NCBI RefSeq assembly: GCF_030409605.1
Contig: NZ_JAUFQG010000004.1
Location: 540,430-604,429 of the forward strand
DNA length: 64,000 nucleotides
Direction of reading: 5' to 3'
From: Simiduia curdlanivorans
Lineage (GTDB): Bacteria > Pseudomonadota > Gammaproteobacteria > Pseudomonadales > Cellvibrionaceae
Made by a program: the position numbers and the translations under genes. Of the stretch, positions 1 to 64,000 are shown one piece after another (position 1 is the stretch's first letter; every line of letters starts with the position of its first letter). Under the pieces are notes generated by a model, which was given only the letters and a program-made list of their open reading frames with translations, did no database searches and was not told the origin of the DNA.

Positions 1-775
1 CATCAAGCGCGGCACCGATCACTTGCTATCGGGCAAAAAAGCCTTGGTGATTGGCTACGGCGATGTGGGCAAAGGTTCTGCAGCGTCACTGCGCCAAGAA
101 GGCATGATTGTGAAGGTCACAGAAATTGACCCTATCTGCGCCATGCAAGCCTGTATGGATGGCTACGAAGTGGTTTCGCCCTACAACAAGGGCGAGAACA
201 CCGGCAAAATTGAAGACATTAATACCACGCTGCTTTCCAACACTGATTTAGTGGTTACCACCACCGGTAACGTTAATGTGTGCGATAGCGCCATGCTGCA
301 ATCATTAAAGAGCAGTGCCGTGGTGTGCAACATCGGCCACTTCGACAACGAAATTGATACCGCCTTCATGCGCAAAAACTGGAGCTGGGAAGAAGTAAAA
401 CCACAGGTACACAAAATCTACCGCGCCGCATCAAAAGAAGCCGCCAACGGCGACCATTTACTATTGCTGTCTGAGGGCCGCTTGGTCAACCTCGGCAACG
501 CCACCGGCCACCCATCGCGCATCATGGACGGCTCTTTCGCCAACCAGGTGCTAGCTCAAATGTATTTGTTTGAGCGCAAGTTCGCCGATTTAAGTGCTGC
601 CGATAAAGCGGCCGGCATCTATGTAAAAGTATTACCGAAAAAACTCGACGAAGAAGTCGCCAAGGATATGGTGGAAGGTTTCGGTGGCGTGATGACCAAG
701 CTCACCAGCGCACAAGCGAAGTACATAGGCGTGAAAGCCGATGGCCCTTATAAGCCAGAAAGCTATAAGTATTAA
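1..775 (+). CDS. ahcY: adenosylhomocysteinase, C-terminal ~255 aa (5' end outside window)
   Basis: ORF 23..775 is open to the window edge. Translation has the NAD-binding motif [13 protein letters not shown] and the conserved SAHH C-terminus ending KPESYKY. It is followed by metF, as in the Pseudomonas ahcY-metF arrangement. Confidence 0.9.
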
Positions 776-826
776 CTAGCTACAAGGCGGGGGGCCGCCC
801 CCTACAAGCTACAAGCTAAAAAATCA
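776..826. repeat. GC-rich hairpin flanked by CTACAAG heptamer direct repeats (terminator or REP-like) between ahcY and metF
   Basis: Sequence ctagCTACAAGgcggggggccgcccCCTACAAGCTACAAGctaaaaaa lies immediately after the ahcY stop: a G6/C5 inverted segment with three copies of CTACAAG. Confidence 0.4.
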
Positions 827-841
827 CAGGATATTACAAAA

Positions 842-1678
842 ATGAGCGATGATGTTCGCATAAGCTTTGAGTTTTTCCCGCCTAAAACAGCTGAAGGCAA
901 AGCCAAGCTGCATAAGGTGCGGGAAGAGCTGCAGGGTTTTGATCCCGATTTTTACTCCGTCACTTACGGTGCCGGCGGCACCACCCGCGACACCACAAAA
1001 GGCGTGGTTAAAACGCTGATCGAGCAAGGCATTAGCGCTGCGCCACACCTGTCTTTCGGGGGCGACGACGAAGCCGCCGTGCTGTCTTTGCTCTCCGAGT
1101 ATAAAGACGCCGGTGTCGATCGCATTGTTGCGCTACGCGGCGACTTACCCTCAGGCATGGGCGGCCATTCACAACTGGTGTACGCCAATCAGCTGGTTAG
1201 CTTTATTCGGAAAAACTTTGGCGATCACTTCCATTTAGAAGTGGCGGCCTACCCAGAAATTCACCCGGAAGCAAAAAGTTACAGCGCCGATATCAACTAC
1301 CTAAAAGGTAAGTTCGATGCCGGCGCCAACAGCGCCATCACCCAATATTTTTTCAACCCAGACGCCTATTTCCACTTTTTGGAACAGTGTCACGACGCCG
1401 GTATTGATGCGCCTATTTACCCAGGCATTATGCCCATCATTAACTACCGCAATTTAGCACGTTTTTCCGACAGCTGTGGCGCTGAAATTCCGCGCTGGCT
1501 GCGCAAGCGGCTGGAAAGTTTTGGCGATGATAACGAATCACTGCAAGCCTTTGGTGTCGACCTAGTCACCGAACTGTGCGACACCTTGTTGGAAAATGGT
1601 GCGCCGGGTTTACATTTTTACACCATGAACCAGACCAACCCCACCGCACAAATTTTGAAAAATTTAAGCGGCGAATAA
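842..1678 (+). CDS. metF: 5,10-methylenetetrahydrofolate reductase
   Basis: 278 aa with an ATG start. Translation (FEFFPPKT, YSVTYGAGG, RIVALRGD, GIMPI) is collinear with MetF/MTHFR over its full length. Confidence 0.9.
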   Translation: MSDDVRISFEFFPPKTAEGKAKLHKVREELQGFDPDFYSVTYGAGGTTRDTTKGVVKTLIEQGISAAPHLSFGGDDEAAVLSLLSEYKDAGVDRIVALRGDLPSGMGGHSQLVYANQLVSFIRKNFGDHFHLEVAAYPEIHPEAKSYSADINYLKGKFDAGANSAITQYFFNPDAYFHFLEQCHDAGIDAPIYPGIMPIINYRNLARFSDSCGAEIPRWLRKRLESFGDDNESLQAFGVDLVTELCDTLLENGAPGLHFYTMNQTNPTAQILKNLSGE

Positions 1679-1682
1679 CGGC

Positions 1683-2408
1683 ATGCGCATACCACGCCTA
1701 TACGTTAACCAAGATCTTGCAACCGGCGCGGTGCTAGACCTAGACAGCGACGCCAGTCGCTATCTAGGTAGCGTGTTGCGCATGGAAGCGGGCAGGCCGT
1801 TGATTGTGTTTAATGGCCAGGGCGGTGAATACCTCGCCATGATAAAAACGGCCAGCAAGAAAAATGTCAGCATCGGCATCGGCAAACACAACGCCGAAAA
1901 TCGCAGCTCGCCCTTGGATATTCACCTCGGTATTGGCTTGTCGAAAGGCGATAGATTCGACTGGGTTATTCAAAAGGCAACAGAACTGGGCGTCAACACC
2001 ATCACGCCGTTAATCACCAGCCGCACCGACGTAAAGCTCAATAGCGAGCGGCAGGATAAAAAGTTGCAGCACTGGCAGCAAATTGCCATCAGTGCCAGCG
2101 AGCAATGCCAACGCAATTTGATTCCCACCATCGCCAGCCCGAGTAACACCAGCGATTGGCTAAGCCAGCGGGATGAGACATTAAAGTTAGTGCTACATCA
2201 TCGCAGCGATAAAAAGCTCGCCCAGCACCTCAAACCCACATCGGTGGCATTGATTATTGGCCCAGAGGGCGGCTTGGATGACGATGAAATTGCACTCGCG
2301 CTCAGCCAAGGCTTTCAAGCACTGACGCTTGGGCCCAGAGTTTTTCGTACAGAAACAGCACCCATGGCGGCGCTGACCTTACTGCAATACGAGTGGGGCG
2401 ATTTTTAA
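1683..2408 (+). CDS. rsmE: 16S rRNA (uracil1498-N3)-methyltransferase RsmE
   Basis: 241 aa starting 5 bp after the metF stop. The N-terminal PUA-like region (RLYVNQDL) and C-terminal SPOUT motifs (IIGPEGGL, LGPRVFRTETA) are typical of RsmE. Confidence 0.8.
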   Translation: MRIPRLYVNQDLATGAVLDLDSDASRYLGSVLRMEAGRPLIVFNGQGGEYLAMIKTASKKNVSIGIGKHNAENRSSPLDIHLGIGLSKGDRFDWVIQKATELGVNTITPLITSRTDVKLNSERQDKKLQHWQQIAISASEQCQRNLIPTIASPSNTSDWLSQRDETLKLVLHHRSDKKLAQHLKPTSVALIIGPEGGLDDDEIALALSQGFQALTLGPRVFRTETAPMAALTLLQYEWGDF

Positions 2409-2470
2409 TTCTTCTTTCGATTTTTAAGTGGTGCGCTTTACTAGACGCTTGTGTGGATCGAGCCATTGCC

Positions 2471-2989
2471 TCAATCGGCTTTCAGCAGTTCGACAAGTTT
2501 ATTCACCGTATTTAAGTTGCGCGCCGTAGTAGGCACACCTAAGCAGGCCTCTACTTTGGCCGCTAATTTAGAGCGGCCTATACCATCGGGTGCATGCAAG
2601 TAAAATACCTTCCCCACTAGCTCATAGCGCTCAGTTACCGCGGCAAGACTTTGCAAGCGTTCGGCATCTAACCTTGGCGCGGTATTGCAAAAGTAGAAAT
2701 GCAAGCTTTTACCGTCTTCGGTTGTAAACGGATTACGTTTCACCGTGTTTAGAAATTCCGCTTCGCTCAGCGACATAATCGCTGGCACAAACCCAAACCG
2801 CCGCTCAATCATGTGCGACAGTTTATCATCTGGCCGCTGTGCAGCGCTCAGCACGACGTTACCGCTCTGAATATAGGTTTTCACATTTTGGTAATGTTCA
2901 GCGTCCAACAACTCGCACAAGGCCTTCATAGGCAAAGTGTTTTTTCCACCCACATTAATGCCGCGCAACAAGATCACGTACTTTTTCAT
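2471..2989 (-). CDS. DUF1697 family protein
   Basis: 172-aa ORF convergent with rsmE. The start ILLRGINVGGKN is the signature N-terminus of the DUF1697 family. Confidence 0.65.
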   Translation of the reverse strand: MKKYVILLRGINVGGKNTLPMKALCELLDAEHYQNVKTYIQSGNVVLSAAQRPDDKLSHMIERRFGFVPAIMSLSEAEFLNTVKRNPFTTEDGKSLHFYFCNTAPRLDAERLQSLAAVTERYELVGKVFYLHAPDGIGRSKLAAKVEACLGVPTTARNLNTVNKLVELLKAD

Positions 2990-3050
2990 TTGCCCACCAA
3001 GATCGGGATAACATCTAAAGCGCTAGCCGATTTCAAAAAAACAATGCCGG

Positions 3051-4796
3051 CTAGGATGTAGCCGGTTGCGCCTCATCAGTTCGCCGCGCTAACTCGGGCA
3101 GCTGATAGAAACATACCCTATCTTTGCCTTCATGTTTTGCCTGGTAGAGCGCCGTATCGGCCGCCTCAAACAAAGCGCTTGGGCTATCGAGCGCATCTTC
3201 CGTGCAGCAGGCAACACCTAAGCTAATGGTGACATGCAAACCTTTAATGGGCGACGCCTTCACCAAACAGCGCAAGCGCTCCGCCAGCACACCGGCCTGC
3301 TCCATGCCGGTATTTGGCACCAATACGGCGAACTCTTCGCCACCGTAGCGGCAGGCTAGGGTTGGGCGGCGAACATGTTTGCGCAAAATGCGGCCTAACT
3401 CTTCAATCACCTCATCGCCACTGGTGTGGCCGTGATCGTCATTCACTGCTTTAAAATTATCGATATCGATAACAATCAGCGACAGTGGCTTTTTTGTGCG
3501 CTTGGCCTTGTCAATTTCCCGCGGCAGCACTTCGTCGAAATGACGACGGTTCGCCAGAGCCGTTAAGGCGTCGGAATAGCCGAGCTTTTGCATTTCATTA
3601 ACCCGGGCACTCAAGGCTAAAGATAACAGCACCATTTCCAACAGAGAGCCCATTTGGAAGCTGTTCTGCGTGACAAAATTATGAGGCAAGAAACCGAACT
3701 GTTTGAACATATAGATAAGCACGGATACCAAGAGCGTAGCCCAGGCCACCATGAAATAACGAGCCGGCACAGAGCCGCGCAATAACACTAATGACCCCAG
3801 CAGCAATATACAAAAACACACCAGCACGGTGAGCAGTGAGTAGGCAAAAATTAAATCTTGATAACCCAAAAATGGTGTCACCAACAGTAGGGTCGCCGTC
3901 ACTACTTGCAACACAACAGCGATTCGATCGGTGCGCGGCACCCAGTGCTGGGTCGAACATACCACGCGGGAAAACTTTAACCCGAAGAGCAGTGAAACGC
4001 CGAGTAATAGCAGTAAACTTTGATTGGCAAGCCAGGGGCTATTGGGCCAAATATATTGAAACGCAAAGCCGTTATGTACCGACATATAAAGCCCGTAACT
4101 CACCACATACACCATGTAATAGATGTAGGCGCGATCTTTTACCGCCAAAAACAAAATTAGGTTATAAATAACTAAAACTAAAAAGCCACCGTAATAAGCG
4201 CCAAATAACAGCTGTTCACCGCTAACGCGGCTCAGGGTGTGGCCAGTATCCGCAATGGACAAACCAATGTTCATCGGGCCATCGGATTTAAAGCGGAAGT
4301 AAACAGTCTTATCGCTATTGGCCGGCACAGTTACGGGAAAGAGAAAATCACGCACGCCCACGGCGCGGGCATCAAATACTCGCCTGTCGCCGGTGGAGGT
4401 GGCGCGCCACACCCCAGCTAGGTCTTGATCCCAGAAGTCCACATAATCGATGAGCGGATAATCTTGTCGAATCATCAATGCCGCATCAGTAGTTTTGGGG
4501 TTGTGTAACTTAAGCGACACCCAGTAGGCAGAATGGCTGAAACCAAAATTAGCGGCTGTTCTCGCCAGCGGTTGCAAACGTGTAGCCGACTCCTGCAGCA
4601 GCTGCGGAAACTCGATCTCGGCCGCCTCCTCAATATATAGATTGATATCTTGAGTTAAGTCCGTGGTTGGCATGCTGGCAAATACCAGCACGGCAGAATC
4701 CTCTCGCAGTTGATTCGCCGCTTGTTCAGCGCCGGCTTGGCTCGGCAGCAGCAAAGGGAGAATGCTGATCATCAGGGTTAGAATTATTTTTTTCAT
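3051..4796 (-). CDS. sensor diguanylate cyclase, 7TMR-DISMED2 periplasmic domain + 7TM-DISM + GGDEF
   Basis: The ORF runs to 4997, but Met68 (MKKIILTLMISILPLLLPSQAGA) gives a clean signal peptide, so I place the start at ~4796. After a periplasmic region there are seven hydrophobic segments and then a GGDEF domain with RYGGEEF. Confidence 0.85.
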   Translation of the reverse strand: MKKIILTLMISILPLLLPSQAGAEQAANQLREDSAVLVFASMPTTDLTQDINLYIEEAAEIEFPQLLQESATRLQPLARTAANFGFSHSAYWVSLKLHNPKTTDAALMIRQDYPLIDYVDFWDQDLAGVWRATSTGDRRVFDARAVGVRDFLFPVTVPANSDKTVYFRFKSDGPMNIGLSIADTGHTLSRVSGEQLLFGAYYGGFLVLVIYNLILFLAVKDRAYIYYMVYVVSYGLYMSVHNGFAFQYIWPNSPWLANQSLLLLLGVSLLFGLKFSRVVCSTQHWVPRTDRIAVVLQVVTATLLLVTPFLGYQDLIFAYSLLTVLVCFCILLLGSLVLLRGSVPARYFMVAWATLLVSVLIYMFKQFGFLPHNFVTQNSFQMGSLLEMVLLSLALSARVNEMQKLGYSDALTALANRRHFDEVLPREIDKAKRTKKPLSLIVIDIDNFKAVNDDHGHTSGDEVIEELGRILRKHVRRPTLACRYGGEEFAVLVPNTGMEQAGVLAERLRCLVKASPIKGLHVTISLGVACCTEDALDSPSALFEAADTALYQAKHEGKDRVCFYQLPELARRTDEAQPATS

Positions 4797-5074
4797 TTCA
4801 CAACCTAATTGAGGGCGAACATCTTCATGTGCACAACAGCACAGCCAACCGCACCGAAGATGGAAAACACAAGCAAGTGAGATCAAGGGTGCGAAGGGTG
4901 GCGCACTATTATTTTGTTGATTTAGGCGACATAACGCAACTAAACCCACAATGGCCGAGGTTATTCCAGTAGCAATAACTAAAACGCAATATAACAAGTC
5001 TTGCCAGGTTTCGTGAACTTAGTGCGCAAATATGTTAAAAAGCGCGCTTGGGTGAAAATAATAAGGATCACACA

Positions 5075-6733
5075 GTGACCACTAAGACTTGGGGTAGCCG
5101 ATGCGTAGGTGTATTGGCGTTAGCCGTCTGTATTTCCGCTTGCGACAATCACGATACCAGCCACAACAACAAAGCGCCTAGCACTAACGCTGCAGGCCTT
5201 ACCTTGCTGGCGCAAAATTGGAGCGATCAAGATCGCGAAGTAGCTTGGTTCACCTCCTTCGGTTCTCGGGTGATGCCCTACTCGTGGTTTTTAGCACTGG
5301 AGCAGGCGGCTAACCAGCTACCGTTTAACCAAGTCGCGCACATGGAAAGCTTCGGCTTTTCGATGCCGGGGGCGAGCGAGGCAAACCCGGATAATGTCGC
5401 CATAGGCCTTACCAAAACACCCGAGCGCGATGGCCACGAATGGATCGGGCTGGGCTGCTCTGGCTGCCACTCGGGCCAAGTTCACTATCGAGGCACGCGC
5501 CTACACATAGACGGCGGCGCGGCACTGATCGATTTTCAAGGTTTTGAACAAGCGGCTATCGATGCACTTGCTGCCACCCTCGACGACAGCGAAAAGCTGC
5601 AGCGCTTTGCCGCTAAATTAGGCCTAAGCAATATCGACGACCTGGCCGCCGAGCTTGCTAGCTGGACCGATTCACTGATTGCGCGGCAAACCATTAACCG
5701 CACCGAGAGTGATTATGGCTATGGCCGGCTCGACGCCTTCGGGCAAATTTTTAATGCCGTGGCGGTTGAGTTTCTCGGCATCGACGAAAACCGCCGCGAC
5801 CCGAATGCGCCGGTGAGCTACCCAGTGCTGTGGGATGCCTCACATCTAGATTTAGTGCAGTGGAACGCCTCAGCACCCAATGCAGGGCCTGGCCCTATCG
5901 TCCAAAATGCCACCACGGCGCTCGCGGTTTTCGGCCACATGGATATCGAAAAATCCGGCAACGGCTTTGGCTTTGCCTCCAACGTGGAAGTGGGTAATTT
6001 AGGCGCGATTCAAGATGCCTGGTACCAACTAACCGCACCCCAGTGGCCCGAATCCATCCTTGGCACAATAGACCAAACCTTGGCCGCGCAAGGTCGCGCC
6101 ATTTACGCCGAAAACTGCTTGGCCTGCCACGCACTGTCAGATCGCAATGATCCAAAACGGCGCATCAAGGCCAGCGCCGTCGCCCTCGATGTGGTTGGCA
6201 CAGATCCAGCCATGGCGGAAAATTTTGCCCATGCCACCGCCAAGGCCGGCGCCTTCGCCGGCAAAAAATTGATGTTTATTGCTGGCCCGGTGATTGAAGA
6301 AGAATCACCCACTATTTTACTCGTGGCCCACGCGGCCATGGGCGCCCTGCTCGACAAACCCTTCTCGGCGCTGTGGCAGGGTGTGCTGAGTATGCATTCG
6401 GTGATCGAAGCACCCGTCGACCCGCTGCCGCTCTATTACAAGGCCAGGCCGCTGTCGGGCATTTGGGCCTCGGCCCCTTATCTGCACAACGGTTCGGTCA
6501 TGAGCTTGGCCGATTTATTAGAGCAACCAGCGCAAAGAGCAAGTCGCTTTTTTGTCGGCAGGGTTGAGTTTGATCCCATCAACGTCGGCCTAAGCAGCCA
6601 AGTGCTAGCCCCAAATCAAGTGTCTGAATTGAACACCGAGCTGCACGGCAACAGCAATGCCGGCCACCTTTTTGGCACGGCTCTGGCTAGCTCAGACAAA
6701 CGCGCGCTGCTCGAATATTTGAAAACACTGTAG
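5075..6733 (+). CDS. di-heme c-type cytochrome lipoprotein, CCP/MauG-superfamily-like, unusually long (~550 aa)
   Basis: A GTG at aa 10 of ORF 5048..6733 is preceded by AAGGA. There is a signal peptide with lipobox ISAC. Two CxxCH motifs (CSGCH, CLACH) lie ~215 aa apart. A PYLHNGSV motif near the C-terminus resembles the conserved P-Y-F/M-H-N/D-G motif at the second heme of cytochrome c peroxidase/MauG enzymes. Confidence 0.7.
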   Translation: MTTKTWGSRCVGVLALAVCISACDNHDTSHNNKAPSTNAAGLTLLAQNWSDQDREVAWFTSFGSRVMPYSWFLALEQAANQLPFNQVAHMESFGFSMPGASEANPDNVAIGLTKTPERDGHEWIGLGCSGCHSGQVHYRGTRLHIDGGAALIDFQGFEQAAIDALAATLDDSEKLQRFAAKLGLSNIDDLAAELASWTDSLIARQTINRTESDYGYGRLDAFGQIFNAVAVEFLGIDENRRDPNAPVSYPVLWDASHLDLVQWNASAPNAGPGPIVQNATTALAVFGHMDIEKSGNGFGFASNVEVGNLGAIQDAWYQLTAPQWPESILGTIDQTLAAQGRAIYAENCLACHALSDRNDPKRRIKASAVALDVVGTDPAMAENFAHATAKAGAFAGKKLMFIAGPVIEEESPTILLVAHAAMGALLDKPFSALWQGVLSMHSVIEAPVDPLPLYYKARPLSGIWASAPYLHNGSVMSLADLLEQPAQRASRFFVGRVEFDPINVGLSSQVLAPNQVSELNTELHGNSNAGHLFGTALASSDKRALLEYLKTL

Positions 6734-6855
6734 CGCGCGGTACAGGAAGATTTATCCCGCCGCGGCAAAAATTTTTACTGCGGCACGGGCGTCGCCCGTT
6801 AAAGCAGCAACATTATTCTAACTATCTGATGTCAGCCTTTCGTAAGGATTACGCT

Positions 6856-9138
6856 ATGCTCAACTTTCTGAAAAAACTGCTAACCTCGCGCTGGCTTTGG
6901 CGTGTGATTATGTTGCTGGCAGTGCTCGCAGCGCTGGCCGTTCTGGCCTTCGTGTATTTCGTGCAGAGCAGCAAGGGCATCCAACCGCCGGAAGAGCACA
7001 CAGACAAAACCGTGTATTTAAATCAGAATTGGGGGGTGCAAGAGCGCGACACTTACTACTATTCGCCCCAAGGTACAGCGGTACCCCAAGGCGCCACCTT
7101 GGGCGCAGTGCGCTACGAATGGTTTGTCAATTTAGAGCTGCCGCTGTCTACCGAGCGCTTTGCTAGCCCGAGCAATATGCGCCGGTTTAAATTTTTAGTA
7201 GATCCAGCCCCCACACCGGCCAACCCAGATCACCTGCCCGTGGGCTTCACCAAACACTTCGATCAAAACATAGGCGACACCGTATTAGACATCACCTGCG
7301 CGGCCTGCCACACCGGCGAGCTGCACTACCAAAAAGACGGTGTTAATTACGCGCTGCGGGTCGACGGCGGCCAAGCCATGCACGCCTTCACCGACTTAAA
7401 CCGCGGCACCTTTGGCCCCACATTGATTACCGCGCTGCTGGAAACTTACGTCAACCCGGCTAAATTCAATCGCTTTGCCGATAAGGTATTAGCCGAAGGC
7501 GGCGACCGCGATTTACTCAAGCAACAGCTGGGTAAAAACCTCGGCGCGTTTTTAAGCATCAAACAAAATAACCCGCTCAAACATTTGTACCCCACACGGG
7601 AAGGCTATGGCCGCACAGATGCCCTAGGTCGCATTGCCAACACCCTGTTTGGCGATCACTTAATTGAAAGCAACATGCAGGTATCAGCAGCGCCAGTGAG
7701 CTACCCCTTCCTGTGGAATATTTGGAAATTTAACTGGGTGCAATACAACGGCTCGGTGGCACAACCCTTAGCGCGCAACGTGGGCGAAGCCTTAGGCGTG
7801 GGTGCGCATATTCCCCTGCGCAGCCCCGAGGGCGCGCCACTGCCCGCCGCTGAAATGTTCCGCAGCTCCGTGCGCATTGCCGATATTGAAAAAATCGAAC
7901 TGGCGCTGCAAAAACTTGTTGAACCCGAGTGGCCGAGCGATATTTTCGGCGCCGTTAATCAACCACTAGCCGAACAGGGCGAGACCTTATTTAAACAACA
8001 CTGCGTCGAGTGTCATGGCCCGCACGTGGCGAGCAAAGCGCGTCAGATGCAAGAAGCACCGCTGAAAAAATCTGTACACGATCAGTGGTTGATTGAAGTC
8101 ATCGAGCTAGATCATATTGGCACAGACGCCAATGCGGCACAGGGTTTCGTGGAAAAAACTTACGACTTATCGCCCGCAGGCATTACCAAAGACACCATTC
8201 ACCAAGTGCTCTACCCGCTATTTGAGCGCCGCCTAGCGCGCGATGTGTTGGCGCGCCTACAAACCCTGGCGATAACAGAACAACTAAGTGAGGAAGCGCG
8301 CGCGGCCTTCGCGGCGCTGGCGGCGCAATACCCGCCGGCCGATCATTTAGCCGATGCCGGTTTCGAGCCCTCGCCCTTTCCCGCCATCCTGGCGGCGCTA
8401 AATCAATTCGATTTAAAACCCAGCTACAGCCAAACCGTGGATAGCCAAGCCTATAAACAGCTTAACTGCGGCTTCAAATGCCAAGTGAATGCGCTCTGGT
8501 GGGACATTAATTTTGGCCGCGAGGCCAATACCAAGCTGGTTAGTAGTTTAGATCCCACTAAGCTCACCGAGGGCTTGGGCTTAAATATCATTGGCCTGTT
8601 AATCAAAAACCGCTACTACCAAGACAACAACCTAAGCTACGAACAAATTCAATGCTTGGAAGGTTTCGGCACCTTGGATTTACCGCAGCAGATTGCCGGC
8701 TATAAACCGCGCCCACTGGCTGGCGTTTGGGCCACGCCGCCGTTTCTGCACAACGGCTCCGTGCCCACAATTTATCAAATGCTGATGCCGCCCGAGCAGC
8801 GCGATAAACGCTTCTTCGTCGGCCGCCGCGATTACGACCCAGTGCATTTAGGCTATATCTCTAGCCCGGCGACCGACGCTGAAACCGACGGCCTCTGGTT
8901 CGACACCAGCATTAGCGGCAACCACAATACCGGGCATGGTTTCAGCGCCACACCCGAGCAGTGGGCGGCCTACAAAGGCGACTATAAAAACAACCCGCTG
9001 CCGAAGGGTATTATTGGCCCACTGCTGAGCCACGAGCAGCGCCTCGCATTAATCGAATACCTAAAAATTCATCGCGATAACCCAGCTGGTTATCAATTTG
9101 AGCCGGCGCCCAGCTGCCTCGCGAGCAGCGCTCTGTGA
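6856..9138 (+). CDS. di-heme c-type cytochrome, CCP/MauG-superfamily-like, N-terminal membrane anchor, 760 aa (paralog of the preceding gene)
   Basis: An ATG at aa 10 of ORF 6829 is preceded by AAGGA. One N-terminal transmembrane helix precedes CAACH and CVECH motifs and PFLHNGSV. The C-terminus (LIEYLKIH) matches the LLEYLKTL end of the upstream paralog. Confidence 0.75.
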   Translation: MLNFLKKLLTSRWLWRVIMLLAVLAALAVLAFVYFVQSSKGIQPPEEHTDKTVYLNQNWGVQERDTYYYSPQGTAVPQGATLGAVRYEWFVNLELPLSTERFASPSNMRRFKFLVDPAPTPANPDHLPVGFTKHFDQNIGDTVLDITCAACHTGELHYQKDGVNYALRVDGGQAMHAFTDLNRGTFGPTLITALLETYVNPAKFNRFADKVLAEGGDRDLLKQQLGKNLGAFLSIKQNNPLKHLYPTREGYGRTDALGRIANTLFGDHLIESNMQVSAAPVSYPFLWNIWKFNWVQYNGSVAQPLARNVGEALGVGAHIPLRSPEGAPLPAAEMFRSSVRIADIEKIELALQKLVEPEWPSDIFGAVNQPLAEQGETLFKQHCVECHGPHVASKARQMQEAPLKKSVHDQWLIEVIELDHIGTDANAAQGFVEKTYDLSPAGITKDTIHQVLYPLFERRLARDVLARLQTLAITEQLSEEARAAFAALAAQYPPADHLADAGFEPSPFPAILAALNQFDLKPSYSQTVDSQAYKQLNCGFKCQVNALWWDINFGREANTKLVSSLDPTKLTEGLGLNIIGLLIKNRYYQDNNLSYEQIQCLEGFGTLDLPQQIAGYKPRPLAGVWATPPFLHNGSVPTIYQMLMPPEQRDKRFFVGRRDYDPVHLGYISSPATDAETDGLWFDTSISGNHNTGHGFSATPEQWAAYKGDYKNNPLPKGIIGPLLSHEQRLALIEYLKIHRDNPAGYQFEPAPSCLASSAL

Positions 9139-11105
9139 GCCAAGTAAAAAATTTCCAACAGGTGCGCGAGGCCGAGCAAATTTGGCTAAGCGAACGCCGA
9201 AAGCAGGCGCAGGTTGATCCTGTGCTACCGGAAATTGGCCTAGCCTTTTCCGGTGGCGGCATACGCTCGGCGTGTTTTCATTTGGGCTTTTTGCAGGCGC
9301 TGATCGAGCGCAAAAAACTTCAGCGCGTGGATTATTTATCCACGGTATCGGGCGGCGGTTATATCGGTGCCTGTTTGCAATGGTTGAAACACCGCGCCAG
9401 TTCCAGCGCCAACGACGACTTGTTTGCCCAGCCGGTAAACGACAGCACCGTGTTGAACTGGTTGCGCGCGCACGGCAAGTATTTGGTCGACGGCAAGGGC
9501 ATTAACAACATGACCTTGCTGGCGGCGCTTTTAGCCAGCACGCTGTTTAACCTCGCGGTGGTTTTGCCGCTGTTGCTGCTGTGCGTTTGGCTGTTCGGCT
9601 TTCCACACACGCAACTGTACTGGCCACCGCACTGGCACTTGCCCGGTGCCGACGTGATAGAGGGGCACAGCGGCTATCTACTGGCGCTGCTCATCAGTGC
9701 CGGTTCATTTATCAGTTTCTTGATCGCCGTGCCGCTGATGGCACTTTGGCGTCAGGGCCGCACCCAGCACAACTTCAAACCCCGGCTGTGGATGGGCAGG
9801 CTGCTCAATATCGGCGTCATCGCGGGGCTAATTGGCTTACTCCCCATCGCGGCGCAATTAAGCGATATGCTGTTCGCCTTAGCCGGCTCCGAATCCCTGT
9901 CCCAAATTGGCAAACATCTAAACTATTTGCTGCCCTTCATCGGCGGCGTGTTGACCATTTCGCGCGCAACCTTTAAACCCGGTTTGGCCCTCGCTGGCCT
10001 CACGCTCATGCTCTACGGGCTGGCCGCTTTCGCCTACCATTTAGTTTTTCACACAGGGTTAATTGCACAGCCCGGTTACTGGGCCTTCTTGGCATTGGCC
10101 ATCGCGCTGCTAATGTTGGCCAGCGTTAACCGCACCTCGATGCACAGCTACTACCTATCGCGCCTGTGTAACGCATTTTTTATGTGCACAAAAGCCGACG
10201 ACAATCACGGCCAAGATCTAGCCCTAGCCACATTAACCCCGGCCACGGGCGCACCCCTGCCACTGATCAACACCACCATGAGCACGGCCAGCTCGAGCAA
10301 CCGGCTCTGGCGCGAGCGCATGGGTTTGAGCTTTACCCTGTCGCCGCTGTTTTGTGGCGCGCCACCTACCGGCTTTGCCAGCACCTCGGCGTTTCAATCT
10401 GGCCGCTTGACCCTAGGCGAGAGCATGACCACCTCGGGCGCGGCGGTAGACCCAGGCACCGCGCAAACCGCCAACGGCGCGCTGAGTTTTTTAATGGCGC
10501 TACTAAATTTTCGCCTCGGCTTCTGGACCAAGGCGCCGAGAGCGGCTGATACCTTTTTTTCCCATATGCCCTACTGGCTCATCATGCGCGAAATGTTTGG
10601 CTTCGGCTTAAGCGAAAGCCATAACAATATTCACTTAAGCGACGGCGGCCACTTTGAAAACCTCGGCGTCTACGAGCTCATCCGCCGCGAGCTGTCGATT
10701 ATTGTGGCCGGTGATGCGGGAGCAGACCCGAGCGTCAATTTCTCCGATTTAGGCTTGCTGATTCAGCGCGCCTACGCCGACTTCGATTGCCATATCGCCA
10801 TCAATACTGCGCAGCTTAGCGAGGTAACAGACGGCATACACGCCAGCTGTTTCGCCGTGGGCAATATCACCTACAGCTCCGGCAAAACCGGTAAGCTCTA
10901 CTATGTGAAAAGCCTACTCACCGCAGCCGCTGGCACCCAACTGGCGAGCTTTGCCTACACAGATCCAAGCTTCCCCAATGACAGCACGGCAAATCAATTC
11001 TATGATGAAGAGCACTTCGATGCCTATCGAGCCTTGGGAAAGCTCAATATGCTTTCGCTGCTAGAGCAACACGAAGCCGATATTTTTCCCGAGCCACTTA
11101 ACTAA
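9135..11105 (+). CDS. patatin-like phospholipase with a polytopic membrane insertion between catalytic Ser and Asp
   Basis: A GTG start overlaps the TGA stop of the upstream gene (GTGA). It has the oxyanion motif FSGGGIRS, the serine motif TVSGGG and, ~430 aa later, DGGHFENLGV (the patatin/cPLA2 catalytic Asp motif). Residues ~130-330 form multiple hydrophobic helices. Confidence 0.8.
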   Translation: MSQVKNFQQVREAEQIWLSERRKQAQVDPVLPEIGLAFSGGGIRSACFHLGFLQALIERKKLQRVDYLSTVSGGGYIGACLQWLKHRASSSANDDLFAQPVNDSTVLNWLRAHGKYLVDGKGINNMTLLAALLASTLFNLAVVLPLLLLCVWLFGFPHTQLYWPPHWHLPGADVIEGHSGYLLALLISAGSFISFLIAVPLMALWRQGRTQHNFKPRLWMGRLLNIGVIAGLIGLLPIAAQLSDMLFALAGSESLSQIGKHLNYLLPFIGGVLTISRATFKPGLALAGLTLMLYGLAAFAYHLVFHTGLIAQPGYWAFLALAIALLMLASVNRTSMHSYYLSRLCNAFFMCTKADDNHGQDLALATLTPATGAPLPLINTTMSTASSSNRLWRERMGLSFTLSPLFCGAPPTGFASTSAFQSGRLTLGESMTTSGAAVDPGTAQTANGALSFLMALLNFRLGFWTKAPRAADTFFSHMPYWLIMREMFGFGLSESHNNIHLSDGGHFENLGVYELIRRELSIIVAGDAGADPSVNFSDLGLLIQRAYADFDCHIAINTAQLSEVTDGIHASCFAVGNITYSSGKTGKLYYVKSLLTAAAGTQLASFAYTDPSFPNDSTANQFYDEEHFDAYRALGKLNMLSLLEQHEADIFPEPLN

Positions 11106-11120
11106 CCCACACCGCCGAGA

Positions 11121-11471
11121 ATGATTATGAAAACGATAAAATTACTAGCCATTGGCGCCAGCTTATTTACCAGCGTTACAGCGATGGCGGCCGACAACTA
11201 CCTGTGCACCAACGCCGGTAGCGAGCGCAGCGTGAAAGTGATTTACCAAGCCCCTGGTGTTGCCGTGCCCTGCGAAGTGCAATACACCAAAGATGGCATC
11301 AGCCAAACCCTGTGGACGGCGGAAAACCTAACCGGTTATTGCGAAGAGAAAGCCCAAGCCTTTGCCGACAAACTCAGTGGCTGGGGTTGGCAGTGCAACC
11401 AGCAGGGCGACGGAATGATGGACGCCAGCGACGAAGACATGACCCCAGCTGAAGGCGCCGACGGCAACTAA
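11121..11471 (+). CDS. small secreted Cys/Trp-containing protein, function unknown
   Basis: 116 aa starting 15 bp after the patatin stop. It has a signal peptide (LLAIGASLFTSVTAMA), four Cys, a SGWGWQCNQQ segment and an acidic tail. Confidence 0.65.
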   Translation: MIMKTIKLLAIGASLFTSVTAMAADNYLCTNAGSERSVKVIYQAPGVAVPCEVQYTKDGISQTLWTAENLTGYCEEKAQAFADKLSGWGWQCNQQGDGMMDASDEDMTPAEGADGN

Positions 11472-11540
11472 TAAGGCGGTTTTACGCGCTTTGGCATTCT
11501 TTCCCGAGCGCGTAGCTTTTATTGCGAGAGGTTTTTGAAG

Positions 11541-11630
11541 GTTACAGCTAACAGTTTACAGTTTACAGCTCACAGGAAAAGCAGGAGCAAAAAACACAAG
11601 CTCTTCGCTGTTAACTGTTAACTGTTAACT
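11541..11630. repeat. intergenic heptamer tandem-repeat hairpin element: (ACAGYTN)x5 - spacer - (CTGTTAA)x3
   Basis: ggttACAGCTAACAGTTTACAGTTTACAGCTCACAG, then a 32-nt spacer containing gcaaaaaacacaag, then CTGTTAACTGTTAACTGTTAACT. The arms are imperfect reverse complements. It lies between convergent gene ends. Confidence 0.6.
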
Positions 11631-11643
11631 CAAAATACCCTCC

Positions 11644-12249
11644 CTAAACCTTGTTTGCCTTTTTCACCCGCACGCGATTATTCACATCGCGACTCGCGCG
11701 TATGAGCCCATTATCCAGAAGGCTCGGGCCAGACTTGGCCAAGCGATCGTATAAAACAACGTTAACGCTGGCGGCCAAGTTCATCGAGCCCACGGTGGGT
11801 ACATACACTACTGCATGGGCGCGATCGATTATGGCCTGCTTTAAGGTGCCGTCCTCAGGGCCAAATAAATACAGCGCCTGCGCTGGGTGCTGAAACGCGG
11901 GCAAGGGAACAGCGCCCTCGACTAGATCCACACACACAACGGCCATGGTGCTGGGAATGGCCGCAAAAAAATCATCAATATGCTCAAGTGGAATATTTTC
12001 GCCAGCGCGCTGGGTATCGGTATGAAATTTAGCCGCTTTGGCGTAGCGATTACCCGAGTAAAAAACCGCGTCCGCTTGGTAGCAACCGGCAGCGCGCATA
12101 ACGGCACCGACATTGCTGGGGCTCTTCGGGTTGGTTAAACCGATAGCAACGGTGGGCGCATTGATTGCAATGGGTGCAGAAGATGCGCCCTGATCACAGC
12201 TTGTCTTGTCGTTCATAGGGTTTTCAATCAAATGAGGCTTAACAGCCAT
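11644..12249 (-). CDS. SpoU/TrmH-family RNA 2'-O-methyltransferase
   Basis: ~200 aa with SPOUT motifs (LTNPKSPSNVGAVMRAAG, LYLFGPEDGTL, VPTVGSMNLAASVNVVLY). The start may instead be Met12 (~12216). Confidence 0.75.
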   Translation of the reverse strand: MAVKPHLIENPMNDKTSCDQGASSAPIAINAPTVAIGLTNPKSPSNVGAVMRAAGCYQADAVFYSGNRYAKAAKFHTDTQRAGENIPLEHIDDFFAAIPSTMAVVCVDLVEGAVPLPAFQHPAQALYLFGPEDGTLKQAIIDRAHAVVYVPTVGSMNLAASVNVVLYDRLAKSGPSLLDNGLIRASRDVNNRVRVKKANKV

Positions 12250-12296
12250 TGGCGATTGGGGTAGGGTAACAAACTATTTCTCTCAAGGCTTACTCA

Positions 12297-12782
12297 GTGA
12301 CAGATTCACCGCCTCGCATAGCCATTTTCGCCGATGTGCAAAACATCTACTACACCACCCGCCAAGCCTACCAACGCTCGCTAGACTACCGAAAGCTTTG
12401 GCACCTACTCGCGGGCCAAGGCGAGATAGTCATGGCCACCGCTTACGCCATTCACCGCGGCGACGAGAACCAGTTGAAATTCCAGCAAGCGCTGAAAAAC
12501 ATCGGCTTTACCGTGCGCCTCAAACCCTACATCCAACGCAGCGACGGTTCGACCAAAGGCGACTGGGACGTAGGTATTGCCATCGATGTCATGGAGCAGG
12601 CGCCGGTGGTAGATCGCGTGGTGCTACTTTCGGGCGACGGCGATTTCGATCTACTCTTGGAGAAGGTGAAAATGAAATTCCAGATTCAGGCCGATGTCTA
12701 CGGCGTGCCAGCGCTCACCGCAAATTCACTGATCACATCGGCCAGCCAGTTTTACCCGATTACCGAGGCTTTGTTGATGTAA
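12297..12782 (+). CDS. NYN-domain (LabA-like) protein
   Basis: 161 aa: IAIFADVQNIYY then VLLSGDGDFDLL, the classic NYN/PIN-like acidic residues. Confidence 0.75.
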   Translation: MTDSPPRIAIFADVQNIYYTTRQAYQRSLDYRKLWHLLAGQGEIVMATAYAIHRGDENQLKFQQALKNIGFTVRLKPYIQRSDGSTKGDWDVGIAIDVMEQAPVVDRVVLLSGDGDFDLLLEKVKMKFQIQADVYGVPALTANSLITSASQFYPITEALLM

Positions 12783-12788
12783 GAAGGA

Positions 12789-12945
12789 GCTGCAAGCTAC
12801 AGGCTGCAAGAGGTTAGGAAGATTACAGCTGACAGTTCACAGTTCACAGAAAGGGCAAAGGCAAAAATCACAGGCGCCAAGAATCAGCTACCTAGCTTTT
12901 AGCTGTCAACTGCCAACTGCCAACTGCCAACTGCCAACTGCTCAC
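12789..12945. repeat. intergenic heptamer tandem-repeat hairpin element: (GCTRCAR)x3/(ACAGYTN)x4 - spacer - (CAACTGC)x5
   Basis: gctgcaagctacaggctgcaag...gattACAGCTGACAGTTCACAGTTCACAG, then a spacer (gggcaaaggcaaaaatcacagg) similar to the spacer of element 11541..11630, then gtCAACTGCCAACTGCCAACTGCCAACTGCCAACTGCtcac. Confidence 0.6.
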
Positions 12946-13036
12946 TAATTCTCGCGACTATGGTGTTGGTTACGCTATCATAAGCGCCATTTTTAGGGTG
13001 CTACAACGCAGCATCAACCAGACAGGGAGCTTAGTC

Positions 13037-14488
13037 TTGATCATCATCCCAACGGAAAAGCGCTTCGACTGGCGCTACGCACCCACGGTCATGTTCGGCA
13101 TCGTGCTGATCAACGTGCTAGTGTTCTTTTTCTATCAATCCGGCGATGACAATAAGATTGAGCAAGCCCTCGAGATCTATCAGCAGCAGGGCTTTTTAGA
13201 GCTTGAATGGCCAGAGTACAAAAAATATCTGACCACAAAAAGCACCGAGCAGGACGATGAACAACTCACCTACGTAGAGGAACTTTTCGAACAGGAAGAT
13301 TTCGGCAATTTAGCCGTAGAAATAGTTTTCGATACGGCCTTTTACGACCACCTGTTCAAAGACCCATACAATCTAATTGGCTACCAAAAAGTCGAAGTCT
13401 GGCTCGACCAGAGAGCAAAAATCAACGCCAGCATTCTCAACCTCAGCTTTATTGCCTACGGCTTAGTTCCCGCCGACCTCTCGATCACCACCTTGTTTAC
13501 CACCCAATTTTTGCACGGCGACACCATGCACCTATTGGGCAATATGTTCTTCTTAGTGATTTGCGGCTTTGCGGTAGAAGCGGCTATCGGCCATTGGCGT
13601 TTTCTGGCTTTCTATTTAATTTCCGGTGTATTCGCCAGCCTAGCCCATGCGCTGCTAGACCTCTCCAGCACCCAACCCTTGGTTGGCGCGTCTGGCGCTA
13701 TATCCGGCGTGATGGCGATGTATTTAGCGGTATTTAAATTTCGAAAAATCGAATTTTTCTATTGGCTATTTATTTTTGTCGGCTACATCAGAGCACCGGC
13801 CTTGATTATTCTGCCCATTTACATCGGTAAAGAGCTAGTGAGCTTTTATACCGATACCGATTCAAACGTGGCCGTTATGGCGCACGCCGGCGGCTTTGTC
13901 ATGGGCGCCCTGCTGATGTTCGTCAGCCAGTGGCTTAGCCCGAAAAGTATCGATGTTGAGTACATTGAAACCGACCAAAGCATAGACCCCTATCAAGAAG
14001 CGCTGGCGCTGGTGTATACCGACATCGAAAACTTTCGCTTTGACTCGGCCTATAAAAATACCCAAGCCTTGATTGCCCAGCACGGCGAAAACTTTAGGAA
14101 CCTTGCGCTCCTTGCCCAGCTAGCTCAACTCAGAAGCCCAGCCGATCAGCAGGCCGCCATGCTTGGCCTATTGAAGGTGGAGACGCAAGAGCCTATCGAA
14201 TTAGAGCGCCAAGCCCAATTACTCATCGACTCAGCCCAGCCAGCCGATTATTTATCCGAACAGGAACTGTGCAAGCTCGGTAGCCGCCTGTGCCGGTTAG
14301 AAAACCTCAAACCTGCCGAAGCGCTATTTGACATAGTGCAGAATAGATACGGCCACCTAGCAGCCAGCCAAAACAATCTCGCCCTGCTGGCAAAAAAATT
14401 GTCTATTGCCTTTGCCAAAACCAATAATGCCCTGAAGTCCAAGCACTACCATGGCCTTGCCAGCAAGCTTGTAGGGAGCACACTGTAA
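13037..14488 (+). CDS. rhomboid-family intramembrane serine protease with C-terminal helical (TPR-like) extension
   Basis: Catalytic GASGAISG and AHAGGF motifs lie in a 6-TM core. The ORF opens at 12998 (GTG). A TTG at ~13037 with GGGAG 7 nt upstream or an ATG at ~13091 are plausible starts. Confidence 0.75.
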   Translation: MIIIPTEKRFDWRYAPTVMFGIVLINVLVFFFYQSGDDNKIEQALEIYQQQGFLELEWPEYKKYLTTKSTEQDDEQLTYVEELFEQEDFGNLAVEIVFDTAFYDHLFKDPYNLIGYQKVEVWLDQRAKINASILNLSFIAYGLVPADLSITTLFTTQFLHGDTMHLLGNMFFLVICGFAVEAAIGHWRFLAFYLISGVFASLAHALLDLSSTQPLVGASGAISGVMAMYLAVFKFRKIEFFYWLFIFVGYIRAPALIILPIYIGKELVSFYTDTDSNVAVMAHAGGFVMGALLMFVSQWLSPKSIDVEYIETDQSIDPYQEALALVYTDIENFRFDSAYKNTQALIAQHGENFRNLALLAQLAQLRSPADQQAAMLGLLKVETQEPIELERQAQLLIDSAQPADYLSEQELCKLGSRLCRLENLKPAEALFDIVQNRYGHLAASQNNLALLAKKLSIAFAKTNNALKSKHYHGLASKLVGSTL

Positions 14489-16062
14489 TGGAATATTGCC
14501 ACTTTCACCCGCTCTCATCGGCCACCTTTTATTGCGACCACTGCCTTACCAACCTGTGCGACCACTGCATAGACGACACTCAACAGCGCGGTGGCGAGCG
14601 CTGTATTAGCTGCGCAAAACCGCTCATTAGCTTGGGCGCAGCGCACAGCGCCGAGCCATTCTGGCGTAAACTAAAAGACGCTTTTCACTACCCACTCTAC
14701 GGTCAGTCGTTAACGTTAATCATTGGCGTCGCCGTGATGACCAGCGTGGTGGCCTATATTCCCTTTGCCATCGTCTTCTATCTCATGGCCGTGGGCGCTT
14801 TAATGCGCTATAGCTTTGCCTGCCTAGAAAATACCGCCAATGGCAAAATGACGGCGCCCGATATCACCGAGGCTTACGAAGGTGGCATACTGCTGATATT
14901 TCAATTAATCGGCATTGTCGTCATTATGACGGCAGCTGTTTTTGGCGTTAACGAATTTTTAGGCGAAGGCCTTGCCCGCCTACTCGCCGTATTTTGTCTA
15001 TTGAGTTTTCCCGCGATTATTATTTTATTCGCCTTGAACAGAAATATGTTCGACGCCATTAATCCTCTCAGTATCACTCAGCTGATACTGTCAGTAGGCC
15101 TCTCCTACGGCGTGCTATTGGGTTTAATCTTGGTAATGAGCGCATCCGTTAGCGTTATTCACGAACTCATCGGTGCAGAATTTTCCTTCATCAATGCCTT
15201 ACTACAAGGCATCGTTTCCAACTTCTATACCGTTGTGACCTTTCATATCATGGGCTATATGATCTTCCAATATCAGGCCGAGCTAGGCTTCGTTGCCCGA
15301 GAAGATCACGGTGGTATCGCCAAAAGCAAAACTGAGCAAGACTTGCACAATGCCAAAATAGACATAGCACTTAAACTAGGGCAATACGGCCGAGTGGTAG
15401 ATCTGTTCGGCGAAGCCAATCGGAAATTCCCCAATGACTACAATTACTATGTGCGCTGCTTCGACCTTCTCTGCGCTATCAAACAAACCGATCGCTTAGA
15501 AAAGTTTTTACCTTTCTACTTTGATTTTTTACCCAAGGCTCAACGCGGCGATCAAATTTACCCGAGCTTTAAACGCGCCCTCGGCCTCATACCCAACTAC
15601 CTACCCGCCACCGCCAAGCTGCGCCACCAGCTGGCGGAGCAATGCCAATTCAAAGGCGACCCCAAGTCAGCGCTGCGCCTGCTCAACGGCATTCACAAAC
15701 ACTTCCCCACCTACCCAAAACTAACGGCCGCCTACGAAGTGATGGAGCGCGCCTTGGGCGACCTACCCAACATGGAAAAGCAGCGCGCGCAATGTAAAAC
15801 ATTCATTGAAAACTTAAAACAAAAGGCCGCAGAAGCAGAAGCGGCAAAACAGGCGGCGCAAGCCATACTAAAACCCAAGAACAAGCCCATGCTCGACAAG
15901 TCGGCTCTGCGGCCGAATAAAGACAACACGCCACAGGAAGCCCAAACACAGCCGCTGCGCAAGAGCGAGCAACAAAAGCTACGGGCACAGCAATTAGCGG
16001 AGAGAAATGCTAAGGGAGAGGCAGAGGGCAAAGACTTGCCACCGATTGAGTTTAAGCCTTAG
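14488..16062 (+). CDS. membrane protein with N-terminal B-box-type zinc finger, polytopic middle and Lys/Gln-rich C-terminus
   Basis: The ATG overlaps the rhomboid stop (TAATG). CHFHP..YCDHCLTNLCDHC..CISC is a Cys/His zinc-binding pattern. Eight or more hydrophobic helices follow, and the C-terminal ~90 aa are low-complexity K/A/Q/E-rich. Confidence 0.65.
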   Translation: MEYCHFHPLSSATFYCDHCLTNLCDHCIDDTQQRGGERCISCAKPLISLGAAHSAEPFWRKLKDAFHYPLYGQSLTLIIGVAVMTSVVAYIPFAIVFYLMAVGALMRYSFACLENTANGKMTAPDITEAYEGGILLIFQLIGIVVIMTAAVFGVNEFLGEGLARLLAVFCLLSFPAIIILFALNRNMFDAINPLSITQLILSVGLSYGVLLGLILVMSASVSVIHELIGAEFSFINALLQGIVSNFYTVVTFHIMGYMIFQYQAELGFVAREDHGGIAKSKTEQDLHNAKIDIALKLGQYGRVVDLFGEANRKFPNDYNYYVRCFDLLCAIKQTDRLEKFLPFYFDFLPKAQRGDQIYPSFKRALGLIPNYLPATAKLRHQLAEQCQFKGDPKSALRLLNGIHKHFPTYPKLTAAYEVMERALGDLPNMEKQRAQCKTFIENLKQKAAEAEAAKQAAQAILKPKNKPMLDKSALRPNKDNTPQEAQTQPLRKSEQQKLRAQQLAERNAKGEAEGKDLPPIEFKP

Positions 16063-16177
16063 GGCCCTTTAGATATACCGTGAAGTAAGACGCTATTGAG
16101 TTTCATTCGAGCACTAAGATATTTAAATTAAGGATTATGCACGACTTCAGGAGATTAACCGTTACAGCTTTTAAAGC

Positions 16178-16378
16178 TTAACTGAGAACCCCATCATAAG
16201 ACCAAAATCGCTTCCAGCTGCTTGGCTTTGGATGCGCAAGAGCATATTCCCTTCGCTTTATGTGATCCAAACTTTCGAACCAGTCGGCAAATTCAAACCA
16301 GTAACTTTCCCCCGGATCTTGCCGCCACCACATCGAGCCTAAAGGCTTGTTCGGATATTTTTCCCAAGGAGGCATCAT
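16178..16378 (-). CDS. hypothetical small Trp-rich protein
   Basis: 66-aa ORF in the AT-rich islet (MMPPWEKYPNKPLGSMWWRQDPGESYWFEF...). Its reality is uncertain. Confidence 0.35.
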   Translation of the reverse strand: MMPPWEKYPNKPLGSMWWRQDPGESYWFEFADWFESLDHIKRREYALAHPKPSSWKRFWSYDGVLS

Positions 16379-16570
16379 TGCCTATACCATAGAAATAGAA
16401 ACAATTTTGGAGTTAATAAACAACCCTTAACGGTACATAGAATGCAACCCATGCCGGTTAAAGACCTATGACTTAGTGCCATTAGAAAACGGTAATTAAC
16501 AGTTAACACTTGTAGCGAGGCGGGATTAGTGCCGAGTTCAGCAGCGATAGGAGCGGCTTGACCACCCTTA

Positions 16571-16948
16571 TTAATTTCCATTCGCACACACCAACTTGAG
16601 GTCGTGATTAATGGACTTGTAAAATTGAGGGTAGCCACTATCGGTTTTGTATGACACTACAACCCCATTCTCTAGTAACCCGATATTGTAGGACGGATAA
16701 GTATACCAAAGCTTAGGTAGATACGACGCATAAGACGGACTCCAACCTTCATTATTACTCCTAATCCAATTTGTAATTTCTAGGTATCTCTCATCTGCGC
16801 CAAAAATTTGCTTACCGCAATATTCAAATTCCGAAGGTAACAACGCAGCATCGATACTTTGCGATCGAAATACATATAGCAGTAATCCAACCACTAGGAA
16901 AACCACAGTTAGAAATATAACTCCGATGATCTTTGGTGCACTTTTCAT
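16571..16948 (-). CDS. hypothetical membrane-anchored protein
   Basis: 125 aa with an N-terminal TM helix (IIGVIFLTVVFLVVGLLLYVF) and an aromatic-rich ectodomain, in a low-GC region. Confidence 0.5.
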   Translation of the reverse strand: MKSAPKIIGVIFLTVVFLVVGLLLYVFRSQSIDAALLPSEFEYCGKQIFGADERYLEITNWIRSNNEGWSPSYASYLPKLWYTYPSYNIGLLENGVVVSYKTDSGYPQFYKSINHDLKLVCANGN

Positions 16949-16994
16949 AGAATCTTAACGCCAATGTTATGCGGAATTATTTTTGGATAAAATT

Positions 16995-17786
16995 ATGATT
17001 AAATTAGTGCTAGTTTTAATTCTAGCTGTACAAATTTTAACGGTTCTTGTAGGAAAAGAAGAAAGTGACTCGCCCACAAGTTACGATAGTGAATTAAATG
17101 CAAAGCAACTGCGAGAAAAACTTGTTAAATCGTGCAGCAAAAAAAATGAAATTTATGCATTCTGTACTTGTTTTCGGGAAAATCTTGATTTAGTGACAGA
17201 TGATGACCTGACTAAATACCGAGATCGAAAAAGGGTTTTAGAGGCTGAGGCGATGAAAGCGAAGGTATCAGGTGATATAGTTAAGCTAGATGTAATTACC
17301 ACTGACATCAGTGAAGGATTGATTGATAACAAGATAAGTAAAAAATGCATGCCACCGCTTTTATTGGAGGGCGAGGAGTATGAGAAAAATTTTAATAAAG
17401 GAATCTATCACTACGCAAAAAAGGATTACAAAAAAGCAATAGAGTATTGGTTGCCATACGCTGAAGCTGGCAGCGGGCCCGCAATGGCAAACCTAGCTGC
17501 GCTCTACAATAGAGAAATAGATGGACAGATTGATCTACTAAATTTATACCATTGGAGTTTTAAGTCAGGTCTTAATGGAGATTCACAGGCGCAATTTAAT
17601 TTGGCTGTAATGTTTTTAAACGGCGAGACGGGAAGCAAGGATCTGATAAAGAGTTATGTATGGGCTGAGAAGGCGGCGCAAGGTGGTCACGACACAGCGC
17701 AAAAGCTTAAGGGTGACCTTGATCGTTATCTATCCAATGATCAGATCGTTGAGGCACAAAAGTACTCAGCAGAGATATTTCAATAG
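16995..17786 (+). CDS. Sel1-like repeat (SLR/TPR-like) protein with signal peptide
   Basis: ATG at aa 5 of ORF 16983. Sel1 repeat signatures: AEAGSGPAMANLAALYN, GDSQAQFNLAVMFLNGETG, AEKAAQGGHDTAQKL. Confidence 0.7.
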   Translation: MIKLVLVLILAVQILTVLVGKEESDSPTSYDSELNAKQLREKLVKSCSKKNEIYAFCTCFRENLDLVTDDDLTKYRDRKRVLEAEAMKAKVSGDIVKLDVITTDISEGLIDNKISKKCMPPLLLEGEEYEKNFNKGIYHYAKKDYKKAIEYWLPYAEAGSGPAMANLAALYNREIDGQIDLLNLYHWSFKSGLNGDSQAQFNLAVMFLNGETGSKDLIKSYVWAEKAAQGGHDTAQKLKGDLDRYLSNDQIVEAQKYSAEIFQ

Positions 17787-17917
17787 GGCCAAGGAAGTTG
17801 CATAACAAATCAAGGCAGCCGAACCAAAACGCTTACTTCGTTCGCGTTTCGGTCGGCTGCTTGAGGCGTTATATGCCGTGTGAAGCGAAGCGTAACGAGG
17901 TCACATTGACATTTTTG

Positions 17918-18325
17918 TTATGCATTTTCTTCCTCATCAAAGTACATATCCCAAGAAATACCTAACCCATATTTTACCAACTCTTTCATCATTGCCACGC
18001 TCAGTCTAGGCCCACCCTGGCCAGTTGAATCCCAACGGCAAAATATATCAGTTGAACAGCCAGAATCGCGAAGGGATGATAGCTCACCCTCTTTACCGTT
18101 TAGTAGAGAAAGCAAAAGCTCCAAATGTTTCACGTTATCGGTGGAATTCAAATCAACTTCTGTAGTTCTCGACCAAAAGTTCAACTCTCTTCTGGGTTTG
18201 TATTTTGAATTAGGGTCTCTTGGTACTGAATCAGTCGATTGGATGCCAATATACTTTTCGATTTCATCAGGGTGCATTTCATCTGAAAATATTCTTAATG
18301 TAGCGTATGTTTCAGTACAAGCCAT
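17918..18325 (-). CDS. DUF4279-like hypothetical protein
   Basis: 135 aa. The N-terminus TYATLRIFSDEMHPDEIEKYIGIQSTDS resembles the DUF4279 family N-terminal signature. Low GC. Confidence 0.5.
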   Translation of the reverse strand: MACTETYATLRIFSDEMHPDEIEKYIGIQSTDSVPRDPNSKYKPRRELNFWSRTTEVDLNSTDNVKHLELLLSLLNGKEGELSSLRDSGCSTDIFCRWDSTGQGGPRLSVAMMKELVKYGLGISWDMYFDEEENA

Positions 18326-18530
18326 TCTGGTTCTCTAGGTTTGCATAACAGTATTTCTCAGCGCCTCGGAGCAGAGCTATCGCACCAACTCTGCCTTTAA
18401 TTTCCAGAAGTTATCACAACTTTTAGATTAGGCGCAAAATAATGCGCCTTGGTGGCATATATCCCCCTGACGAAAGTTTGTATGAATATCACATAAGAAA
18501 CACGGACATCAGGTGATACCTACACCACGA

Positions 18531-19604
18531 TTAACCTACTTCAGCCGTATTACCGTTTTGCAACTGCTTGACTACTTGCGCAACGATCACCAAACCCACC
18601 GGCAATAAAAACACAAACACGGCGTTGCCCAGCAGCGATAACCATGGGTGGCCGATGGCGGCCATGATGAGGTAGGCGGTATAGGCCACGTAACCGGCGA
18701 GAAATAGTACACCCTCGGAGCGATCTATTACGGCATCGGTAAAGAAGATGGGTAAGCACATTAACGCCACCAAGCACATTACCGGTAGATCTAAGTGCAT
18801 TAAACTTAACGGCGCGAGCAAACCTTCCGGCGCCACCATGCTGGAGATACCCAACACACCTAACAGATTAAAAATGTTACTGCCGATAACGTTACCCACG
18901 GCGATATCGCGCTGGCCTTTTATGGCGGCGGCAATGGAAGTAACGACTTCGGGCAAGGAAGTGCCTACCGCAACGATAGTGAGACCAATCACCACCTCAC
19001 TTAAACCCAACCAGCGCGCCAGCGTTACCGCGCCCTCCACTAACCAAGTTGAGCCCAATACCAGCATGATTAAACCGCTAACAATGGCGGCTATATCTAG
19101 CCATAAAGCGCGATTGGGTGCAGGTGAAATGACTTCAACAGATGTTTCAGGCTTAGGCTCAGTTCTGCCCTTAATAAAGAGATAACTGGTGTAGGCGAGC
19201 AAACCTAAAAATAATGCTAGGCCTTCGCCAAAACCAAATTTTCCGTCTTGTGCCATCCACCAAACCGCGCCACTGGCAACGATCATCACCGGCACATCCA
19301 GCCGAATAAGTTGCACCGAGACGGTTAAGGGCAAAATAATTGCCGCAACGCCCAGAATAAACAAGACGTTAAAGATATTGCTGCCAATCACATTGCCCAA
19401 GCCGATGCCGGCCTGGCCGTCCAGCGCCGCTTTGACGCTAACCGCCAACTCCGGCGAGCTGGTGCCAAAAGCCACAACCGTTAAGCCTATCACCAAGGGC
19501 GACACGCCAATGCGAGATGCCAAGTTAGCCGCGCCTTTTATCAAGATATCGGCACCAAAAACCAACAACAGCAAACCAAGAACAAACAACAATAAGGTGA
19601 TCAT
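18531..19604 (-). CDS. Ca2+/Na+ antiporter, CaCA family (YrbG-like)
   Basis: 357 aa with two internal alpha-repeats each containing GTSxPE (FGTSSPELAVS, VGTSLPEVVTS) and GNVIGSNIFN. Confidence 0.85.
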   Translation of the reverse strand: MITLLLFVLGLLLLVFGADILIKGAANLASRIGVSPLVIGLTVVAFGTSSPELAVSVKAALDGQAGIGLGNVIGSNIFNVLFILGVAAIILPLTVSVQLIRLDVPVMIVASGAVWWMAQDGKFGFGEGLALFLGLLAYTSYLFIKGRTEPKPETSVEVISPAPNRALWLDIAAIVSGLIMLVLGSTWLVEGAVTLARWLGLSEVVIGLTIVAVGTSLPEVVTSIAAAIKGQRDIAVGNVIGSNIFNLLGVLGISSMVAPEGLLAPLSLMHLDLPVMCLVALMCLPIFFTDAVIDRSEGVLFLAGYVAYTAYLIMAAIGHPWLSLLGNAVFVFLLPVGLVIVAQVVKQLQNGNTAEVG

Positions 19605-19723
19605 AGGATCAGCGCTCTGGAAAACTGAGCTTAATATGACGCCAGTAAATAGAATTAAATAGGGGTAGCTTCAAATATATTTTGAGCCGAGAGTTAGCCA
19701 GCAATAACCACCAAATTTCAGGC

Positions 19724-19750
19724 ATAAAAAAACCGGCCTAAGCCGGTTCT
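19724..19750. terminator. rho-independent terminator, bidirectional hairpin
   Basis: aaaaaaAACCGGCctaaGCCGGTTct. A GC stem is flanked by an A-run and T-rich sequence, just downstream of minus-strand gene 19766..20077. Confidence 0.6.
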
Positions 19751-19765
19751 ATTAACACCGAACAA

Positions 19766-20077
19766 CTAGCGACAGCGGTAGACACCAAAGGTCATGGCGC
19801 CGTCTTCGCTCAGCTCTGACTCGCGCACCAAGGTGTCGCCGCCCATGCTATAAGCTTGGTCTTTGGCCAGTGCCGCCAACTCGGTGATGACTTTTTCATC
19901 CTTGCGCACAAAAATGCCCACCTTGCTGACACCCTTAGCCGTTGCCGCGCCAAGGCGATCACAAGACTGCACATCTGAGGCCGTTGCCAACTTAATACCC
20001 GCCGCTTCTGGCTTGGGCTCTACCCAAGTACAAGCAACAGCGACGAGAGACAATAAAATAAGCATCACAGTTTTCAT
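19766..20077 (-). CDS. small periplasmic lipoprotein, function unknown
   Basis: 103 aa with a signal peptide ending LVAVAC (lipobox-like), followed by a terminator. Confidence 0.6.
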   Translation of the reverse strand: MKTVMLILLSLVAVACTWVEPKPEAAGIKLATASDVQSCDRLGAATAKGVSKVGIFVRKDEKVITELAALAKDQAYSMGGDTLVRESELSEDGAMTFGVYRCR

Positions 20078-20180
20078 AATTCACTCCAATTCAGGGCGTG
20101 GTTTGCGTGCGCCCACTTTACCGATAAACGCCACAATCGCAAGGGCAGGAGTAGAGTTTCAGGCAAAAAATCGACTGCCA

Positions 20181-20206
20181 TAAAATGCCCCCAAGGCCTG
20201 GGGGCA
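20181..20206. terminator. rho-independent terminator for the aldehyde dehydrogenase gene
   Basis: ataaaatGCCCCCAaggccTGGGGGCa lies 10 bp downstream of the minus-strand stop at 20216. Confidence 0.55.
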
Positions 20207-20215
20207 CAAGAGAAT

Positions 20216-21709
20216 TTAATCGAATTCTATCCAGGTGGTTTTAAGCTCGGTGTAGTCGTCGAAGGCATGCATGGATTTATCCCGGCCATTACCCGACTGC
20301 TTGAAGCCGCCGAAGGGTACGGTCATGTCGCCGCCGAAATAGTTATTGATCCCCATAGTGCCGACGCGCACCGCTTTGGCAACGCGATGGGCCACATTGA
20401 TATCTTTACTCCACACGGCACCGGCCAGCCCAAAGATCGAATCGTTGGCAATGGCAATGGCCTCGGCTTCGGTTTCGAACGGAATCACGGTCATCACCGG
20501 GCCAAAAATTTCTTCTTGGGCGATGCGCATTTGATTATTGGCGCCGGTAAAGATGGTCGGCTCGTGATAGAAACCACCGTCGGTCACCTTCACGCGTTTG
20601 CCGCCGTAGGCGAGCGTCGCGCCCTCATCGCAACCGATGCGAACATACTCCGCCACGGTGTTGTATTGAGCCTCGTCAACCATAGGCCCCATGCTAGTGG
20701 CTGGGTCTAGCGGGTTGCCAGGCAGCCAAGATTTTGCGTGCTCGATAACCTTGGCGACAAAGGCGTCGTGAATAGAGGCTTGCACCAATAAGCGCGTGCC
20801 CGCGGTACAGGTCTGCCCGCCGTTGTAAAACACCGCCGTGGCTGCCATGGCCGCCGCCTTATCTAAATTGGCATCGGCAAATACAATATTCGGGCTTTTG
20901 CCGCCTAGCTCTAAGTAGGTGCGCTTTAAGTTCGACTGACCAGAATACTCCATCAGCATTTTGCCCACGGGGGTGGAGCCGGTGAAGGTCAAACCCTCTA
21001 CATCCATATGTTTCGCAAGGTGGCTGCCAAGGCTACCGCCAGGCCCCGGCAATACCTGTAACACGCCATCGGGCAAGCCAGCTTGCTTAGCCAAGCCAGC
21101 CAGCTTAATAGCCGTTAGCGGTGTGTTAGAGGCAGGCTTTAAGATCACCGAGTTACCGGTGGCAATAGCGGGCGCGATTTTCCAGGCCGTGGTGGAAAAG
21201 GGAAAGTTCCAAGGCACTATGGCGGCCACCACACCTAAGGGCAGGCGCGTGACCAGTGCCAAGGTGTCGTGCGGCGTGGGCGCCACCTGATCGTAGACTT
21301 TATCAATGGCCTCACCACTCCAGCGCAAGGTGCGAGCGGCAGCGGGAACATCCACATTGAGGGTATCTGAAATGGGTTTGCCCACATCCAAGCACTCGAG
21401 CAGAGCCAGCTCTTCGGCATGGGCTTCGACCAACTCGGCCCAGCGCACCAACACTTTTTTGCGCTCAGACGGCGCTTGATTGGCCCAGGTGCCAGCCTCA
21501 AAAACCGCTTTTGCGGAGGCAATGGCCCGGTCGGCATCCTCTGGGCCACAGCTTGCTACGGCAACTAACACCTCGCCGGTGGCGGGGTTGAGCGTCGGCC
21601 GGGTATTACCCGATAGCGCATTAATATAAGCACCATCAATGAAGGCGCGACCTTCAATAGTCAAACTAGCCGCGCGATCGGCCCAATCTTTTGCGCTGAA
21701 ATCTTGCAT
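20216..21709 (-). CDS. NAD(P)+-dependent aldehyde dehydrogenase (PuuC/gamma-glutamyl-aminobutyraldehyde dehydrogenase-like)
   Basis: 497 aa with ELGGKSP, catalytic Cys in GQTCTAGTR, FTGSTPVGK and PWNFP motifs. Confidence 0.9.
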   Translation of the reverse strand: MQDFSAKDWADRAASLTIEGRAFIDGAYINALSGNTRPTLNPATGEVLVAVASCGPEDADRAIASAKAVFEAGTWANQAPSERKKVLVRWAELVEAHAEELALLECLDVGKPISDTLNVDVPAAARTLRWSGEAIDKVYDQVAPTPHDTLALVTRLPLGVVAAIVPWNFPFSTTAWKIAPAIATGNSVILKPASNTPLTAIKLAGLAKQAGLPDGVLQVLPGPGGSLGSHLAKHMDVEGLTFTGSTPVGKMLMEYSGQSNLKRTYLELGGKSPNIVFADANLDKAAAMAATAVFYNGGQTCTAGTRLLVQASIHDAFVAKVIEHAKSWLPGNPLDPATSMGPMVDEAQYNTVAEYVRIGCDEGATLAYGGKRVKVTDGGFYHEPTIFTGANNQMRIAQEEIFGPVMTVIPFETEAEAIAIANDSIFGLAGAVWSKDINVAHRVAKAVRVGTMGINNYFGGDMTVPFGGFKQSGNGRDKSMHAFDDYTELKTTWIEFD

Positions 21710-22218
21710 CTCGTTAGCTCCTACAGTGAATGCCCCTATTGTAGCGCCTTCCTAGAAAAGCCAAATGACCCATTTTGGTATATTCACGAAAGGCATAAAT
21801 AGAAAACTTTAAATTCATTTTGAAAATACACAAGGAGGTTTCTTGCGTAACTATTTAGCCCACCGATAGCCGACCGATCAGCCACTGGGTATTAAACTTA
21901 TCTATTACTGTTATTGCTCAGGCAAATGCTGTAATTAAACTAACTTGGCTGATCATTAAACACTCCAAATCCGAAACAAATATTGATTTAGGCGCTAGGT
22001 TCTAATGCAATAATCGAAGCTTTCGCAAAATTTTGTAGCAGAATTACAAGATTATTACCTTTATTTATCACATCTATAGCTGGAACCGAGATAACACTCA
22101 CGACTATGATAGCGCTCCGCTATTTCCACGGCTGAACCATCAGCCGTATCCAAAGGCTGAATATACAGCTGGAGTCAATCTGACAAAAAAAGGGCGGGTG
22201 CTCATAGAGGATAACAAG
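21710..22218. promoter_or_regulatory. 500-bp AT-rich divergent promoter region (aldehyde dehydrogenase <-> pntAA)
   Basis: Long non-coding AT-rich spacer between divergently transcribed genes. No specific sites assigned. Confidence 0.3.
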
Positions 22219-23364
22219 ATGCTAATCGGCATACCCAAAGAAATAGAGGCGGGTGAAACCCGCGTCCCCGTGTTACCAGACGGCGTTAAAAAGCTGGTGG
22301 CACAAAACGCTACGGTGACCATCGAAGCCGGTTTAGGCGATTCACTGCAAATTCCAGACAGCGCCTATACCGATGTGGGTGCCACAATTGCGGAAAGCCG
22401 CACGGCGCTGCTGGGCCAAGCCGATGTGATTTTACGCTTGCGCAAGCCGGCCATCGACGAGGTGGCGCTGCTGAAACAAGGCTGTATCCATATTTCGTTT
22501 TTGGACCCCTTTAACGAACACGCCTTGGTAGACGCCTTCGCCGCGCAAGGTGTCACCGCCATTAGCATGGAAATGATTCCGCGCATCACCCGCAGCCAGA
22601 AGATGGACGCCCTGTCATCGCAAGCCAACTTGGCCGGCTACGCCATGGTGCTACTGGCCGCCGAGCGCTTGGATCGCATTCTGCCGATGATGATGACCCC
22701 CGCAGGCACCATCACCCCCGGCCGGGTATTCGTGATTGGCGCCGGTGTTGCGGGCCTGCAGGCGATTGCCACGGCCAAGCGCCTGGGCGCCAGAGTCGAC
22801 GCCTTCGATACTCGCCCGGTGGTGAAAGAACAGGTTGAGTCGCTGGGCGCGAAATTCTTGGAAATCGACCTAGGTGAAACCGGCCAAACCGCCGGCGGCT
22901 ACGCCAACCAATTAACCGAAGCGCAAATTGAAAAGCAGCGCCAAGGTCAAACCGATGTGATGGCCAACAGCGATATCGTGATTACCACGGCACAGGTTTT
23001 CGGCCGCAAGGCGCCGCGCATTATCACCAAAGACATGCTGGCGGCGATGAAACCGGGCTCTATTGTGGTGGACATGGCAGTCGACAGCGGCGGCAACGTC
23101 GAAGGCTCCGAGCCGGATAAAGAAGTGAACATCAACGGCGTGACCATTATTGGCTACCGCAACCTGCCCGGTCGCGTAGCGCAAAACGCCAGCCAGATGT
23201 ATTCCAACAATTTAATTAATTTGGTGTTCGATTACTGGCAAAAAGACACGGGCATTTTTGCGCTCGACCTCGAAGAAGAAATTCAGAAAGGCTGCGTGAT
23301 TACCCATGGCGGTGAGCTAGTCAACAATGTGATTAAAAACGCCCGCAAGCCCGCGGCCGCTTAA
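22219..23364 (+). CDS. pntAA: NAD(P) transhydrogenase subunit alpha part 1 (dI domain)
   Basis: Start at MLIGIPKEI (Met8 of ORF 22198). Rossmann motif VFVIGAGVAGLQA. Full-length similarity to PntAA/alanine dehydrogenase-like dI. Confidence 0.9.
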   Translation: MLIGIPKEIEAGETRVPVLPDGVKKLVAQNATVTIEAGLGDSLQIPDSAYTDVGATIAESRTALLGQADVILRLRKPAIDEVALLKQGCIHISFLDPFNEHALVDAFAAQGVTAISMEMIPRITRSQKMDALSSQANLAGYAMVLLAAERLDRILPMMMTPAGTITPGRVFVIGAGVAGLQAIATAKRLGARVDAFDTRPVVKEQVESLGAKFLEIDLGETGQTAGGYANQLTEAQIEKQRQGQTDVMANSDIVITTAQVFGRKAPRIITKDMLAAMKPGSIVVDMAVDSGGNVEGSEPDKEVNINGVTIIGYRNLPGRVAQNASQMYSNNLINLVFDYWQKDTGIFALDLEEEIQKGCVITHGGELVNNVIKNARKPAAA

Positions 23365-23390
23365 CACCGAAATATTTTGAGGAAGACATC

Positions 23391-23699
23391 ATGTCACCCG
23401 AATTACAACAAATCGTTTACCTGTCGTTCATTTTAATGCTGGCCATCTTTTTAGGCTTCGAACTCATTGCCAAAGTGCCGGCAACTTTGCACACACCTTT
23501 GATGAGTGGCTCCAACGCCATCTCCGGTATCACCTTGGTTGGCGCATTAGTTAGCGCCGGTGCCGAGCACTCGGCCATGGCCACCTGGTTAGGCGCTGCG
23601 GCGGTAACACTGGCCACCATCAACGTGGTGGGCGGCTACTTGGTCACCGATCGCATGCTCGCCATGTTCAAGAAGAAAGCCGCCGGAGGTAAAGCATGA
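23391..23699 (+). CDS. pntAB: NAD(P) transhydrogenase subunit alpha part 2 (membrane)
   Basis: 102 aa with 3-4 TM helices. Stop overlaps the pntB start. Confidence 0.85.
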   Translation: MSPELQQIVYLSFILMLAIFLGFELIAKVPATLHTPLMSGSNAISGITLVGALVSAGAEHSAMATWLGAAAVTLATINVVGGYLVTDRMLAMFKKKAAGGKA

Positions 23700-25063
23700 A
23701 CGCAGCCATCGTCATCAACTTTGCCTACATCCTTTCAGCCCTAGCTTTCGTTCTCGGCTTAAAGATGCTGGGTTCGCCGGCTTCGGCGCGCAAGGGTAAT
23801 TTAATTTCTGCCGTGGCCATGCTCTTGGCCATTGCGGTCACCTTATTTGATAAGCAGATCATCAGCTTTGAATGGATTGTCGGCAGCATGCTGCTCGGCA
23901 CGGTGATCGGCGTGCTAGCCGCGCGCTTGGTGGCCATGACGTCCATGCCAGAAATGGTGGCGCTGTTTAACGGCTTCGGCGGTGCGGCGAGTTTGCTCGT
24001 GGGTTGGGCCGCGCTGTACGACGGCACCATCACGCCTTTCATCGCCAGCACCATTGTGCTGTCAATTTTGATCGGTGGCGTGACTTTGTCTGGCTCTATG
24101 ATCGCCTGGGCAAAGCTGTCGGAAAAAATGCCCGGCCGCGCCATTACCTTTACCGGCCAAGCCATTGTAAACGGTTTGATTGTTATCACTCTTTTGCTCA
24201 ACGCGGTGTGGTTTGTGCAAGTCCCGGATGCAGAATCCATCCACCTGTATGCGGTCATTGCCATCGCCTTAGTGTTCGGCATCATGCTGGTCATCCCCAT
24301 TGGCGGCGCCGATATGCCCGTGGTTATTTCTTTGCTGAACTCCTACTCGGGCTTAGCCGCCTGTGCGGCTGGTTTCGTATTGAACAACAACTTGCTAATT
24401 GTGTCCGGTGCATTAGTCGGCGCCAGTGGTATCATCTTGACCAACATCATGTGCCGCGCCATGAACCGCTCGCTCGCTAACGTGTTGTTCAGCGGCTTTA
24501 AAGCGGTGAAAAAATCCACCACGGTGGTGGAGGGCGAAATTAAGCCGATCAATTGCGATGACGCTTACTTGATTCTCGAAGCTGCGGCCAATGTGGTATT
24601 CGTACCTGGCTATGGCATGGCCGTGTCGCAAGCTCAGCACGTGGTGCGCGAACTTGCCGACCACCTGGAAAACAATGGCTGCCAAGTGCGCTACGCCATT
24701 CACCCGGTCGCCGGTCGCATGCCTGGCCACATGAACGTACTGCTGGCCGAAGCCAGCGTACCTTATGATCAACTGTACGAGATGGATGCCATCAACCCGC
24801 AGATGAGCAGTGTGGATGTGGCCATTGTTATCGGCGCCAACGACACGGTAAACCCAGCAGCCACCGAAGACGAAGGCAGCCCCATCTACGGTATGCCGGT
24901 GATTAAAGTGGCCGATGCGCGCACCGTATTCGTACTCAAGCGCAGCATGAATGCCGGCTACTCGGGCGTGGAAAACCCACTCTTTTACAAAGACAATGTG
25001 CGCATGTTGTTTGGCGACGCCAAAGCGTCCCTGCAAACCATTGCCGGTGAGTTTTCAGCCTAA
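23696..25063 (+). CDS. pntB: NAD(P) transhydrogenase subunit beta
   Basis: 455 aa: an N-terminal 9-TM domain and a C-terminal NADP(H)-binding dIII (GYGMAVSQAQ, IGANDTVNPAA). Confidence 0.9.
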   Translation: MNAAIVINFAYILSALAFVLGLKMLGSPASARKGNLISAVAMLLAIAVTLFDKQIISFEWIVGSMLLGTVIGVLAARLVAMTSMPEMVALFNGFGGAASLLVGWAALYDGTITPFIASTIVLSILIGGVTLSGSMIAWAKLSEKMPGRAITFTGQAIVNGLIVITLLLNAVWFVQVPDAESIHLYAVIAIALVFGIMLVIPIGGADMPVVISLLNSYSGLAACAAGFVLNNNLLIVSGALVGASGIILTNIMCRAMNRSLANVLFSGFKAVKKSTTVVEGEIKPINCDDAYLILEAAANVVFVPGYGMAVSQAQHVVRELADHLENNGCQVRYAIHPVAGRMPGHMNVLLAEASVPYDQLYEMDAINPQMSSVDVAIVIGANDTVNPAATEDEGSPIYGMPVIKVADARTVFVLKRSMNAGYSGVENPLFYKDNVRMLFGDAKASLQTIAGEFSA

Positions 25064-25098
25064 GACTTGCCACAACTATTGATGTGAGCATTTCTGCA

Positions 25099-25136
25099 AC
25101 AATAAAAAAGGGTGGCACTTGCTACCCTTTTTTATT
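25099..25136. terminator. bidirectional rho-independent terminator (38-bp near-perfect palindrome)
   Basis: CAATAAAAAAGGGTggcacttgctACCCTTTTTTATTG lies between convergent pntB and zinc-ribbon genes. Confidence 0.65.
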
Positions 25137-25146
25137 GTCCGCCCTG

Positions 25147-25695
25147 TTATTTATCGGCGGCGTAGGGATCATCGGCAAAAAGATAGGCGCGCAGTACCGA
25201 TCTATCTTCTTGCTGCATCAACCATTCGCGAAAATTCTTTAGCTTCTGGTAGCGCTCGGTACCAAATTTCTTTTCATATAAATCGCTAAAGGTCTGCTTG
25301 GCGTGGTCGGCGCGAATTTGTTTTTGCCATTGCCGCGTCAGCACTTTGTTGAGCGAACCGGCAAGTTTATGCTCTTTCAACAACTCCCACTCGCCCTTAT
25401 CCAACCAGATGCCGCCCACTGCCGGGCTATAATCCAATTTGTGTTGAATATCAGCCGCCAATTTAATTTTTTGCATGATGGCACCAGACACGGGGCAAAG
25501 CATCGCCGATGCAGTTTCCGACATTTCCATCGGCTGAGCTTCGGAGAAGTCGTGATCCGGGTGCGCCGCCAACCAAGCCACATAGTCTTCGACGAAGACC
25601 CAATTACCCAAGCAATGATGACAGGTGTGGGCGCGAAACAACCCGTCGATAAAGCTCGGCCGTAACTCACCCTGCTTGCAACTTGTACACTTCAT
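25147..25695 (-). CDS. zinc-ribbon protein (CxxC..CxxC + CPxxG), last gene of PspA/flotillin/giant-ATPase operon
   Basis: 182 aa: MKCTSCKQG..CHHCLGNW and a second CPVSG element. It starts 23 bp downstream of the giant gene stop on the same strand. Confidence 0.6.
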   Translation of the reverse strand: MKCTSCKQGELRPSFIDGLFRAHTCHHCLGNWVFVEDYVAWLAAHPDHDFSEAQPMEMSETASAMLCPVSGAIMQKIKLAADIQHKLDYSPAVGGIWLDKGEWELLKEHKLAGSLNKVLTRQWQKQIRADHAKQTFSDLYEKKFGTERYQKLKNFREWLMQQEDRSVLRAYLFADDPYAADK

Positions 25696-25718
25696 ACTAT
25701 TCCCGCCTTCGCTACTGA

Positions 25719-28700
25719 TTATTCTTTATGTTCATCGTTCTTTTTCAGAGACCGCTTATTACCCGCCGCCAAGGCGCGCAGCTGATGTGATACATCCTGC
25801 ATCTTGTCGTGGGTTTTCAAATCTATTTCTAGTTTTTTGTCCATGCTGCGCACCAGCGGGAAAATACTGTTTTCGATAGTATCGGCCAAGGCCGTTAACA
25901 TGCGATCGATACCAGGAACCGGCTGATTAATCACCTCCACTTTTGGCGCCAACTTTTCTAAGGATTTTGCGATACCCAGAATTGCTAATACTAGAGGTTC
26001 GCGCGCCGACTTCTCTGTTCTAGGCTTGGCCTGAGCCGTTACCATGGCTTCGCGCAAGGATTGAACGCTGGCCACCATATCAACCAATTGCGCTACAATT
26101 TTGCCGCCGGCATCGGCATCGTCGCCACCCATGGCTTTATTGCGCATGAAATCTTTCTTGATCGCCTGCCAGCGCTCCGCCTGCAGCTCCGTCATGTTGC
26201 CGCGCAATTCGGCCAATTTTAATAAGTTGGCCTCGGCACCGGTGGTGAGCAACTGGGCCTCACCTAAATAGTGATCGGCTATCATCTGCATCAGCTCGGC
26301 ATCGTTCATCACGGCAGAAATTTTCTCCGTCATTTTATTCATATTGCGGTAGCTACCCTGCAACTTGAACGGTGGCTCGGTGCGGTATTTGTCATCTTGC
26401 GCGGCGGAGATAATGTATTGCTGGTTAATTTTTAATACCACATCGCGCACCACCATCATTTTCTTCAAAACGCCGGTGATCTCACCAATTTCAGAACTGC
26501 TATAGGCATGGCTTAAATCTGTTGTGGCAATACTCTCGCCTTGCGCCATTTTCACCAGCTTATAAACATCGGCCATTTCCCGTGTTGCCAGCGGCGCTAA
26601 TACCGGGTTTGAGGTGAGCGAGTTTTCGATATAACTCAGCGCAAATTGCTCGTCCATACCGCCGAGAATATCGCCCAAGTTATAGATATCGGCTCGGTTA
26701 GCGAGCATATCCGGAATTTTAAATGCCTCACCCGACTCAGTGTAGGGGTTACCCGCCATCACTACGCAAAACTTCTTACCGCGCATATCGTAGGTTTTAG
26801 TCTGCTTGCGCCATACGCCTTCGATGCGCCGTGTGCCGTCGCACAAGGAAATAAATTTCTGCAAAAACTCTGGGTCTGTGTGTTGAATATCATCGAGATA
26901 CAACATCACGTTATTACCCATCTCTAAACCCAGGTTTAGTTTCACCAATTCCTGTCGCGCCGTGGCATTGGGCGCTTGCTCTGGGTCGAGTGACAGCACG
27001 TTATGGCCGAGCGACGGGCAGTTGATTTTCATAAAAATCAAACCCAGCCGATTTGCCACATACTCCATTAAGGTGGTTTTACCGTAACCCGGCGGCGAAA
27101 TCATCATCAGCAAACCCATGAGATCGGTTCGCTTAGTTTCACCAACGGTACCCATTTGCTTGGCGAGGTTGTCGCCAATTAAAGGCAGATAGGATTCATT
27201 AATGAGCCGGTTTCGAACAAAGGAGCTCAGCGGCCGCGCTTTAAATTCATGTAGCTTTAAGCCCTTGCGCTCGCGCTCAACGATAGCCTGACGCACCTTG
27301 TGGTACTGATGATAACCGGCCACCACCACGCGCCGATGGTGCGCCATGCGCAACAGAAAACTGTCTATCTCTAGACTCAAACGGCCTTGATCGAGTAGCG
27401 GGTGATCACCCAACAGTCCCTCAACGATCAATTGTAAGTCGGCCTCGGTATCGCGCCGACGTACATTTTTAGCCGCCAGCATGGCTGCAGCCTCGGGAAT
27501 AAAATGGCGCGCCTTATCACTTTTCTGATGTTCGGTCAGTGCATCGAGCCAGACGCTAATGACGCGAAGCTTCTCACCGGGGCGTTGGTCTAAATTTTCT
27601 AACACCGACTGAAATCTTGCCCACACCACGTCGTCCATGGCACTTCGCAAGCCTGCCTCTAATGCGCGCGCATACTTGCTGGATATAAACGCAAATTGAT
27701 CTCGGGCCAATTCAGCCACCAAATACTGAGCCGCGCGCTCGGTATTGTGGCCACTGCTATCAACGCCCTGCGCCTCAACCCAAAGCGACATGGCAGCGTG
27801 AACCTCCTGCTCTAAAAGCGCTATCGCTTTACCGCTGGCGAACAAGGTATTCAGTAGGGCCGCCGATTGTGCCCGTTGTTGCCACTGCTTTACCTTTGAC
27901 TGGCTTAAGCGGGTATCGTCAGCCACATCGACAAAGCTTGCCCAAAAAACCTGCGCCAAGGCGCGGCACTGCGGGTCGAAGCGCAAGAGATCTGCGGCAT
28001 CTAGCGCCGGTAAGAGCGCCTGCAGAATTTTGGTTGCATCGCTATCGTGTATGCCTTTTTCGTAACCCTCTTTGTAGCGCGGCGCGGCAAAAGCTTTGAC
28101 CAAGTTAGCCAGCTTCGCCTCATCTAACAAAGCCTCTTGCAGAATGCCTAAACTCAGCGCCTCGCTCCCCGCACGCGCCGCCTCGAGCAAACTGTAGGCG
28201 AGGTATTCACCTCGGTACACCTGCTCCGTCTCGGACTCAATATTCAACTGCCAGTAATCACTGAGTGCGTTCAGCTCGGCATCGTCTATTGGCTCGTAGT
28301 AATCCGTGCCCAAGAGATGAATATTGAGTTTATTATTTCGCGGAATAATGGTCAGGTCTAACTCCTGGGTATTGACCGAAAAACGGTGCCGCGGGCCCAA
28401 TTTTATAACACTGCCACCCGCTTCAAAGATGTCGCTTTTATCGCGCAGCGAACGCAGCGCCTGTTCTTTTACCGCCTTAAAGCGCGCATCCACATCATCG
28501 GCTTTGACGGCGCTATTGAGCTGGCGCAAGCGCTCGGAAAATTCCCGCACTTTTTGCACCAAGGCATCGGAGGCAAAGTAGGTGTTTAGCTCGTCTTTAT
28601 CGGTGAACTTTAGGGTTCGCTTTTCGATGCTCGATAACACTCGACTGGCCGCGTCTACAACCGACTGTGCCTTTTGCTGCTGCTCATCCAATAACTTCTG

Positions 28701-30995
28701 CTTATGGCCCTCAAAGGCCTCATAAACCTCTTCCCGCTTGCCAATAATCTCAGTCAAAAATTGATCGTACTCGCTAAACTGGCTTTCGAATTCTTCTAAC
28801 TGCACCAGTAGTCGCGATAACTGCTCATCGCACTTTTCCGGTGTATCGGCCAAACTCAGGGCGTTGTTAATACTTTGGCTAAACAGTTTAAATTGGGCAC
28901 CAAACTGCGCCGTTGCCTCGGTCGAGCCTAGGCTTTTATATTTGTTGCGCGCGATAGCGCGGCTTTGATTGAGCAAGCCGTAAACTTCAGAAATCGCATC
29001 GACGATACGGGTCGTCACGGTGGCGTCATCACCTTGCAAGGTACTCATGAGTTCGGTTAACAAATCGAGCTCAGCCGCTGCTTGATCAATATTGTCAATG
29101 CAGGGTGTGACCTCCGCCCTCACCTCGGCTTGATCAACCGCGGCCTGAACCCCTTGAATTTTTTCGTGATAGGGTTGCAGGGCTTTTTCATCGGCGAGAA
29201 AGCCTAAGGTACGCTCACTCAAATTCGCTTCTGCTGACTCTAGCTCCTTGGTCAACGTTTCAATAATCTTGAGGTCGATATAACGATAACTGGAGATACT
29301 AACTAAATGCCCGCGCTGGCGGCGCAACTTAGTCAGCATCGAAACAAATTGATCAGCACTCTGCCATTCGTCTGGCCGCACCGCGCGCAACAGTTCCACC
29401 TGGGTTTGTTTTGCGTCGGTTAACGCTTTGCTCGATTGCAGCTGAATAGATTGAACCTTTTCAAACTCATCAATCACTAGCTCGGCGGTCGCGGAAACAT
29501 CTTTCAACACCTGCGCCAAGTCACCCAGCGCTTCGTCGGACACCCAATAGTGTTCGTCGAATATTTTTTTCGCCGCTAGATTTAGCTCTTCATAAATTTT
29601 TGCGGACACCTCGGGATTCTCGATCAACCGAGTAAGACTTAATAGATTTGAAACACCGCGCACCAGCTCTGAGTTACCTATTTTACCGAAAGCGGTTTTG
29701 CTAGGCGGTAGTTTACTGGCGAATTCAGCGCTAAAGAAGGGCGTGGTCCAAATTTGCATGGGATGCACCCGCGTCGGTTCATCGCCGGCGCTGAATATCA
29801 CCAAGGTGCCATCATCGGCCAAGGCGTAACCGTGGCAAGTTATCGGATTTTTTAGGCTCTTCTCGATCATATTGTAGGAGAGCAATACCAAAACACCGTT
29901 GACCGGCTCATAAAAAACATAGAGCACATCTTCGCCGTTGGGCGAGCGCACGACGCGTTTAATTTTTAGGCCAATGGTGCGCTCTTCGAAAGTTTTATGC
30001 TCGCCAGTTTGTAAGTAGTAACCACCGGGGAAAATAATCCCGTGATCCTCTGGCAGCTGCACGCAAGACATGCCAATGGCGTCTATACGAAGCACTTTTT
30101 GCGTCAGGGTGTTATAAACAAAGTGGCGCCAAAGCTCTTCGCGGTAAGGCTTAACTTTCAACAATATCAAGGCACCTACACGGGCATAGGAAATATCGGC
30201 ATCGTCTAAGGATTGGGTTTTATCTTCAACTGGCTCGCGGTAGATACCTAAGCCATCTTCGGTATTATTTTCCACCTTGATGGTAAGATCGCCGCCCACG
30301 GTTTCCACAAACACGGTGTCTTCAATATTGACATGTGGGTGTTTGCCGTGCACGCTGTGTTCGCGCGTAGTTTCTATCCAGGTAAAATCAAAAGCCGGCG
30401 GCAGAGAGATATCGCGCTCACCACGGTTATCAATATATTTTACGGTTTTACCATCGGCCGATATGGACCAGCGAAATACGCGCAGGTCATCTAATCGCTC
30501 GCCAATCTGAAAACCCGCCAGTAATTTTCCGTCTTTAACACTTAGCTCGATTAACTTAGTGTGCTTGTAGTAGCGATATAGCTCGCTGAAATCGTTGACG
30601 AAGCCTCTATCGGCTAAAAAAGTTCCCTCGGCGGAAACCTGCTCGAGATCTGTATCGGAATCATTGGAACCCAATTTGAATAGAGAAAAAACGTCTTCGA
30701 CTGCGGTCTCTTTCTTTAAGCCAATGAAAACGTTGTAGCCGAATAAAAGATAATCCCCAACTTGGACGATATCTCTTGGCACACAGTTATTGACCGTTCG
30801 AATGCGAGTGCGGGCGCTGACGGCCATGTCAGAGCTGCCGAACTCCTGCAAGCGGCGCTCATTGATAGTGTTAGCAATCTGCTTTAGCGATTGCCCTTGT
30901 GCAACCAGACGCTTGCGGATGATCTCGTAGGCACCGCCCTGCGCAACCGCATCGTCAACTACACCGTCTTGCGCCGGCTTCGCAGCTTCGCTCAT
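25719..30995 (-). CDS. 1758-aa multidomain protein with C-terminal AAA_5 (MoxR/McrB/dynein-type) ATPase module; N-terminal ~1150 aa uncharacterised
   Basis: Uninterrupted 5.3-kb ORF. Motifs: Walker A ISPPGYGKTTL, Walker B VMLYLDDIQH, sensor-1 CVVMAGNPY, Arg finger/sensor-2 MLANRADIYN. The central region is predicted coiled coil (QLQSSKALTDAKQTQVELL...). Often auto-annotated 'DNA repair ATPase' without support. Confidence 0.85.
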   Translation of the reverse strand: MSEAAKPAQDGVVDDAVAQGGAYEIIRKRLVAQGQSLKQIANTINERRLQEFGSSDMAVSARTRIRTVNNCVPRDIVQVGDYLLFGYNVFIGLKKETAVEDVFSLFKLGSNDSDTDLEQVSAEGTFLADRGFVNDFSELYRYYKHTKLIELSVKDGKLLAGFQIGERLDDLRVFRWSISADGKTVKYIDNRGERDISLPPAFDFTWIETTREHSVHGKHPHVNIEDTVFVETVGGDLTIKVENNTEDGLGIYREPVEDKTQSLDDADISYARVGALILLKVKPYREELWRHFVYNTLTQKVLRIDAIGMSCVQLPEDHGIIFPGGYYLQTGEHKTFEERTIGLKIKRVVRSPNGEDVLYVFYEPVNGVLVLLSYNMIEKSLKNPITCHGYALADDGTLVIFSAGDEPTRVHPMQIWTTPFFSAEFASKLPPSKTAFGKIGNSELVRGVSNLLSLTRLIENPEVSAKIYEELNLAAKKIFDEHYWVSDEALGDLAQVLKDVSATAELVIDEFEKVQSIQLQSSKALTDAKQTQVELLRAVRPDEWQSADQFVSMLTKLRRQRGHLVSISSYRYIDLKIIETLTKELESAEANLSERTLGFLADEKALQPYHEKIQGVQAAVDQAEVRAEVTPCIDNIDQAAAELDLLTELMSTLQGDDATVTTRIVDAISEVYGLLNQSRAIARNKYKSLGSTEATAQFGAQFKLFSQSINNALSLADTPEKCDEQLSRLLVQLEEFESQFSEYDQFLTEIIGKREEVYEAFEGHKQKLLDEQQQKAQSVVDAASRVLSSIEKRTLKFTDKDELNTYFASDALVQKVREFSERLRQLNSAVKADDVDARFKAVKEQALRSLRDKSDIFEAGGSVIKLGPRHRFSVNTQELDLTIIPRNNKLNIHLLGTDYYEPIDDAELNALSDYWQLNIESETEQVYRGEYLAYSLLEAARAGSEALSLGILQEALLDEAKLANLVKAFAAPRYKEGYEKGIHDSDATKILQALLPALDAADLLRFDPQCRALAQVFWASFVDVADDTRLSQSKVKQWQQRAQSAALLNTLFASGKAIALLEQEVHAAMSLWVEAQGVDSSGHNTERAAQYLVAELARDQFAFISSKYARALEAGLRSAMDDVVWARFQSVLENLDQRPGEKLRVISVWLDALTEHQKSDKARHFIPEAAAMLAAKNVRRRDTEADLQLIVEGLLGDHPLLDQGRLSLEIDSFLLRMAHHRRVVVAGYHQYHKVRQAIVERERKGLKLHEFKARPLSSFVRNRLINESYLPLIGDNLAKQMGTVGETKRTDLMGLLMMISPPGYGKTTLMEYVANRLGLIFMKINCPSLGHNVLSLDPEQAPNATARQELVKLNLGLEMGNNVMLYLDDIQHTDPEFLQKFISLCDGTRRIEGVWRKQTKTYDMRGKKFCVVMAGNPYTESGEAFKIPDMLANRADIYNLGDILGGMDEQFALSYIENSLTSNPVLAPLATREMADVYKLVKMAQGESIATTDLSHAYSSSEIGEITGVLKKMMVVRDVVLKINQQYIISAAQDDKYRTEPPFKLQGSYRNMNKMTEKISAVMNDAELMQMIADHYLGEAQLLTTGAEANLLKLAELRGNMTELQAERWQAIKKDFMRNKAMGGDDADAGGKIVAQLVDMVASVQSLREAMVTAQAKPRTEKSAREPLVLAILGIAKSLEKLAPKVEVINQPVPGIDRMLTALADTIENSIFPLVRSMDKKLEIDLKTHDKMQDVSHQLRALAAGNKRSLKKNDEHKE

Positions 30996-31052
30996 GGTTT
31001 ATTCCTTTTCCACTAAAGAGAGGCAAACGAGGGGAGCTAGGCTCTCCACTTT

Positions 31053-32948
31053 TTACGCGCTTGGCGTGTCTTTGTTGACGTCCGCAACCGGCGTATCTAC
31101 CAAGCGATGCAATATCGCCTGTAGGGTTCCGCTCTTTTCAGCCAAGCCATCAATGGCCTTGCCGATGGACAGAGACTTAGCAAAGTTATTGAAGAAATGA
31201 TCTTCACCGCCGACGATATCGATCTTGGCTTTCTGCAGCGCAGTCGCCAAGACTTCGGCATTTTCTTTAGCGATTTCCTTACCTGCATCGATAGACGCCA
31301 AGGCCTCTTTCAATGCGGTTTCCAGCCCCATGCGGAACTCTTCGTGGGCACGCGCCTGTGCGCTCATGCTATTCATGGCGCCGAACTTCTCAACCAGGCC
31401 ATCGGCCTCGGCTTTAAATTGCTCGCGCGTCACTTCGGCATTGGCCATACCGATTTGGCGTGCAGCGCGCGCCTCAGAATCGCCTTTGGCGCCGATAACT
31501 TCGGCTTGCGCTTTACCCGTACCCAAGAGCGCATCGGCTTCCGCATCGCCTTTGGCGCGAATAACATTGGCTTCAGCAAGCCCTGGCGCTGCGCGCTCGG
31601 CCTGCACGCCTTCCGCCATTTTCTTCTTCGCCTCAGCTTCTTTAGTAGTCGCTTCCAATTGCGCTTGCGCTAACAAGGTAATCTCTACCGACTTATGCTT
31701 GGCGGCCTGCTCTTCAGCTTCAGCGGCTTTCACCTGCTTCACTTTGTCTTCTTCAGCCAGCGCTTCCGCTGCCAACACTTTAGTTTGCTTGGCGCGATCG
31801 GCCTCGGACACTTCGCGCACTTCTTTAATGCGCTCTTCTTCGATGGCCACAGTCTTATCGACAGCGACGCGCTCGCGAATCACATTGGCAATTTCTTTCT
31901 TCTCAACTTCTACCGCTTTTTCAGCTTCTATGCGTTGAATTTCAACTTCGCGCTCGCGGGCAACAATTTCCAGATCTCGCGCTCGGGTTACTTTTTCTTC
32001 TTCGATAGCCACAGCGCGTAAACGATTCTGCGTGGCCACCTCGATTTCGCGCTGTTGATTCTCGGTTTTAACCGCAAGATCTTGATCGACCTGAATGGTA
32101 GTAGACTGAGCCCTGAGGCGCTCTTCTTCCTGCACCTTTTTTGTTTCCGCCTCTTCGCGCGCCCGAATGGTGGCGATTTCGCGCTCTTGCTTGGCTTCGG
32201 CATCAGACTGCTGACGCTCAAGCGCGAGCATGGCCTCAACGGTTTCCACGTTCTTCTTTTTGATTGCCAATTCTTCATCGCGCTCTAGCACATTGGTGCG
32301 CACATTCTGCACCGCGGTGAGCTCGGTAATTTTCTTGATGCCCTCGGCATCCATGATGTTGCTAGGGTCGAGGGATGATTTCGGCGTTTGCTCTAGGTAG
32401 TCGATGGCCACATCTTCGAGCACATAGCCATTTAAATCCTCGCCAATGACCGCGACAATTTTTTCGCGGAACTGCATTCTGTTTTCAAACAGATTAACGA
32501 ACTCAATTTGCTTACCCACGGTTTTCAAAGCTTCGGAAAACTTGGCATTAAACAGTAAGTTAACCGCTTCGCGATCTGAAGCACGACTAGCGCCGATGGA
32601 CTTGGCCACCTTCAACACATCTTCCGCGGTTTCGTTAACCCGAAGATAGAAGGCAACGGTAATATCGGCGCGCATATTGTCGGCACAAATTAAGCCGTCT
32701 TTGCCACGCCTATCCACTTCCAAGGTAATCAATGAAATTTTCATCAATTCCTTTTTGTGAATAATCGGGTAGACCAGTGCACCGGTAAAATGCACTTTCG
32801 GCTTCGGACTCATATCGTTGACGATAAGTGCCACACCTTGCTCCACCTTTACATAAAAGGCTTTAAAGAGCGCCGCTAGCCCCATGAGAATTACAAAGAC
32901 TATCCCTACACCCGAAAGAATCGGCATGAGCACTGAAAGATCAGCCAT
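31053..32948 (-). CDS. flotillin/SPFH (band 7) family protein, YqiK-like, with long EA-rich coiled-coil
   Basis: 631 aa: N-terminal TM helix, SPFH domain (QGVALIVNDMSP... DNMRADITVAFYLRV), ~250 aa of E/A/K/R heptad-like repeats, and a C-terminal flotillin tail. Confidence 0.85.
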   Translation of the reverse strand: MADLSVLMPILSGVGIVFVILMGLAALFKAFYVKVEQGVALIVNDMSPKPKVHFTGALVYPIIHKKELMKISLITLEVDRRGKDGLICADNMRADITVAFYLRVNETAEDVLKVAKSIGASRASDREAVNLLFNAKFSEALKTVGKQIEFVNLFENRMQFREKIVAVIGEDLNGYVLEDVAIDYLEQTPKSSLDPSNIMDAEGIKKITELTAVQNVRTNVLERDEELAIKKKNVETVEAMLALERQQSDAEAKQEREIATIRAREEAETKKVQEEERLRAQSTTIQVDQDLAVKTENQQREIEVATQNRLRAVAIEEEKVTRARDLEIVAREREVEIQRIEAEKAVEVEKKEIANVIRERVAVDKTVAIEEERIKEVREVSEADRAKQTKVLAAEALAEEDKVKQVKAAEAEEQAAKHKSVEITLLAQAQLEATTKEAEAKKKMAEGVQAERAAPGLAEANVIRAKGDAEADALLGTGKAQAEVIGAKGDSEARAARQIGMANAEVTREQFKAEADGLVEKFGAMNSMSAQARAHEEFRMGLETALKEALASIDAGKEIAKENAEVLATALQKAKIDIVGGEDHFFNNFAKSLSIGKAIDGLAEKSGTLQAILHRLVDTPVADVNKDTPSA

Positions 32949-32990
32949 AATGGTTACTCCATTTCCAAATAACGTAAGTTTTAAATGAAA

Positions 32991-33683
32991 TCAATTACCG
33001 GAAAATTCAGCTTCCGAAATGACTTTATAAATATTTGTCGCAACCTCGTGCTCTAATAATACCACGCGATCACCCTTCACAAATTCAACACCCGGCTCGC
33101 TGCGCACCTTAAGCAGCAAACCCGCGCCACCGTCCGACAAAATCGCCTCGCCCATTTGGCTATTAACCACTGAGCTACGCACAACCGCCGTTTGCCCGAT
33201 AATAAATTGCACCGTTTGCTGGCGTGCATTTTTAAATAAGGGGCGGAGCGGCTTTATCACCTGACTGGTGATCATCACCGCAGCATACAGGGAAGCGAAA
33301 AGCACCGGCAAACCGAGCAAATAGCGCAAAAAACCATCTGGCACCCAACCAAACAGGAAGTGCACAAGGTAATAGCAGACCAGCCAGCCGAATAGTGCGA
33401 TCAGCGACACGATAATGGTGACAGGTACACCCTGAAGACCGAACTTCAACATCAAGGCGGCCAGTACATCGGGGGTTGAGTGACTGCTATCGGCATTGAT
33501 ATCTAGGTCGCCGTCCATATCCGGCACATCGAAATCGAGCATATCAATATCGACGAAACCCAAGACCGCAACCAGCCAATACAGCAGGCATAAAATTAGA
33601 AAGAAGCTAAAAATAGCGGTCGGGAAAGACGCTAAATTTTGATAAAAGGGGTCCATTTTATCGGAAAGTAGTATTGCGAACAT
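32991..33683 (-). CDS. YqiJ-like inner-membrane protein with NfeD-type OB-fold C-terminus
   Basis: 230 aa with 3-4 TM helices, an acidic loop (DIDMLDFDVPDMDGDLD) and a C-terminal beta-rich segment (GQTAVVRSSVV...LLLKVRSEPGVEFVKGDRVVLLE), as in NfeD partners of flotillins. Confidence 0.65.
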   Translation of the reverse strand: MFAILLSDKMDPFYQNLASFPTAIFSFFLILCLLYWLVAVLGFVDIDMLDFDVPDMDGDLDINADSSHSTPDVLAALMLKFGLQGVPVTIIVSLIALFGWLVCYYLVHFLFGWVPDGFLRYLLGLPVLFASLYAAVMITSQVIKPLRPLFKNARQQTVQFIIGQTAVVRSSVVNSQMGEAILSDGGAGLLLKVRSEPGVEFVKGDRVVLLEHEVATNIYKVISEAEFSGN

Positions 33684-33756
33684 GCCCCAACTCCCTGGTC
33701 AATTTTTGCACGCCGTAGCGCAGCCTTGAAAGCGCCCTCAAGCGGGGCGCACTAGG

Positions 33757-34458
33757 CTATGCCTTCTTATTTTTTAGCCGCTCGAGCACATCGGCTGCAC
33801 TGGCGCCACTGGAGGCAATACCTGCCGCCTCTAATTTGGCCTGCAATGATACATCAGAATCTTCCTGTGCCAACTCCGAAGCGGCGGCCATTTGTGCCGA
33901 CTTCAGCTCTTGGCGCTCTTTAATGCGCTCGAGCGAGTCCATGGCGGTGCGCATTTTGGAGTTTGAGCCGCTGTGGCGCTCGGCCACTGCCGCCTGCGCA
34001 CGCTGGACATTATCCGTGGCTTTTACCGTATCCACCTGTTGCTTCAAGCGCTTAAGGTTTTGCTCAGTCTGCTTAATCGCCGCGCGTAGCTTGTCGGCAT
34101 TGGCGGCATAGGCCTGCACTGACTCTTGCTCCTGCTTTAGCTGGTTTTCAAAATCGGCAATTTTACCAGCCACTTCCAGCGCTAAAGCCTCATCCGACTT
34201 GTCTAGCGCCTTAACCGCATAAGCTTCGTGCTCTTCAACCTTTTTCTGCAAGCCGGCCACTTTCTGCTCGGCCAACTTTTGACGGGCAATAATCTCTGCC
34301 AAACTATCCTTTGAAAGCTTCAAGCCCTCAGAGGCATCGCGCACCTCCTGATCGAGAATTCGCAACGCTTGACTGTCGACAATCGCCTCGCCCGCTTCAT
34401 TTACGCCACCGCGCAACGCGGTCATCATCTTCGCCCAAATATTCATATTTTTCTCCAA
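33757..34458 (-). CDS. PspA/IM30-family protein (YjfJ-like; bacterial ESCRT-III superfamily)
   Basis: 233 aa, all-helical coiled coil. The N-terminus MNIWAKMMTALRGGVNEAGEAIVDSQALRILDQEVRDA is collinear with E. coli YjfJ/PspA family starts. The start may be Met5. Confidence 0.85.
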   Translation of the reverse strand: MEKNMNIWAKMMTALRGGVNEAGEAIVDSQALRILDQEVRDASEGLKLSKDSLAEIIARQKLAEQKVAGLQKKVEEHEAYAVKALDKSDEALALEVAGKIADFENQLKQEQESVQAYAANADKLRAAIKQTEQNLKRLKQQVDTVKATDNVQRAQAAVAERHSGSNSKMRTAMDSLERIKERQELKSAQMAAASELAQEDSDVSLQAKLEAAGIASSGASAADVLERLKNKKA

Positions 34459-34468
34459 TTCGCTAAAA

Positions 34469-35092
34469 TTAATTAAGCAAATGCTCAGCGTAAGCTTCTG
34501 TTGCCTGAATCACATTGCTCGCCAACACTTCAATTTCAAAGATAATATTCTGCAGCGCCGAGGCCGAACTGAGCGCACCAAACATGTGGTAGTAATCGCC
34601 CTCGGCGCCCAAATTATCTAAACTTATGGTCGATAGCGGAAAGTACTTGTGGGTGCGCAAAACCATTTCATTAAACGCCGCCGTATCTTTAACTTCGCTC
34701 ACCGACCACAACAGGGATTCGACGATGATCTGCTCGCCCACAACCGTTAAGAAAACCGGCAAATCGCCATACTCTTTCATAACAATATGCAACGCCGGTT
34801 CGACGCCGTCGATCAACTCGACACTGGCTCGACGCTGCTCGCTGAATAAATCACTCTCTTGCAAAGCTGCGTAGAGGGTGGCCGTTGTCCAAGCGTGTAA
34901 TTCCTGCATAAACACTTCTCCTTTCGTCATTTCTACTTCGCCCGGCAGCCGCAGCAACTTTTCATATTGCAAAAGTAACTTGCTGTGCTTGGGGAGAATC
35001 CAAACTTCCTTTTTAACCAGCCCCTGCTCGCGCAGCCGCTGGCGATACTCTCGTTGATAATGTGCAGATGATTTAGGCTTCATAAGGGTCAC
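34469..35092 (-). CDS. DUF2170 (YjfI-like) protein
   Basis: 207 aa encoded 10 bp upstream of the PspA-like gene. The listed start is GTG; an ATG at aa 4 (~35083) is the more likely start. Confidence 0.65.
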   Translation of the reverse strand: MTLMKPKSSAHYQREYRQRLREQGLVKKEVWILPKHSKLLLQYEKLLRLPGEVEMTKGEVFMQELHAWTTATLYAALQESDLFSEQRRASVELIDGVEPALHIVMKEYGDLPVFLTVVGEQIIVESLLWSVSEVKDTAAFNEMVLRTHKYFPLSTISLDNLGAEGDYYHMFGALSSASALQNIIFEIEVLASNVIQATEAYAEHLLN

Positions 35093-35099
35093 AATAATT

Positions 35100-35158
35100 A
35101 ATTACATGTAAGAAGGCAAGAAAATTACATGTAATATTTAGACAAATTACATGTAAGC
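35100..35158. promoter_or_regulatory. three copies of the perfect palindrome ATTACATGTAAT in the promoter/leader of the YjfI-PspA-flotillin-ATPase operon
   Basis: aattaATTACATGTAAgaaggcaagaaaATTACATGTAATatttagacaaATTACATGTAAgcgc lies 8-70 bp upstream of the operon start. Centre-to-centre spacings are 24 and 22 bp. Confidence 0.5.
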
Positions 35159-35331
35159 GCTAGCTGATACCGGGGAAACCTCGCACAGAAGTATGCAAGC
35201 TATTGAAAATAAAGAGATTTATTTGAGACCCTTATTGATTATGGCAAGGCTCTGCAAGACACTAATACCCGCTTTACGCTTCGCCAATAAGGAAATTTCG
35301 CCCTCCCTAGGGTTGTGGAAGGCTCGGTTAG

Positions 35332-36732
35332 CTAGAATTTCACCCGCATAGCCTGCGCCGTTAAACAATATTTACCCTGCTGCAAAAAGTGACAATAAGA
35401 GGCGTACTGCTCATCAGTTAACGCTTCGCCATTGGCGTCGGCATAGAGCAGCGCCACCACCCGCCCACACACCTCTATCGGAGCGATGAAGCAGGGCTGC
35501 AGACCCATTAGCTCCTTGATTAACACCGGAAATAAATGCTCGCTTTTATTCACCCTTTCCAATGAAAACCACTGCGGCGCTTTAAACAACAACGCCTCTG
35601 AAAATAACTGCACCGAGGCTTCGTTAAAATGTAACCGCTCGCGCCAAACCACGGCATCCGGCCCCGCCGCATAACGGGTCACCAGTTTACTTTTCAACAC
35701 CAGAACCACTGCCACCCTGGCTAAACCGGCGCCGTGGTGCAAACCGCGCACGATCAATTGGTAGACATGATCGGCGTCGGCACCCAATTGCGCCGCCGAT
35801 GATAACTCGCGCAAAACCGTCAACTGAATTTTTTCATCGGCTTTTACTGGCAGGCGAGCAAGCGCCTGATCCTGTGAACCGGGAATAAAATCCACCAAAC
35901 CGGAGGCGCCAAAAACGGACGCTAACTCACCCGCTGAATCGGCAATACGGATAGCGTCGGCCGTGGCTTGCGCTAGGCTAACTTTTCTCACGTTCGCCAC
36001 TTGCTTGAGCACCTGCTGAGCCTCTTTACTGTGCCAACCAAAGCGACTGACCTGACTGATAGCCTCGCCCATTCGAATCGCGTTGATGGATGCCGATGGC
36101 GCGCTGCTCGAGCTTAAGGCCTGCTCCAGTAGACTACTCAAGTGCCAGCGGTGCACCAATTCCCGGGTTAAGGAGCGAAATTGCAGGCCCAATACGGCCT
36201 CGCAGGCATCGTGCTCATTCACGCCCTCAGTCAGCTGATCGTCTAGCTGATCAGCCTGTATCTCGCCCTTAGACCAGACGGCCAGCTCGCCCACATGAAA
36301 TAGCAGTGCGGCAACAAACACTTGCTCAGCCACATCCTGATCCACCGTTGGGGCTAAAAACTTTGCCTGTAAGGCAGCGTGAAAGGCGCGCGCCATGGAT
36401 TGCAGCAAGCGCTCGCGCGGCTGAGCCCCCAGAAGTTGATCTACCAATAAGAGCGAAATGCATATGCCTTTCACACCCTCGAAACCCACTTGAATGATGG
36501 CGCGGGTAACGGTGTTGATGGCACCGCCGCCAGGGTTGTAATGAATGCTATTAGCCACACGCAACAGTTGAGAGGTGAGATTCGAGTCTTTTAATACTGC
36601 ATCAGACATTTCGTTAACGCGGGTATCGGCATTAGTGGTGAGTTCATTTAACTGTTCGATTACCCGCCCTAACACCGGCAGGTCGGCCGCGTCTAACTTT
36701 TGCACCCATGCTTGCAAACCGATAACGGCCAT
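35332..36732 (-). CDS. HDOD-domain signalling protein with C-terminal GAF-like region
   Basis: 466 aa. N-terminal HDOD features (LPVLGRVIEQLNELT, DLTSQLLRVANSIHYNPG). Confidence 0.7.
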   Translation of the reverse strand: MAVIGLQAWVQKLDAADLPVLGRVIEQLNELTTNADTRVNEMSDAVLKDSNLTSQLLRVANSIHYNPGGGAINTVTRAIIQVGFEGVKGICISLLLVDQLLGAQPRERLLQSMARAFHAALQAKFLAPTVDQDVAEQVFVAALLFHVGELAVWSKGEIQADQLDDQLTEGVNEHDACEAVLGLQFRSLTRELVHRWHLSSLLEQALSSSSAPSASINAIRMGEAISQVSRFGWHSKEAQQVLKQVANVRKVSLAQATADAIRIADSAGELASVFGASGLVDFIPGSQDQALARLPVKADEKIQLTVLRELSSAAQLGADADHVYQLIVRGLHHGAGLARVAVVLVLKSKLVTRYAAGPDAVVWRERLHFNEASVQLFSEALLFKAPQWFSLERVNKSEHLFPVLIKELMGLQPCFIAPIEVCGRVVALLYADANGEALTDEQYASYCHFLQQGKYCLTAQAMRVKF

Positions 36733-36836
36733 CGCAACACTCCCTAAAATGTCGTCTCAATGATCTAAAGACTAGCAGTGCAATCCACAGATCTAACCTA
36801 TAATTCAAAATCAATCTAATACAGAGATGGCAACTC

Positions 36837-38306
36837 ATGCTTAGACATATCCCGCGCCAGCGCTTAGCGGCAGCATTGGCACTGACTATATGCGCACCTT
36901 CAACCCTTGCCGCTAACGGATTCATGCAAACAGGCCCAGCCGGTACCTACGGCAAGGCCAGCAGCGGGCAAACCGCAATATCCAATAGCGGCAACCCGGC
37001 AGCCATTGGTTTTGATCGCCAACGCATGAACCAGGAGAACACAGTGCTGGGTGCGCTCTACCTCGGCGGAGAACTGGAATACGGCAATATCCAGGAGCTG
37101 TTCGACATCTACGACGAACTGGCCAATGCCTTTAACGACGACGGCAGCAGCAGTGGCGGCGGTAGCGGTGGCGGAAGCACAAGTGGCGGTGGGCTAGACT
37201 TTGGCGACATAGACATCAATGACCCCGATATCGCAGCCATCATCGATCGAGTTGAAGGCCAAGCCAACCACATAGGCGCCTTGCTGGCACTGGTGGCAAC
37301 TGAAGGTTATGCCAACGCCGACGCCGCCGTAGACCTACCGTTGATTTTTAACACAGACATTTTTGGTGGCACCCTAGGTTTTAATTTCAGCTACAGCGGC
37401 TCGGCCTCCGCCGTTGGCTTTATGGAGGATATCGACTTCGATGCCGCCACCGCACAAACCGAATTAGAGGCCGCCTTCAATTTACAACCCGGCGACCCAG
37501 CCACTACCTACGATTTGAGCGGCGGCATTTCTCTGACCATCGACCCCAATACCAACAGCGTTAGTGGTACCTTTGACAACGACAGCTTGCTGGCCACCAG
37601 AGCCGCACAGGCAACCCAATTTGGCGTCAGCTATAGCTACCCAATTGTGTTCGAAAATAGCAGCACCTTATATCTAGGCGCCACCGCAAAATATGTGCGC
37701 ATGGGCTTAGCACGGGTAGCAACACGCATCGGCGACATAACAGACTCGGAAGATTTATTTGACGACATTCGCGATGCGAAGTTCGTCAACACCAACCGAT
37801 TCGGCATGGACTTCGGCGCACTTTGGGTTGCCAAGCACGTCTCCTTGGGCACCAGCATTACCGATGCCTTTGAACCCAGCTATGAATTTAATGCCATCGA
37901 CACCAGCAACTACAACAACCCAACCCTCGGCGCGCTCATTGATGAGTTACAAACCTATGAGCAAGAGCGGCAAATCACTGTCGAGGGCAGCCTCTATACG
38001 GAAGACCGCGCCTGGGCGTTAAGTACGAGTTACGAAACTGCCGCCATTAAAGATCCACTTGGTGCCGAACATCAGTGGTTTAGCATTAGCGGCGGCTGGA
38101 ACTCCAATAGCTTTTGGGTTCCATCAGTGCGGCTTGGTTACCATATGAACCAAGTAGGCAGCGAAATAAATATGTACAAGTTAGGTTTCACACTATTTCG
38201 CTATGTGGATTTAGATCTCGGTATGTCATCCGAAAAGGTTGAAATAGATGGCACTTCTTTACCCCAGGGTGCGAGTGCGAATCTCGGTTTTCACTACACC
38301 TTTTAA
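36837..38306 (+). CDS. outer-membrane beta-barrel protein (TraF-like/long-chain OMP family) with Gly/Ser-rich insert
   Basis: 489 aa with a signal peptide (ALALTICAPSTLAANG) and alternating amphipathic beta-strands. It ends in an aromatic terminal residue, ...GFHYTF. The insert is GSSSGGGSGGGSTSGGG. Confidence 0.7.
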   Translation: MLRHIPRQRLAAALALTICAPSTLAANGFMQTGPAGTYGKASSGQTAISNSGNPAAIGFDRQRMNQENTVLGALYLGGELEYGNIQELFDIYDELANAFNDDGSSSGGGSGGGSTSGGGLDFGDIDINDPDIAAIIDRVEGQANHIGALLALVATEGYANADAAVDLPLIFNTDIFGGTLGFNFSYSGSASAVGFMEDIDFDAATAQTELEAAFNLQPGDPATTYDLSGGISLTIDPNTNSVSGTFDNDSLLATRAAQATQFGVSYSYPIVFENSSTLYLGATAKYVRMGLARVATRIGDITDSEDLFDDIRDAKFVNTNRFGMDFGALWVAKHVSLGTSITDAFEPSYEFNAIDTSNYNNPTLGALIDELQTYEQERQITVEGSLYTEDRAWALSTSYETAAIKDPLGAEHQWFSISGGWNSNSFWVPSVRLGYHMNQVGSEINMYKLGFTLFRYVDLDLGMSSEKVEIDGTSLPQGASANLGFHYTF

Positions 38307-38326
38307 TCGCTGAGAAACCGAAATAG

Positions 38327-38646
38327 AAAAGGCTGCAATTGCCACTGCTGTCCCATAGTTATATTGCGGGAGAGTTTGGTGTCCGTACTAGCGACCGTCA
38401 CCCGCATGGGTTGATATCGCAATTAGGCAAAGCATGCTTTGCAGCGATAGCAACGCCCACAGTGTGTCATTGTGGGCCGGTCCCAAAGGGCGGGTGTTGA
38501 GACTACATGGTTGTATTCACGTCGTGTCGCTAGTGCGGGTACCAAACTCATGTCCAAATATACGCCCAGATGTCGCATCTATTGTGAGGCTTATAGACTA
38601 ACGATGATCGCGTCGTTTTTGTGAGACAGTGGTGTGCAATTGCAGC
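38327..38646. repeat. 320-bp MITE-like or structured-RNA element with nested inverted repeats
   Basis: Terminal inverted repeats GAAAAGGCTGCAATTGCCACTG / CAGTGGTGTGCAATTGCAGCCTTTTTTC. Inner inverted repeats GAGTTTGGTGTCCGTACTAGCGAC / GTCGCTAGTGCGGGTACCAAACTC. Central perfect palindrome GCAAAGCATGCTTTGC. It lies between convergent gene ends. Confidence 0.5.
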
Positions 38647-38664
38647 CTTTTTTCACCTTGAGAT

Positions 38665-39987
38665 TTACTTTTTTAACAGCTCCATCAATGCGATAACCGT
38701 AGCTTCTACACCCTTCGTAACCGAAGGTTCTGGCGCAATTTTAAATAGAGGGCTGTGATGGCTCGGCACAGGTTCACCACCGGCTTTCTCGCGCTCGAAA
38801 TCTGCTTTAGGTGTTCCGCCGATAGCAAAATAGACACTGGGTATATAAGGGTCGGTTGTGAAGAACGGGAAGTCTTCTGCCCCCATTCCCAGTCGACGAT
38901 AGTTTTCATCGAATGCGTCGGCGCCCATTTTTTCACGCCATACAGCCTTTAAACGCTGGGTCATGGGTATATCGTTTACCGTTGGCGGCGTTGGCTCATC
39001 GGAGATAATTACCTTTGGCAAATTATCCTCCGGTAAACCGGCAGCGCGACCAATATTAACCGCAACGCGCTCAATGGCAGCCATCAGGTATTCACGCGTT
39101 TCCCAACTATCGTTGCGCACGGTTACTTGCAAGCGCGCCTCATCGGAAATTATATTGTGCTTAGTGCCCGCATGAAATGAACCCACCGTAATTACCGCCG
39201 GTTCTTTCGGCGCGATTTCACGGCTCACAATCGTTTGCAACGCCAACACAATTTGCGCACCTATGACCACTGGGTCTTTACCACGATGAGGCGAGGCACC
39301 GTGGGCGCCAATACCGGGCACAACGATATCGATACTATCAACACCCGAATAAGGCGAACCCTCAACCGCAACCAACTTGCCTGCTTCAATTTCCGAACTC
39401 ACATGAAACGCCATAGCGTAATCGGGTTGACCAAAGCGCTTCCAAATACCATCGTCCATCATGCCTTTCGCGCCGCCCACTCGCTCTTCAGCGGGCTGGC
39501 CGATCAACATTAAGGTGCCAGACCACTCACTTTTGCGCTGCGCCATCTGGCGCGCGGTACCCACCAGACTGGTGATATGCACATCGTGGCCACAGGCGTG
39601 CATCACGTTCACCACATTGCCGTCCCAATCTTTTTGGGTCGCTTTTGAAGCGTAAGGTAAACCGGATTTTTCCTCCACCGGCAGGCCGTCCATATCGGCG
39701 CGCATCATCACCAGCGGGCCCTTGCCGTTTTTCATGATGGCCACAACACCGGTTTTACCGACACCTTCAGTAACTTCAAAACCCGCGGCACGCAGCTCCT
39801 TAGCAAGGCGCTTGGCGGTTTGCGTTTCTAGGTGGGACAGCTCAGGGTTTTTATGAAAGTGCTCAAATAGCGGAGCCAAATGTTTTTTATAATCTTTCTC
39901 AACATCTTGCGATAAATCACCGGCAAACGCGCCTGCGCTAGCGAGCAAGACTGCCAGGGCCAAGGAATGCTTAATCATAGTCTTCAT
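38665..39987 (-). CDS. secreted M20D-family amidohydrolase/peptidase (hippuricase/aminoacylase-like)
   Basis: 440 aa with a signal peptide and metal-binding motifs MHACGHDVH and GQPAEE, typical of the M20D family. Confidence 0.85.
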   Translation of the reverse strand: MKTMIKHSLALAVLLASAGAFAGDLSQDVEKDYKKHLAPLFEHFHKNPELSHLETQTAKRLAKELRAAGFEVTEGVGKTGVVAIMKNGKGPLVMMRADMDGLPVEEKSGLPYASKATQKDWDGNVVNVMHACGHDVHITSLVGTARQMAQRKSEWSGTLMLIGQPAEERVGGAKGMMDDGIWKRFGQPDYAMAFHVSSEIEAGKLVAVEGSPYSGVDSIDIVVPGIGAHGASPHRGKDPVVIGAQIVLALQTIVSREIAPKEPAVITVGSFHAGTKHNIISDEARLQVTVRNDSWETREYLMAAIERVAVNIGRAAGLPEDNLPKVIISDEPTPPTVNDIPMTQRLKAVWREKMGADAFDENYRRLGMGAEDFPFFTTDPYIPSVYFAIGGTPKADFEREKAGGEPVPSHHSPLFKIAPEPSVTKGVEATVIALMELLKK

Positions 39988-40020
39988 CTCTTTTTATTTA
40001 GGAAAATATAGAGTTTAGGG

Positions 40021-40512
40021 TTAGTGCTGTTGAATCAGCGCAATGATGTCGCTGGCCCAATTCGCGTCTGGCTGTTCGATAATTCTGCCAACTTCTTTTT
40101 TATCTTTTAGCACCACGAGCGTAGGGGTAAATTCTAAGCCATAACGCGCCACCACAGCCGATGGCTCAAGTTTATCTCGAGATATAGCCGTTAATCGCAA
40201 GGATAGATTCGGATTCTCTGCCAGCTCGATTAACTTAATAAGCTTTGGCACTTCCCGAACACTATCGTGACACCAAGTACCAAAAAGCACACGCAAGCTA
40301 ATAGCGGAGTCGATTGACGTCAGCAATTGAACCTCTTGCTCCGAAATAATCGCGGTTTTATAGGACGCAGCAAAGGCATCAAGGACTAACAGATCCGACT
40401 CTGAAACAGGCCCGACTAAGTCCTGATGAGCACTTAACGACTCAGCAGCATGGGCCACTGAAACAGTCATAAGGAAAAAGATAACACTATATAACGCTTT
40501 CTTAATCATCAT
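40021..40512 (-). CDS. periplasmic thioredoxin-fold protein (WCxxS variant)
   Basis: 163 aa with a signal peptide and FGTWCHDSV active-site-like motif. The ATG overlaps the stop of the upstream gene (TAATG). Confidence 0.6.
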   Translation of the reverse strand: MMIKKALYSVIFFLMTVSVAHAAESLSAHQDLVGPVSESDLLVLDAFAASYKTAIISEQEVQLLTSIDSAISLRVLFGTWCHDSVREVPKLIKLIELAENPNLSLRLTAISRDKLEPSAVVARYGLEFTPTLVVLKDKKEVGRIIEQPDANWASDIIALIQQH

Positions 40513-41051
40513 TATTTTCTCGATACCGCAGCCATGATATGACCATAGGCCTTAGTTAGTTTATTGACAGCATCAGAACCGCCCGCGAGCACGCTTCCGG
40601 TTAGCAATATATCTAATAACGTGAAGGCCTTACCCTGCCAGCCTGACGGCAACTCCAGCACCAAGCTGCCCAGAATTCGAAAACCCACTAGCGCAATCAT
40701 CAAGCCAAAACACAACCCCATTTGCTGCGCAATAAGACGCGAGTGACTTCGGTACTCGCTGCGCGAGATCGTTAACGCGCCGAGCTGATCAAGCTGCTCT
40801 TTACTTGGTGTTGCAATCAACTTCAATTGCGTGAGCGCAAGATCGAGGCGGTCGGCACCACCACCGCGCAAAGCGGAAAGAAACACTTCAATTGCCCGCT
40901 CGACAAATAAACAAATCAACAAAACACTGGCAAAGACAACAGGGAAAACGGTGAGCGAGTTTGGCTGCACACTCAGCCCTTGGGTTGGAAGCACAATGCC
41001 AACGCCAGCAATCGCTAAAATGACAATCAAAGTAAAAAGATAGCGCTGCAT
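40512..41051 (-). CDS. hypothetical inner-membrane protein, 4 TM
   Basis: 179 aa, hydrophobic, translationally coupled to the thioredoxin-fold gene. Confidence 0.55.
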   Translation of the reverse strand: MQRYLFTLIVILAIAGVGIVLPTQGLSVQPNSLTVFPVVFASVLLICLFVERAIEVFLSALRGGGADRLDLALTQLKLIATPSKEQLDQLGALTISRSEYRSHSRLIAQQMGLCFGLMIALVGFRILGSLVLELPSGWQGKAFTLLDILLTGSVLAGGSDAVNKLTKAYGHIMAAVSRK

Positions 41052-41069
41052 AGATCTCTCAGAATATTT

Positions 41070-41984
41070 TTATCGCCGTTGCAACAGCAACCAGTCGTAC
41101 ACATCTTGACTCGCGTAAACCCGTGTCCAAGCATCGTGGCCCATATCTTCGTGTACAGTAAACCGCACTTCCGATGCTTTATAACTTTCTAGGTGATTGA
41201 TACCGGCATAAAAGAACGCTTTGCTTACCGCACTATCACGGCCACCGGCAAATGCCCACACCGGTAACTTTGCTTTCGCGATAGGCGCCATTAAACTCGG
41301 ATGCCCCCAACCCACAACAGGTACTGCTGCTGCAAATAATGTAGGGTGCTTACTCGCCATATACCAAGTGCCAAATCCACCGTAACTGATGCCGCTGATG
41401 TAGCTGCGCCGCTTATCCGTCGCGTAATTTTTATGCACTGACTCCAGTATCGACAATACATCTTGCTCAACTTGCTCCCAGCCCATGGGTAACAGCGGTG
41501 ACACGTCACTGAGATCGGTGATATTTTTACCCGCTCGCATTAATTCAGGTGTATCGAACGGTGCCGGCCGCTCGGGCACACCCTTGGCTAGGCGCTGGGG
41601 AATTTCCGCGCGGGAGCGGTTAGCGATATAGGGGATTTTTTCCATGCCTAACATATGCAATTGCGGCGCAATAATAACGAAAGGCAAGTCGCGCTTTTGA
41701 ATCCAGGCTTCATACAGAGGGCCGTGCTTCAAAACATAATCCAACTCTTCTAAACCATCGCCTCGCTCGCCATTGCCATGGAGGAACAAAAGCACCGGCC
41801 ATTTTTTCTTGGGCTCATCCTGATAGCCAGCGGGCAAATAGACAAAGTACTCGCGCGGCTTTTTATCTAACGCGGACACATAGCTTTCGCGCACCAACTG
41901 CGGCTCACTGGGCGATGACTCACCGCACCCCGCCAGCAGCAAGTACGAGAATAAAATCGCGGCGATTACTGTGGAAATTTTCAC
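41070..41984 (-). CDS. alpha/beta-hydrolase (esterase/depolymerase-type) lipoprotein
   Basis: GTG start at VKISTVIAAILFSYLLLAGC (lipobox), overlapping the SDR stop by 4 nt. LFLHGNGERG and nucleophile elbow GISYGG. Confidence 0.75.
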   Translation of the reverse strand: MKISTVIAAILFSYLLLAGCGESSPSEPQLVRESYVSALDKKPREYFVYLPAGYQDEPKKKWPVLLFLHGNGERGDGLEELDYVLKHGPLYEAWIQKRDLPFVIIAPQLHMLGMEKIPYIANRSRAEIPQRLAKGVPERPAPFDTPELMRAGKNITDLSDVSPLLPMGWEQVEQDVLSILESVHKNYATDKRRSYISGISYGGFGTWYMASKHPTLFAAAVPVVGWGHPSLMAPIAKAKLPVWAFAGGRDSAVSKAFFYAGINHLESYKASEVRFTVHEDMGHDAWTRVYASQDVYDWLLLQRR

Positions 41985-42745
41985 GCCATTCTCGCTATCA
42001 ACGCAACCGGCAACCAGGCGAGTAAACGCACCACCAACGCCCACGGCCAACGCGGCACAGTTGAGCGCTTTACTTTGCGCTCAATCAGATCCACTAAAAG
42101 GCGACCACCCTTTTCCACCGGGATGCAAAAAGGTCGAGACCTCGCGGCCTGATTGATCGGGGTGTCGATATAACCTGGGCAGAGCAACGTAACGTCGATG
42201 GGCTTAAAATATAACTCGGCGCGCAAGGCTTCCACATAGTGACTCACCGCGGCTTTCGACGCGCCGTAAGCGCCGCCACCGGGCAGGCCTCGATAGCCGG
42301 CCACGCTACTCACCGCAATGATGTGTCCAAAACCCTGCGCCTTAAACAGGCTAACGGCCGCATCGATAGTGGCCATGCAACCGAGCACATTGGTGTCGAT
42401 GGTAGCTTTTACTTTTTCGAAACTAAGCTTGCCAATACGCTGGCTGTAACCGATGCCAGCGTTGGCAATTATTTTATCGAGACTGCCAAAATGTTGCCTG
42501 GCTTCCTCCAAGGCGGCCTTTACATCGTCGAACTCAGTAACATCAAGCGCCCGGATTAACACGGCGGTTTGGTATTCGGCCTCTAGCTTGGCTTTTAGTT
42601 GCTCGAGGTTTTCTAACCTGCGCGCCGTTAGCGCTAGCTGATAGCCACGGCGCGCAAATTCGATTGCCATCTGCTGACCTAAACCGCTCGAGGCACCGGT
42701 GATAAAAACGGTTTCGGTCTTCGGATTGTTTTTGCTATTGGTCAT
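41981..42745 (-). CDS. short-chain dehydrogenase/reductase (SDR)
   Basis: TGASSGLG cofactor motif, then the catalytic triad with YGASK. Confidence 0.85.
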   Translation of the reverse strand: MTNSKNNPKTETVFITGASSGLGQQMAIEFARRGYQLALTARRLENLEQLKAKLEAEYQTAVLIRALDVTEFDDVKAALEEARQHFGSLDKIIANAGIGYSQRIGKLSFEKVKATIDTNVLGCMATIDAAVSLFKAQGFGHIIAVSSVAGYRGLPGGGAYGASKAAVSHYVEALRAELYFKPIDVTLLCPGYIDTPINQAARSRPFCIPVEKGGRLLVDLIERKVKRSTVPRWPWALVVRLLAWLPVALIARMA

Positions 42746-42869
42746 GCGGGTTATTGCCTTTTATTATTTTCGTTAGGGGTCGTTAGAATATAGAACCGAT
42801 AAACAAGCTAACTTGACATTAAACGGGTCTACTATCAAATCAACCTATTTACACCCTTATTCAGACGAA

Positions 42870-43568
42870 TCAAATCACCTGTGTTGCAACACGCAAGAGC
42901 GATTGGCCGCGACTATCCAGCAATTGCGCCACCAATTCATCGCCTGCTTCAAGGGGTCCGACGCCTGCGGGTGTGCCGGTGAGCAAGACATCGCCCGGAG
43001 CAAAGCTGAAAAATTGACTGGCATAGGCCAGCAGTTCCGCCACCGGCGTTAACATATCACGGGTATTGCCATCCTGCGTCACCACACCGTTGCGGGTGAG
43101 GCGCAAGCCGATGTTTTGCAGATCTTCGGGCGGCGCGAGAAAGGCCGATAAGGGCGCACTGCCATCGAAGCCCTTGGCCTTCTCCCATGGGTGACCTTTT
43201 TGCTTTAGCGCTGCCTGTAACTCGCGCAAGGTCAAATCGAAAGCCAAGCCGATGCCGGCGACGGATGCCAAGGCCTGCTCAGGCGTTGCGTCTTTTAGCT
43301 CGGTGCCAATAAGCACGCTCATCTCGGTTTCAAAATGACAACTGCCCCAACGCCTCGGCACGCTAAATGGCTTGGCCATATCGCGCGCACAGCCCGCAGT
43401 TTTGATGAACAGCATAGGTTCAGTGCCTACTTTACTGCCCATTTCTTTTATATGATCGGCATAATTCTGACCGACACAAACAATTTTCCCGAGCGGCAGA
43501 GGGATAGCGGTTGCGCCGGCACTGTTCGGCTGGGCCCATCTATGTTGGTATGTCATGGCTAAACTCAT
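42870..43568 (-). CDS. fumarylacetoacetate hydrolase (FAH) family protein, YcgM-like
   Basis: Start at Met63 of ORF 42870..43754 (MSLAMTYQ). KIVCVGQNYADH, FIKTAG and ETEMSVLIG motifs. Confidence 0.8.
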   Translation of the reverse strand: MSLAMTYQHRWAQPNSAGATAIPLPLGKIVCVGQNYADHIKEMGSKVGTEPMLFIKTAGCARDMAKPFSVPRRWGSCHFETEMSVLIGTELKDATPEQALASVAGIGLAFDLTLRELQAALKQKGHPWEKAKGFDGSAPLSAFLAPPEDLQNIGLRLTRNGVVTQDGNTRDMLTPVAELLAYASQFFSFAPGDVLLTGTPAGVGPLEAGDELVAQLLDSRGQSLLRVATQVI

Positions 43569-43769
43569 CGGTTTTTTAGCATTGTAACGCGCCAACCGCG
43601 CTGTTTGGGGCAGGCCACAGCAGCATTCTGCAGGAAAATACCGAGCATCAGCAATTGATTGCGTGCGCCCGCTTTGCGGACTTTGTGTCTGTGGTATTAT
43701 GGCGCCCCATTTTCCCCCGGCCTTGCCCGCGCGCGAGGCCTGAGCGCATTGCATACAAGGTGATATTCC

Positions 43770-44999
43770 ATGGCTAAGGTGTCTTTAGACAAGAGCAAAA
43801 TCAAGTTCCTGCTACTTGAAGGCGTGCACCAATCTGCGGTTGATAAGTTAACCGAAGCCGGTTACACCAATATTGAGTACCACAAGACCGCCTTACCCGA
43901 AGACCAATTGTTAGAGAGTGTTAAAGACGCGCACTTCATTGGTTTGCGCTCGCGCACCCAATTAACCCGCGAAGTATTCGAGGCAGCCAACCGCTTGATT
44001 GCCGTCGGTTGCTTCTGTATTGGCACCAACCAAGTCGACCTCGACGCCGCACAAGAGCACGGTGTTGCCGTGTTTAACGCGCCTTACTCCAATACCCGCT
44101 CCGTTGCCGAATTGGTGATAGCGGAGGCGATTTTATTGCTGCGTGGCATTCCTGAAAAGAACGCCGTTTGCCATCGCGGTGGCTGGCAGAAATCGGCCGA
44201 GGGCTCGTTTGAGATTCGCGGTAAAACCCTGGGTATTGTCGGTTACGGCTCGATTGGCAGCCAAGTTAGCGTGCTGGCCGAATCCCTCGGCATGAAAGTC
44301 ATCTTCTCCGATGTGGTGACCAAGCTACCGCTGGGCAACGCCGAGCAGTGCAAAGATTTAGACACTCTGCTGGCCAAGGCCGATATCGTCAGCCTGCACG
44401 TGCCCGAAACCGGTGCCACCAAAATGATGATGGGCGCGAAGCAAATCAAGCTGATGAAACCGGGTGCGATTCTGATCAACGCCTCGCGCGGTACGGTGGT
44501 GGATATTGACGCCCTAGCCGAAGCGCTGAAATCTGGCGCCCTTGCCGGTGCCGCCATCGATGTGTTCCCGGTTGAGCCTAAGGGCCCACAAGACGAATTT
44601 GTTTCACCACTGCGCGAGTTCGACAACGTCATCTTGACCCCACACATTGGCGGTTCAACTATCGAAGCCCAGGCCAATATTGGCGTAGAAGTAGCTGAGA
44701 AGCTGATCAAGTTCTCCGACAACGGCACCACCACCAGCTCGGTAAACTTCCCCGAAGTGGCCCTGTCGACCCATACCAATGTGCACCGCCTGCTGCACGT
44801 GCACCATAACGTACCGGGTGTTATGTCAGCCATTAACCGACTCTTCTCTGAAAACAACATCAATATCATTGGTCAGCACTTACAAACCAATGAAAAGGTG
44901 GGCTATGTGGTGATCGAGGTGGCGGCCAGCAACTCCGAAACAGCACTGGAAAAAGTACGCGAGGTTGAGGGGACTATCCGCTGCCGCGTCTTGTTCTAA
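43770..44999 (+). CDS. serA: D-3-phosphoglycerate dehydrogenase
   Basis: 409 aa: substrate- and NAD-binding domains (GIVGYGSIGSQV, catalytic HIGGST) and a C-terminal ACT domain. Confidence 0.9.
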   Translation: MAKVSLDKSKIKFLLLEGVHQSAVDKLTEAGYTNIEYHKTALPEDQLLESVKDAHFIGLRSRTQLTREVFEAANRLIAVGCFCIGTNQVDLDAAQEHGVAVFNAPYSNTRSVAELVIAEAILLLRGIPEKNAVCHRGGWQKSAEGSFEIRGKTLGIVGYGSIGSQVSVLAESLGMKVIFSDVVTKLPLGNAEQCKDLDTLLAKADIVSLHVPETGATKMMMGAKQIKLMKPGAILINASRGTVVDIDALAEALKSGALAGAAIDVFPVEPKGPQDEFVSPLREFDNVILTPHIGGSTIEAQANIGVEVAEKLIKFSDNGTTTSSVNFPEVALSTHTNVHRLLHVHHNVPGVMSAINRLFSENNINIIGQHLQTNEKVGYVVIEVAASNSETALEKVREVEGTIRCRVLF

Positions 45000-45026
45000 G
45001 TGCTTAGCTGCAAGGCTCAACCCTTC

Positions 45027-45053
45027 AAAAAGCCGCGCAAGCGGCTTTTTTTA
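45027..45053 (+). terminator. rho-independent terminator of serA
   Basis: aaaaaGCCGCgcaaGCGGCttttttta lies 28 bp after the stop. Confidence 0.65.
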
Positions 45054-45124
45054 TGGCGCATCTTTTTCATGCATTCCTTATTTTCACGCGCCGCTACACC
45101 GCGCCGCACCTTTAGGACGATACC

Positions 45125-46018
45125 GTGGTATTTACCCAAGAACAAAAGCTAGGCGTGGGCCTAGCCGCCGGCGCCTTTTTGCTATGGGGCTTGTTTCCCA
45201 TTTTTCTCAAGGCGCTAAGCGTTATCGAACCGCTTGAGTTAGTTGCCCATCGAATCGCCTGGTCTTGGCTATTTGTCACCTTGGCCATCACGGTGCTGAG
45301 ACAATGGCCAAAACTGCTGGGGTTTTGCATACAGCCTAAAATGATGGCGGCGCTGTTACTGTCGACCTTATTACTCGGCTTTAACTGGTTTCTGTTTGTG
45401 TATGCTGTAAACACCAACAAAGTGCTCGAAGCCAGCCTCGCCTACTACATCAACCCACTACTTAATATGGCCTTGGGTGGCGTGTTCCTAAGTGAGCGCT
45501 TACGCCCACTGCAATGGCTTGCTGTTGTTCTGGCCTGCACGGGGGTGGGTATAGAAATCGCGGTGTTCGGCTCTGTACCCTGGCTGGCCTTAGGCATGGC
45601 GAGCTCCTTCGCGCTTTACGGCCTGATTCGAAAATTAGCGCCCATCGACAGCCTCAATGGCATGATGATCGAGTGTAGCTACCTGCTGCTCCCGGCTTTG
45701 GCCTACCTATGGCTGTTTGGCCAAGAGACACTCACCCAGCTGGAGCTCAAGCACTGGTATCTGCTACTTGTGTTCGGGCCGGTGAGCACCGTGCCGCTGA
45801 TGATGTTCGCCTCGGCGACGCGCAAGATCCAATACACCACCATCGGCTTTTTACAATACATAGGGCCAACGCTCATGTTCTTCCTCGCGGTGATGCTCTA
45901 TGACGAGCGCTTCGGCCCAGCCAAAACCGTGACCTTTAGCTTTATCTGGCTAGGTGTTTTGTGTTTCAGTGCCGACGCCCTGTACAAGCGATCTCGCTCG
46001 GGGTCAGCTCAAGCTTGA
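45125..46018 (+). CDS. rarD: EamA/DMT-family transporter RarD
   Basis: 297 aa with 10 TM helices. N-terminus GVGLAAGAFLLWGLFPIFLK and the overall pattern match RarD. Confidence 0.75.
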   Translation: MVFTQEQKLGVGLAAGAFLLWGLFPIFLKALSVIEPLELVAHRIAWSWLFVTLAITVLRQWPKLLGFCIQPKMMAALLLSTLLLGFNWFLFVYAVNTNKVLEASLAYYINPLLNMALGGVFLSERLRPLQWLAVVLACTGVGIEIAVFGSVPWLALGMASSFALYGLIRKLAPIDSLNGMMIECSYLLLPALAYLWLFGQETLTQLELKHWYLLLVFGPVSTVPLMMFASATRKIQYTTIGFLQYIGPTLMFFLAVMLYDERFGPAKTVTFSFIWLGVLCFSADALYKRSRSGSAQA

Positions 46019-46082
46019 CAATCGCCGCAAAAGAAACATACTGATATCACAATGATATCAATTTTGTTTTTGGAGTTTTGCC

Positions 46083-46940
46083 ATGCATACGGAAATTGAC
46101 GGTAAAAGCCGATCCGGCTATTTGATGATTTTGGTGTTGCTTGCGTTTCAGGGCATGGGGGTTTTCCTCATTATTACTGGGCCTATGCCAGTTAAGCTGC
46201 TGGCGTTGCTGGAATCTATTGTGGTCTTTATCTGCTGGTTCGGCCTGTACATGGTGCACCCCAATCAAGGCAAGGTACTGCAGCTATTCGGCAACTACAA
46301 AGGCACAGATCGCAGCCCCGGCCTCCGTTGGAATAACCCGCTCTATAGCAAGCGCGCGGTCAGTTTGCGGGTGCGCAACTTCGAAAGCGGCCGATTGAAA
46401 GTGAACGATGCCAACGGCAACCCCATCGAGATTGCCGCGGTAATCGTTTGGCGCGTGGTAGACACCGCCGAAGCGGTATTCGAAGTCGATGACTACGAGC
46501 ACTATGTCACCATCCAGAGCGAGGCCGCGCTGCGCAATCTCACCACCAGTTATCCCTATGAGCACGATGAAGACGACCACCGCTTAACCCTGCGCGGTCA
46601 CTCCAGTGCCATTGCCGAGAAGTTGCGCACCGAGGTGCAAGAACGCCTCGGCAAAGCCGGCGTCGACGTGCTCGAGGCGCGCTTATCGCATCTCGCCTAT
46701 GCCCCGGAGATTGCCCAAGCCATGCTCCAGCGCCAACAGGCCAGCGCCATACTGGCGGCGCGCCGGCTCATCGTTAAAGGCGCGGTGGGTATGGTTAAAG
46801 ATGCCATCGAGCAGCTCAGCGCCGAGCAGGTGGTCGAGCTAGATGACGAACGCAAAGCCGCCATGGTGAGCAATCTACTCGTGGTGCTGTGCGGAGAGCA
46901 CAACGCGCAGCCAATACTGAATGCGGGCTCGCTCTACTAA
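46083..46940 (+). CDS. SPFH/band-7 domain membrane protein
   Basis: 285 aa with two N-terminal TM helices and an SPFH core. SD sequence TGGAG lies 8 nt upstream. Confidence 0.75.
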
Positions 46941-47015
46941 TTTAGGTGCAAGCGCTAACCGCTAATTCTTAGACCGATGGGCGCCCCAAGCGCCCAGTTT
47001 AAATAAGGGACAGTT

Positions 47016-47219
47016 GTGGCCAAAAAAGCCTATCCGCTTCGCATTAATGAATCCGTTATCAATGCTATGCAGCGTTGGGCGGATGACGATTTGCGCAGCC
47101 TAAATGCTCAAATTGAGTATGTGTTAAGGGAAGCACTGGTTAAGAGCGGCCGTGTGAAACTGGTGCAATCGGTCGTCACCGAGCTCGAGCCGATTGAGCC
47201 CAACCAAACACCTGAATAA
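47016..47219 (+). CDS. Arc/MetJ-type ribbon-helix-helix DNA-binding protein
   Basis: 67 aa. The N-terminal beta-strand KAYPLRINESV is followed by two helices. Confidence 0.55.
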   Translation: MAKKAYPLRINESVINAMQRWADDDLRSLNAQIEYVLREALVKSGRVKLVQSVVTELEPIEPNQTPE

Positions 47220-47490
47220 ACACCCTTAGCCTTAAGCCCCATGCCCCTTCCAGCTCTGCCCGCGCGCTTGATAATCGGTTACCGATACTGTTCTGCTACA
47301 TAAAACAACGCTCACTCATGTGGCTAGGCAAGCCTTTAAGCGACGATCTAAGGCTGAGTCACACAACCTAAAACAAAATTTTATGTCGCTAAGTTATTGA
47401 TTTATAGTGAGTGTCAGGTTTTTGTCGGGTTCGAGGCGTGGTTGTCGGGATAGGGGTTTCACTAGTCTGGCCACACAGCAAGGAGGACAC

Positions 47491-47979
47491 ATGATTATCA
47501 GGAAACTACGTTTACAAAAGGGCTGGTCGCAGGAGCAGCTCGCCGAACTCTCCGGCCTTTCCGTGCGCACCATACAGCGCATCGAAAGAGGCCAGTCAGC
47601 CGGGCTTGAAACACTGAAATCCCTCGCTGCTGTATTTAACGTTGAACTATCAACCTTACAGCCAGAGGTAACACCTATGTCAGAATCCAGCGACACCAAA
47701 ATAACGCCCTCGCTCTCGACAGACGAGCGAGATGCGATCGAATATGTACGGGACTTAAAAGGTTTCTATTCGAATTTAACCACCTATATTTTAGTAATTG
47801 GCTTCCTATTCTTCATCAATCTCACCACCAGCCCCGGCAATATTTGGGCTTGGTGGCCGGCCTTGGGTTGGGGTATCGGCATTGTGGTGCACGCGCTTAA
47901 CGTATTCGAAGTGAGCGATATGTTTGGTGCCGATTGGGAGCGGAAGCAGGTCGAGAAACGCCTCGGCCGTAAACTTTAA
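47491..47979 (+). CDS. XRE-family HTH regulator fused to a C-terminal 2TM domain
   Basis: Strong SD AAGGAGG upstream. HTH (IRKLRLQKGWSQEQLAELSGLSVRTIQRIERG), then two TM helices (YILVIGFLFFINL, WWPALGWGIGIVVHAL). Confidence 0.7.
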   Translation: MIIRKLRLQKGWSQEQLAELSGLSVRTIQRIERGQSAGLETLKSLAAVFNVELSTLQPEVTPMSESSDTKITPSLSTDERDAIEYVRDLKGFYSNLTTYILVIGFLFFINLTTSPGNIWAWWPALGWGIGIVVHALNVFEVSDMFGADWERKQVEKRLGRKL

Positions 47980-48018
47980 CTAACGCCTTGCGAACAGCCT
48001 AAAAGCTTGGAGATCGCA

Positions 48019-48381
48019 ATGAACGAACATGAAAAACTCAACTATGTGGAGTGGCCGGCGGCCAATATCGCCGCCACCAAGCAGTTTTTTGAAGCGGCTT
48101 TTGATTGGCAATTTACCGATTACGGGCCGGATTACGCGGCCTTTAATCATCAAGGCCTCGAGGGTGGGTTTTACGCGGCGCCACTACATTCCCGCTCAGA
48201 CCGGGGTGGCGCTTTGCTGGTTTTCTTCAGCGATGACTTAGAGCAAACCTTGGCCAAAGTGGAGCGCCATGGCGGCCAGGTATGCAAGCCAATTTTTGAC
48301 TTCCCCAGCGGCAGGCGCTTTCACTTTCTCGAGCCGAGTGGCAATGAATTAGCGGTGTGGTCAGACAAAGCGGGAGGGTAA
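48019..48381 (+). CDS. VOC/glyoxalase-family protein
   Basis: ~120 aa with SD GGAGA upstream. Typical paired beta-alpha-beta-beta-beta modules (FHFLEPSGNELAVW). Confidence 0.7.
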   Translation: MNEHEKLNYVEWPAANIAATKQFFEAAFDWQFTDYGPDYAAFNHQGLEGGFYAAPLHSRSDRGGALLVFFSDDLEQTLAKVERHGGQVCKPIFDFPSGRRFHFLEPSGNELAVWSDKAGG

Positions 48382-48476
48382 AACCAACCATCGAACGATT
48401 AAAAGCGATGAGCCCGAGTTAATATATCGATGGTTATATTTGGCCGGTTTTGCGCCACTGGGTTAACGCGACCAAA

Positions 48477-48971
48477 TTAAATGGCGCCGCCGTTTCGGCG
48501 GTAATCCAAAATTACCTGCTCCAGCGCCCCCACGTCGGGAATGGAGCAGATCTCACCTTCTAGGTCGACGCGGATACGCTCGAATGGCATCGTCTGCACG
48601 CCTTCTACTTCATGGATGATACTGGCCAACACGCGACTCAAGCGCGGAATACCCTGGGTCTGAATGGCAAAAAAAGGCAAATCGTCGTTAACGCCGGTAT
48701 TATTAAAAACGGCGATACGGGTGCGTGGGCCAATGTCGCCAATGGCTTCGCCGCGCAGCGCTTCCAATGAAATCAACGGCAGTTTTTGCTTGCGCCATTC
48801 AAAAACCCCTAACAGCCACTCGGGCGCATCGGCAACGAGTTCGGGACGAGCATAGGGAACAATTTCCGCAATTGAAACGGTAGGCGCTAGCATCGCATGC
48901 TCGCTCATGGGCAAGATAAGGCTTGGGATATCCATGGCCATTTGATTTTCGATGGCTGCTTTTGCTTTCAT
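48477..48971 (-). CDS. chpC: CheW-like coupling protein ChpC
   Basis: 164-aa CheW-like domain downstream of chpB in the conserved Pil-Chp operon order. Confidence 0.8.
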   Translation of the reverse strand: MKAKAAIENQMAMDIPSLILPMSEHAMLAPTVSIAEIVPYARPELVADAPEWLLGVFEWRKQKLPLISLEALRGEAIGDIGPRTRIAVFNNTGVNDDLPFFAIQTQGIPRLSRVLASIIHEVEGVQTMPFERIRVDLEGEICSIPDVGALEQVILDYRRNGGAI

Positions 48972-49020
48972 ATTTTTGCCTGAGTTCTATTAAATGCACC
49001 CTACCCGGGTAAAACCAATC

Positions 49021-49929
49021 CTACTGCCTTAACGATAGCTGTTTACGAGCGACAAACTCAGCGGCCAAGGCCTTAGGATCGCCCTCAAAGCTCACCACAC
49101 CGGTGCCGCGCACTTCGTCGGGCATACTCGACACGGTGCAGCTAATCGCCGACTGCGCCCAAACTGTACCACCTTGTTGACGCATGAGGCGAACCGCCGC
49201 CTTGCCATCATCGCCCATGCCGGTAAACACAATAACACCGGACTTGGCACCGTATATTGACGCTACGTTTGCGACTATCTGATTGATAGCCGGTTTATAG
49301 CTACCAGACCAAGGCTTCGGGTTTACCACGAGCGATCCGTTCGCCTGAACCTCCGCCTGCTCATCTGGCCTTATAATCAATACTTGATTGTTCGCAATCA
49401 CAGCGCCATTCACGGCCAAAATCGCCGAAAACTTTGTGCCCTTGCTGATTGCCTGAGCAAGGTTGACATCAAAACCTTGATCAATGTGTTGCGCGTAAAT
49501 AAACGCGATATTCAGACCTAAAGGCAACTCGCTTAAAAATAACTTCACCGCCGCGGGCCCGCCGGTTGACGCGGCTAATACCCATACCTCATCCGGCACT
49601 TCGACCCTACTTGCCACATTCACCATGCCTGGGATTTGACGCAACTTACTCGACACTCGCCGGTGCCAATTAGCATCTTGCACAAACTGGCCATCGTCAA
49701 AAATCACTGGTACATCAAGGCTTTTCAGCCAATCTTCAGCGGCCGGATTTTCGCCCTCGCCATCGAGAACAACCACCCAAGCATCGGCAATAATGGCATC
49801 GATATTTTCGCGCTTATTGCAGTCCAGAACAGCGCTAACCAGATAACCTTGCTCAACAATGACCTTATTGTAAATTCCTTTCAAATCGGGACATTCCAAC
49901 AACAACCCGATTCGTAATTGATCTTTCAA
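49021..49929 (-). CDS. chpB: chemoreceptor glutamine deamidase/methylesterase ChpB (CheB-like)
   Basis: 302 aa with a degenerate receiver and a CheB methylesterase domain (LAASTGGPAAV, IVFTGMGDDG). Confidence 0.85.
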   Translation of the reverse strand: MKDQLRIGLLLECPDLKGIYNKVIVEQGYLVSAVLDCNKRENIDAIIADAWVVVLDGEGENPAAEDWLKSLDVPVIFDDGQFVQDANWHRRVSSKLRQIPGMVNVASRVEVPDEVWVLAASTGGPAAVKLFLSELPLGLNIAFIYAQHIDQGFDVNLAQAISKGTKFSAILAVNGAVIANNQVLIIRPDEQAEVQANGSLVVNPKPWSGSYKPAINQIVANVASIYGAKSGVIVFTGMGDDGKAAVRLMRQQGGTVWAQSAISCTVSSMPDEVRGTGVVSFEGDPKALAAEFVARKQLSLRQ

Positions 49930-49968
49930 ACTGACTCTTCCTTGAATCCACTGTCACGCGCTGGTGAG

Positions 49969-52900
49969 TTAGTGTTGATTCTCACCACTCAACTCGCGAA
50001 TATTGGCCAACAGGCCATCCTCTTGATAGGGTTTACCCATATATTTATTGACCCCCAAACTAAAGGCGCGCTCGCGGTGTTTATCACCAGTGCGCGAGGT
50101 GATCATAATGATGGGAATGTGCTTCAAGCGACTGGTCGAGCGAATATTTTTCGCAACTTCGAAGCCATCCATGCGCGGCATTTCAATATCCAGCAACATC
50201 ACATCGGGGATAACATCTTGTAAAATCCTCAACGCATCGGCGCCATCTTTTGCGGTAATCACGTTATAGCCTTCGCGCTCCAGGAACCGGCTGGTTACTT
50301 TACGCACCGTTACCGAGTCATCCACCACCATGACTAGGCGCGCAGAATCCTCCTCGTCTACCGACGATGGTGCGTTTAACAACTGCGCCTGTGTAAGACT
50401 AAGCGCCGCCTCCTTACGAATCATGGCGTGTAGATCCAAAATCACCACAACACTACCATCACCCATAACCGTGGCACCGGATAAACCTTGCACGGTGCTG
50501 AATTGGTGGCCCAAGGTCTTTACCACAATTTCCCGGCTACCCATTAGCGTATCAACTTGCAAGGCCACCGCGTGTTCAGAGCTGCGCACCAAGATTACCG
50601 GTAGCGGCAATGCATGGCCTTCTAACTTAGGCCTTAGATCTTTATTAAGCATATTACCCAAATAGCGCACGCGATAATTTTCGCCGGCGTATTCAAAGCG
50701 CGCATCTGCGTCTTGATAATAATGCTCCAACTCGAATGGGCTGACGCGCACAATACCTTCAATAGTATTCAACGGGATAGCGTAGCGGTCGTCGCCGATT
50801 AACACCATCAAGGCGCGGTTTACCGATACCGTAAACGGCAAGCGAATAACGAACTCTGTGCCCTCGCCATAGCGCGAGTCGATATACATCGCACCGCCTA
50901 GCTGTTTAATCTCCGAGTGCACCACGTCCATGCCGACGCCGCGACCGGAAATTTGTGTGACCTTCTCGGCGGTAGTAAAACCCGCAGACAAAATAAACTG
51001 CATGATTTCCTGATCGCTTAACTTTGCATCCGCCGCCATTAAACCGCGCTCGATGGCCTTAGCTTTTACCCGATCAAGATTAATGCCCCGACCATCGTCA
51101 GCTAACCGCAGTACCACGTCGCCACCTTCGCGACCCAAGCTTAAAACAATCCGTCCTTCGCTATCTTTGCCTGCTGCCTGACGGCCAGCGGCATCTTCAA
51201 TCCCGTGATCCACTGCATTGCGCAGCATATGCTCTAAAGGCGCAACCATGCGCTCCAACACCGAGCGATCCATTTCGCCTTCGGCGTTATCCAGTTCGAA
51301 ACTTACTTGTTTATCTAGCTCCGTGGCGACCTGGCGTACAATACGGCGCAGCCTTGGCACCAAGCGTGAAAATGGCACCATGCGCGAGCGCATGAGGCCC
51401 TCTTGCAAATCGGTATTAATGCGCGACTGCTGCAATAAAAGCGTTTCGGCGTCACGGGTTTTATCGGTCAGCGTGCTCTTCAAATCCAGCAAGTCCGACG
51501 CCGACTCGATCAAAGACTTTGAGAGCTGTTGCAACTGCGAGTAGCGATCCATTTCTAGCGGATCGAAATCTTCCGTATCTTGCAATTGTTCTTGACGGAA
51601 AATAATTTGCGCTTCGGTTTCAATATCTAAGCGGCGTAACTGTTCCTGCAAACGCGAAATGGTGGATTCCATTTCGTCAATGGCAACGCCAATCTCACTA
51701 ACCTGCTCTTCCATTCGACCGCGCGAGATAGATGTTTCACCGGCGAGGTTTACGAGGTCTTCCAGCAGATCCGCGGATATTTTTACCACTTCCTGAGGTT
51801 GATTGCGCTTAACGGCTAGCTGCGCTGCAGCCCTGCTCTGCTTGCTTGCCTCTTTCGACTTAGTGCCGGCCACCGAGGGCGCCGGTGCGCGAGGATTAAA
51901 CGGGATAACATCCGCAGAGGTATAAGATTTATGCGGCACGACTTGCTGGCTAGGTTGTTGTGCCGGTTTTGGCTCAACCCTATCTGCAACAACTTGTGGC
52001 GGCTCCGCATCTGCGGCTTGATCGTCTTCATCATTAGCTGAGGGCTGTGTCGCAGCCGCGGCGCTCTCTTCCGCCGCGCCCAGTGACGACAAATCGGTTT
52101 TTGCCGATTTATCGATGGCACGCATAGCTTCGGCTAGGCCTTCGGGCTCATAGCTTTGTACCGCGACCCTGACCTTCTCAGTGCCATTTAACAAGAGATC
52201 TTGATACTGATGCATTACCTCAAACAGCTGTGCGTCAACTTCAACACCGTTGTTTTCTCTGCCTATTAAGTAGGTTTCGAACTCATGAGAAATATCACCC
52301 AAGCCTGTGAGACCAGCCAGACGAGCACCACCTTTTAAGGTGTGCAGGATTCGCTTCAGCTCATCTAAATAGGTACTGCTGGCCCAATCTTCAGACCATC
52401 CATTAATAGCGTGATCCGTTTCTTCGAGTAGTTCATCCGCTTCTTCCAGAAAAATTTCAAAAATTTCCGGATCAATTTCTTCTTCGGCAATATCCGAGTC
52501 GTGCTCTTCAATAGTTACTGAAACACTGGGTGAATCTGCTTCTGCTTCTGCTTCTGCTTCTGCTTCTGCTTCTGCTTCCAGTATATTTAACCCGGTATCT
52601 TCTGTTTCAATAACTTGGTCATAGCTTTCAATAATAAACGGGGTAGGATCGTCTTCGGCTTCCAGCTCGACATCCTGAACATCAGGCAGGGAAAGCTCTA
52701 ATTCCTCGGGTTCGATAACAGAGTCGTTCGAAGAATAATCTAAGCTGATGTCTGCTTCGCTTTCTGGCTCGGCTTCCAGCGCTTCCGAAGGCAGCGTAAA
52801 AACAATGTCTTCTTCCGATTCTTCCGGCAAAAGATCAGCGGGAATTTCACCCTCCAGCTCAATCGGTGCCAAGGAGACTAAAGACACCATAATATCATCG

Positions 52901-55900
52901 GAAACGGGGGCGATATTCTGACCGGCAGCTACCGCATCAACCATGTCCAACAAGGCATCGTGGCCGGTATGTAAAATGCCATACCCAACCTCATCAATCG
53001 TAACCTGACCAGCCGCTACACCTTCGTACACTTGCTTAAGCTGACCACTCAAGCCGCTCATCTGCACAAGGTTGGCGTGTTCGGCACCGCGCTCTAAATT
53101 TTCTAACTCGTGACACAGGGCCGCCATTTGTTCGGCGACAACACCCTCTTCCTGCCAGGCGCGAAGCATGTCATCGGCACCCAATAGAAGATTCATTTCC
53201 TCCGCCATAAAAATGCTAAGCAATTCAGGATCTACTTTTTTCTTACCCTGAATTTCGGCTTCTTGCTGGCGAATAAGCGGACCAACCGACAGCTCTTTTA
53301 GCTCGGCCACACGCGCAATAAACTGTTGCAAATGTGGAAACTCGACTTCCCTACCGGCGGAAATATTTTCCAGCGCGGCGCGGGTATAAGTAACGGCGTC
53401 GCCAATGAGCTGCAGAATGTCCTCATCGATATTGACTTGGTAAGAGCGCAATTCTTTTACGAAGCGCTCTAGCGGCGTCGCCATTTCAGCAATCGATGCT
53501 ACATCTGCCATATGCGCGCTACCCTTTAAGGTATGCAAGGCGCGCTGTAGGTTTTCGCTGGGCGGGGTATATAAAGGCGCCTGCTCTTGCATTTCGAGCA
53601 CGAAAGCTTCCACCTCTTCGAGGTGGGTGTTAGCTTCGGAACCAAATATTTCCCAAAGCATGGAGTCCGGCTCGTTATCGTCATCTTCGACAACGGGCGC
53701 TGGCGCACTTGGCTCGACCCCAGCCAACAACTCGGCGGGAATATTGCCCTTCGATAAACTCTCAGCCCACTCGCGATACTGAGTCGCTGCCACTTGGTCT
53801 GGCACCGGCTTTTTCTCTTGGAAAGCATTGATCATGCCGGGAAAAAGGGCAACCACTCGCTCAATTAGATCCAGGTGAATGGTGTTCGGCTCGATGCTGC
53901 CATCGATAATGCGATTCAGCATATTTTCGATGGACCACGCCAGCTCACCGATGTCCATGGCCTTAACCATGCGGCCCGAACCCTTCAGTGTATGGAATGC
54001 CCGCCTAAATTCTGTGAGCGCTTCCTGATCATTGAAATCTTCCTTCCAGCGCGGGAAGAATTCATTGATTGTTTCAATAACCTCTTCTGCTTCTTCGATA
54101 AAGATTTCACGAATTTCTTCGTCGACTTCGTCTTCATCATCGACAACGGTTTCGGCGACGGGGGTAACGGTGGCCTCAACTGGATCATGCGGCTCACTAA
54201 CAGGCTCAAAGGCGGAATCTTCCAGCTCAATCGATTCAGCGTCGGTCTGTTCAGCGTCATATTGTGGAGCTGTTTTGAGATCAGCACCTGCGTCGTCTGT
54301 TTCGTTATCTTCAAGCGCCTGGCCTAATTCAACGCTAGGGGCTTCCGTGCTTGCCGAGGGCTTTGCCGCTTCCGGCACAGGCACATTCATATCCACATCT
54401 TCGACGCCGGCCATCTTTTTCAAGACGCTCTCTGCATTGCTCGATGCTGGGGTAGCCTCAGTTTTTAATTTGCTGGCCGCAACGGCGTAACCTAAGGCCT
54501 CAACACTCTCTTCCGCAACACTGAGCAGAAGGTCATCATCTTCCTCTAGGTCGCCACCGAGGCGCTCTAAATAATATTCAACACTGGTAATTGCATCGGC
54601 CAAAATATCTAAGGTTGACCATTCGGGTGGCGTGTTTGCACCCAGCAATTTTTCTTCGACAAAACGCGCGCAAGCACCAATAATTCGAGCCGGCCTCGGT
54701 AGCGGCACCATGTCTAAACCGCCGCGAATCTCGCGCAGCATGTTGGGTACGTTACCTAGGTGCGACTGACCCCACTGAGACGCGATATATTCGATGACTG
54801 CATCTTTGGCCTGCTCTAAACCGTTGCGACACTCACGCAACACCTGCTCTTGCGCTTCGTTCAAATTGATATCGCGCAAGGGCACTTGACCGGTGGCGGT
54901 ACCTGCATTTCGCGCTAGGTTTTGCAGCCCGTTTTCAACATCAATAATTTCGCCGGCAACCCCCATTAACACCTCGTGGGTTAGGGTATCGGGCTGCTGA
55001 ATAGCGCGATCGAGCACCGATGTCTGCGCTAAGATTTTTTGCCTGAGCGAACCTAAGCCCAACACCGCAAGGGTGTCGGCTACGCGCTTCAACACCGGCA
55101 GGGCGTCTTGAACATAGGCCGTCGAGTTTTCACCGGTTAGGCACATATCCATGGCGTGCTTGATGATATCGAGCTCGTCGCCAATAGCGGCCACAACACT
55201 GCGCATGGCATCGCCATCAGGGCCACTCAGCAAATCTTCGGCGTCCGGGTCTTCCGATTTTTCAGTTGGCAGCGCTTCGTCTAAACGATACTTTGCTTTG
55301 ATATTGCTCAGCTGGGGCGTGCGCGATTCAGCGCGGGCAATGTAATAGAGTAAATTCTTTAGCAGTTCGTGTGGCGAACCAGCCTTTAATGCCTTCAAGC
55401 CATGTACTGAAAGCACTTTTATTTCGCGATCGAGTTGGCGCAGTAGATTTTTAACGGAGACGCTGGCTTCAATTGAGTCGTTTTGCAAACCTTCAATCAG
55501 CGCGAGCGAAATTTCCCACAGCGGTTGACGCGCAGTACCCTGCGTTAGCTTGTGAAGTTTGCTAAAAACTTTTTGTAGGTAGGCTAAACTTTCATCGGCT
55601 TTGACGCCGCGAATAACACCCGCGGCGGCCATTTGATACATCTGCCGCAGCTTAGTGACCATGACGACAAATTGTTTGGCGTCTTCTGCAAGCGGAATGC
55701 GCTGGCCGGTAATTTTCTTTGCCGCGCTCATGTCGGGCGTAAACAGCTGGGTTTCGGTGAGCAAACTTTCGCCACGCACGGCACGTAAATCATTCAATAA
55801 TGGCAGCACCATTGCGGGCTGATCTTTACGGCTGTTTTTTATGTGTTCTAGATAGAGCGGCAACTGCAAAATGGCCCGCATCAGGACTTCTTGCCCCTCG

Positions 55901-56157
55901 GACTCATTTTTAACCAAGCCATTCATTAATGCTTGCGCCAGCTGCTCCATCTCTTCAGCCATCAGCGCTGCGCCATAGAACTCCACCATTTTAAGGGAGC
56001 CGTGCACTTGATGGATGTGAGTTAAGCAAAACCGAATACGGGTAGCGTCTTTCGAGTTTTCAACATAGGCCTCGAGAGCTTGGCGCGCCTGCTTAAGCGA
56101 CTCGCCAATTTCTCCTATCACCCAATCCAGGGCTGCAAAGTTACGGTTGTCTCCCAA
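49969..56157 (-). CDS. chpA: multi-Hpt hybrid histidine kinase ChpA (CheA-like) with C-terminal CheY receiver
   Basis: 2062 aa: repeated Hpt modules (HTLKGSA x several), dimerisation and HATPase domains (GRGVGMDVV), a CheW-like domain and a terminal REC (VDDSVTVRK...LLDIEMPRMDG). Confidence 0.9.
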   Translation of the reverse strand: MGDNRNFAALDWVIGEIGESLKQARQALEAYVENSKDATRIRFCLTHIHQVHGSLKMVEFYGAALMAEEMEQLAQALMNGLVKNESEGQEVLMRAILQLPLYLEHIKNSRKDQPAMVLPLLNDLRAVRGESLLTETQLFTPDMSAAKKITGQRIPLAEDAKQFVVMVTKLRQMYQMAAAGVIRGVKADESLAYLQKVFSKLHKLTQGTARQPLWEISLALIEGLQNDSIEASVSVKNLLRQLDREIKVLSVHGLKALKAGSPHELLKNLLYYIARAESRTPQLSNIKAKYRLDEALPTEKSEDPDAEDLLSGPDGDAMRSVVAAIGDELDIIKHAMDMCLTGENSTAYVQDALPVLKRVADTLAVLGLGSLRQKILAQTSVLDRAIQQPDTLTHEVLMGVAGEIIDVENGLQNLARNAGTATGQVPLRDINLNEAQEQVLRECRNGLEQAKDAVIEYIASQWGQSHLGNVPNMLREIRGGLDMVPLPRPARIIGACARFVEEKLLGANTPPEWSTLDILADAITSVEYYLERLGGDLEEDDDLLLSVAEESVEALGYAVAASKLKTEATPASSNAESVLKKMAGVEDVDMNVPVPEAAKPSASTEAPSVELGQALEDNETDDAGADLKTAPQYDAEQTDAESIELEDSAFEPVSEPHDPVEATVTPVAETVVDDEDEVDEEIREIFIEEAEEVIETINEFFPRWKEDFNDQEALTEFRRAFHTLKGSGRMVKAMDIGELAWSIENMLNRIIDGSIEPNTIHLDLIERVVALFPGMINAFQEKKPVPDQVAATQYREWAESLSKGNIPAELLAGVEPSAPAPVVEDDDNEPDSMLWEIFGSEANTHLEEVEAFVLEMQEQAPLYTPPSENLQRALHTLKGSAHMADVASIAEMATPLERFVKELRSYQVNIDEDILQLIGDAVTYTRAALENISAGREVEFPHLQQFIARVAELKELSVGPLIRQQEAEIQGKKKVDPELLSIFMAEEMNLLLGADDMLRAWQEEGVVAEQMAALCHELENLERGAEHANLVQMSGLSGQLKQVYEGVAAGQVTIDEVGYGILHTGHDALLDMVDAVAAGQNIAPVSDDIMVSLVSLAPIELEGEIPADLLPEESEEDIVFTLPSEALEAEPESEADISLDYSSNDSVIEPEELELSLPDVQDVELEAEDDPTPFIIESYDQVIETEDTGLNILEAEAEAEAEAEAEADSPSVSVTIEEHDSDIAEEEIDPEIFEIFLEEADELLEETDHAINGWSEDWASSTYLDELKRILHTLKGGARLAGLTGLGDISHEFETYLIGRENNGVEVDAQLFEVMHQYQDLLLNGTEKVRVAVQSYEPEGLAEAMRAIDKSAKTDLSSLGAAEESAAAATQPSANDEDDQAADAEPPQVVADRVEPKPAQQPSQQVVPHKSYTSADVIPFNPRAPAPSVAGTKSKEASKQSRAAAQLAVKRNQPQEVVKISADLLEDLVNLAGETSISRGRMEEQVSEIGVAIDEMESTISRLQEQLRRLDIETEAQIIFRQEQLQDTEDFDPLEMDRYSQLQQLSKSLIESASDLLDLKSTLTDKTRDAETLLLQQSRINTDLQEGLMRSRMVPFSRLVPRLRRIVRQVATELDKQVSFELDNAEGEMDRSVLERMVAPLEHMLRNAVDHGIEDAAGRQAAGKDSEGRIVLSLGREGGDVVLRLADDGRGINLDRVKAKAIERGLMAADAKLSDQEIMQFILSAGFTTAEKVTQISGRGVGMDVVHSEIKQLGGAMYIDSRYGEGTEFVIRLPFTVSVNRALMVLIGDDRYAIPLNTIEGIVRVSPFELEHYYQDADARFEYAGENYRVRYLGNMLNKDLRPKLEGHALPLPVILVRSSEHAVALQVDTLMGSREIVVKTLGHQFSTVQGLSGATVMGDGSVVVILDLHAMIRKEAALSLTQAQLLNAPSSVDEEDSARLVMVVDDSVTVRKVTSRFLEREGYNVITAKDGADALRILQDVIPDVMLLDIEMPRMDGFEVAKNIRSTSRLKHIPIIMITSRTGDKHRERAFSLGVNKYMGKPYQEDGLLANIRELSGENQH
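52536..52579. repeat. (GCTTCT)7 hexamer microsatellite inside chpA encoding an (AE)n tract
   Basis: ctgcttctgcttctgcttctgcttctgcttctgcttctgcttcc on the plus strand corresponds to ILEAEAEAEAEAEAEAD in ChpA. Confidence 0.8.
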
Positions 56158-56175
56158 TGGGCCGTCCTCTCTTCT

Positions 56176-57042
56176 TTAGCCGCCGGCGTTGCCGGTGGCG
56201 ATACGCATGTAGGCTTGAATCTCATCGCCGCCTACGCGCTTCAATTTAGGGTGATTCCAGTCTGTGATCTCGCCCAGCCCGACAACTAAAACGCCGTTTG
56301 GCTTTAACCTTTCCACCAAGAGATTGAGAATTTCTCTACGCCGCCAACGGCGAAAATAAATTAATAAGTTCTGGCAAAAAATCACATCCATGGGCACGGC
56401 CGGCATCTTACTGATCTCCAGCACATTGCCATGTGTAAAACACACACGATCTCGTATTTTATCGACCACCTGCAGGTTATTTCCCGCGGCGGTGAAGTAT
56501 CTTGCGCGCTCTTGTTGGGTCGCTAATTCGGCCCGCCTCGCCGGATATAAACCCAATCTCGCCTTTTGTAGCGAGGGCAGGCTAATGTCCGTTGCGGTAA
56601 CCCCAAAATAGGGCTCTAGCGCCCCCAGCTCAAAACAGTCGTTGGTCACCATAGCCAAGGTATAGGGCTCTTCGCCGGTGGCGCAACCTACGCTCCAAAT
56701 GTCAAAGCTACCACTGAGCGACTGATTATCGATGCGCGATTGGACTAAACGGCGAACGTATTCGATAGACGGACGATGGCGAAAAAAGCTGGTCTCTTTG
56801 ACTACTAATCGATCGACCAGCACCGACCACTCAACAATGCCCTGCAGCCCATCAATAACCTGACTGAGGTAATCTCGGTAGTCCGCACAATCCAACTCGC
56901 GCATGCGACTGGCAATCTGGGTCTGCAAAAAGGCACGCTGATGCGGCGCAACCTGAATACCAGTGCGATCTTCCAGCAATTTACTCCATTGCTGAAACTC
57001 CGTATCTGACAATTCGGGCAACGCCCGCAACGACCACACCAC
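56176..57042 (-). CDS. pilK: chemoreceptor methyltransferase PilK (CheR-like)
   Basis: 288 aa, CheR-type SAM-dependent MTase (VWSVGCATGEEPYTLAM). Confidence 0.85.
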   Translation of the reverse strand: MVWSLRALPELSDTEFQQWSKLLEDRTGIQVAPHQRAFLQTQIASRMRELDCADYRDYLSQVIDGLQGIVEWSVLVDRLVVKETSFFRHRPSIEYVRRLVQSRIDNQSLSGSFDIWSVGCATGEEPYTLAMVTNDCFELGALEPYFGVTATDISLPSLQKARLGLYPARRAELATQQERARYFTAAGNNLQVVDKIRDRVCFTHGNVLEISKMPAVPMDVIFCQNLLIYFRRWRRREILNLLVERLKPNGVLVVGLGEITDWNHPKLKRVGGDEIQAYMRIATGNAGG

Positions 57043-57062
57043 GCTGCTAAGTCCCGCCTAAC

Positions 57063-59216
57063 TTACGCTTTTTGCGCGCTATCGAGATCTAAGCTACTCA
57101 GCTCGGCATTAAACTCGCCGTCGAGATCAAAGCTCACTTCGTCGTCATCTTCTACGGTATCGTCTAGGGTCAACGCATCTTCATTGTAAGAGCCGCTCAG
57201 CTCTTCCGGTAACTTGAAGCCCGCTACCGATTCACGTAAGTCGAGCGCCATCTCCGCTAGGGTACCAATCGACTGAGCCGTTGCTGAGGTACCAGCCGAT
57301 GTTTGCGAGGTAATCTCTTGAATAACATTCATCGTGTTAGAAATGTGGCCGGCCGATGAGGCCTGCTGACGCGCAGCGTTGGAGATGTTCTGAATCAATT
57401 CCGCCAAGCTGGACGATACGTTTTCAATCTCTTCCAGTGCCACACCCGCATCCTGCGCAAGGCGAGCACCACGTACCACTTCGGCCGTGGTTTGTTCCAT
57501 CGAGATTACCGCTTCGTTGGTATCGTTCTGAATCGTTTTAACCAGCGCCTCAATCTGCTTTGTTGCCGCAGCAGAACGTTCCGCAAGACGCTGTACTTCA
57601 TCCGCTACCACCGCGAAGCCTCGACCAGCGTCACCCGCCATCGATGCCTGAATCGCAGCGTTAAGTGCCAGAATGTTGGTTTGGTCAGCAATGTCGTTAA
57701 TTAGCGATACGATGTCACCAATTTCCTGTGACGATTCACCCAGTCGCTTAATACGCTTCGAGGTGTCTTGAATCTGTTCGCGAATGGTATCCATCCCGTG
57801 GATGGTGTTCTGTACCACTTTTGCACCGTTGCTCGCGATCGATACCGACCGCTCCGCTACCGCGGCCGATTCGGCGGCGTTCGCAGATACCTGATCAATG
57901 GTCACAGCCATTTCATTTACCGCCGCGGAGGCGCCAGCAATTTCTTGCGCCTGGTGTTCAGATGCTTCGGCCAGATGTAATGCTGTTTGCTGGGTTTCCT
58001 GTGCCGCAGACGATACGTTCACAGCCGTTTCGTTGATTCGAGAAACCAGTACACGCAGTTGGTCAATGGTGAAGTTAATGGAGTCAGCAATCGCACCGGT
58101 GAAGTCCTCCGTTACCGTGGCAGTGGTTGTCAGGTCACCATCTGCAAGGTCGGCAAGTTCATCAAGTAGACGCAAAATCGCGTTCTGGTTACGTTCGTTG
58201 GTCTCTTCTTCCACTACCAGTCGCTGGCGCGTTCCCTGGGACCATTGGAAACCGATGGCAACAATGGCAATTACACCGATCAAACCGAGAATAGCGATGG
58301 TTAAGTTGTTTGGTTGACGATCGCCGGCATTGATAACAATCTTGTCAGAAAGATTGGTCAATGCTTCTAGTAAGCGAGGCGAGTCATCGAGAATTTGGTT
58401 AGTTGCCTGCCGGGCTTTAAACAGTGCCGGAGATGCTTCAAATATTTCGCGAATCGAGCTGCTTACGAATTCAAACAACTCAGAAATTTCATCCAAGCTT
58501 CCGACCGCCTCGCGCTCGGTTACACGCGAAATGCTCATCGCAGCATCGCCGCTCTTCATACCTAAGAGCACCTTACCGAACAAGTTGGCATCCAGGTTGA
58601 ACTGATCGGCGGCCTGATCCGCATCGGTACCACCACGGAGCATTTTATCCACGTTTCGACCAATACGTTCAGCACGCCAAGACTGCATCTGGGCAACCGA
58701 TACTTGGTCGGCAGGAGCATCGCTTTCCAACAGAATTTCAACGATATTATTATGTTCCGCCTGCAGTTCTGGCAGAGATTCATTCAGCGTAATAGCCACA
58801 TCGTTTAGGAAGATGATGGTGTCTTTGTTGGTTACGATGGCGTTAGAACTGGCCTTCACACTCTGCCAAATGGCGTCGAAACCAGCGAACTCTTCCGCCA
58901 GCGCTGTGCGGGTATCGATATCCGACGCGCGCAGCCTGTCCCACAGACCGCCCATTTCAGTGATCACCTTGGCTAATTCAGGGAAGGCCTGTTCGTTGCC
59001 CGAGGTGGCTTCACGAGCCAGCGAGGTAACGCGGAATGATAGGGCGCGCAATTCAGCGGTTAATTGCAGATAACTCTGATCTTTCGCGGTGTTTTGTTGC
59101 ACCATATAGAAACTCGCACCCATCAGTACAAGTACAACCAACAGAGCGAGGGCTAAAAAAGCCATCGCTGGGTTGCTTCGCATAGATGCGACTATGCCCC
59201 TTCTTTCATTCTTCAT
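57063..59216 (-). CDS. pilJ: methyl-accepting chemotaxis protein PilJ
   Basis: 717 aa: TM1, a large periplasmic domain, TM2, HAMP and an MCP signalling domain with a conserved hairpin. Confidence 0.9.
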
Positions 59217-59292
59217 GCTACGCTCCTGACCAACGTTGCGTGTGACTAAAAAATTTCAGCGGGCAAGCCCGCTTAAAAATACGTTTGAGTGG

Positions 59293-59847
59293 TTAATCTT
59301 CTGCCGCGTTCACAAAACGCGGCTCGCCGGCTAAACTCGCCGGGCTAAAAACATTCCATTGGTTCTCGCCCTGACGATAAGCACCACTGACAAAAGGCGA
59401 CAAGGCCTGAGGCAAGTCAGTGCCATCTTCATGGAAAGTATCGACGGGAAAATGTTGCATACCGAATACTTGGTCGACGATTAAACCGGAATAGAGTTCA
59501 TCTCGATCAAGAATCAAAACCCGCCGCTGTTTGCGATGGCTGGAAATTTTTGAACCAAAAAAAGCCGCCAAGTCAAACAGCGGTAACAAGCGACCACGCA
59601 CGTTCGCAACACCGCGCACCCAAGGCTGAACGCCGGGCAATCGCGTGTAAGGTGGCACTTCGAGCATTTCACTAATTTCATCCATAGGTGCAACGAAACG
59701 CCGCCCCATCAGTGAAAAACCGATTCCACTCCAATGCGGCTTAATAGCAACCTGGGCTGGCAAACCTCGAGCGAAGTGCTTACTGCGGCCAGCAAGCTCA
59801 ACTAAGGCCTGAAAAGCTCTTGATTCCTTTGCCTGTGGCTCTGACAT
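59293..59847 (-). CDS. pilI: CheW-like protein PilI
   Basis: 184-aa CheW-like domain between pilH and pilJ. Confidence 0.85.
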   Translation of the reverse strand: MSEPQAKESRAFQALVELAGRSKHFARGLPAQVAIKPHWSGIGFSLMGRRFVAPMDEISEMLEVPPYTRLPGVQPWVRGVANVRGRLLPLFDLAAFFGSKISSHRKQRRVLILDRDELYSGLIVDQVFGMQHFPVDTFHEDGTDLPQALSPFVSGAYRQGENQWNVFSPASLAGEPRFVNAAED

Positions 59848-59878
59848 GAATTCCTCGTTACACCAATTAATTCAATGC

Positions 59879-60241
59879 CTAGGCCATTGCGTCAGCAATA
59901 GCTTGCACTAAGGTCTTTTCGCTAATGGGTTTGGTCAAATAGGCTTTTGCCCCCTGACGCATGCCCCAAACGCGATCAGTTTCCTGATCTTTAGTGGTGA
60001 CAATAATAACGGGAATATGCGCCGTTTCACTCGCCTTGCTAAGCTGGCGAGTTGCCTGAAAACCATTGAGGCCAGGCATAACAATGTCCATTAACACCAA
60101 ATCTGGGCGCTCTTTTTTCGCGACAGCAACACCCTGCTCACCGTTCTCGGCGGTAATGACGGCATGGCCATTTTTCTCGAGAATACTCGTCAGCTTGTAA
60201 GTTTCTGTGGGTGAATCGTCGACGATTAGCACTTTTGCCAT
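59879..60241 (-). CDS. pilH: CheY-like response regulator PilH
   Basis: 120-aa single REC domain (VLIVDDSPTE, D52 in LVLMDIVMPGLNG, K in LTKP). Confidence 0.9.
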   Translation of the reverse strand: MAKVLIVDDSPTETYKLTSILEKNGHAVITAENGEQGVAVAKKERPDLVLMDIVMPGLNGFQATRQLSKASETAHIPVIIVTTKDQETDRVWGMRQGAKAYLTKPISEKTLVQAIADAMA

Positions 60242-60302
60242 AGGTCCCCCGGGAACATCTCGTTTTTGTTATTGACGTGTGGGCGGCTAAGCCAACCCTT
60301 CT

Positions 60303-60698
60303 TTAAGATGCTTTTGCCTGACCCACGTGGGTCTGGATAGCACCAAGCAGTTCCGTCTTTGAGAATGGCTTGGTCAAATATTGATCAGAGCCTACTATCC
60401 TGCCTTTAGCCTTATCAAAAAGGCCATCCTTGCTCGATAGCATGATTACTGGAGTCGATTTAAACTCGCTATTGTTCTTAATAAGAGCACAAGTTTGATA
60501 GCCATCTAAACGCGGCATCATGATATCCACAAAGATGATATCAGGCCGTGTATCGGCGATCTTCGCCAGCGCATCAAAACCATCGGTTGCTGTAATGACA
60601 GTGCAACCGGCCTTATTCAGTAATGTTTCTGCCGTTCGACGAATCGTTTTACTGTCGTCGATCACCATAACTTTCAGGCTTTCCAGATTGACGTCCAT
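60303..60698 (-). CDS. pilG: CheY-like response regulator PilG
   Basis: 131 aa. LKVMVIDDSKTIRRTAETLL..GFDALAKIADTRPDIIFVDIMMPRLDGYQTCALIK is near-identical in pattern to P. aeruginosa PilG. Confidence 0.9.
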   Translation of the reverse strand: MDVNLESLKVMVIDDSKTIRRTAETLLNKAGCTVITATDGFDALAKIADTRPDIIFVDIMMPRLDGYQTCALIKNNSEFKSTPVIMLSSKDGLFDKAKGRIVGSDQYLTKPFSKTELLGAIQTHVGQAKAS

Positions 60699-61023
60699 AA
60701 TGTATGTGTGCCTTTCGCTTTAATTTGTACCTCGACCAGGCCTCATACCAAAGGCGGCTAATCGTTGCACGATCAGCATAGCAGTCCCAAGAAAATATGA
60801 CGACTGACCTGGATTTTCGACGAAGTGACCGCCGACTGAATGTTTTAACACAGTTGTTAAGCTTACGCTATAAGCGCCTGAATAAAATGGGAATTTACCC
60901 GCAACGTGACGCACCCTATAGCTCTAAAAAGCCGATGACGTTATCCTTCAACTCAAGGACGACTCAAGCCAGTCTTCCCTCAGCCTAAAGAACTAATTTT
61001 GCGCGCCAAACATGAGGTAACCT
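60699..61023. promoter_or_regulatory. divergent pilG / gshB promoter region
   Basis: 325-bp non-coding spacer between divergent starts, in the same arrangement as P. aeruginosa PA0407/PA0408. Confidence 0.35.
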
Positions 61024-61989
61024 ATGACAATTCGCTTAGGTGTCGTTATGGACCCCATCCATACCTTCAACCCGAAGAAAGACACCACCGTCGTCCTCAT
61101 GCAAGCTGCCCTTGCCGCTGGCTGGGAAGTTATCGGCTTTGAGCAGGGCGACCTATGGCTAGATCAGGGCGCAGCCAAAGGTCTCGGTCGCCGCCTTCAG
61201 GTCAATGCCGACGCCCACACCCAACCCAACCACTGGTATCAGGCCGACGAGCCAGTGCCACTGAATCTGGGCGAGCTCGACGTACTGCTCATGCGCAAAG
61301 ACCCTCCCTTCGACAGCGAGTATGTGTACAGCACTTACATCCTCGAGGCGGCGCAGCGCCAGGGTGCACTGGTGGTTAACGACCCGCAAAGCTTGCGCGA
61401 CTGCAACGAGAAGGTATTTGCCACCCAATTTCCAGACTGCTGCCCACCGGTATTGGTGACCCGCAATAACAAGCTGCTACGCGAATTCCATAAAACCCAC
61501 AGCGACGTGATTTTTAAGCCACTCGACGGCATGGGCGGTAGCGGCATATTCCGAGTAAAGGCGGACGACCCCAATGTCGGTGTGATTCTCGAAACCCTCA
61601 CCCATTTCGGCACAGAGACCATTATGGCGCAGCGTTACTTGCCGGAAATCAAGGCCGGCGACAAGCGCATACTGGTCATCGACGGCGAACCCGTGCCCTA
61701 CAGCCTCGCGCGCATACCCAGCCAAGGCGAAACCCGCGGCAACTTGGCCGCCGGTGGCACAGGCGTGGCGCAGCCGCTGTCGGAGCGGGACCGTTGGATT
61801 GTCGCACAGGTGGCACCTAGCCTCGTCGCCAAAGGCCTGCTGTTCGTTGGCCTCGATGTCATTGGCGATTACTTAACCGAAATCAATGTCACCAGCCCAA
61901 CCTGTGCGCGGGAAATCAATAACGCCTTTGATACCGATATTGGCGGGCTGCTCATCGCCGCAATCGCCAAGCGTTTAGAGGCTAAATAG
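61024..61989 (+). CDS. gshB: glutathione synthetase
   Basis: 321 aa, ATP-grasp. Collinear with GshB (MTIRLGVVMDPI...KPLDGMGGSGIF...). Confidence 0.9.
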   Translation: MTIRLGVVMDPIHTFNPKKDTTVVLMQAALAAGWEVIGFEQGDLWLDQGAAKGLGRRLQVNADAHTQPNHWYQADEPVPLNLGELDVLLMRKDPPFDSEYVYSTYILEAAQRQGALVVNDPQSLRDCNEKVFATQFPDCCPPVLVTRNNKLLREFHKTHSDVIFKPLDGMGGSGIFRVKADDPNVGVILETLTHFGTETIMAQRYLPEIKAGDKRILVIDGEPVPYSLARIPSQGETRGNLAAGGTGVAQPLSERDRWIVAQVAPSLVAKGLLFVGLDVIGDYLTEINVTSPTCAREINNAFDTDIGGLLIAAIAKRLEAK

Positions 61990-61993
61990 CACC

Positions 61994-62905
61994 ATGAGTG
62001 AAGCGCTAGCGCCCACCGCCCCTGGGGTAACAAATAGCGAGAGCCAAGGCGATCGGCTGACCTTTACCTTGTTTGTCGCCATAGCCTTTCACGCATTGGT
62101 GATTTTGGGTGTTGGCTTCAGTATCGATCCCGCCGGCGGCAAAATGCCAACCTTGGAAATAACGCTGGCAAACCACAAAAGTGCAACGGCGCCAGAGAAA
62201 GCGGATTTTCTAGCTCAACAGGATCAAGAGGCGAGCGGCACTATCGACGAAGCCAAAGCTCAAACCACGGATCAGTCGGCCGAGTTCTTCGCGCCATCCA
62301 TCAACGACGTCAACCCCATGCCCCAGCAGCGCCAAATCAAGCCCAGCGAAAGGCGCGACGACCAGCTGGTGACCACCACCAGCAAGAGCAGCCACAGCGC
62401 CAGCCTGCAGCTAGACCAACCCACGCCGGAGCAGGAAGAGCGCGATGGCGAAATTGAGGAGCGACCCAACTACAACGAGGAAATTGCCAGCCTAATGGCG
62501 GAAATCGATCGCCAGCGCCAGCAATACGCCAAGCGGCCGAGAGTGAGGCACCTCACCTCCGTGGCCACCAAGAGCTCGGCCGAAGCTGCCTACCTACTGA
62601 AATGGACAGACAAAGTCGAGTTTGTCGGCAACCGCAACTTCCCCGAGGAAGCCTTGCGCAAAGAAATTTTTGGCACGCTGACTATCGCAGTCCGGATCAA
62701 ACCGGATGGCCAAATAGATCGGCTCGAGATCACCTCGCCCTCGGGCTATCGTCTACTCGACGATGCGGCAATGGCCATCATCCGCGACGCTTCACCCTTC
62801 GCGCCCATTCCCTTGGATGTACTTAAAGATCACACCCACCTGGAAATTGTGCGCTCACTTAGCTTTGAAATAAGCGGCCTGAAATCGCGCGAAGCGCTAA
62901 ATTAG
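61994..62905 (+). CDS. tonB: TonB-family energy transducer (TonB3-like)
   Basis: 303 aa: N-terminal TM helix, Pro/Gln-rich spacer and a C-terminal TonB domain (GTLTIAVRIKPDGQIDRLEITSPSGYRLLDDAAMAIIRDASPFAPIP). Confidence 0.75.
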   Translation: MSEALAPTAPGVTNSESQGDRLTFTLFVAIAFHALVILGVGFSIDPAGGKMPTLEITLANHKSATAPEKADFLAQQDQEASGTIDEAKAQTTDQSAEFFAPSINDVNPMPQQRQIKPSERRDDQLVTTTSKSSHSASLQLDQPTPEQEERDGEIEERPNYNEEIASLMAEIDRQRQQYAKRPRVRHLTSVATKSSAEAAYLLKWTDKVEFVGNRNFPEEALRKEIFGTLTIAVRIKPDGQIDRLEITSPSGYRLLDDAAMAIIRDASPFAPIPLDVLKDHTHLEIVRSLSFEISGLKSREALN

Positions 62906-62943
62906 TCGCTTGTTTTTTCGTCGACTAACCCCATACTGATGCT

Positions 62944-63537
62944 ATGAGTAAATCTAAAAAAATTAATCGAGATGAGTTGAAAGCAGGTAGCCTCAAAGGC
63001 CGCTTTTTAGTGTCTATGCCCTGCCTGCAAGACCCTTACTTCAACCACTCAATCACCTATATCTGCGACCACAGCGAAGATGGCGCCATGGGTTTAGTAC
63101 TGAACCACCCGCTAAGCGATATCAATGTGGGCGATATTTTCCAGCAGTTGGATTTAGTCACCGACCAAGAGCTCGCCAATGAGCCGGTGTTCTCCGGCGG
63201 CCCGGTACAGAAAGAGCGCGGTTTTGTGCTCCACCCCCAGGGCCAAGAGTGGGACTCGACCATTGCCATATCAGACAAGGTCAACCTCACCGCATCGAAA
63301 GACATCCTCGCCTCCATGGCCGCCGGTCACGGCCCCACCAGGGCCATAGTGGCACTGGGCTATGCGGGCTGGGAAGCTGGGCAGCTGGAAGACGAAATTG
63401 CCAACAACGCCTGGATTACTCTCGATGGCGACGATTCATTGCTGTTCGATACACCGGCCCATTTGCGCTGGTCTGCGGCGGCAAAGATGCTCGGTTTCGA
63501 TCTGAACTTGCTATCCAATCACGTAGGTCATGCGTGA
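62944..63537 (+). CDS. yqgE: UPF0301 protein YqgE/AlgH
   Basis: 197 aa. The GRFLVSMPCLQDPYFNHSITYICDHSEDGAMGLVLN signature is found across the YqgE/AlgH family. Confidence 0.85.
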   Translation: MSKSKKINRDELKAGSLKGRFLVSMPCLQDPYFNHSITYICDHSEDGAMGLVLNHPLSDINVGDIFQQLDLVTDQELANEPVFSGGPVQKERGFVLHPQGQEWDSTIAISDKVNLTASKDILASMAAGHGPTRAIVALGYAGWEAGQLEDEIANNAWITLDGDDSLLFDTPAHLRWSAAAKMLGFDLNLLSNHVGHA

Positions 63538-63962
63538 CGCAAACCATCATCGCCTTCGACTTCGGCACCCAAAATATTGGCGTCGCCTACGGCCAAACCC
63601 TGACCAACACTGCGCGGGAATTACAGGCACTAAAAGCCAAAGACGGCATACCTAACTGGTTAGACATAGAGCGACTACTGCAGCAGTGGCAACCGTCACT
63701 ACTGCTCGTTGGCTTGCCATTAAACATGGACGGCAGCGAAAGCGAGCTAGCCACTCGGGCGCGAAAGTTTGGCAACCGGCTACATGGCCGCTTTGGCACC
63801 CAAGTGGCGCTATGGGATGAACGGCTTAGCACGCGCGAAGCTAAAGCAGAGGCGCAAGAGCGCGGCCACAAAGGTCACTATAAAAGCGATCCGATAGATT
63901 CCATTGCCGCGCGGTTAATTTTAGAAAGTTGGTTGAATGAGCATGTGGCAGCTAACAGCTAA
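63534..63962 (+). CDS. ruvX: putative pre-16S rRNA nuclease / Holliday-junction-resolvase-like YqgF (RuvX)
   Basis: GTG start overlapping the yqgE TGA (GTGA). N-terminus TIIAFDFGTQNIGVAYGQ matches the RuvX/YqgF start. ~142 aa. Confidence 0.8.
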   Translation: MTQTIIAFDFGTQNIGVAYGQTLTNTARELQALKAKDGIPNWLDIERLLQQWQPSLLLVGLPLNMDGSESELATRARKFGNRLHGRFGTQVALWDERLSTREAKAEAQERGHKGHYKSDPIDSIAARLILESWLNEHVAANS

Positions 63963-64000
63963 CAGCTAACAGCTAACAGCTAACAGCTAACAGCTAACAG
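63949..64000. repeat. (AACAGCT)n heptamer tandem array, at least 7 units, running off the window end
   Basis: gctAACAGCTAACAGCTAACAGCT... begins inside the last codons and stop of ruvX and continues to position 64000. Confidence 0.7.

What the first reader, a model, noticed from the sequence alone, without database searches (positions are those of the whole stretch)
38327..38646. 320-bp element with nested inverted repeats (MITE-like or structured RNA) between convergent OMP and M20 peptidase genes
A non-coding stretch is bounded by 22-28 bp terminal inverted repeats (GAAAAGGCTGCAATTGCCACTG ... CAGTGGTGTGCAATTGCAGCCTTTTTTC). It contains a second ~24-bp inverted repeat pair (GAGTTTGGTGTCCGTACTAGCGAC / GTCGCTAGTGCGGGTACCAAACTC). 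At its centre is a perfect 16-bp palindrome, GCAAAGCATGCTTTGC. There is no ORF. This architecture fits a miniature inverted-repeat transposable element or a long stem-loop sRNA. It is too elaborate for a simple pair of terminators.
Basis: seen in the sequence. Interest (0 to 1): 0.6.

Follow-up and report, generated by a model that had tools for sequence, protein, structure and literature searches.

The report
Miniature IS4-type transposon splitting a terminator
The 320-bp "nested inverted repeat" is a 292-bp transposase-less relative of a known insertion sequence (IS4 family, ISAbe18-like) that landed in the loop of the terminator hairpin shared by two convergent genes, so it is an ordinary mobile-DNA insertion and there is no evidence that it is a new RNA gene.

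Summary
The repeats are real and far from chance (RNA fold z = -9.6), but the outer "terminal repeat" is a composite. Its outer 12-16 bp are the two halves of the host's own bidirectional terminator, AAAAGGCTGC-AATT-GCAGCCTTTTTT. Close relatives carry that terminator intact at the same place, in spacers of only 52-170 bp.

The inserted element is 38343-38634 (292 bp), flanked by a perfect 9-bp duplication, TGCAATTGC. Its first 18 bp (CACTGCTGTCCCATAGTT) are identical to the left end of a widespread 1.24-1.28-kb IS4-family insertion sequence, and ISAbe18 has the same end. Its last 18 bp match a right end of that group at 15/18.

Full-length copies of that group make 9-10-bp duplications. They insert into the loops of A-tract/stem/loop/stem/T-tract hairpins, exactly as seen here.

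The interior (about 255 bp) has no relative anywhere I could search, no Rfam match, no promoter-like site and no credible ORF.

Verdict: a MITE-like, non-autonomous IS4-family element in a terminator loop. Copy number and an autonomous partner could not be tested, because the source genome is not in the searchable collections. An RNA role for the cargo is not excluded but is unsupported. Interest is low to moderate.

The parts
36837..38306 (+). Upstream flanking gene: TraF_2-type outer-membrane protein (489 aa), which converges on the element
   Evidence: ORF; Pfam PF13729 at E 1.3e-39; same gene order in relatives
38327..38342 (.). Left half of the ancestral bidirectional terminator: A-tract 38327-38330, stem GGCTGC 38331-38336, then loop and start of the 3' arm. 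It contains target-duplication copy 1, TGCAATTGC (38334-38342).
   Evidence: Removing 38343-38643 restores AAAAGGCTGCAATTGCAGCCTTTTTT. Relatives have AAAGGCTGCAACAGCAGCCTTTTT (L006, orthologous spacer) and AAATGGCTGCAAAAGCAGCCATTTTT (L005, downstream of the same peptidase gene).
38343..38634 (+). The inserted non-autonomous IS4-family element (292 bp). The + strand corresponds to the transposase-sense orientation of the parent IS.
   Evidence: Bounded by the 9-bp direct repeat. Absent from seven relatives. Its ends match IS ends.
38343..38360 (+). Left terminal inverted repeat, CACTGCTGTCCCATAGTT
   Evidence: Exact match to at least 120 metagenomic loci, where it is the end of 1.24-1.28-kb IS4-family elements, and to the left end of ISAbe18 on an Acinetobacter lwoffii plasmid
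38372..38395 (+). Left arm of the inner 24-bp inverted repeat. Together with 38354-38370 it forms a long imperfect arm pairing with 38553-38562 and 38619-38623.
38396..38525 (+). Multi-branched core. It holds hairpin 38410-38454, tipped by the perfect palindrome 38427-38442, and hairpin 38455-38477. It has no detectable relative.
   Evidence: Helices. No match in Rfam, plasmids or phages, the genome, metagenome and viral scans, or the fetched IS-bearing loci.
38526..38549 (+). Right arm of the inner 24-bp inverted repeat
38600..38620 (+). Small hairpin AACGATG-ATCG-CGTCGTT whose 3' arm runs into a T5 run (38616-38620), just inside the right end. It is a possible weak + strand terminator. In position it is analogous to the hairpin next to the right end of full-length IS copies, but it is not similar in sequence.
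   Evidence: Helix; comparison with IS right ends; not called by the simple terminator scan
38617..38634 (-). Right terminal inverted repeat, read on the - strand as CACCACTGTCTCACAAAA
   Evidence: 15/18 identical to the right end of the full-length copy in L097 (CACTACTGTCCCACAAAT) and 14/18 to that of L075. It differs at positions 4 and 11, which are invariant in the full copies examined.
38635..38653 (.). Target-duplication copy 2, TGCAATTGC (38635-38643), followed by the right half of the ancestral terminator: AGCC, then T6 at 38648-38653
38665..39987 (-). Downstream flanking gene: M20-family amidohydrolase, which converges on the element
   Evidence: ORF; Pfam PF01546 and PF07687; best homologues 86-93% identical, in Simiduia-like bacteria

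Best explanation
The element is a 292-bp non-autonomous (MITE-like) derivative of an ISAbe18-like insertion sequence of the IS4 family. It sits in the loop of the bidirectional intrinsic terminator shared by the outer-membrane-protein gene and the M20 amidohydrolase gene.

Shown by the sequences:
- its two ends are the left-type and right-type ends of that IS group;
- it is flanked by a perfect 9-bp duplication centred on the hairpin loop;
- removing it restores the terminator that relatives still carry;
- the IS group as a whole inserts in such hairpins and makes 9-10-bp duplications.

Inferred from what is established for IS4-family DDE transposases (IS10, IS50, IS231A):
- a transposase supplied in trans bound the ends;
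- it excised the element by cut-and-paste and joined it to cuts staggered by 9 bp across the apex of the terminator palindrome;
- gap repair then produced the duplication.

Consequence (inference): the two terminator halves now lie about 300 bp apart. Because the element folds back on itself, an RNA would re-form a closing helix of 28 pairs (18 + 10, with one bulged base), followed by U6 on the + strand. Termination may therefore be partly preserved. A small hairpin plus T5 at 38600-38620 may stop outer-membrane-protein transcripts earlier.

The unrelated, highly structured interior is most simply passenger DNA with no demonstrated function.
For: - Empty sites. The M20/outer-membrane-protein gene pair is kept in six relatives, with spacers of 52-163 bp against 358 bp here. 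L006 has AAAGGCTGCAACAGCAGCCTTTTT in that spacer. L005 has AAATGGCTGCAAAAGCAGCCATTTTT downstream of the same peptidase gene. Deleting 38343-38643 gives AAAAGGCTGCAATTGCAGCCTTTTTT.
- Left end. Many hits lie at contig ends. Several contigs carry two inverted copies 1.24-1.28 kb apart, enclosing a DUF4372 + DDE_Tnp_1 transposase. That transposase matches NCBIfam NF033592, IS4 family.
- Known relative. The transposase is 60% identical to that of ISAbe18. A plasmid copy of ISAbe18 has the same left end and a 9-bp duplication inside the hairpin AAAAATGGGA...TCCCATTTTT.
- Right end. It matches genuine IS right ends at 15/18.
- Duplications. The nine full-length metagenomic copies with a perfect duplication have 9 or 10 bp. 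The window has a perfect 9 bp.
- Target preference. 74 of 124 unique flanks have an A4+ run at -26 to -9, against 10.7% in controls. Eight of those nine full-length copies, and the ISAbe18 plasmid copy, reconstruct to A-tract/stem/loop/stem/T-tract hairpins.
- No coding capacity. tblastn finds no transposase in the window. The three small ORFs searched have no credible homologues.
- Recurrence. Two other short elements with the same ends, L082 (292 bp) and L019 (167 bp), have unrelated but equally structured interiors.
- Literature. ISAbe18 is 1,269 bp, belongs to the IS4 family and actively transposes (PMC8552602). The size, the CA------T ends and the 8-10-bp repeats fit the IS4Sa subgroup (PMC2266710 Table 1).
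Against: - Only one copy is seen. No second copy and no transposase lie in the 64-kb window.
- The source genome is not in the searchable genome collection, so multi-copy status and a partner IS are untested.
- The right end differs from all full-length copies at two otherwise invariant positions, so this copy may no longer be mobile.
- The interior is unrelated to any IS copy, so its origin is unexplained.
- Eight of nine transition mismatches in the long-range arms are G.U on the + strand (my count; two-sided binomial p about 0.04). That hints at constraint on a single-stranded + strand molecule, which a purely selfish DNA reading does not predict.
Confidence: 0.85

Rival explanations
1. The cargo is a functional structured RNA: an sRNA, or a 3'-UTR element of the outer-membrane-protein mRNA. 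On this reading the IS ends merely delivered it, or are incidental.
For: - The + strand fold is very stable (-156.8 kcal/mol, z -9.6) and 19 kcal/mol better than the - strand.
- There are 13 G.U pairs on the + strand against 5 on the - strand. Eight of nine arm mismatches are G.U on the + strand (my count).
- There is no coding potential.
- A hairpin plus T5 lies near the 3' end.
- The + strand is read in the same direction as the upstream gene.
Against: - No Rfam family matches, even at E up to 10.
- No sigma-70-like promoter is found on either strand.
- No homologue was found anywhere, so covariation cannot be shown.
- Unrelated short elements with the same ends are just as structured (z -9.05 and -7.4), so strong folding is a generic property of these elements.
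- The strand bias is only marginally significant.
Confidence: 0.1
2. The element is a one-off remnant: a full-length IS inserted here and later lost its interior in situ. On this reading it never moved as a short unit and is not a member of a multi-copy MITE family.
For: Only one copy is seen in the window. The right end is degraded at two conserved positions.
Against: The roughly 255-bp interior shares nothing with the full-length IS copies in the fetched loci, so a simple internal deletion cannot produce it. The arms just inside the ends are inverted copies of each other, which is not the case in the parent IS.
Confidence: 0.1
3. The region is an ancestral, unusually elaborate spacer or pair of terminators, and not an insertion.
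For: The outermost arms plus the T-run look like a terminator.
Against: All seven relatives, up to 93% protein identity, have only a short simple terminator downstream of the peptidase gene. The extra DNA is bounded by IS ends and a 9-bp duplication.
Confidence: 0.02

Closest known systems
ISAbe18 and related IS4-family insertion sequences (features fit the IS4Sa subgroup)
   Same: The left end is identical over 18 bp and the right end is of the same type (CAC..CTGTC.CACAA). Both make a 9-bp target duplication and insert in the loop of an A-tract/stem/loop/stem/T-tract hairpin.
   Different: The window element is 292 bp against about 1,270 bp, has no transposase gene and has an unrelated interior. 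Its arms continue as inverted copies of each other for about 50 bp, whereas the IS ends match each other for only 13-18 bp.
MITEs, and IS231-derived mobile insertion cassettes (MIC231) of the IS4 family
   Same: IS ends flank non-transposase DNA that is presumably moved in trans. The element is small, has a target duplication, and folds as a long hairpin when transcribed.
   Different: MIC231 cassettes carry passenger genes, whereas this cargo is non-coding. Multi-copy status, which is part of the usual MITE definition, is not shown here. My knowledge of MIC231 comes from memory and from the mention in PMC2266710, not from a test made here.
IS1272 / TnSha1 (IS1182 family) targeting terminator hairpins
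   Same: Targets are chosen by hairpin or terminator structure, with little primary-sequence specificity (PMC4923244).
   Different: IS1272 cuts bluntly in the stem, deletes part of the hairpin and makes no duplication. Here the hairpin is kept whole, and 9-10 bp centred on the loop are duplicated.
IS231A target preference (GGG(N)5CCC flanked by A/T-rich bent DNA; Hallet et al. 1994, listed as reference 21 in PMC2266710)
   Same: It is also an IS4-family element preferring a short GC-rich palindrome between A/T tracts, with a duplication of about one helical turn.
   Different: It belongs to a different subgroup with different ends (CAT...) and makes 10-12-bp duplications. The details of the consensus are recalled from memory and were not checked here.
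Transcribed enterobacterial and neisserial MITEs (ERIC, Correia elements)
   Same: These are intergenic, often lie in 3' UTRs, and fold into long RNA hairpins that can alter mRNA stability or termination.
   Different: They come from different parent families, with different ends and different duplications. No effect on expression has been shown for the window element.

Membership tests
MITE / non-autonomous derivative of an IS4-family (ISAbe18-like) insertion sequence | Terminal inverted repeats matching those of an autonomous IS | tested here: met
   The left end matches IS left ends at 18/18, including that of ISAbe18. The right end matches the right end of the full-length copy in L097 at 15/18.
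MITE / non-autonomous derivative of an IS4-family (ISAbe18-like) insertion sequence | Flanking target-site duplication of the length made by the parent IS | tested here: met
   TGCAATTGC at 38334-38342 and 38635-38643, a perfect 9 bp. Full-length copies have 9 or 10 bp.
MITE / non-autonomous derivative of an IS4-family (ISAbe18-like) insertion sequence | Small size and no transposase gene | tested here: met
   The element is 292 bp and its longest ORF is 55 aa. The three ORFs searched have no credible homologues.
MITE / non-autonomous derivative of an IS4-family (ISAbe18-like) insertion sequence | Empty site in related genomes | tested here: met
   Seven relatives lack the element. Six keep the same gene pair with short spacers, and L006 and L005 carry the uninterrupted terminator.
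MITE / non-autonomous derivative of an IS4-family (ISAbe18-like) insertion sequence | Same target-site preference as the parent IS | tested here: met
   The IS group inserts in terminator-like hairpin loops, and the window site fits that profile.
MITE / non-autonomous derivative of an IS4-family (ISAbe18-like) insertion sequence | Several copies in the same genome | not testable with these tools
   The 64-kb window has no second copy. The source genome is not in genome contigs, and its exact proteins are not on record.
MITE / non-autonomous derivative of an IS4-family (ISAbe18-like) insertion sequence | An autonomous partner IS in the same genome to supply transposase | not testable with these tools
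   tblastn of the IS transposase against the window gives nothing better than E = 0.68. The rest of the genome is unavailable.
Known structured RNA family (Rfam) | Match to a curated covariance model | tested here: not met
   Nothing reaches a gathering score anywhere in the window. At E up to 10 in 37800-39200 the only hit is a chance SNORD25 match outside the element.
Independent small-RNA gene | Own promoter and terminator; structure conserved through compensatory changes | tested here: inconclusive
   The scan finds no promoter-like or terminator-like site. A weak hairpin plus T5 lies at 38600-38620. There are no homologues, so covariation cannot be assessed.
Intrinsic (bidirectional) terminator | Short GC-rich stem-loop between an A-tract and a T-tract, at the end of convergent genes | tested here: met
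   This holds for the outer arms only. The reconstructed site GGCTGC-AATT-GCAGCC lies between A4 and T6 and corresponds to the terminators of L005 and L006.
IS200/IS605-derived palindromic elements or REP elements | Subterminal hairpins, no terminal inverted repeats, no target duplication | tested here: not met
   The element has DDE-type terminal inverted repeats and a 9-bp duplication.

The most novel reading that the evidence does not exclude
The ISAbe18-like group may recognise intrinsic terminators by their structure, duplicating 9-10 bp centred on the loop. Its short derivatives, with three unrelated but equally structured cargoes seen here, would then be mobile cassettes whose self-folding RNA re-joins the split terminator halves or carries a functional structured RNA. 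On that reading the window element would be a working 3'-UTR or terminator module and not junk.
Probability: 0.1. Interest if true: 0.55.

Novelty: new member of a known kind. Interest (0 to 1): 0.3.

Why it matters
For this locus, the result explains an odd 320-bp structure as mobile DNA. It warns against annotating the region as an RNA gene on folding energy alone.

More generally, the metagenomic copies show that this IS4-family group keeps an almost invariant 18-bp end while its transposases diverge to about 60% identity. They also show that the group strongly prefers the loops of intrinsic terminators. Such landing sites spare coding sequence but split the signal that separates convergent genes.

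If the split terminator still works because the insert folds back on itself, that would be a neat case of a transposon minimising its own cost. It could be tested with a simple read-through reporter.

Tried and rejected
- Rfam, at gathering thresholds over the whole window and at E up to 10 around the element: nothing relevant. tRNA and tmRNA scan: none.
- blastn of the element against plasmid and phage collections: no match.
- Exact-pattern scans with interior blocks:
  - viral contigs, three blocks, no hit;
  - representative genomes, with the 18-mer CACCCGCATGGGTTGATA, only 7 chance hits in unrelated phyla that do not extend;
  - metagenomes, with a 22-mer from the inner stem, no hit.
- Using spurious small ORFs as a proxy index for other copies of the element: no homologue for the 55-aa and 53-aa + strand ORFs. 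The 51-aa - strand ORF gave only weak hits to very large proteins (736-5,795 aa), which I take to be noise.
- Type I toxin reading: rejected, because no hydrophobic small ORF is present.
- Nested second MITE bounded by the 24-bp inner repeat: rejected, because no direct repeat flanks it and the pairing simply continues outward.
- IS200/IS605, REP, integron attC, retron and IS110 bridge-RNA readings were considered early. They were dropped once the DDE-type ends and the 9-bp duplication were found.
- Similarity between this cargo and the cargoes of the two other short elements: none (alignment z about 0).
- About ten of the 18-mer hits have no partner end within 1.5 kb. I treated them as probable chance matches or other element types.
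- The energy of the mirrored + structure evaluated on the - strand was discarded as meaningless, because the evaluation does not penalise non-canonical pairs properly.

Full report
**The observation.**
- The outer pair is perfect for 16 bp (38327-38342 / 38636-38651) and continues as a 10-bp imperfect helix.
- The inner 24-bp pair lies at 38372-38395 / 38526-38549.
- The perfect 16-bp palindrome lies at 38427-38442.

As RNA, the + strand folds at -156.8 kcal/mol (z -9.6) and the - strand at -137.6 (z -9.3). None of 100 shuffles does as well on either strand. The palindrome is not central: it tips one side hairpin. ORFs of 50-55 aa exist. I searched three of the four, and none has a credible homologue.

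**Context and organism.** The element lies between a TraF_2-type outer-membrane-protein gene (36837-38306, +) and an M20 amidohydrolase gene (38665-39987, -). The amidohydrolase is 86-93% identical to proteins of Simiduia species and of uncultured relatives. The source is therefore probably a Simiduia-like gammaproteobacterium. Its exact proteins are not on record.

**It is an insertion.** I fetched the same locus from seven relatives.
- In the six that keep the M20/outer-membrane-protein pair, the spacer is only 52-163 bp, against 358 bp here. In the seventh (L005) the next called gene starts about 170 bp downstream of the peptidase gene.
- Where I read the sequence, the spacer holds one simple bidirectional terminator.
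- L006 (91% relative) has AAAGGCTGC-AACA-GCAGCCTTTTT. L005 (93%) has AAATGGCTGC-AAAA-GCAGCCATTTTT downstream of the same peptidase gene.

That is the same stem as the outer arms in the window. Deleting 38343-38643 from the window gives AAAAGGCTGC-AATT-GCAGCCTTTTTT, a textbook terminator on both strands.

**What was inserted.** The extra DNA is flanked by a perfect direct repeat, TGCAATTGC (38334-38342 and 38635-38643). This bounds a 292-bp element at 38343-38634.

Scans with interior blocks found nothing.
- Many matches sit at contig ends, as repeats do.
- Several contigs carry two inverted copies 1,240-1,276 bp apart.
- These enclose one gene for a protein of about 385 aa with DUF4372 and DDE_Tnp_1 domains. 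It matches the NCBIfam IS4-family transposase model at E about 1e-75.
- The protein is about 60% identical to the transposase of ISAbe18.
- A plasmid copy of ISAbe18 has the same 18-bp left end, the right end CATTGCTGTCCCACAATT, and a 9-bp duplication.

ISAbe18 is a known, active, 1,269-bp IS4-family element (PMC8552602). The size, the CA------T ends and the 8-10-bp repeats fit the IS4Sa subgroup in Table 1 of PMC2266710. That subgroup assignment is my inference.

The window's right end, read inward, is CACCACTGTCTCACAAAA. It matches the right end of the full-length copy in L097 at 15/18 and that of L075 at 14/18. It differs at positions 4 and 11, which are invariant in the full copies, so this copy may no longer be mobile.

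**Family behaviour matches the window.** The nine full-length metagenomic copies with a perfect duplication have 9 or 10 bp. When those target sites are reconstructed, eight of the nine are A-tract/GC stem/4-nt loop/stem/T-tract hairpins with the duplication centred on the loop. The ISAbe18 plasmid copy shows the same pattern. Over 124 unique flanks:
- 60% have an A4+ run at -26 to -9, against 10.7% at random positions in the same contigs;
- A reaches 75% at -16;
- the last 3 nt pair back across a short loop far more often than in controls.

The window site fits this profile exactly. Many full-length copies also carry a bidirectional terminator of their own just inside the right end.

**The interior.** The region 38361-38616 shares nothing with any IS copy or with any other fetched locus. 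There is no Rfam hit and no promoter-like site. The window holds no transposase.

Just inside the ends, the two arms are inverted copies of each other for about 50 bp. The right arm is interrupted by about 56 nt (38563-38618).

Two other short elements with the same ends turned up, L082 (also 292 bp) and L019 (167 bp). Their interiors are unrelated to this one (alignment z about 0) but just as structured (z -9.05 and -7.4). Strong folding therefore seems generic to short derivatives of this IS group, and is not evidence of an RNA gene.

One hint points the other way. By my count, eight of the nine transition mismatches in the long-range arms are G.U on the + strand, which is the transposase-sense orientation. 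The two-sided binomial p is about 0.04. This could reflect constraint on a single-stranded + strand molecule, mutation bias or chance.

**Mechanism.**
- Shown: the ends, the duplication, the empty site and the target preference.
- Inferred from the established cut-and-paste chemistry of IS4-family DDE transposases (PMC2266710): a transposase supplied in trans made 9-bp staggered cuts across the apex of the terminator palindrome and joined the element there.
- Consequence, also inferred: both convergent transcripts must now enter the element. The self-folding insert brings the old stem halves together into a helix of 28 pairs followed by U6, which may keep some termination. The hairpin plus T5 at 38600-38620 may stop + strand transcripts earlier.

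**Comparison with what is known.** This is a new member of a known kind, a non-autonomous derivative of an IS4-family element.
- Hairpin and terminator targeting is documented for IS1272/TnSha1. That element deletes part of the stem and makes no duplication (PMC4923244).
- From memory, IS231A prefers GGG(N)5CCC between A/T tracts. The paper is listed as reference 21 in PMC2266710.
- In the searches I ran I did not find a description of loop-centred terminator targeting for the ISAbe18 group. This is a limited literature check, not proof of novelty.

**Limits.** Copy number in the source genome and the presence of a partner IS could not be tested. The origin of the cargo is unexplained.

Noticed in passing
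window 11542-11575 with 11608-11630; 12826-12849 with 12903-12941; 63949-64000: Intergenic arrays of 7-bp tandem repeats with an ACAG/CTGT core: TTACAGC x4.9, CTGTTAA x3.3, CTGCCAA x5.6 and CAGCTAA x7.4. Two of the loci are inverted pairs of arrays 30-50 nt apart, so they would form long repeat-built hairpins. The last array runs off the end of the window. This looks like a separate repeat family specific to this genome.
   Followed up: partly
metagenome loci L015-L134, e.g. L038:1367-2638, L093:549-1821, L091:584-1859; plasmid locus L135:304-1572: The ISAbe18-like IS group keeps an almost invariant 18-bp end, although its transposases are only about 60% identical. It inserts preferentially in the loops of intrinsic-terminator hairpins and makes 9-10-bp duplications. 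Many members carry a bidirectional terminator of their own just inside the right end, which could replace the one they split.
   Followed up: partly
L082:634-925 and L019:889-1055: Two other transposase-less elements (292 and 167 bp) are bounded by the same IS ends. Their interiors are unrelated to the window element and to each other in sequence, but are likewise built of nested inverted repeats (z -9.05 and -7.4).
   Followed up: partly
window 52535-52578: A perfect hexamer repeat, TCTGCT x7.3, lies inside the 2,062-aa ORF on the - strand (49969-56157). It would encode a dipeptide repeat in a very large protein.
   Followed up: no
L007:4398-7310: In one relative (88% identical amidohydrolase) the TraF_2 outer-membrane-protein gene is present as two tandem copies. 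The HDOD-domain gene that follows the single copy in the window and in other relatives is not among the genes called after them.
   Followed up: no
L136:7401-7418 and L137:26-43 (IMG/VR contigs): The 18-bp IS end also occurs on two contigs classed as viral. In L136 no partner end was found within 1.5 kb, so that hit may be a chance match or a different element.
   Followed up: partly
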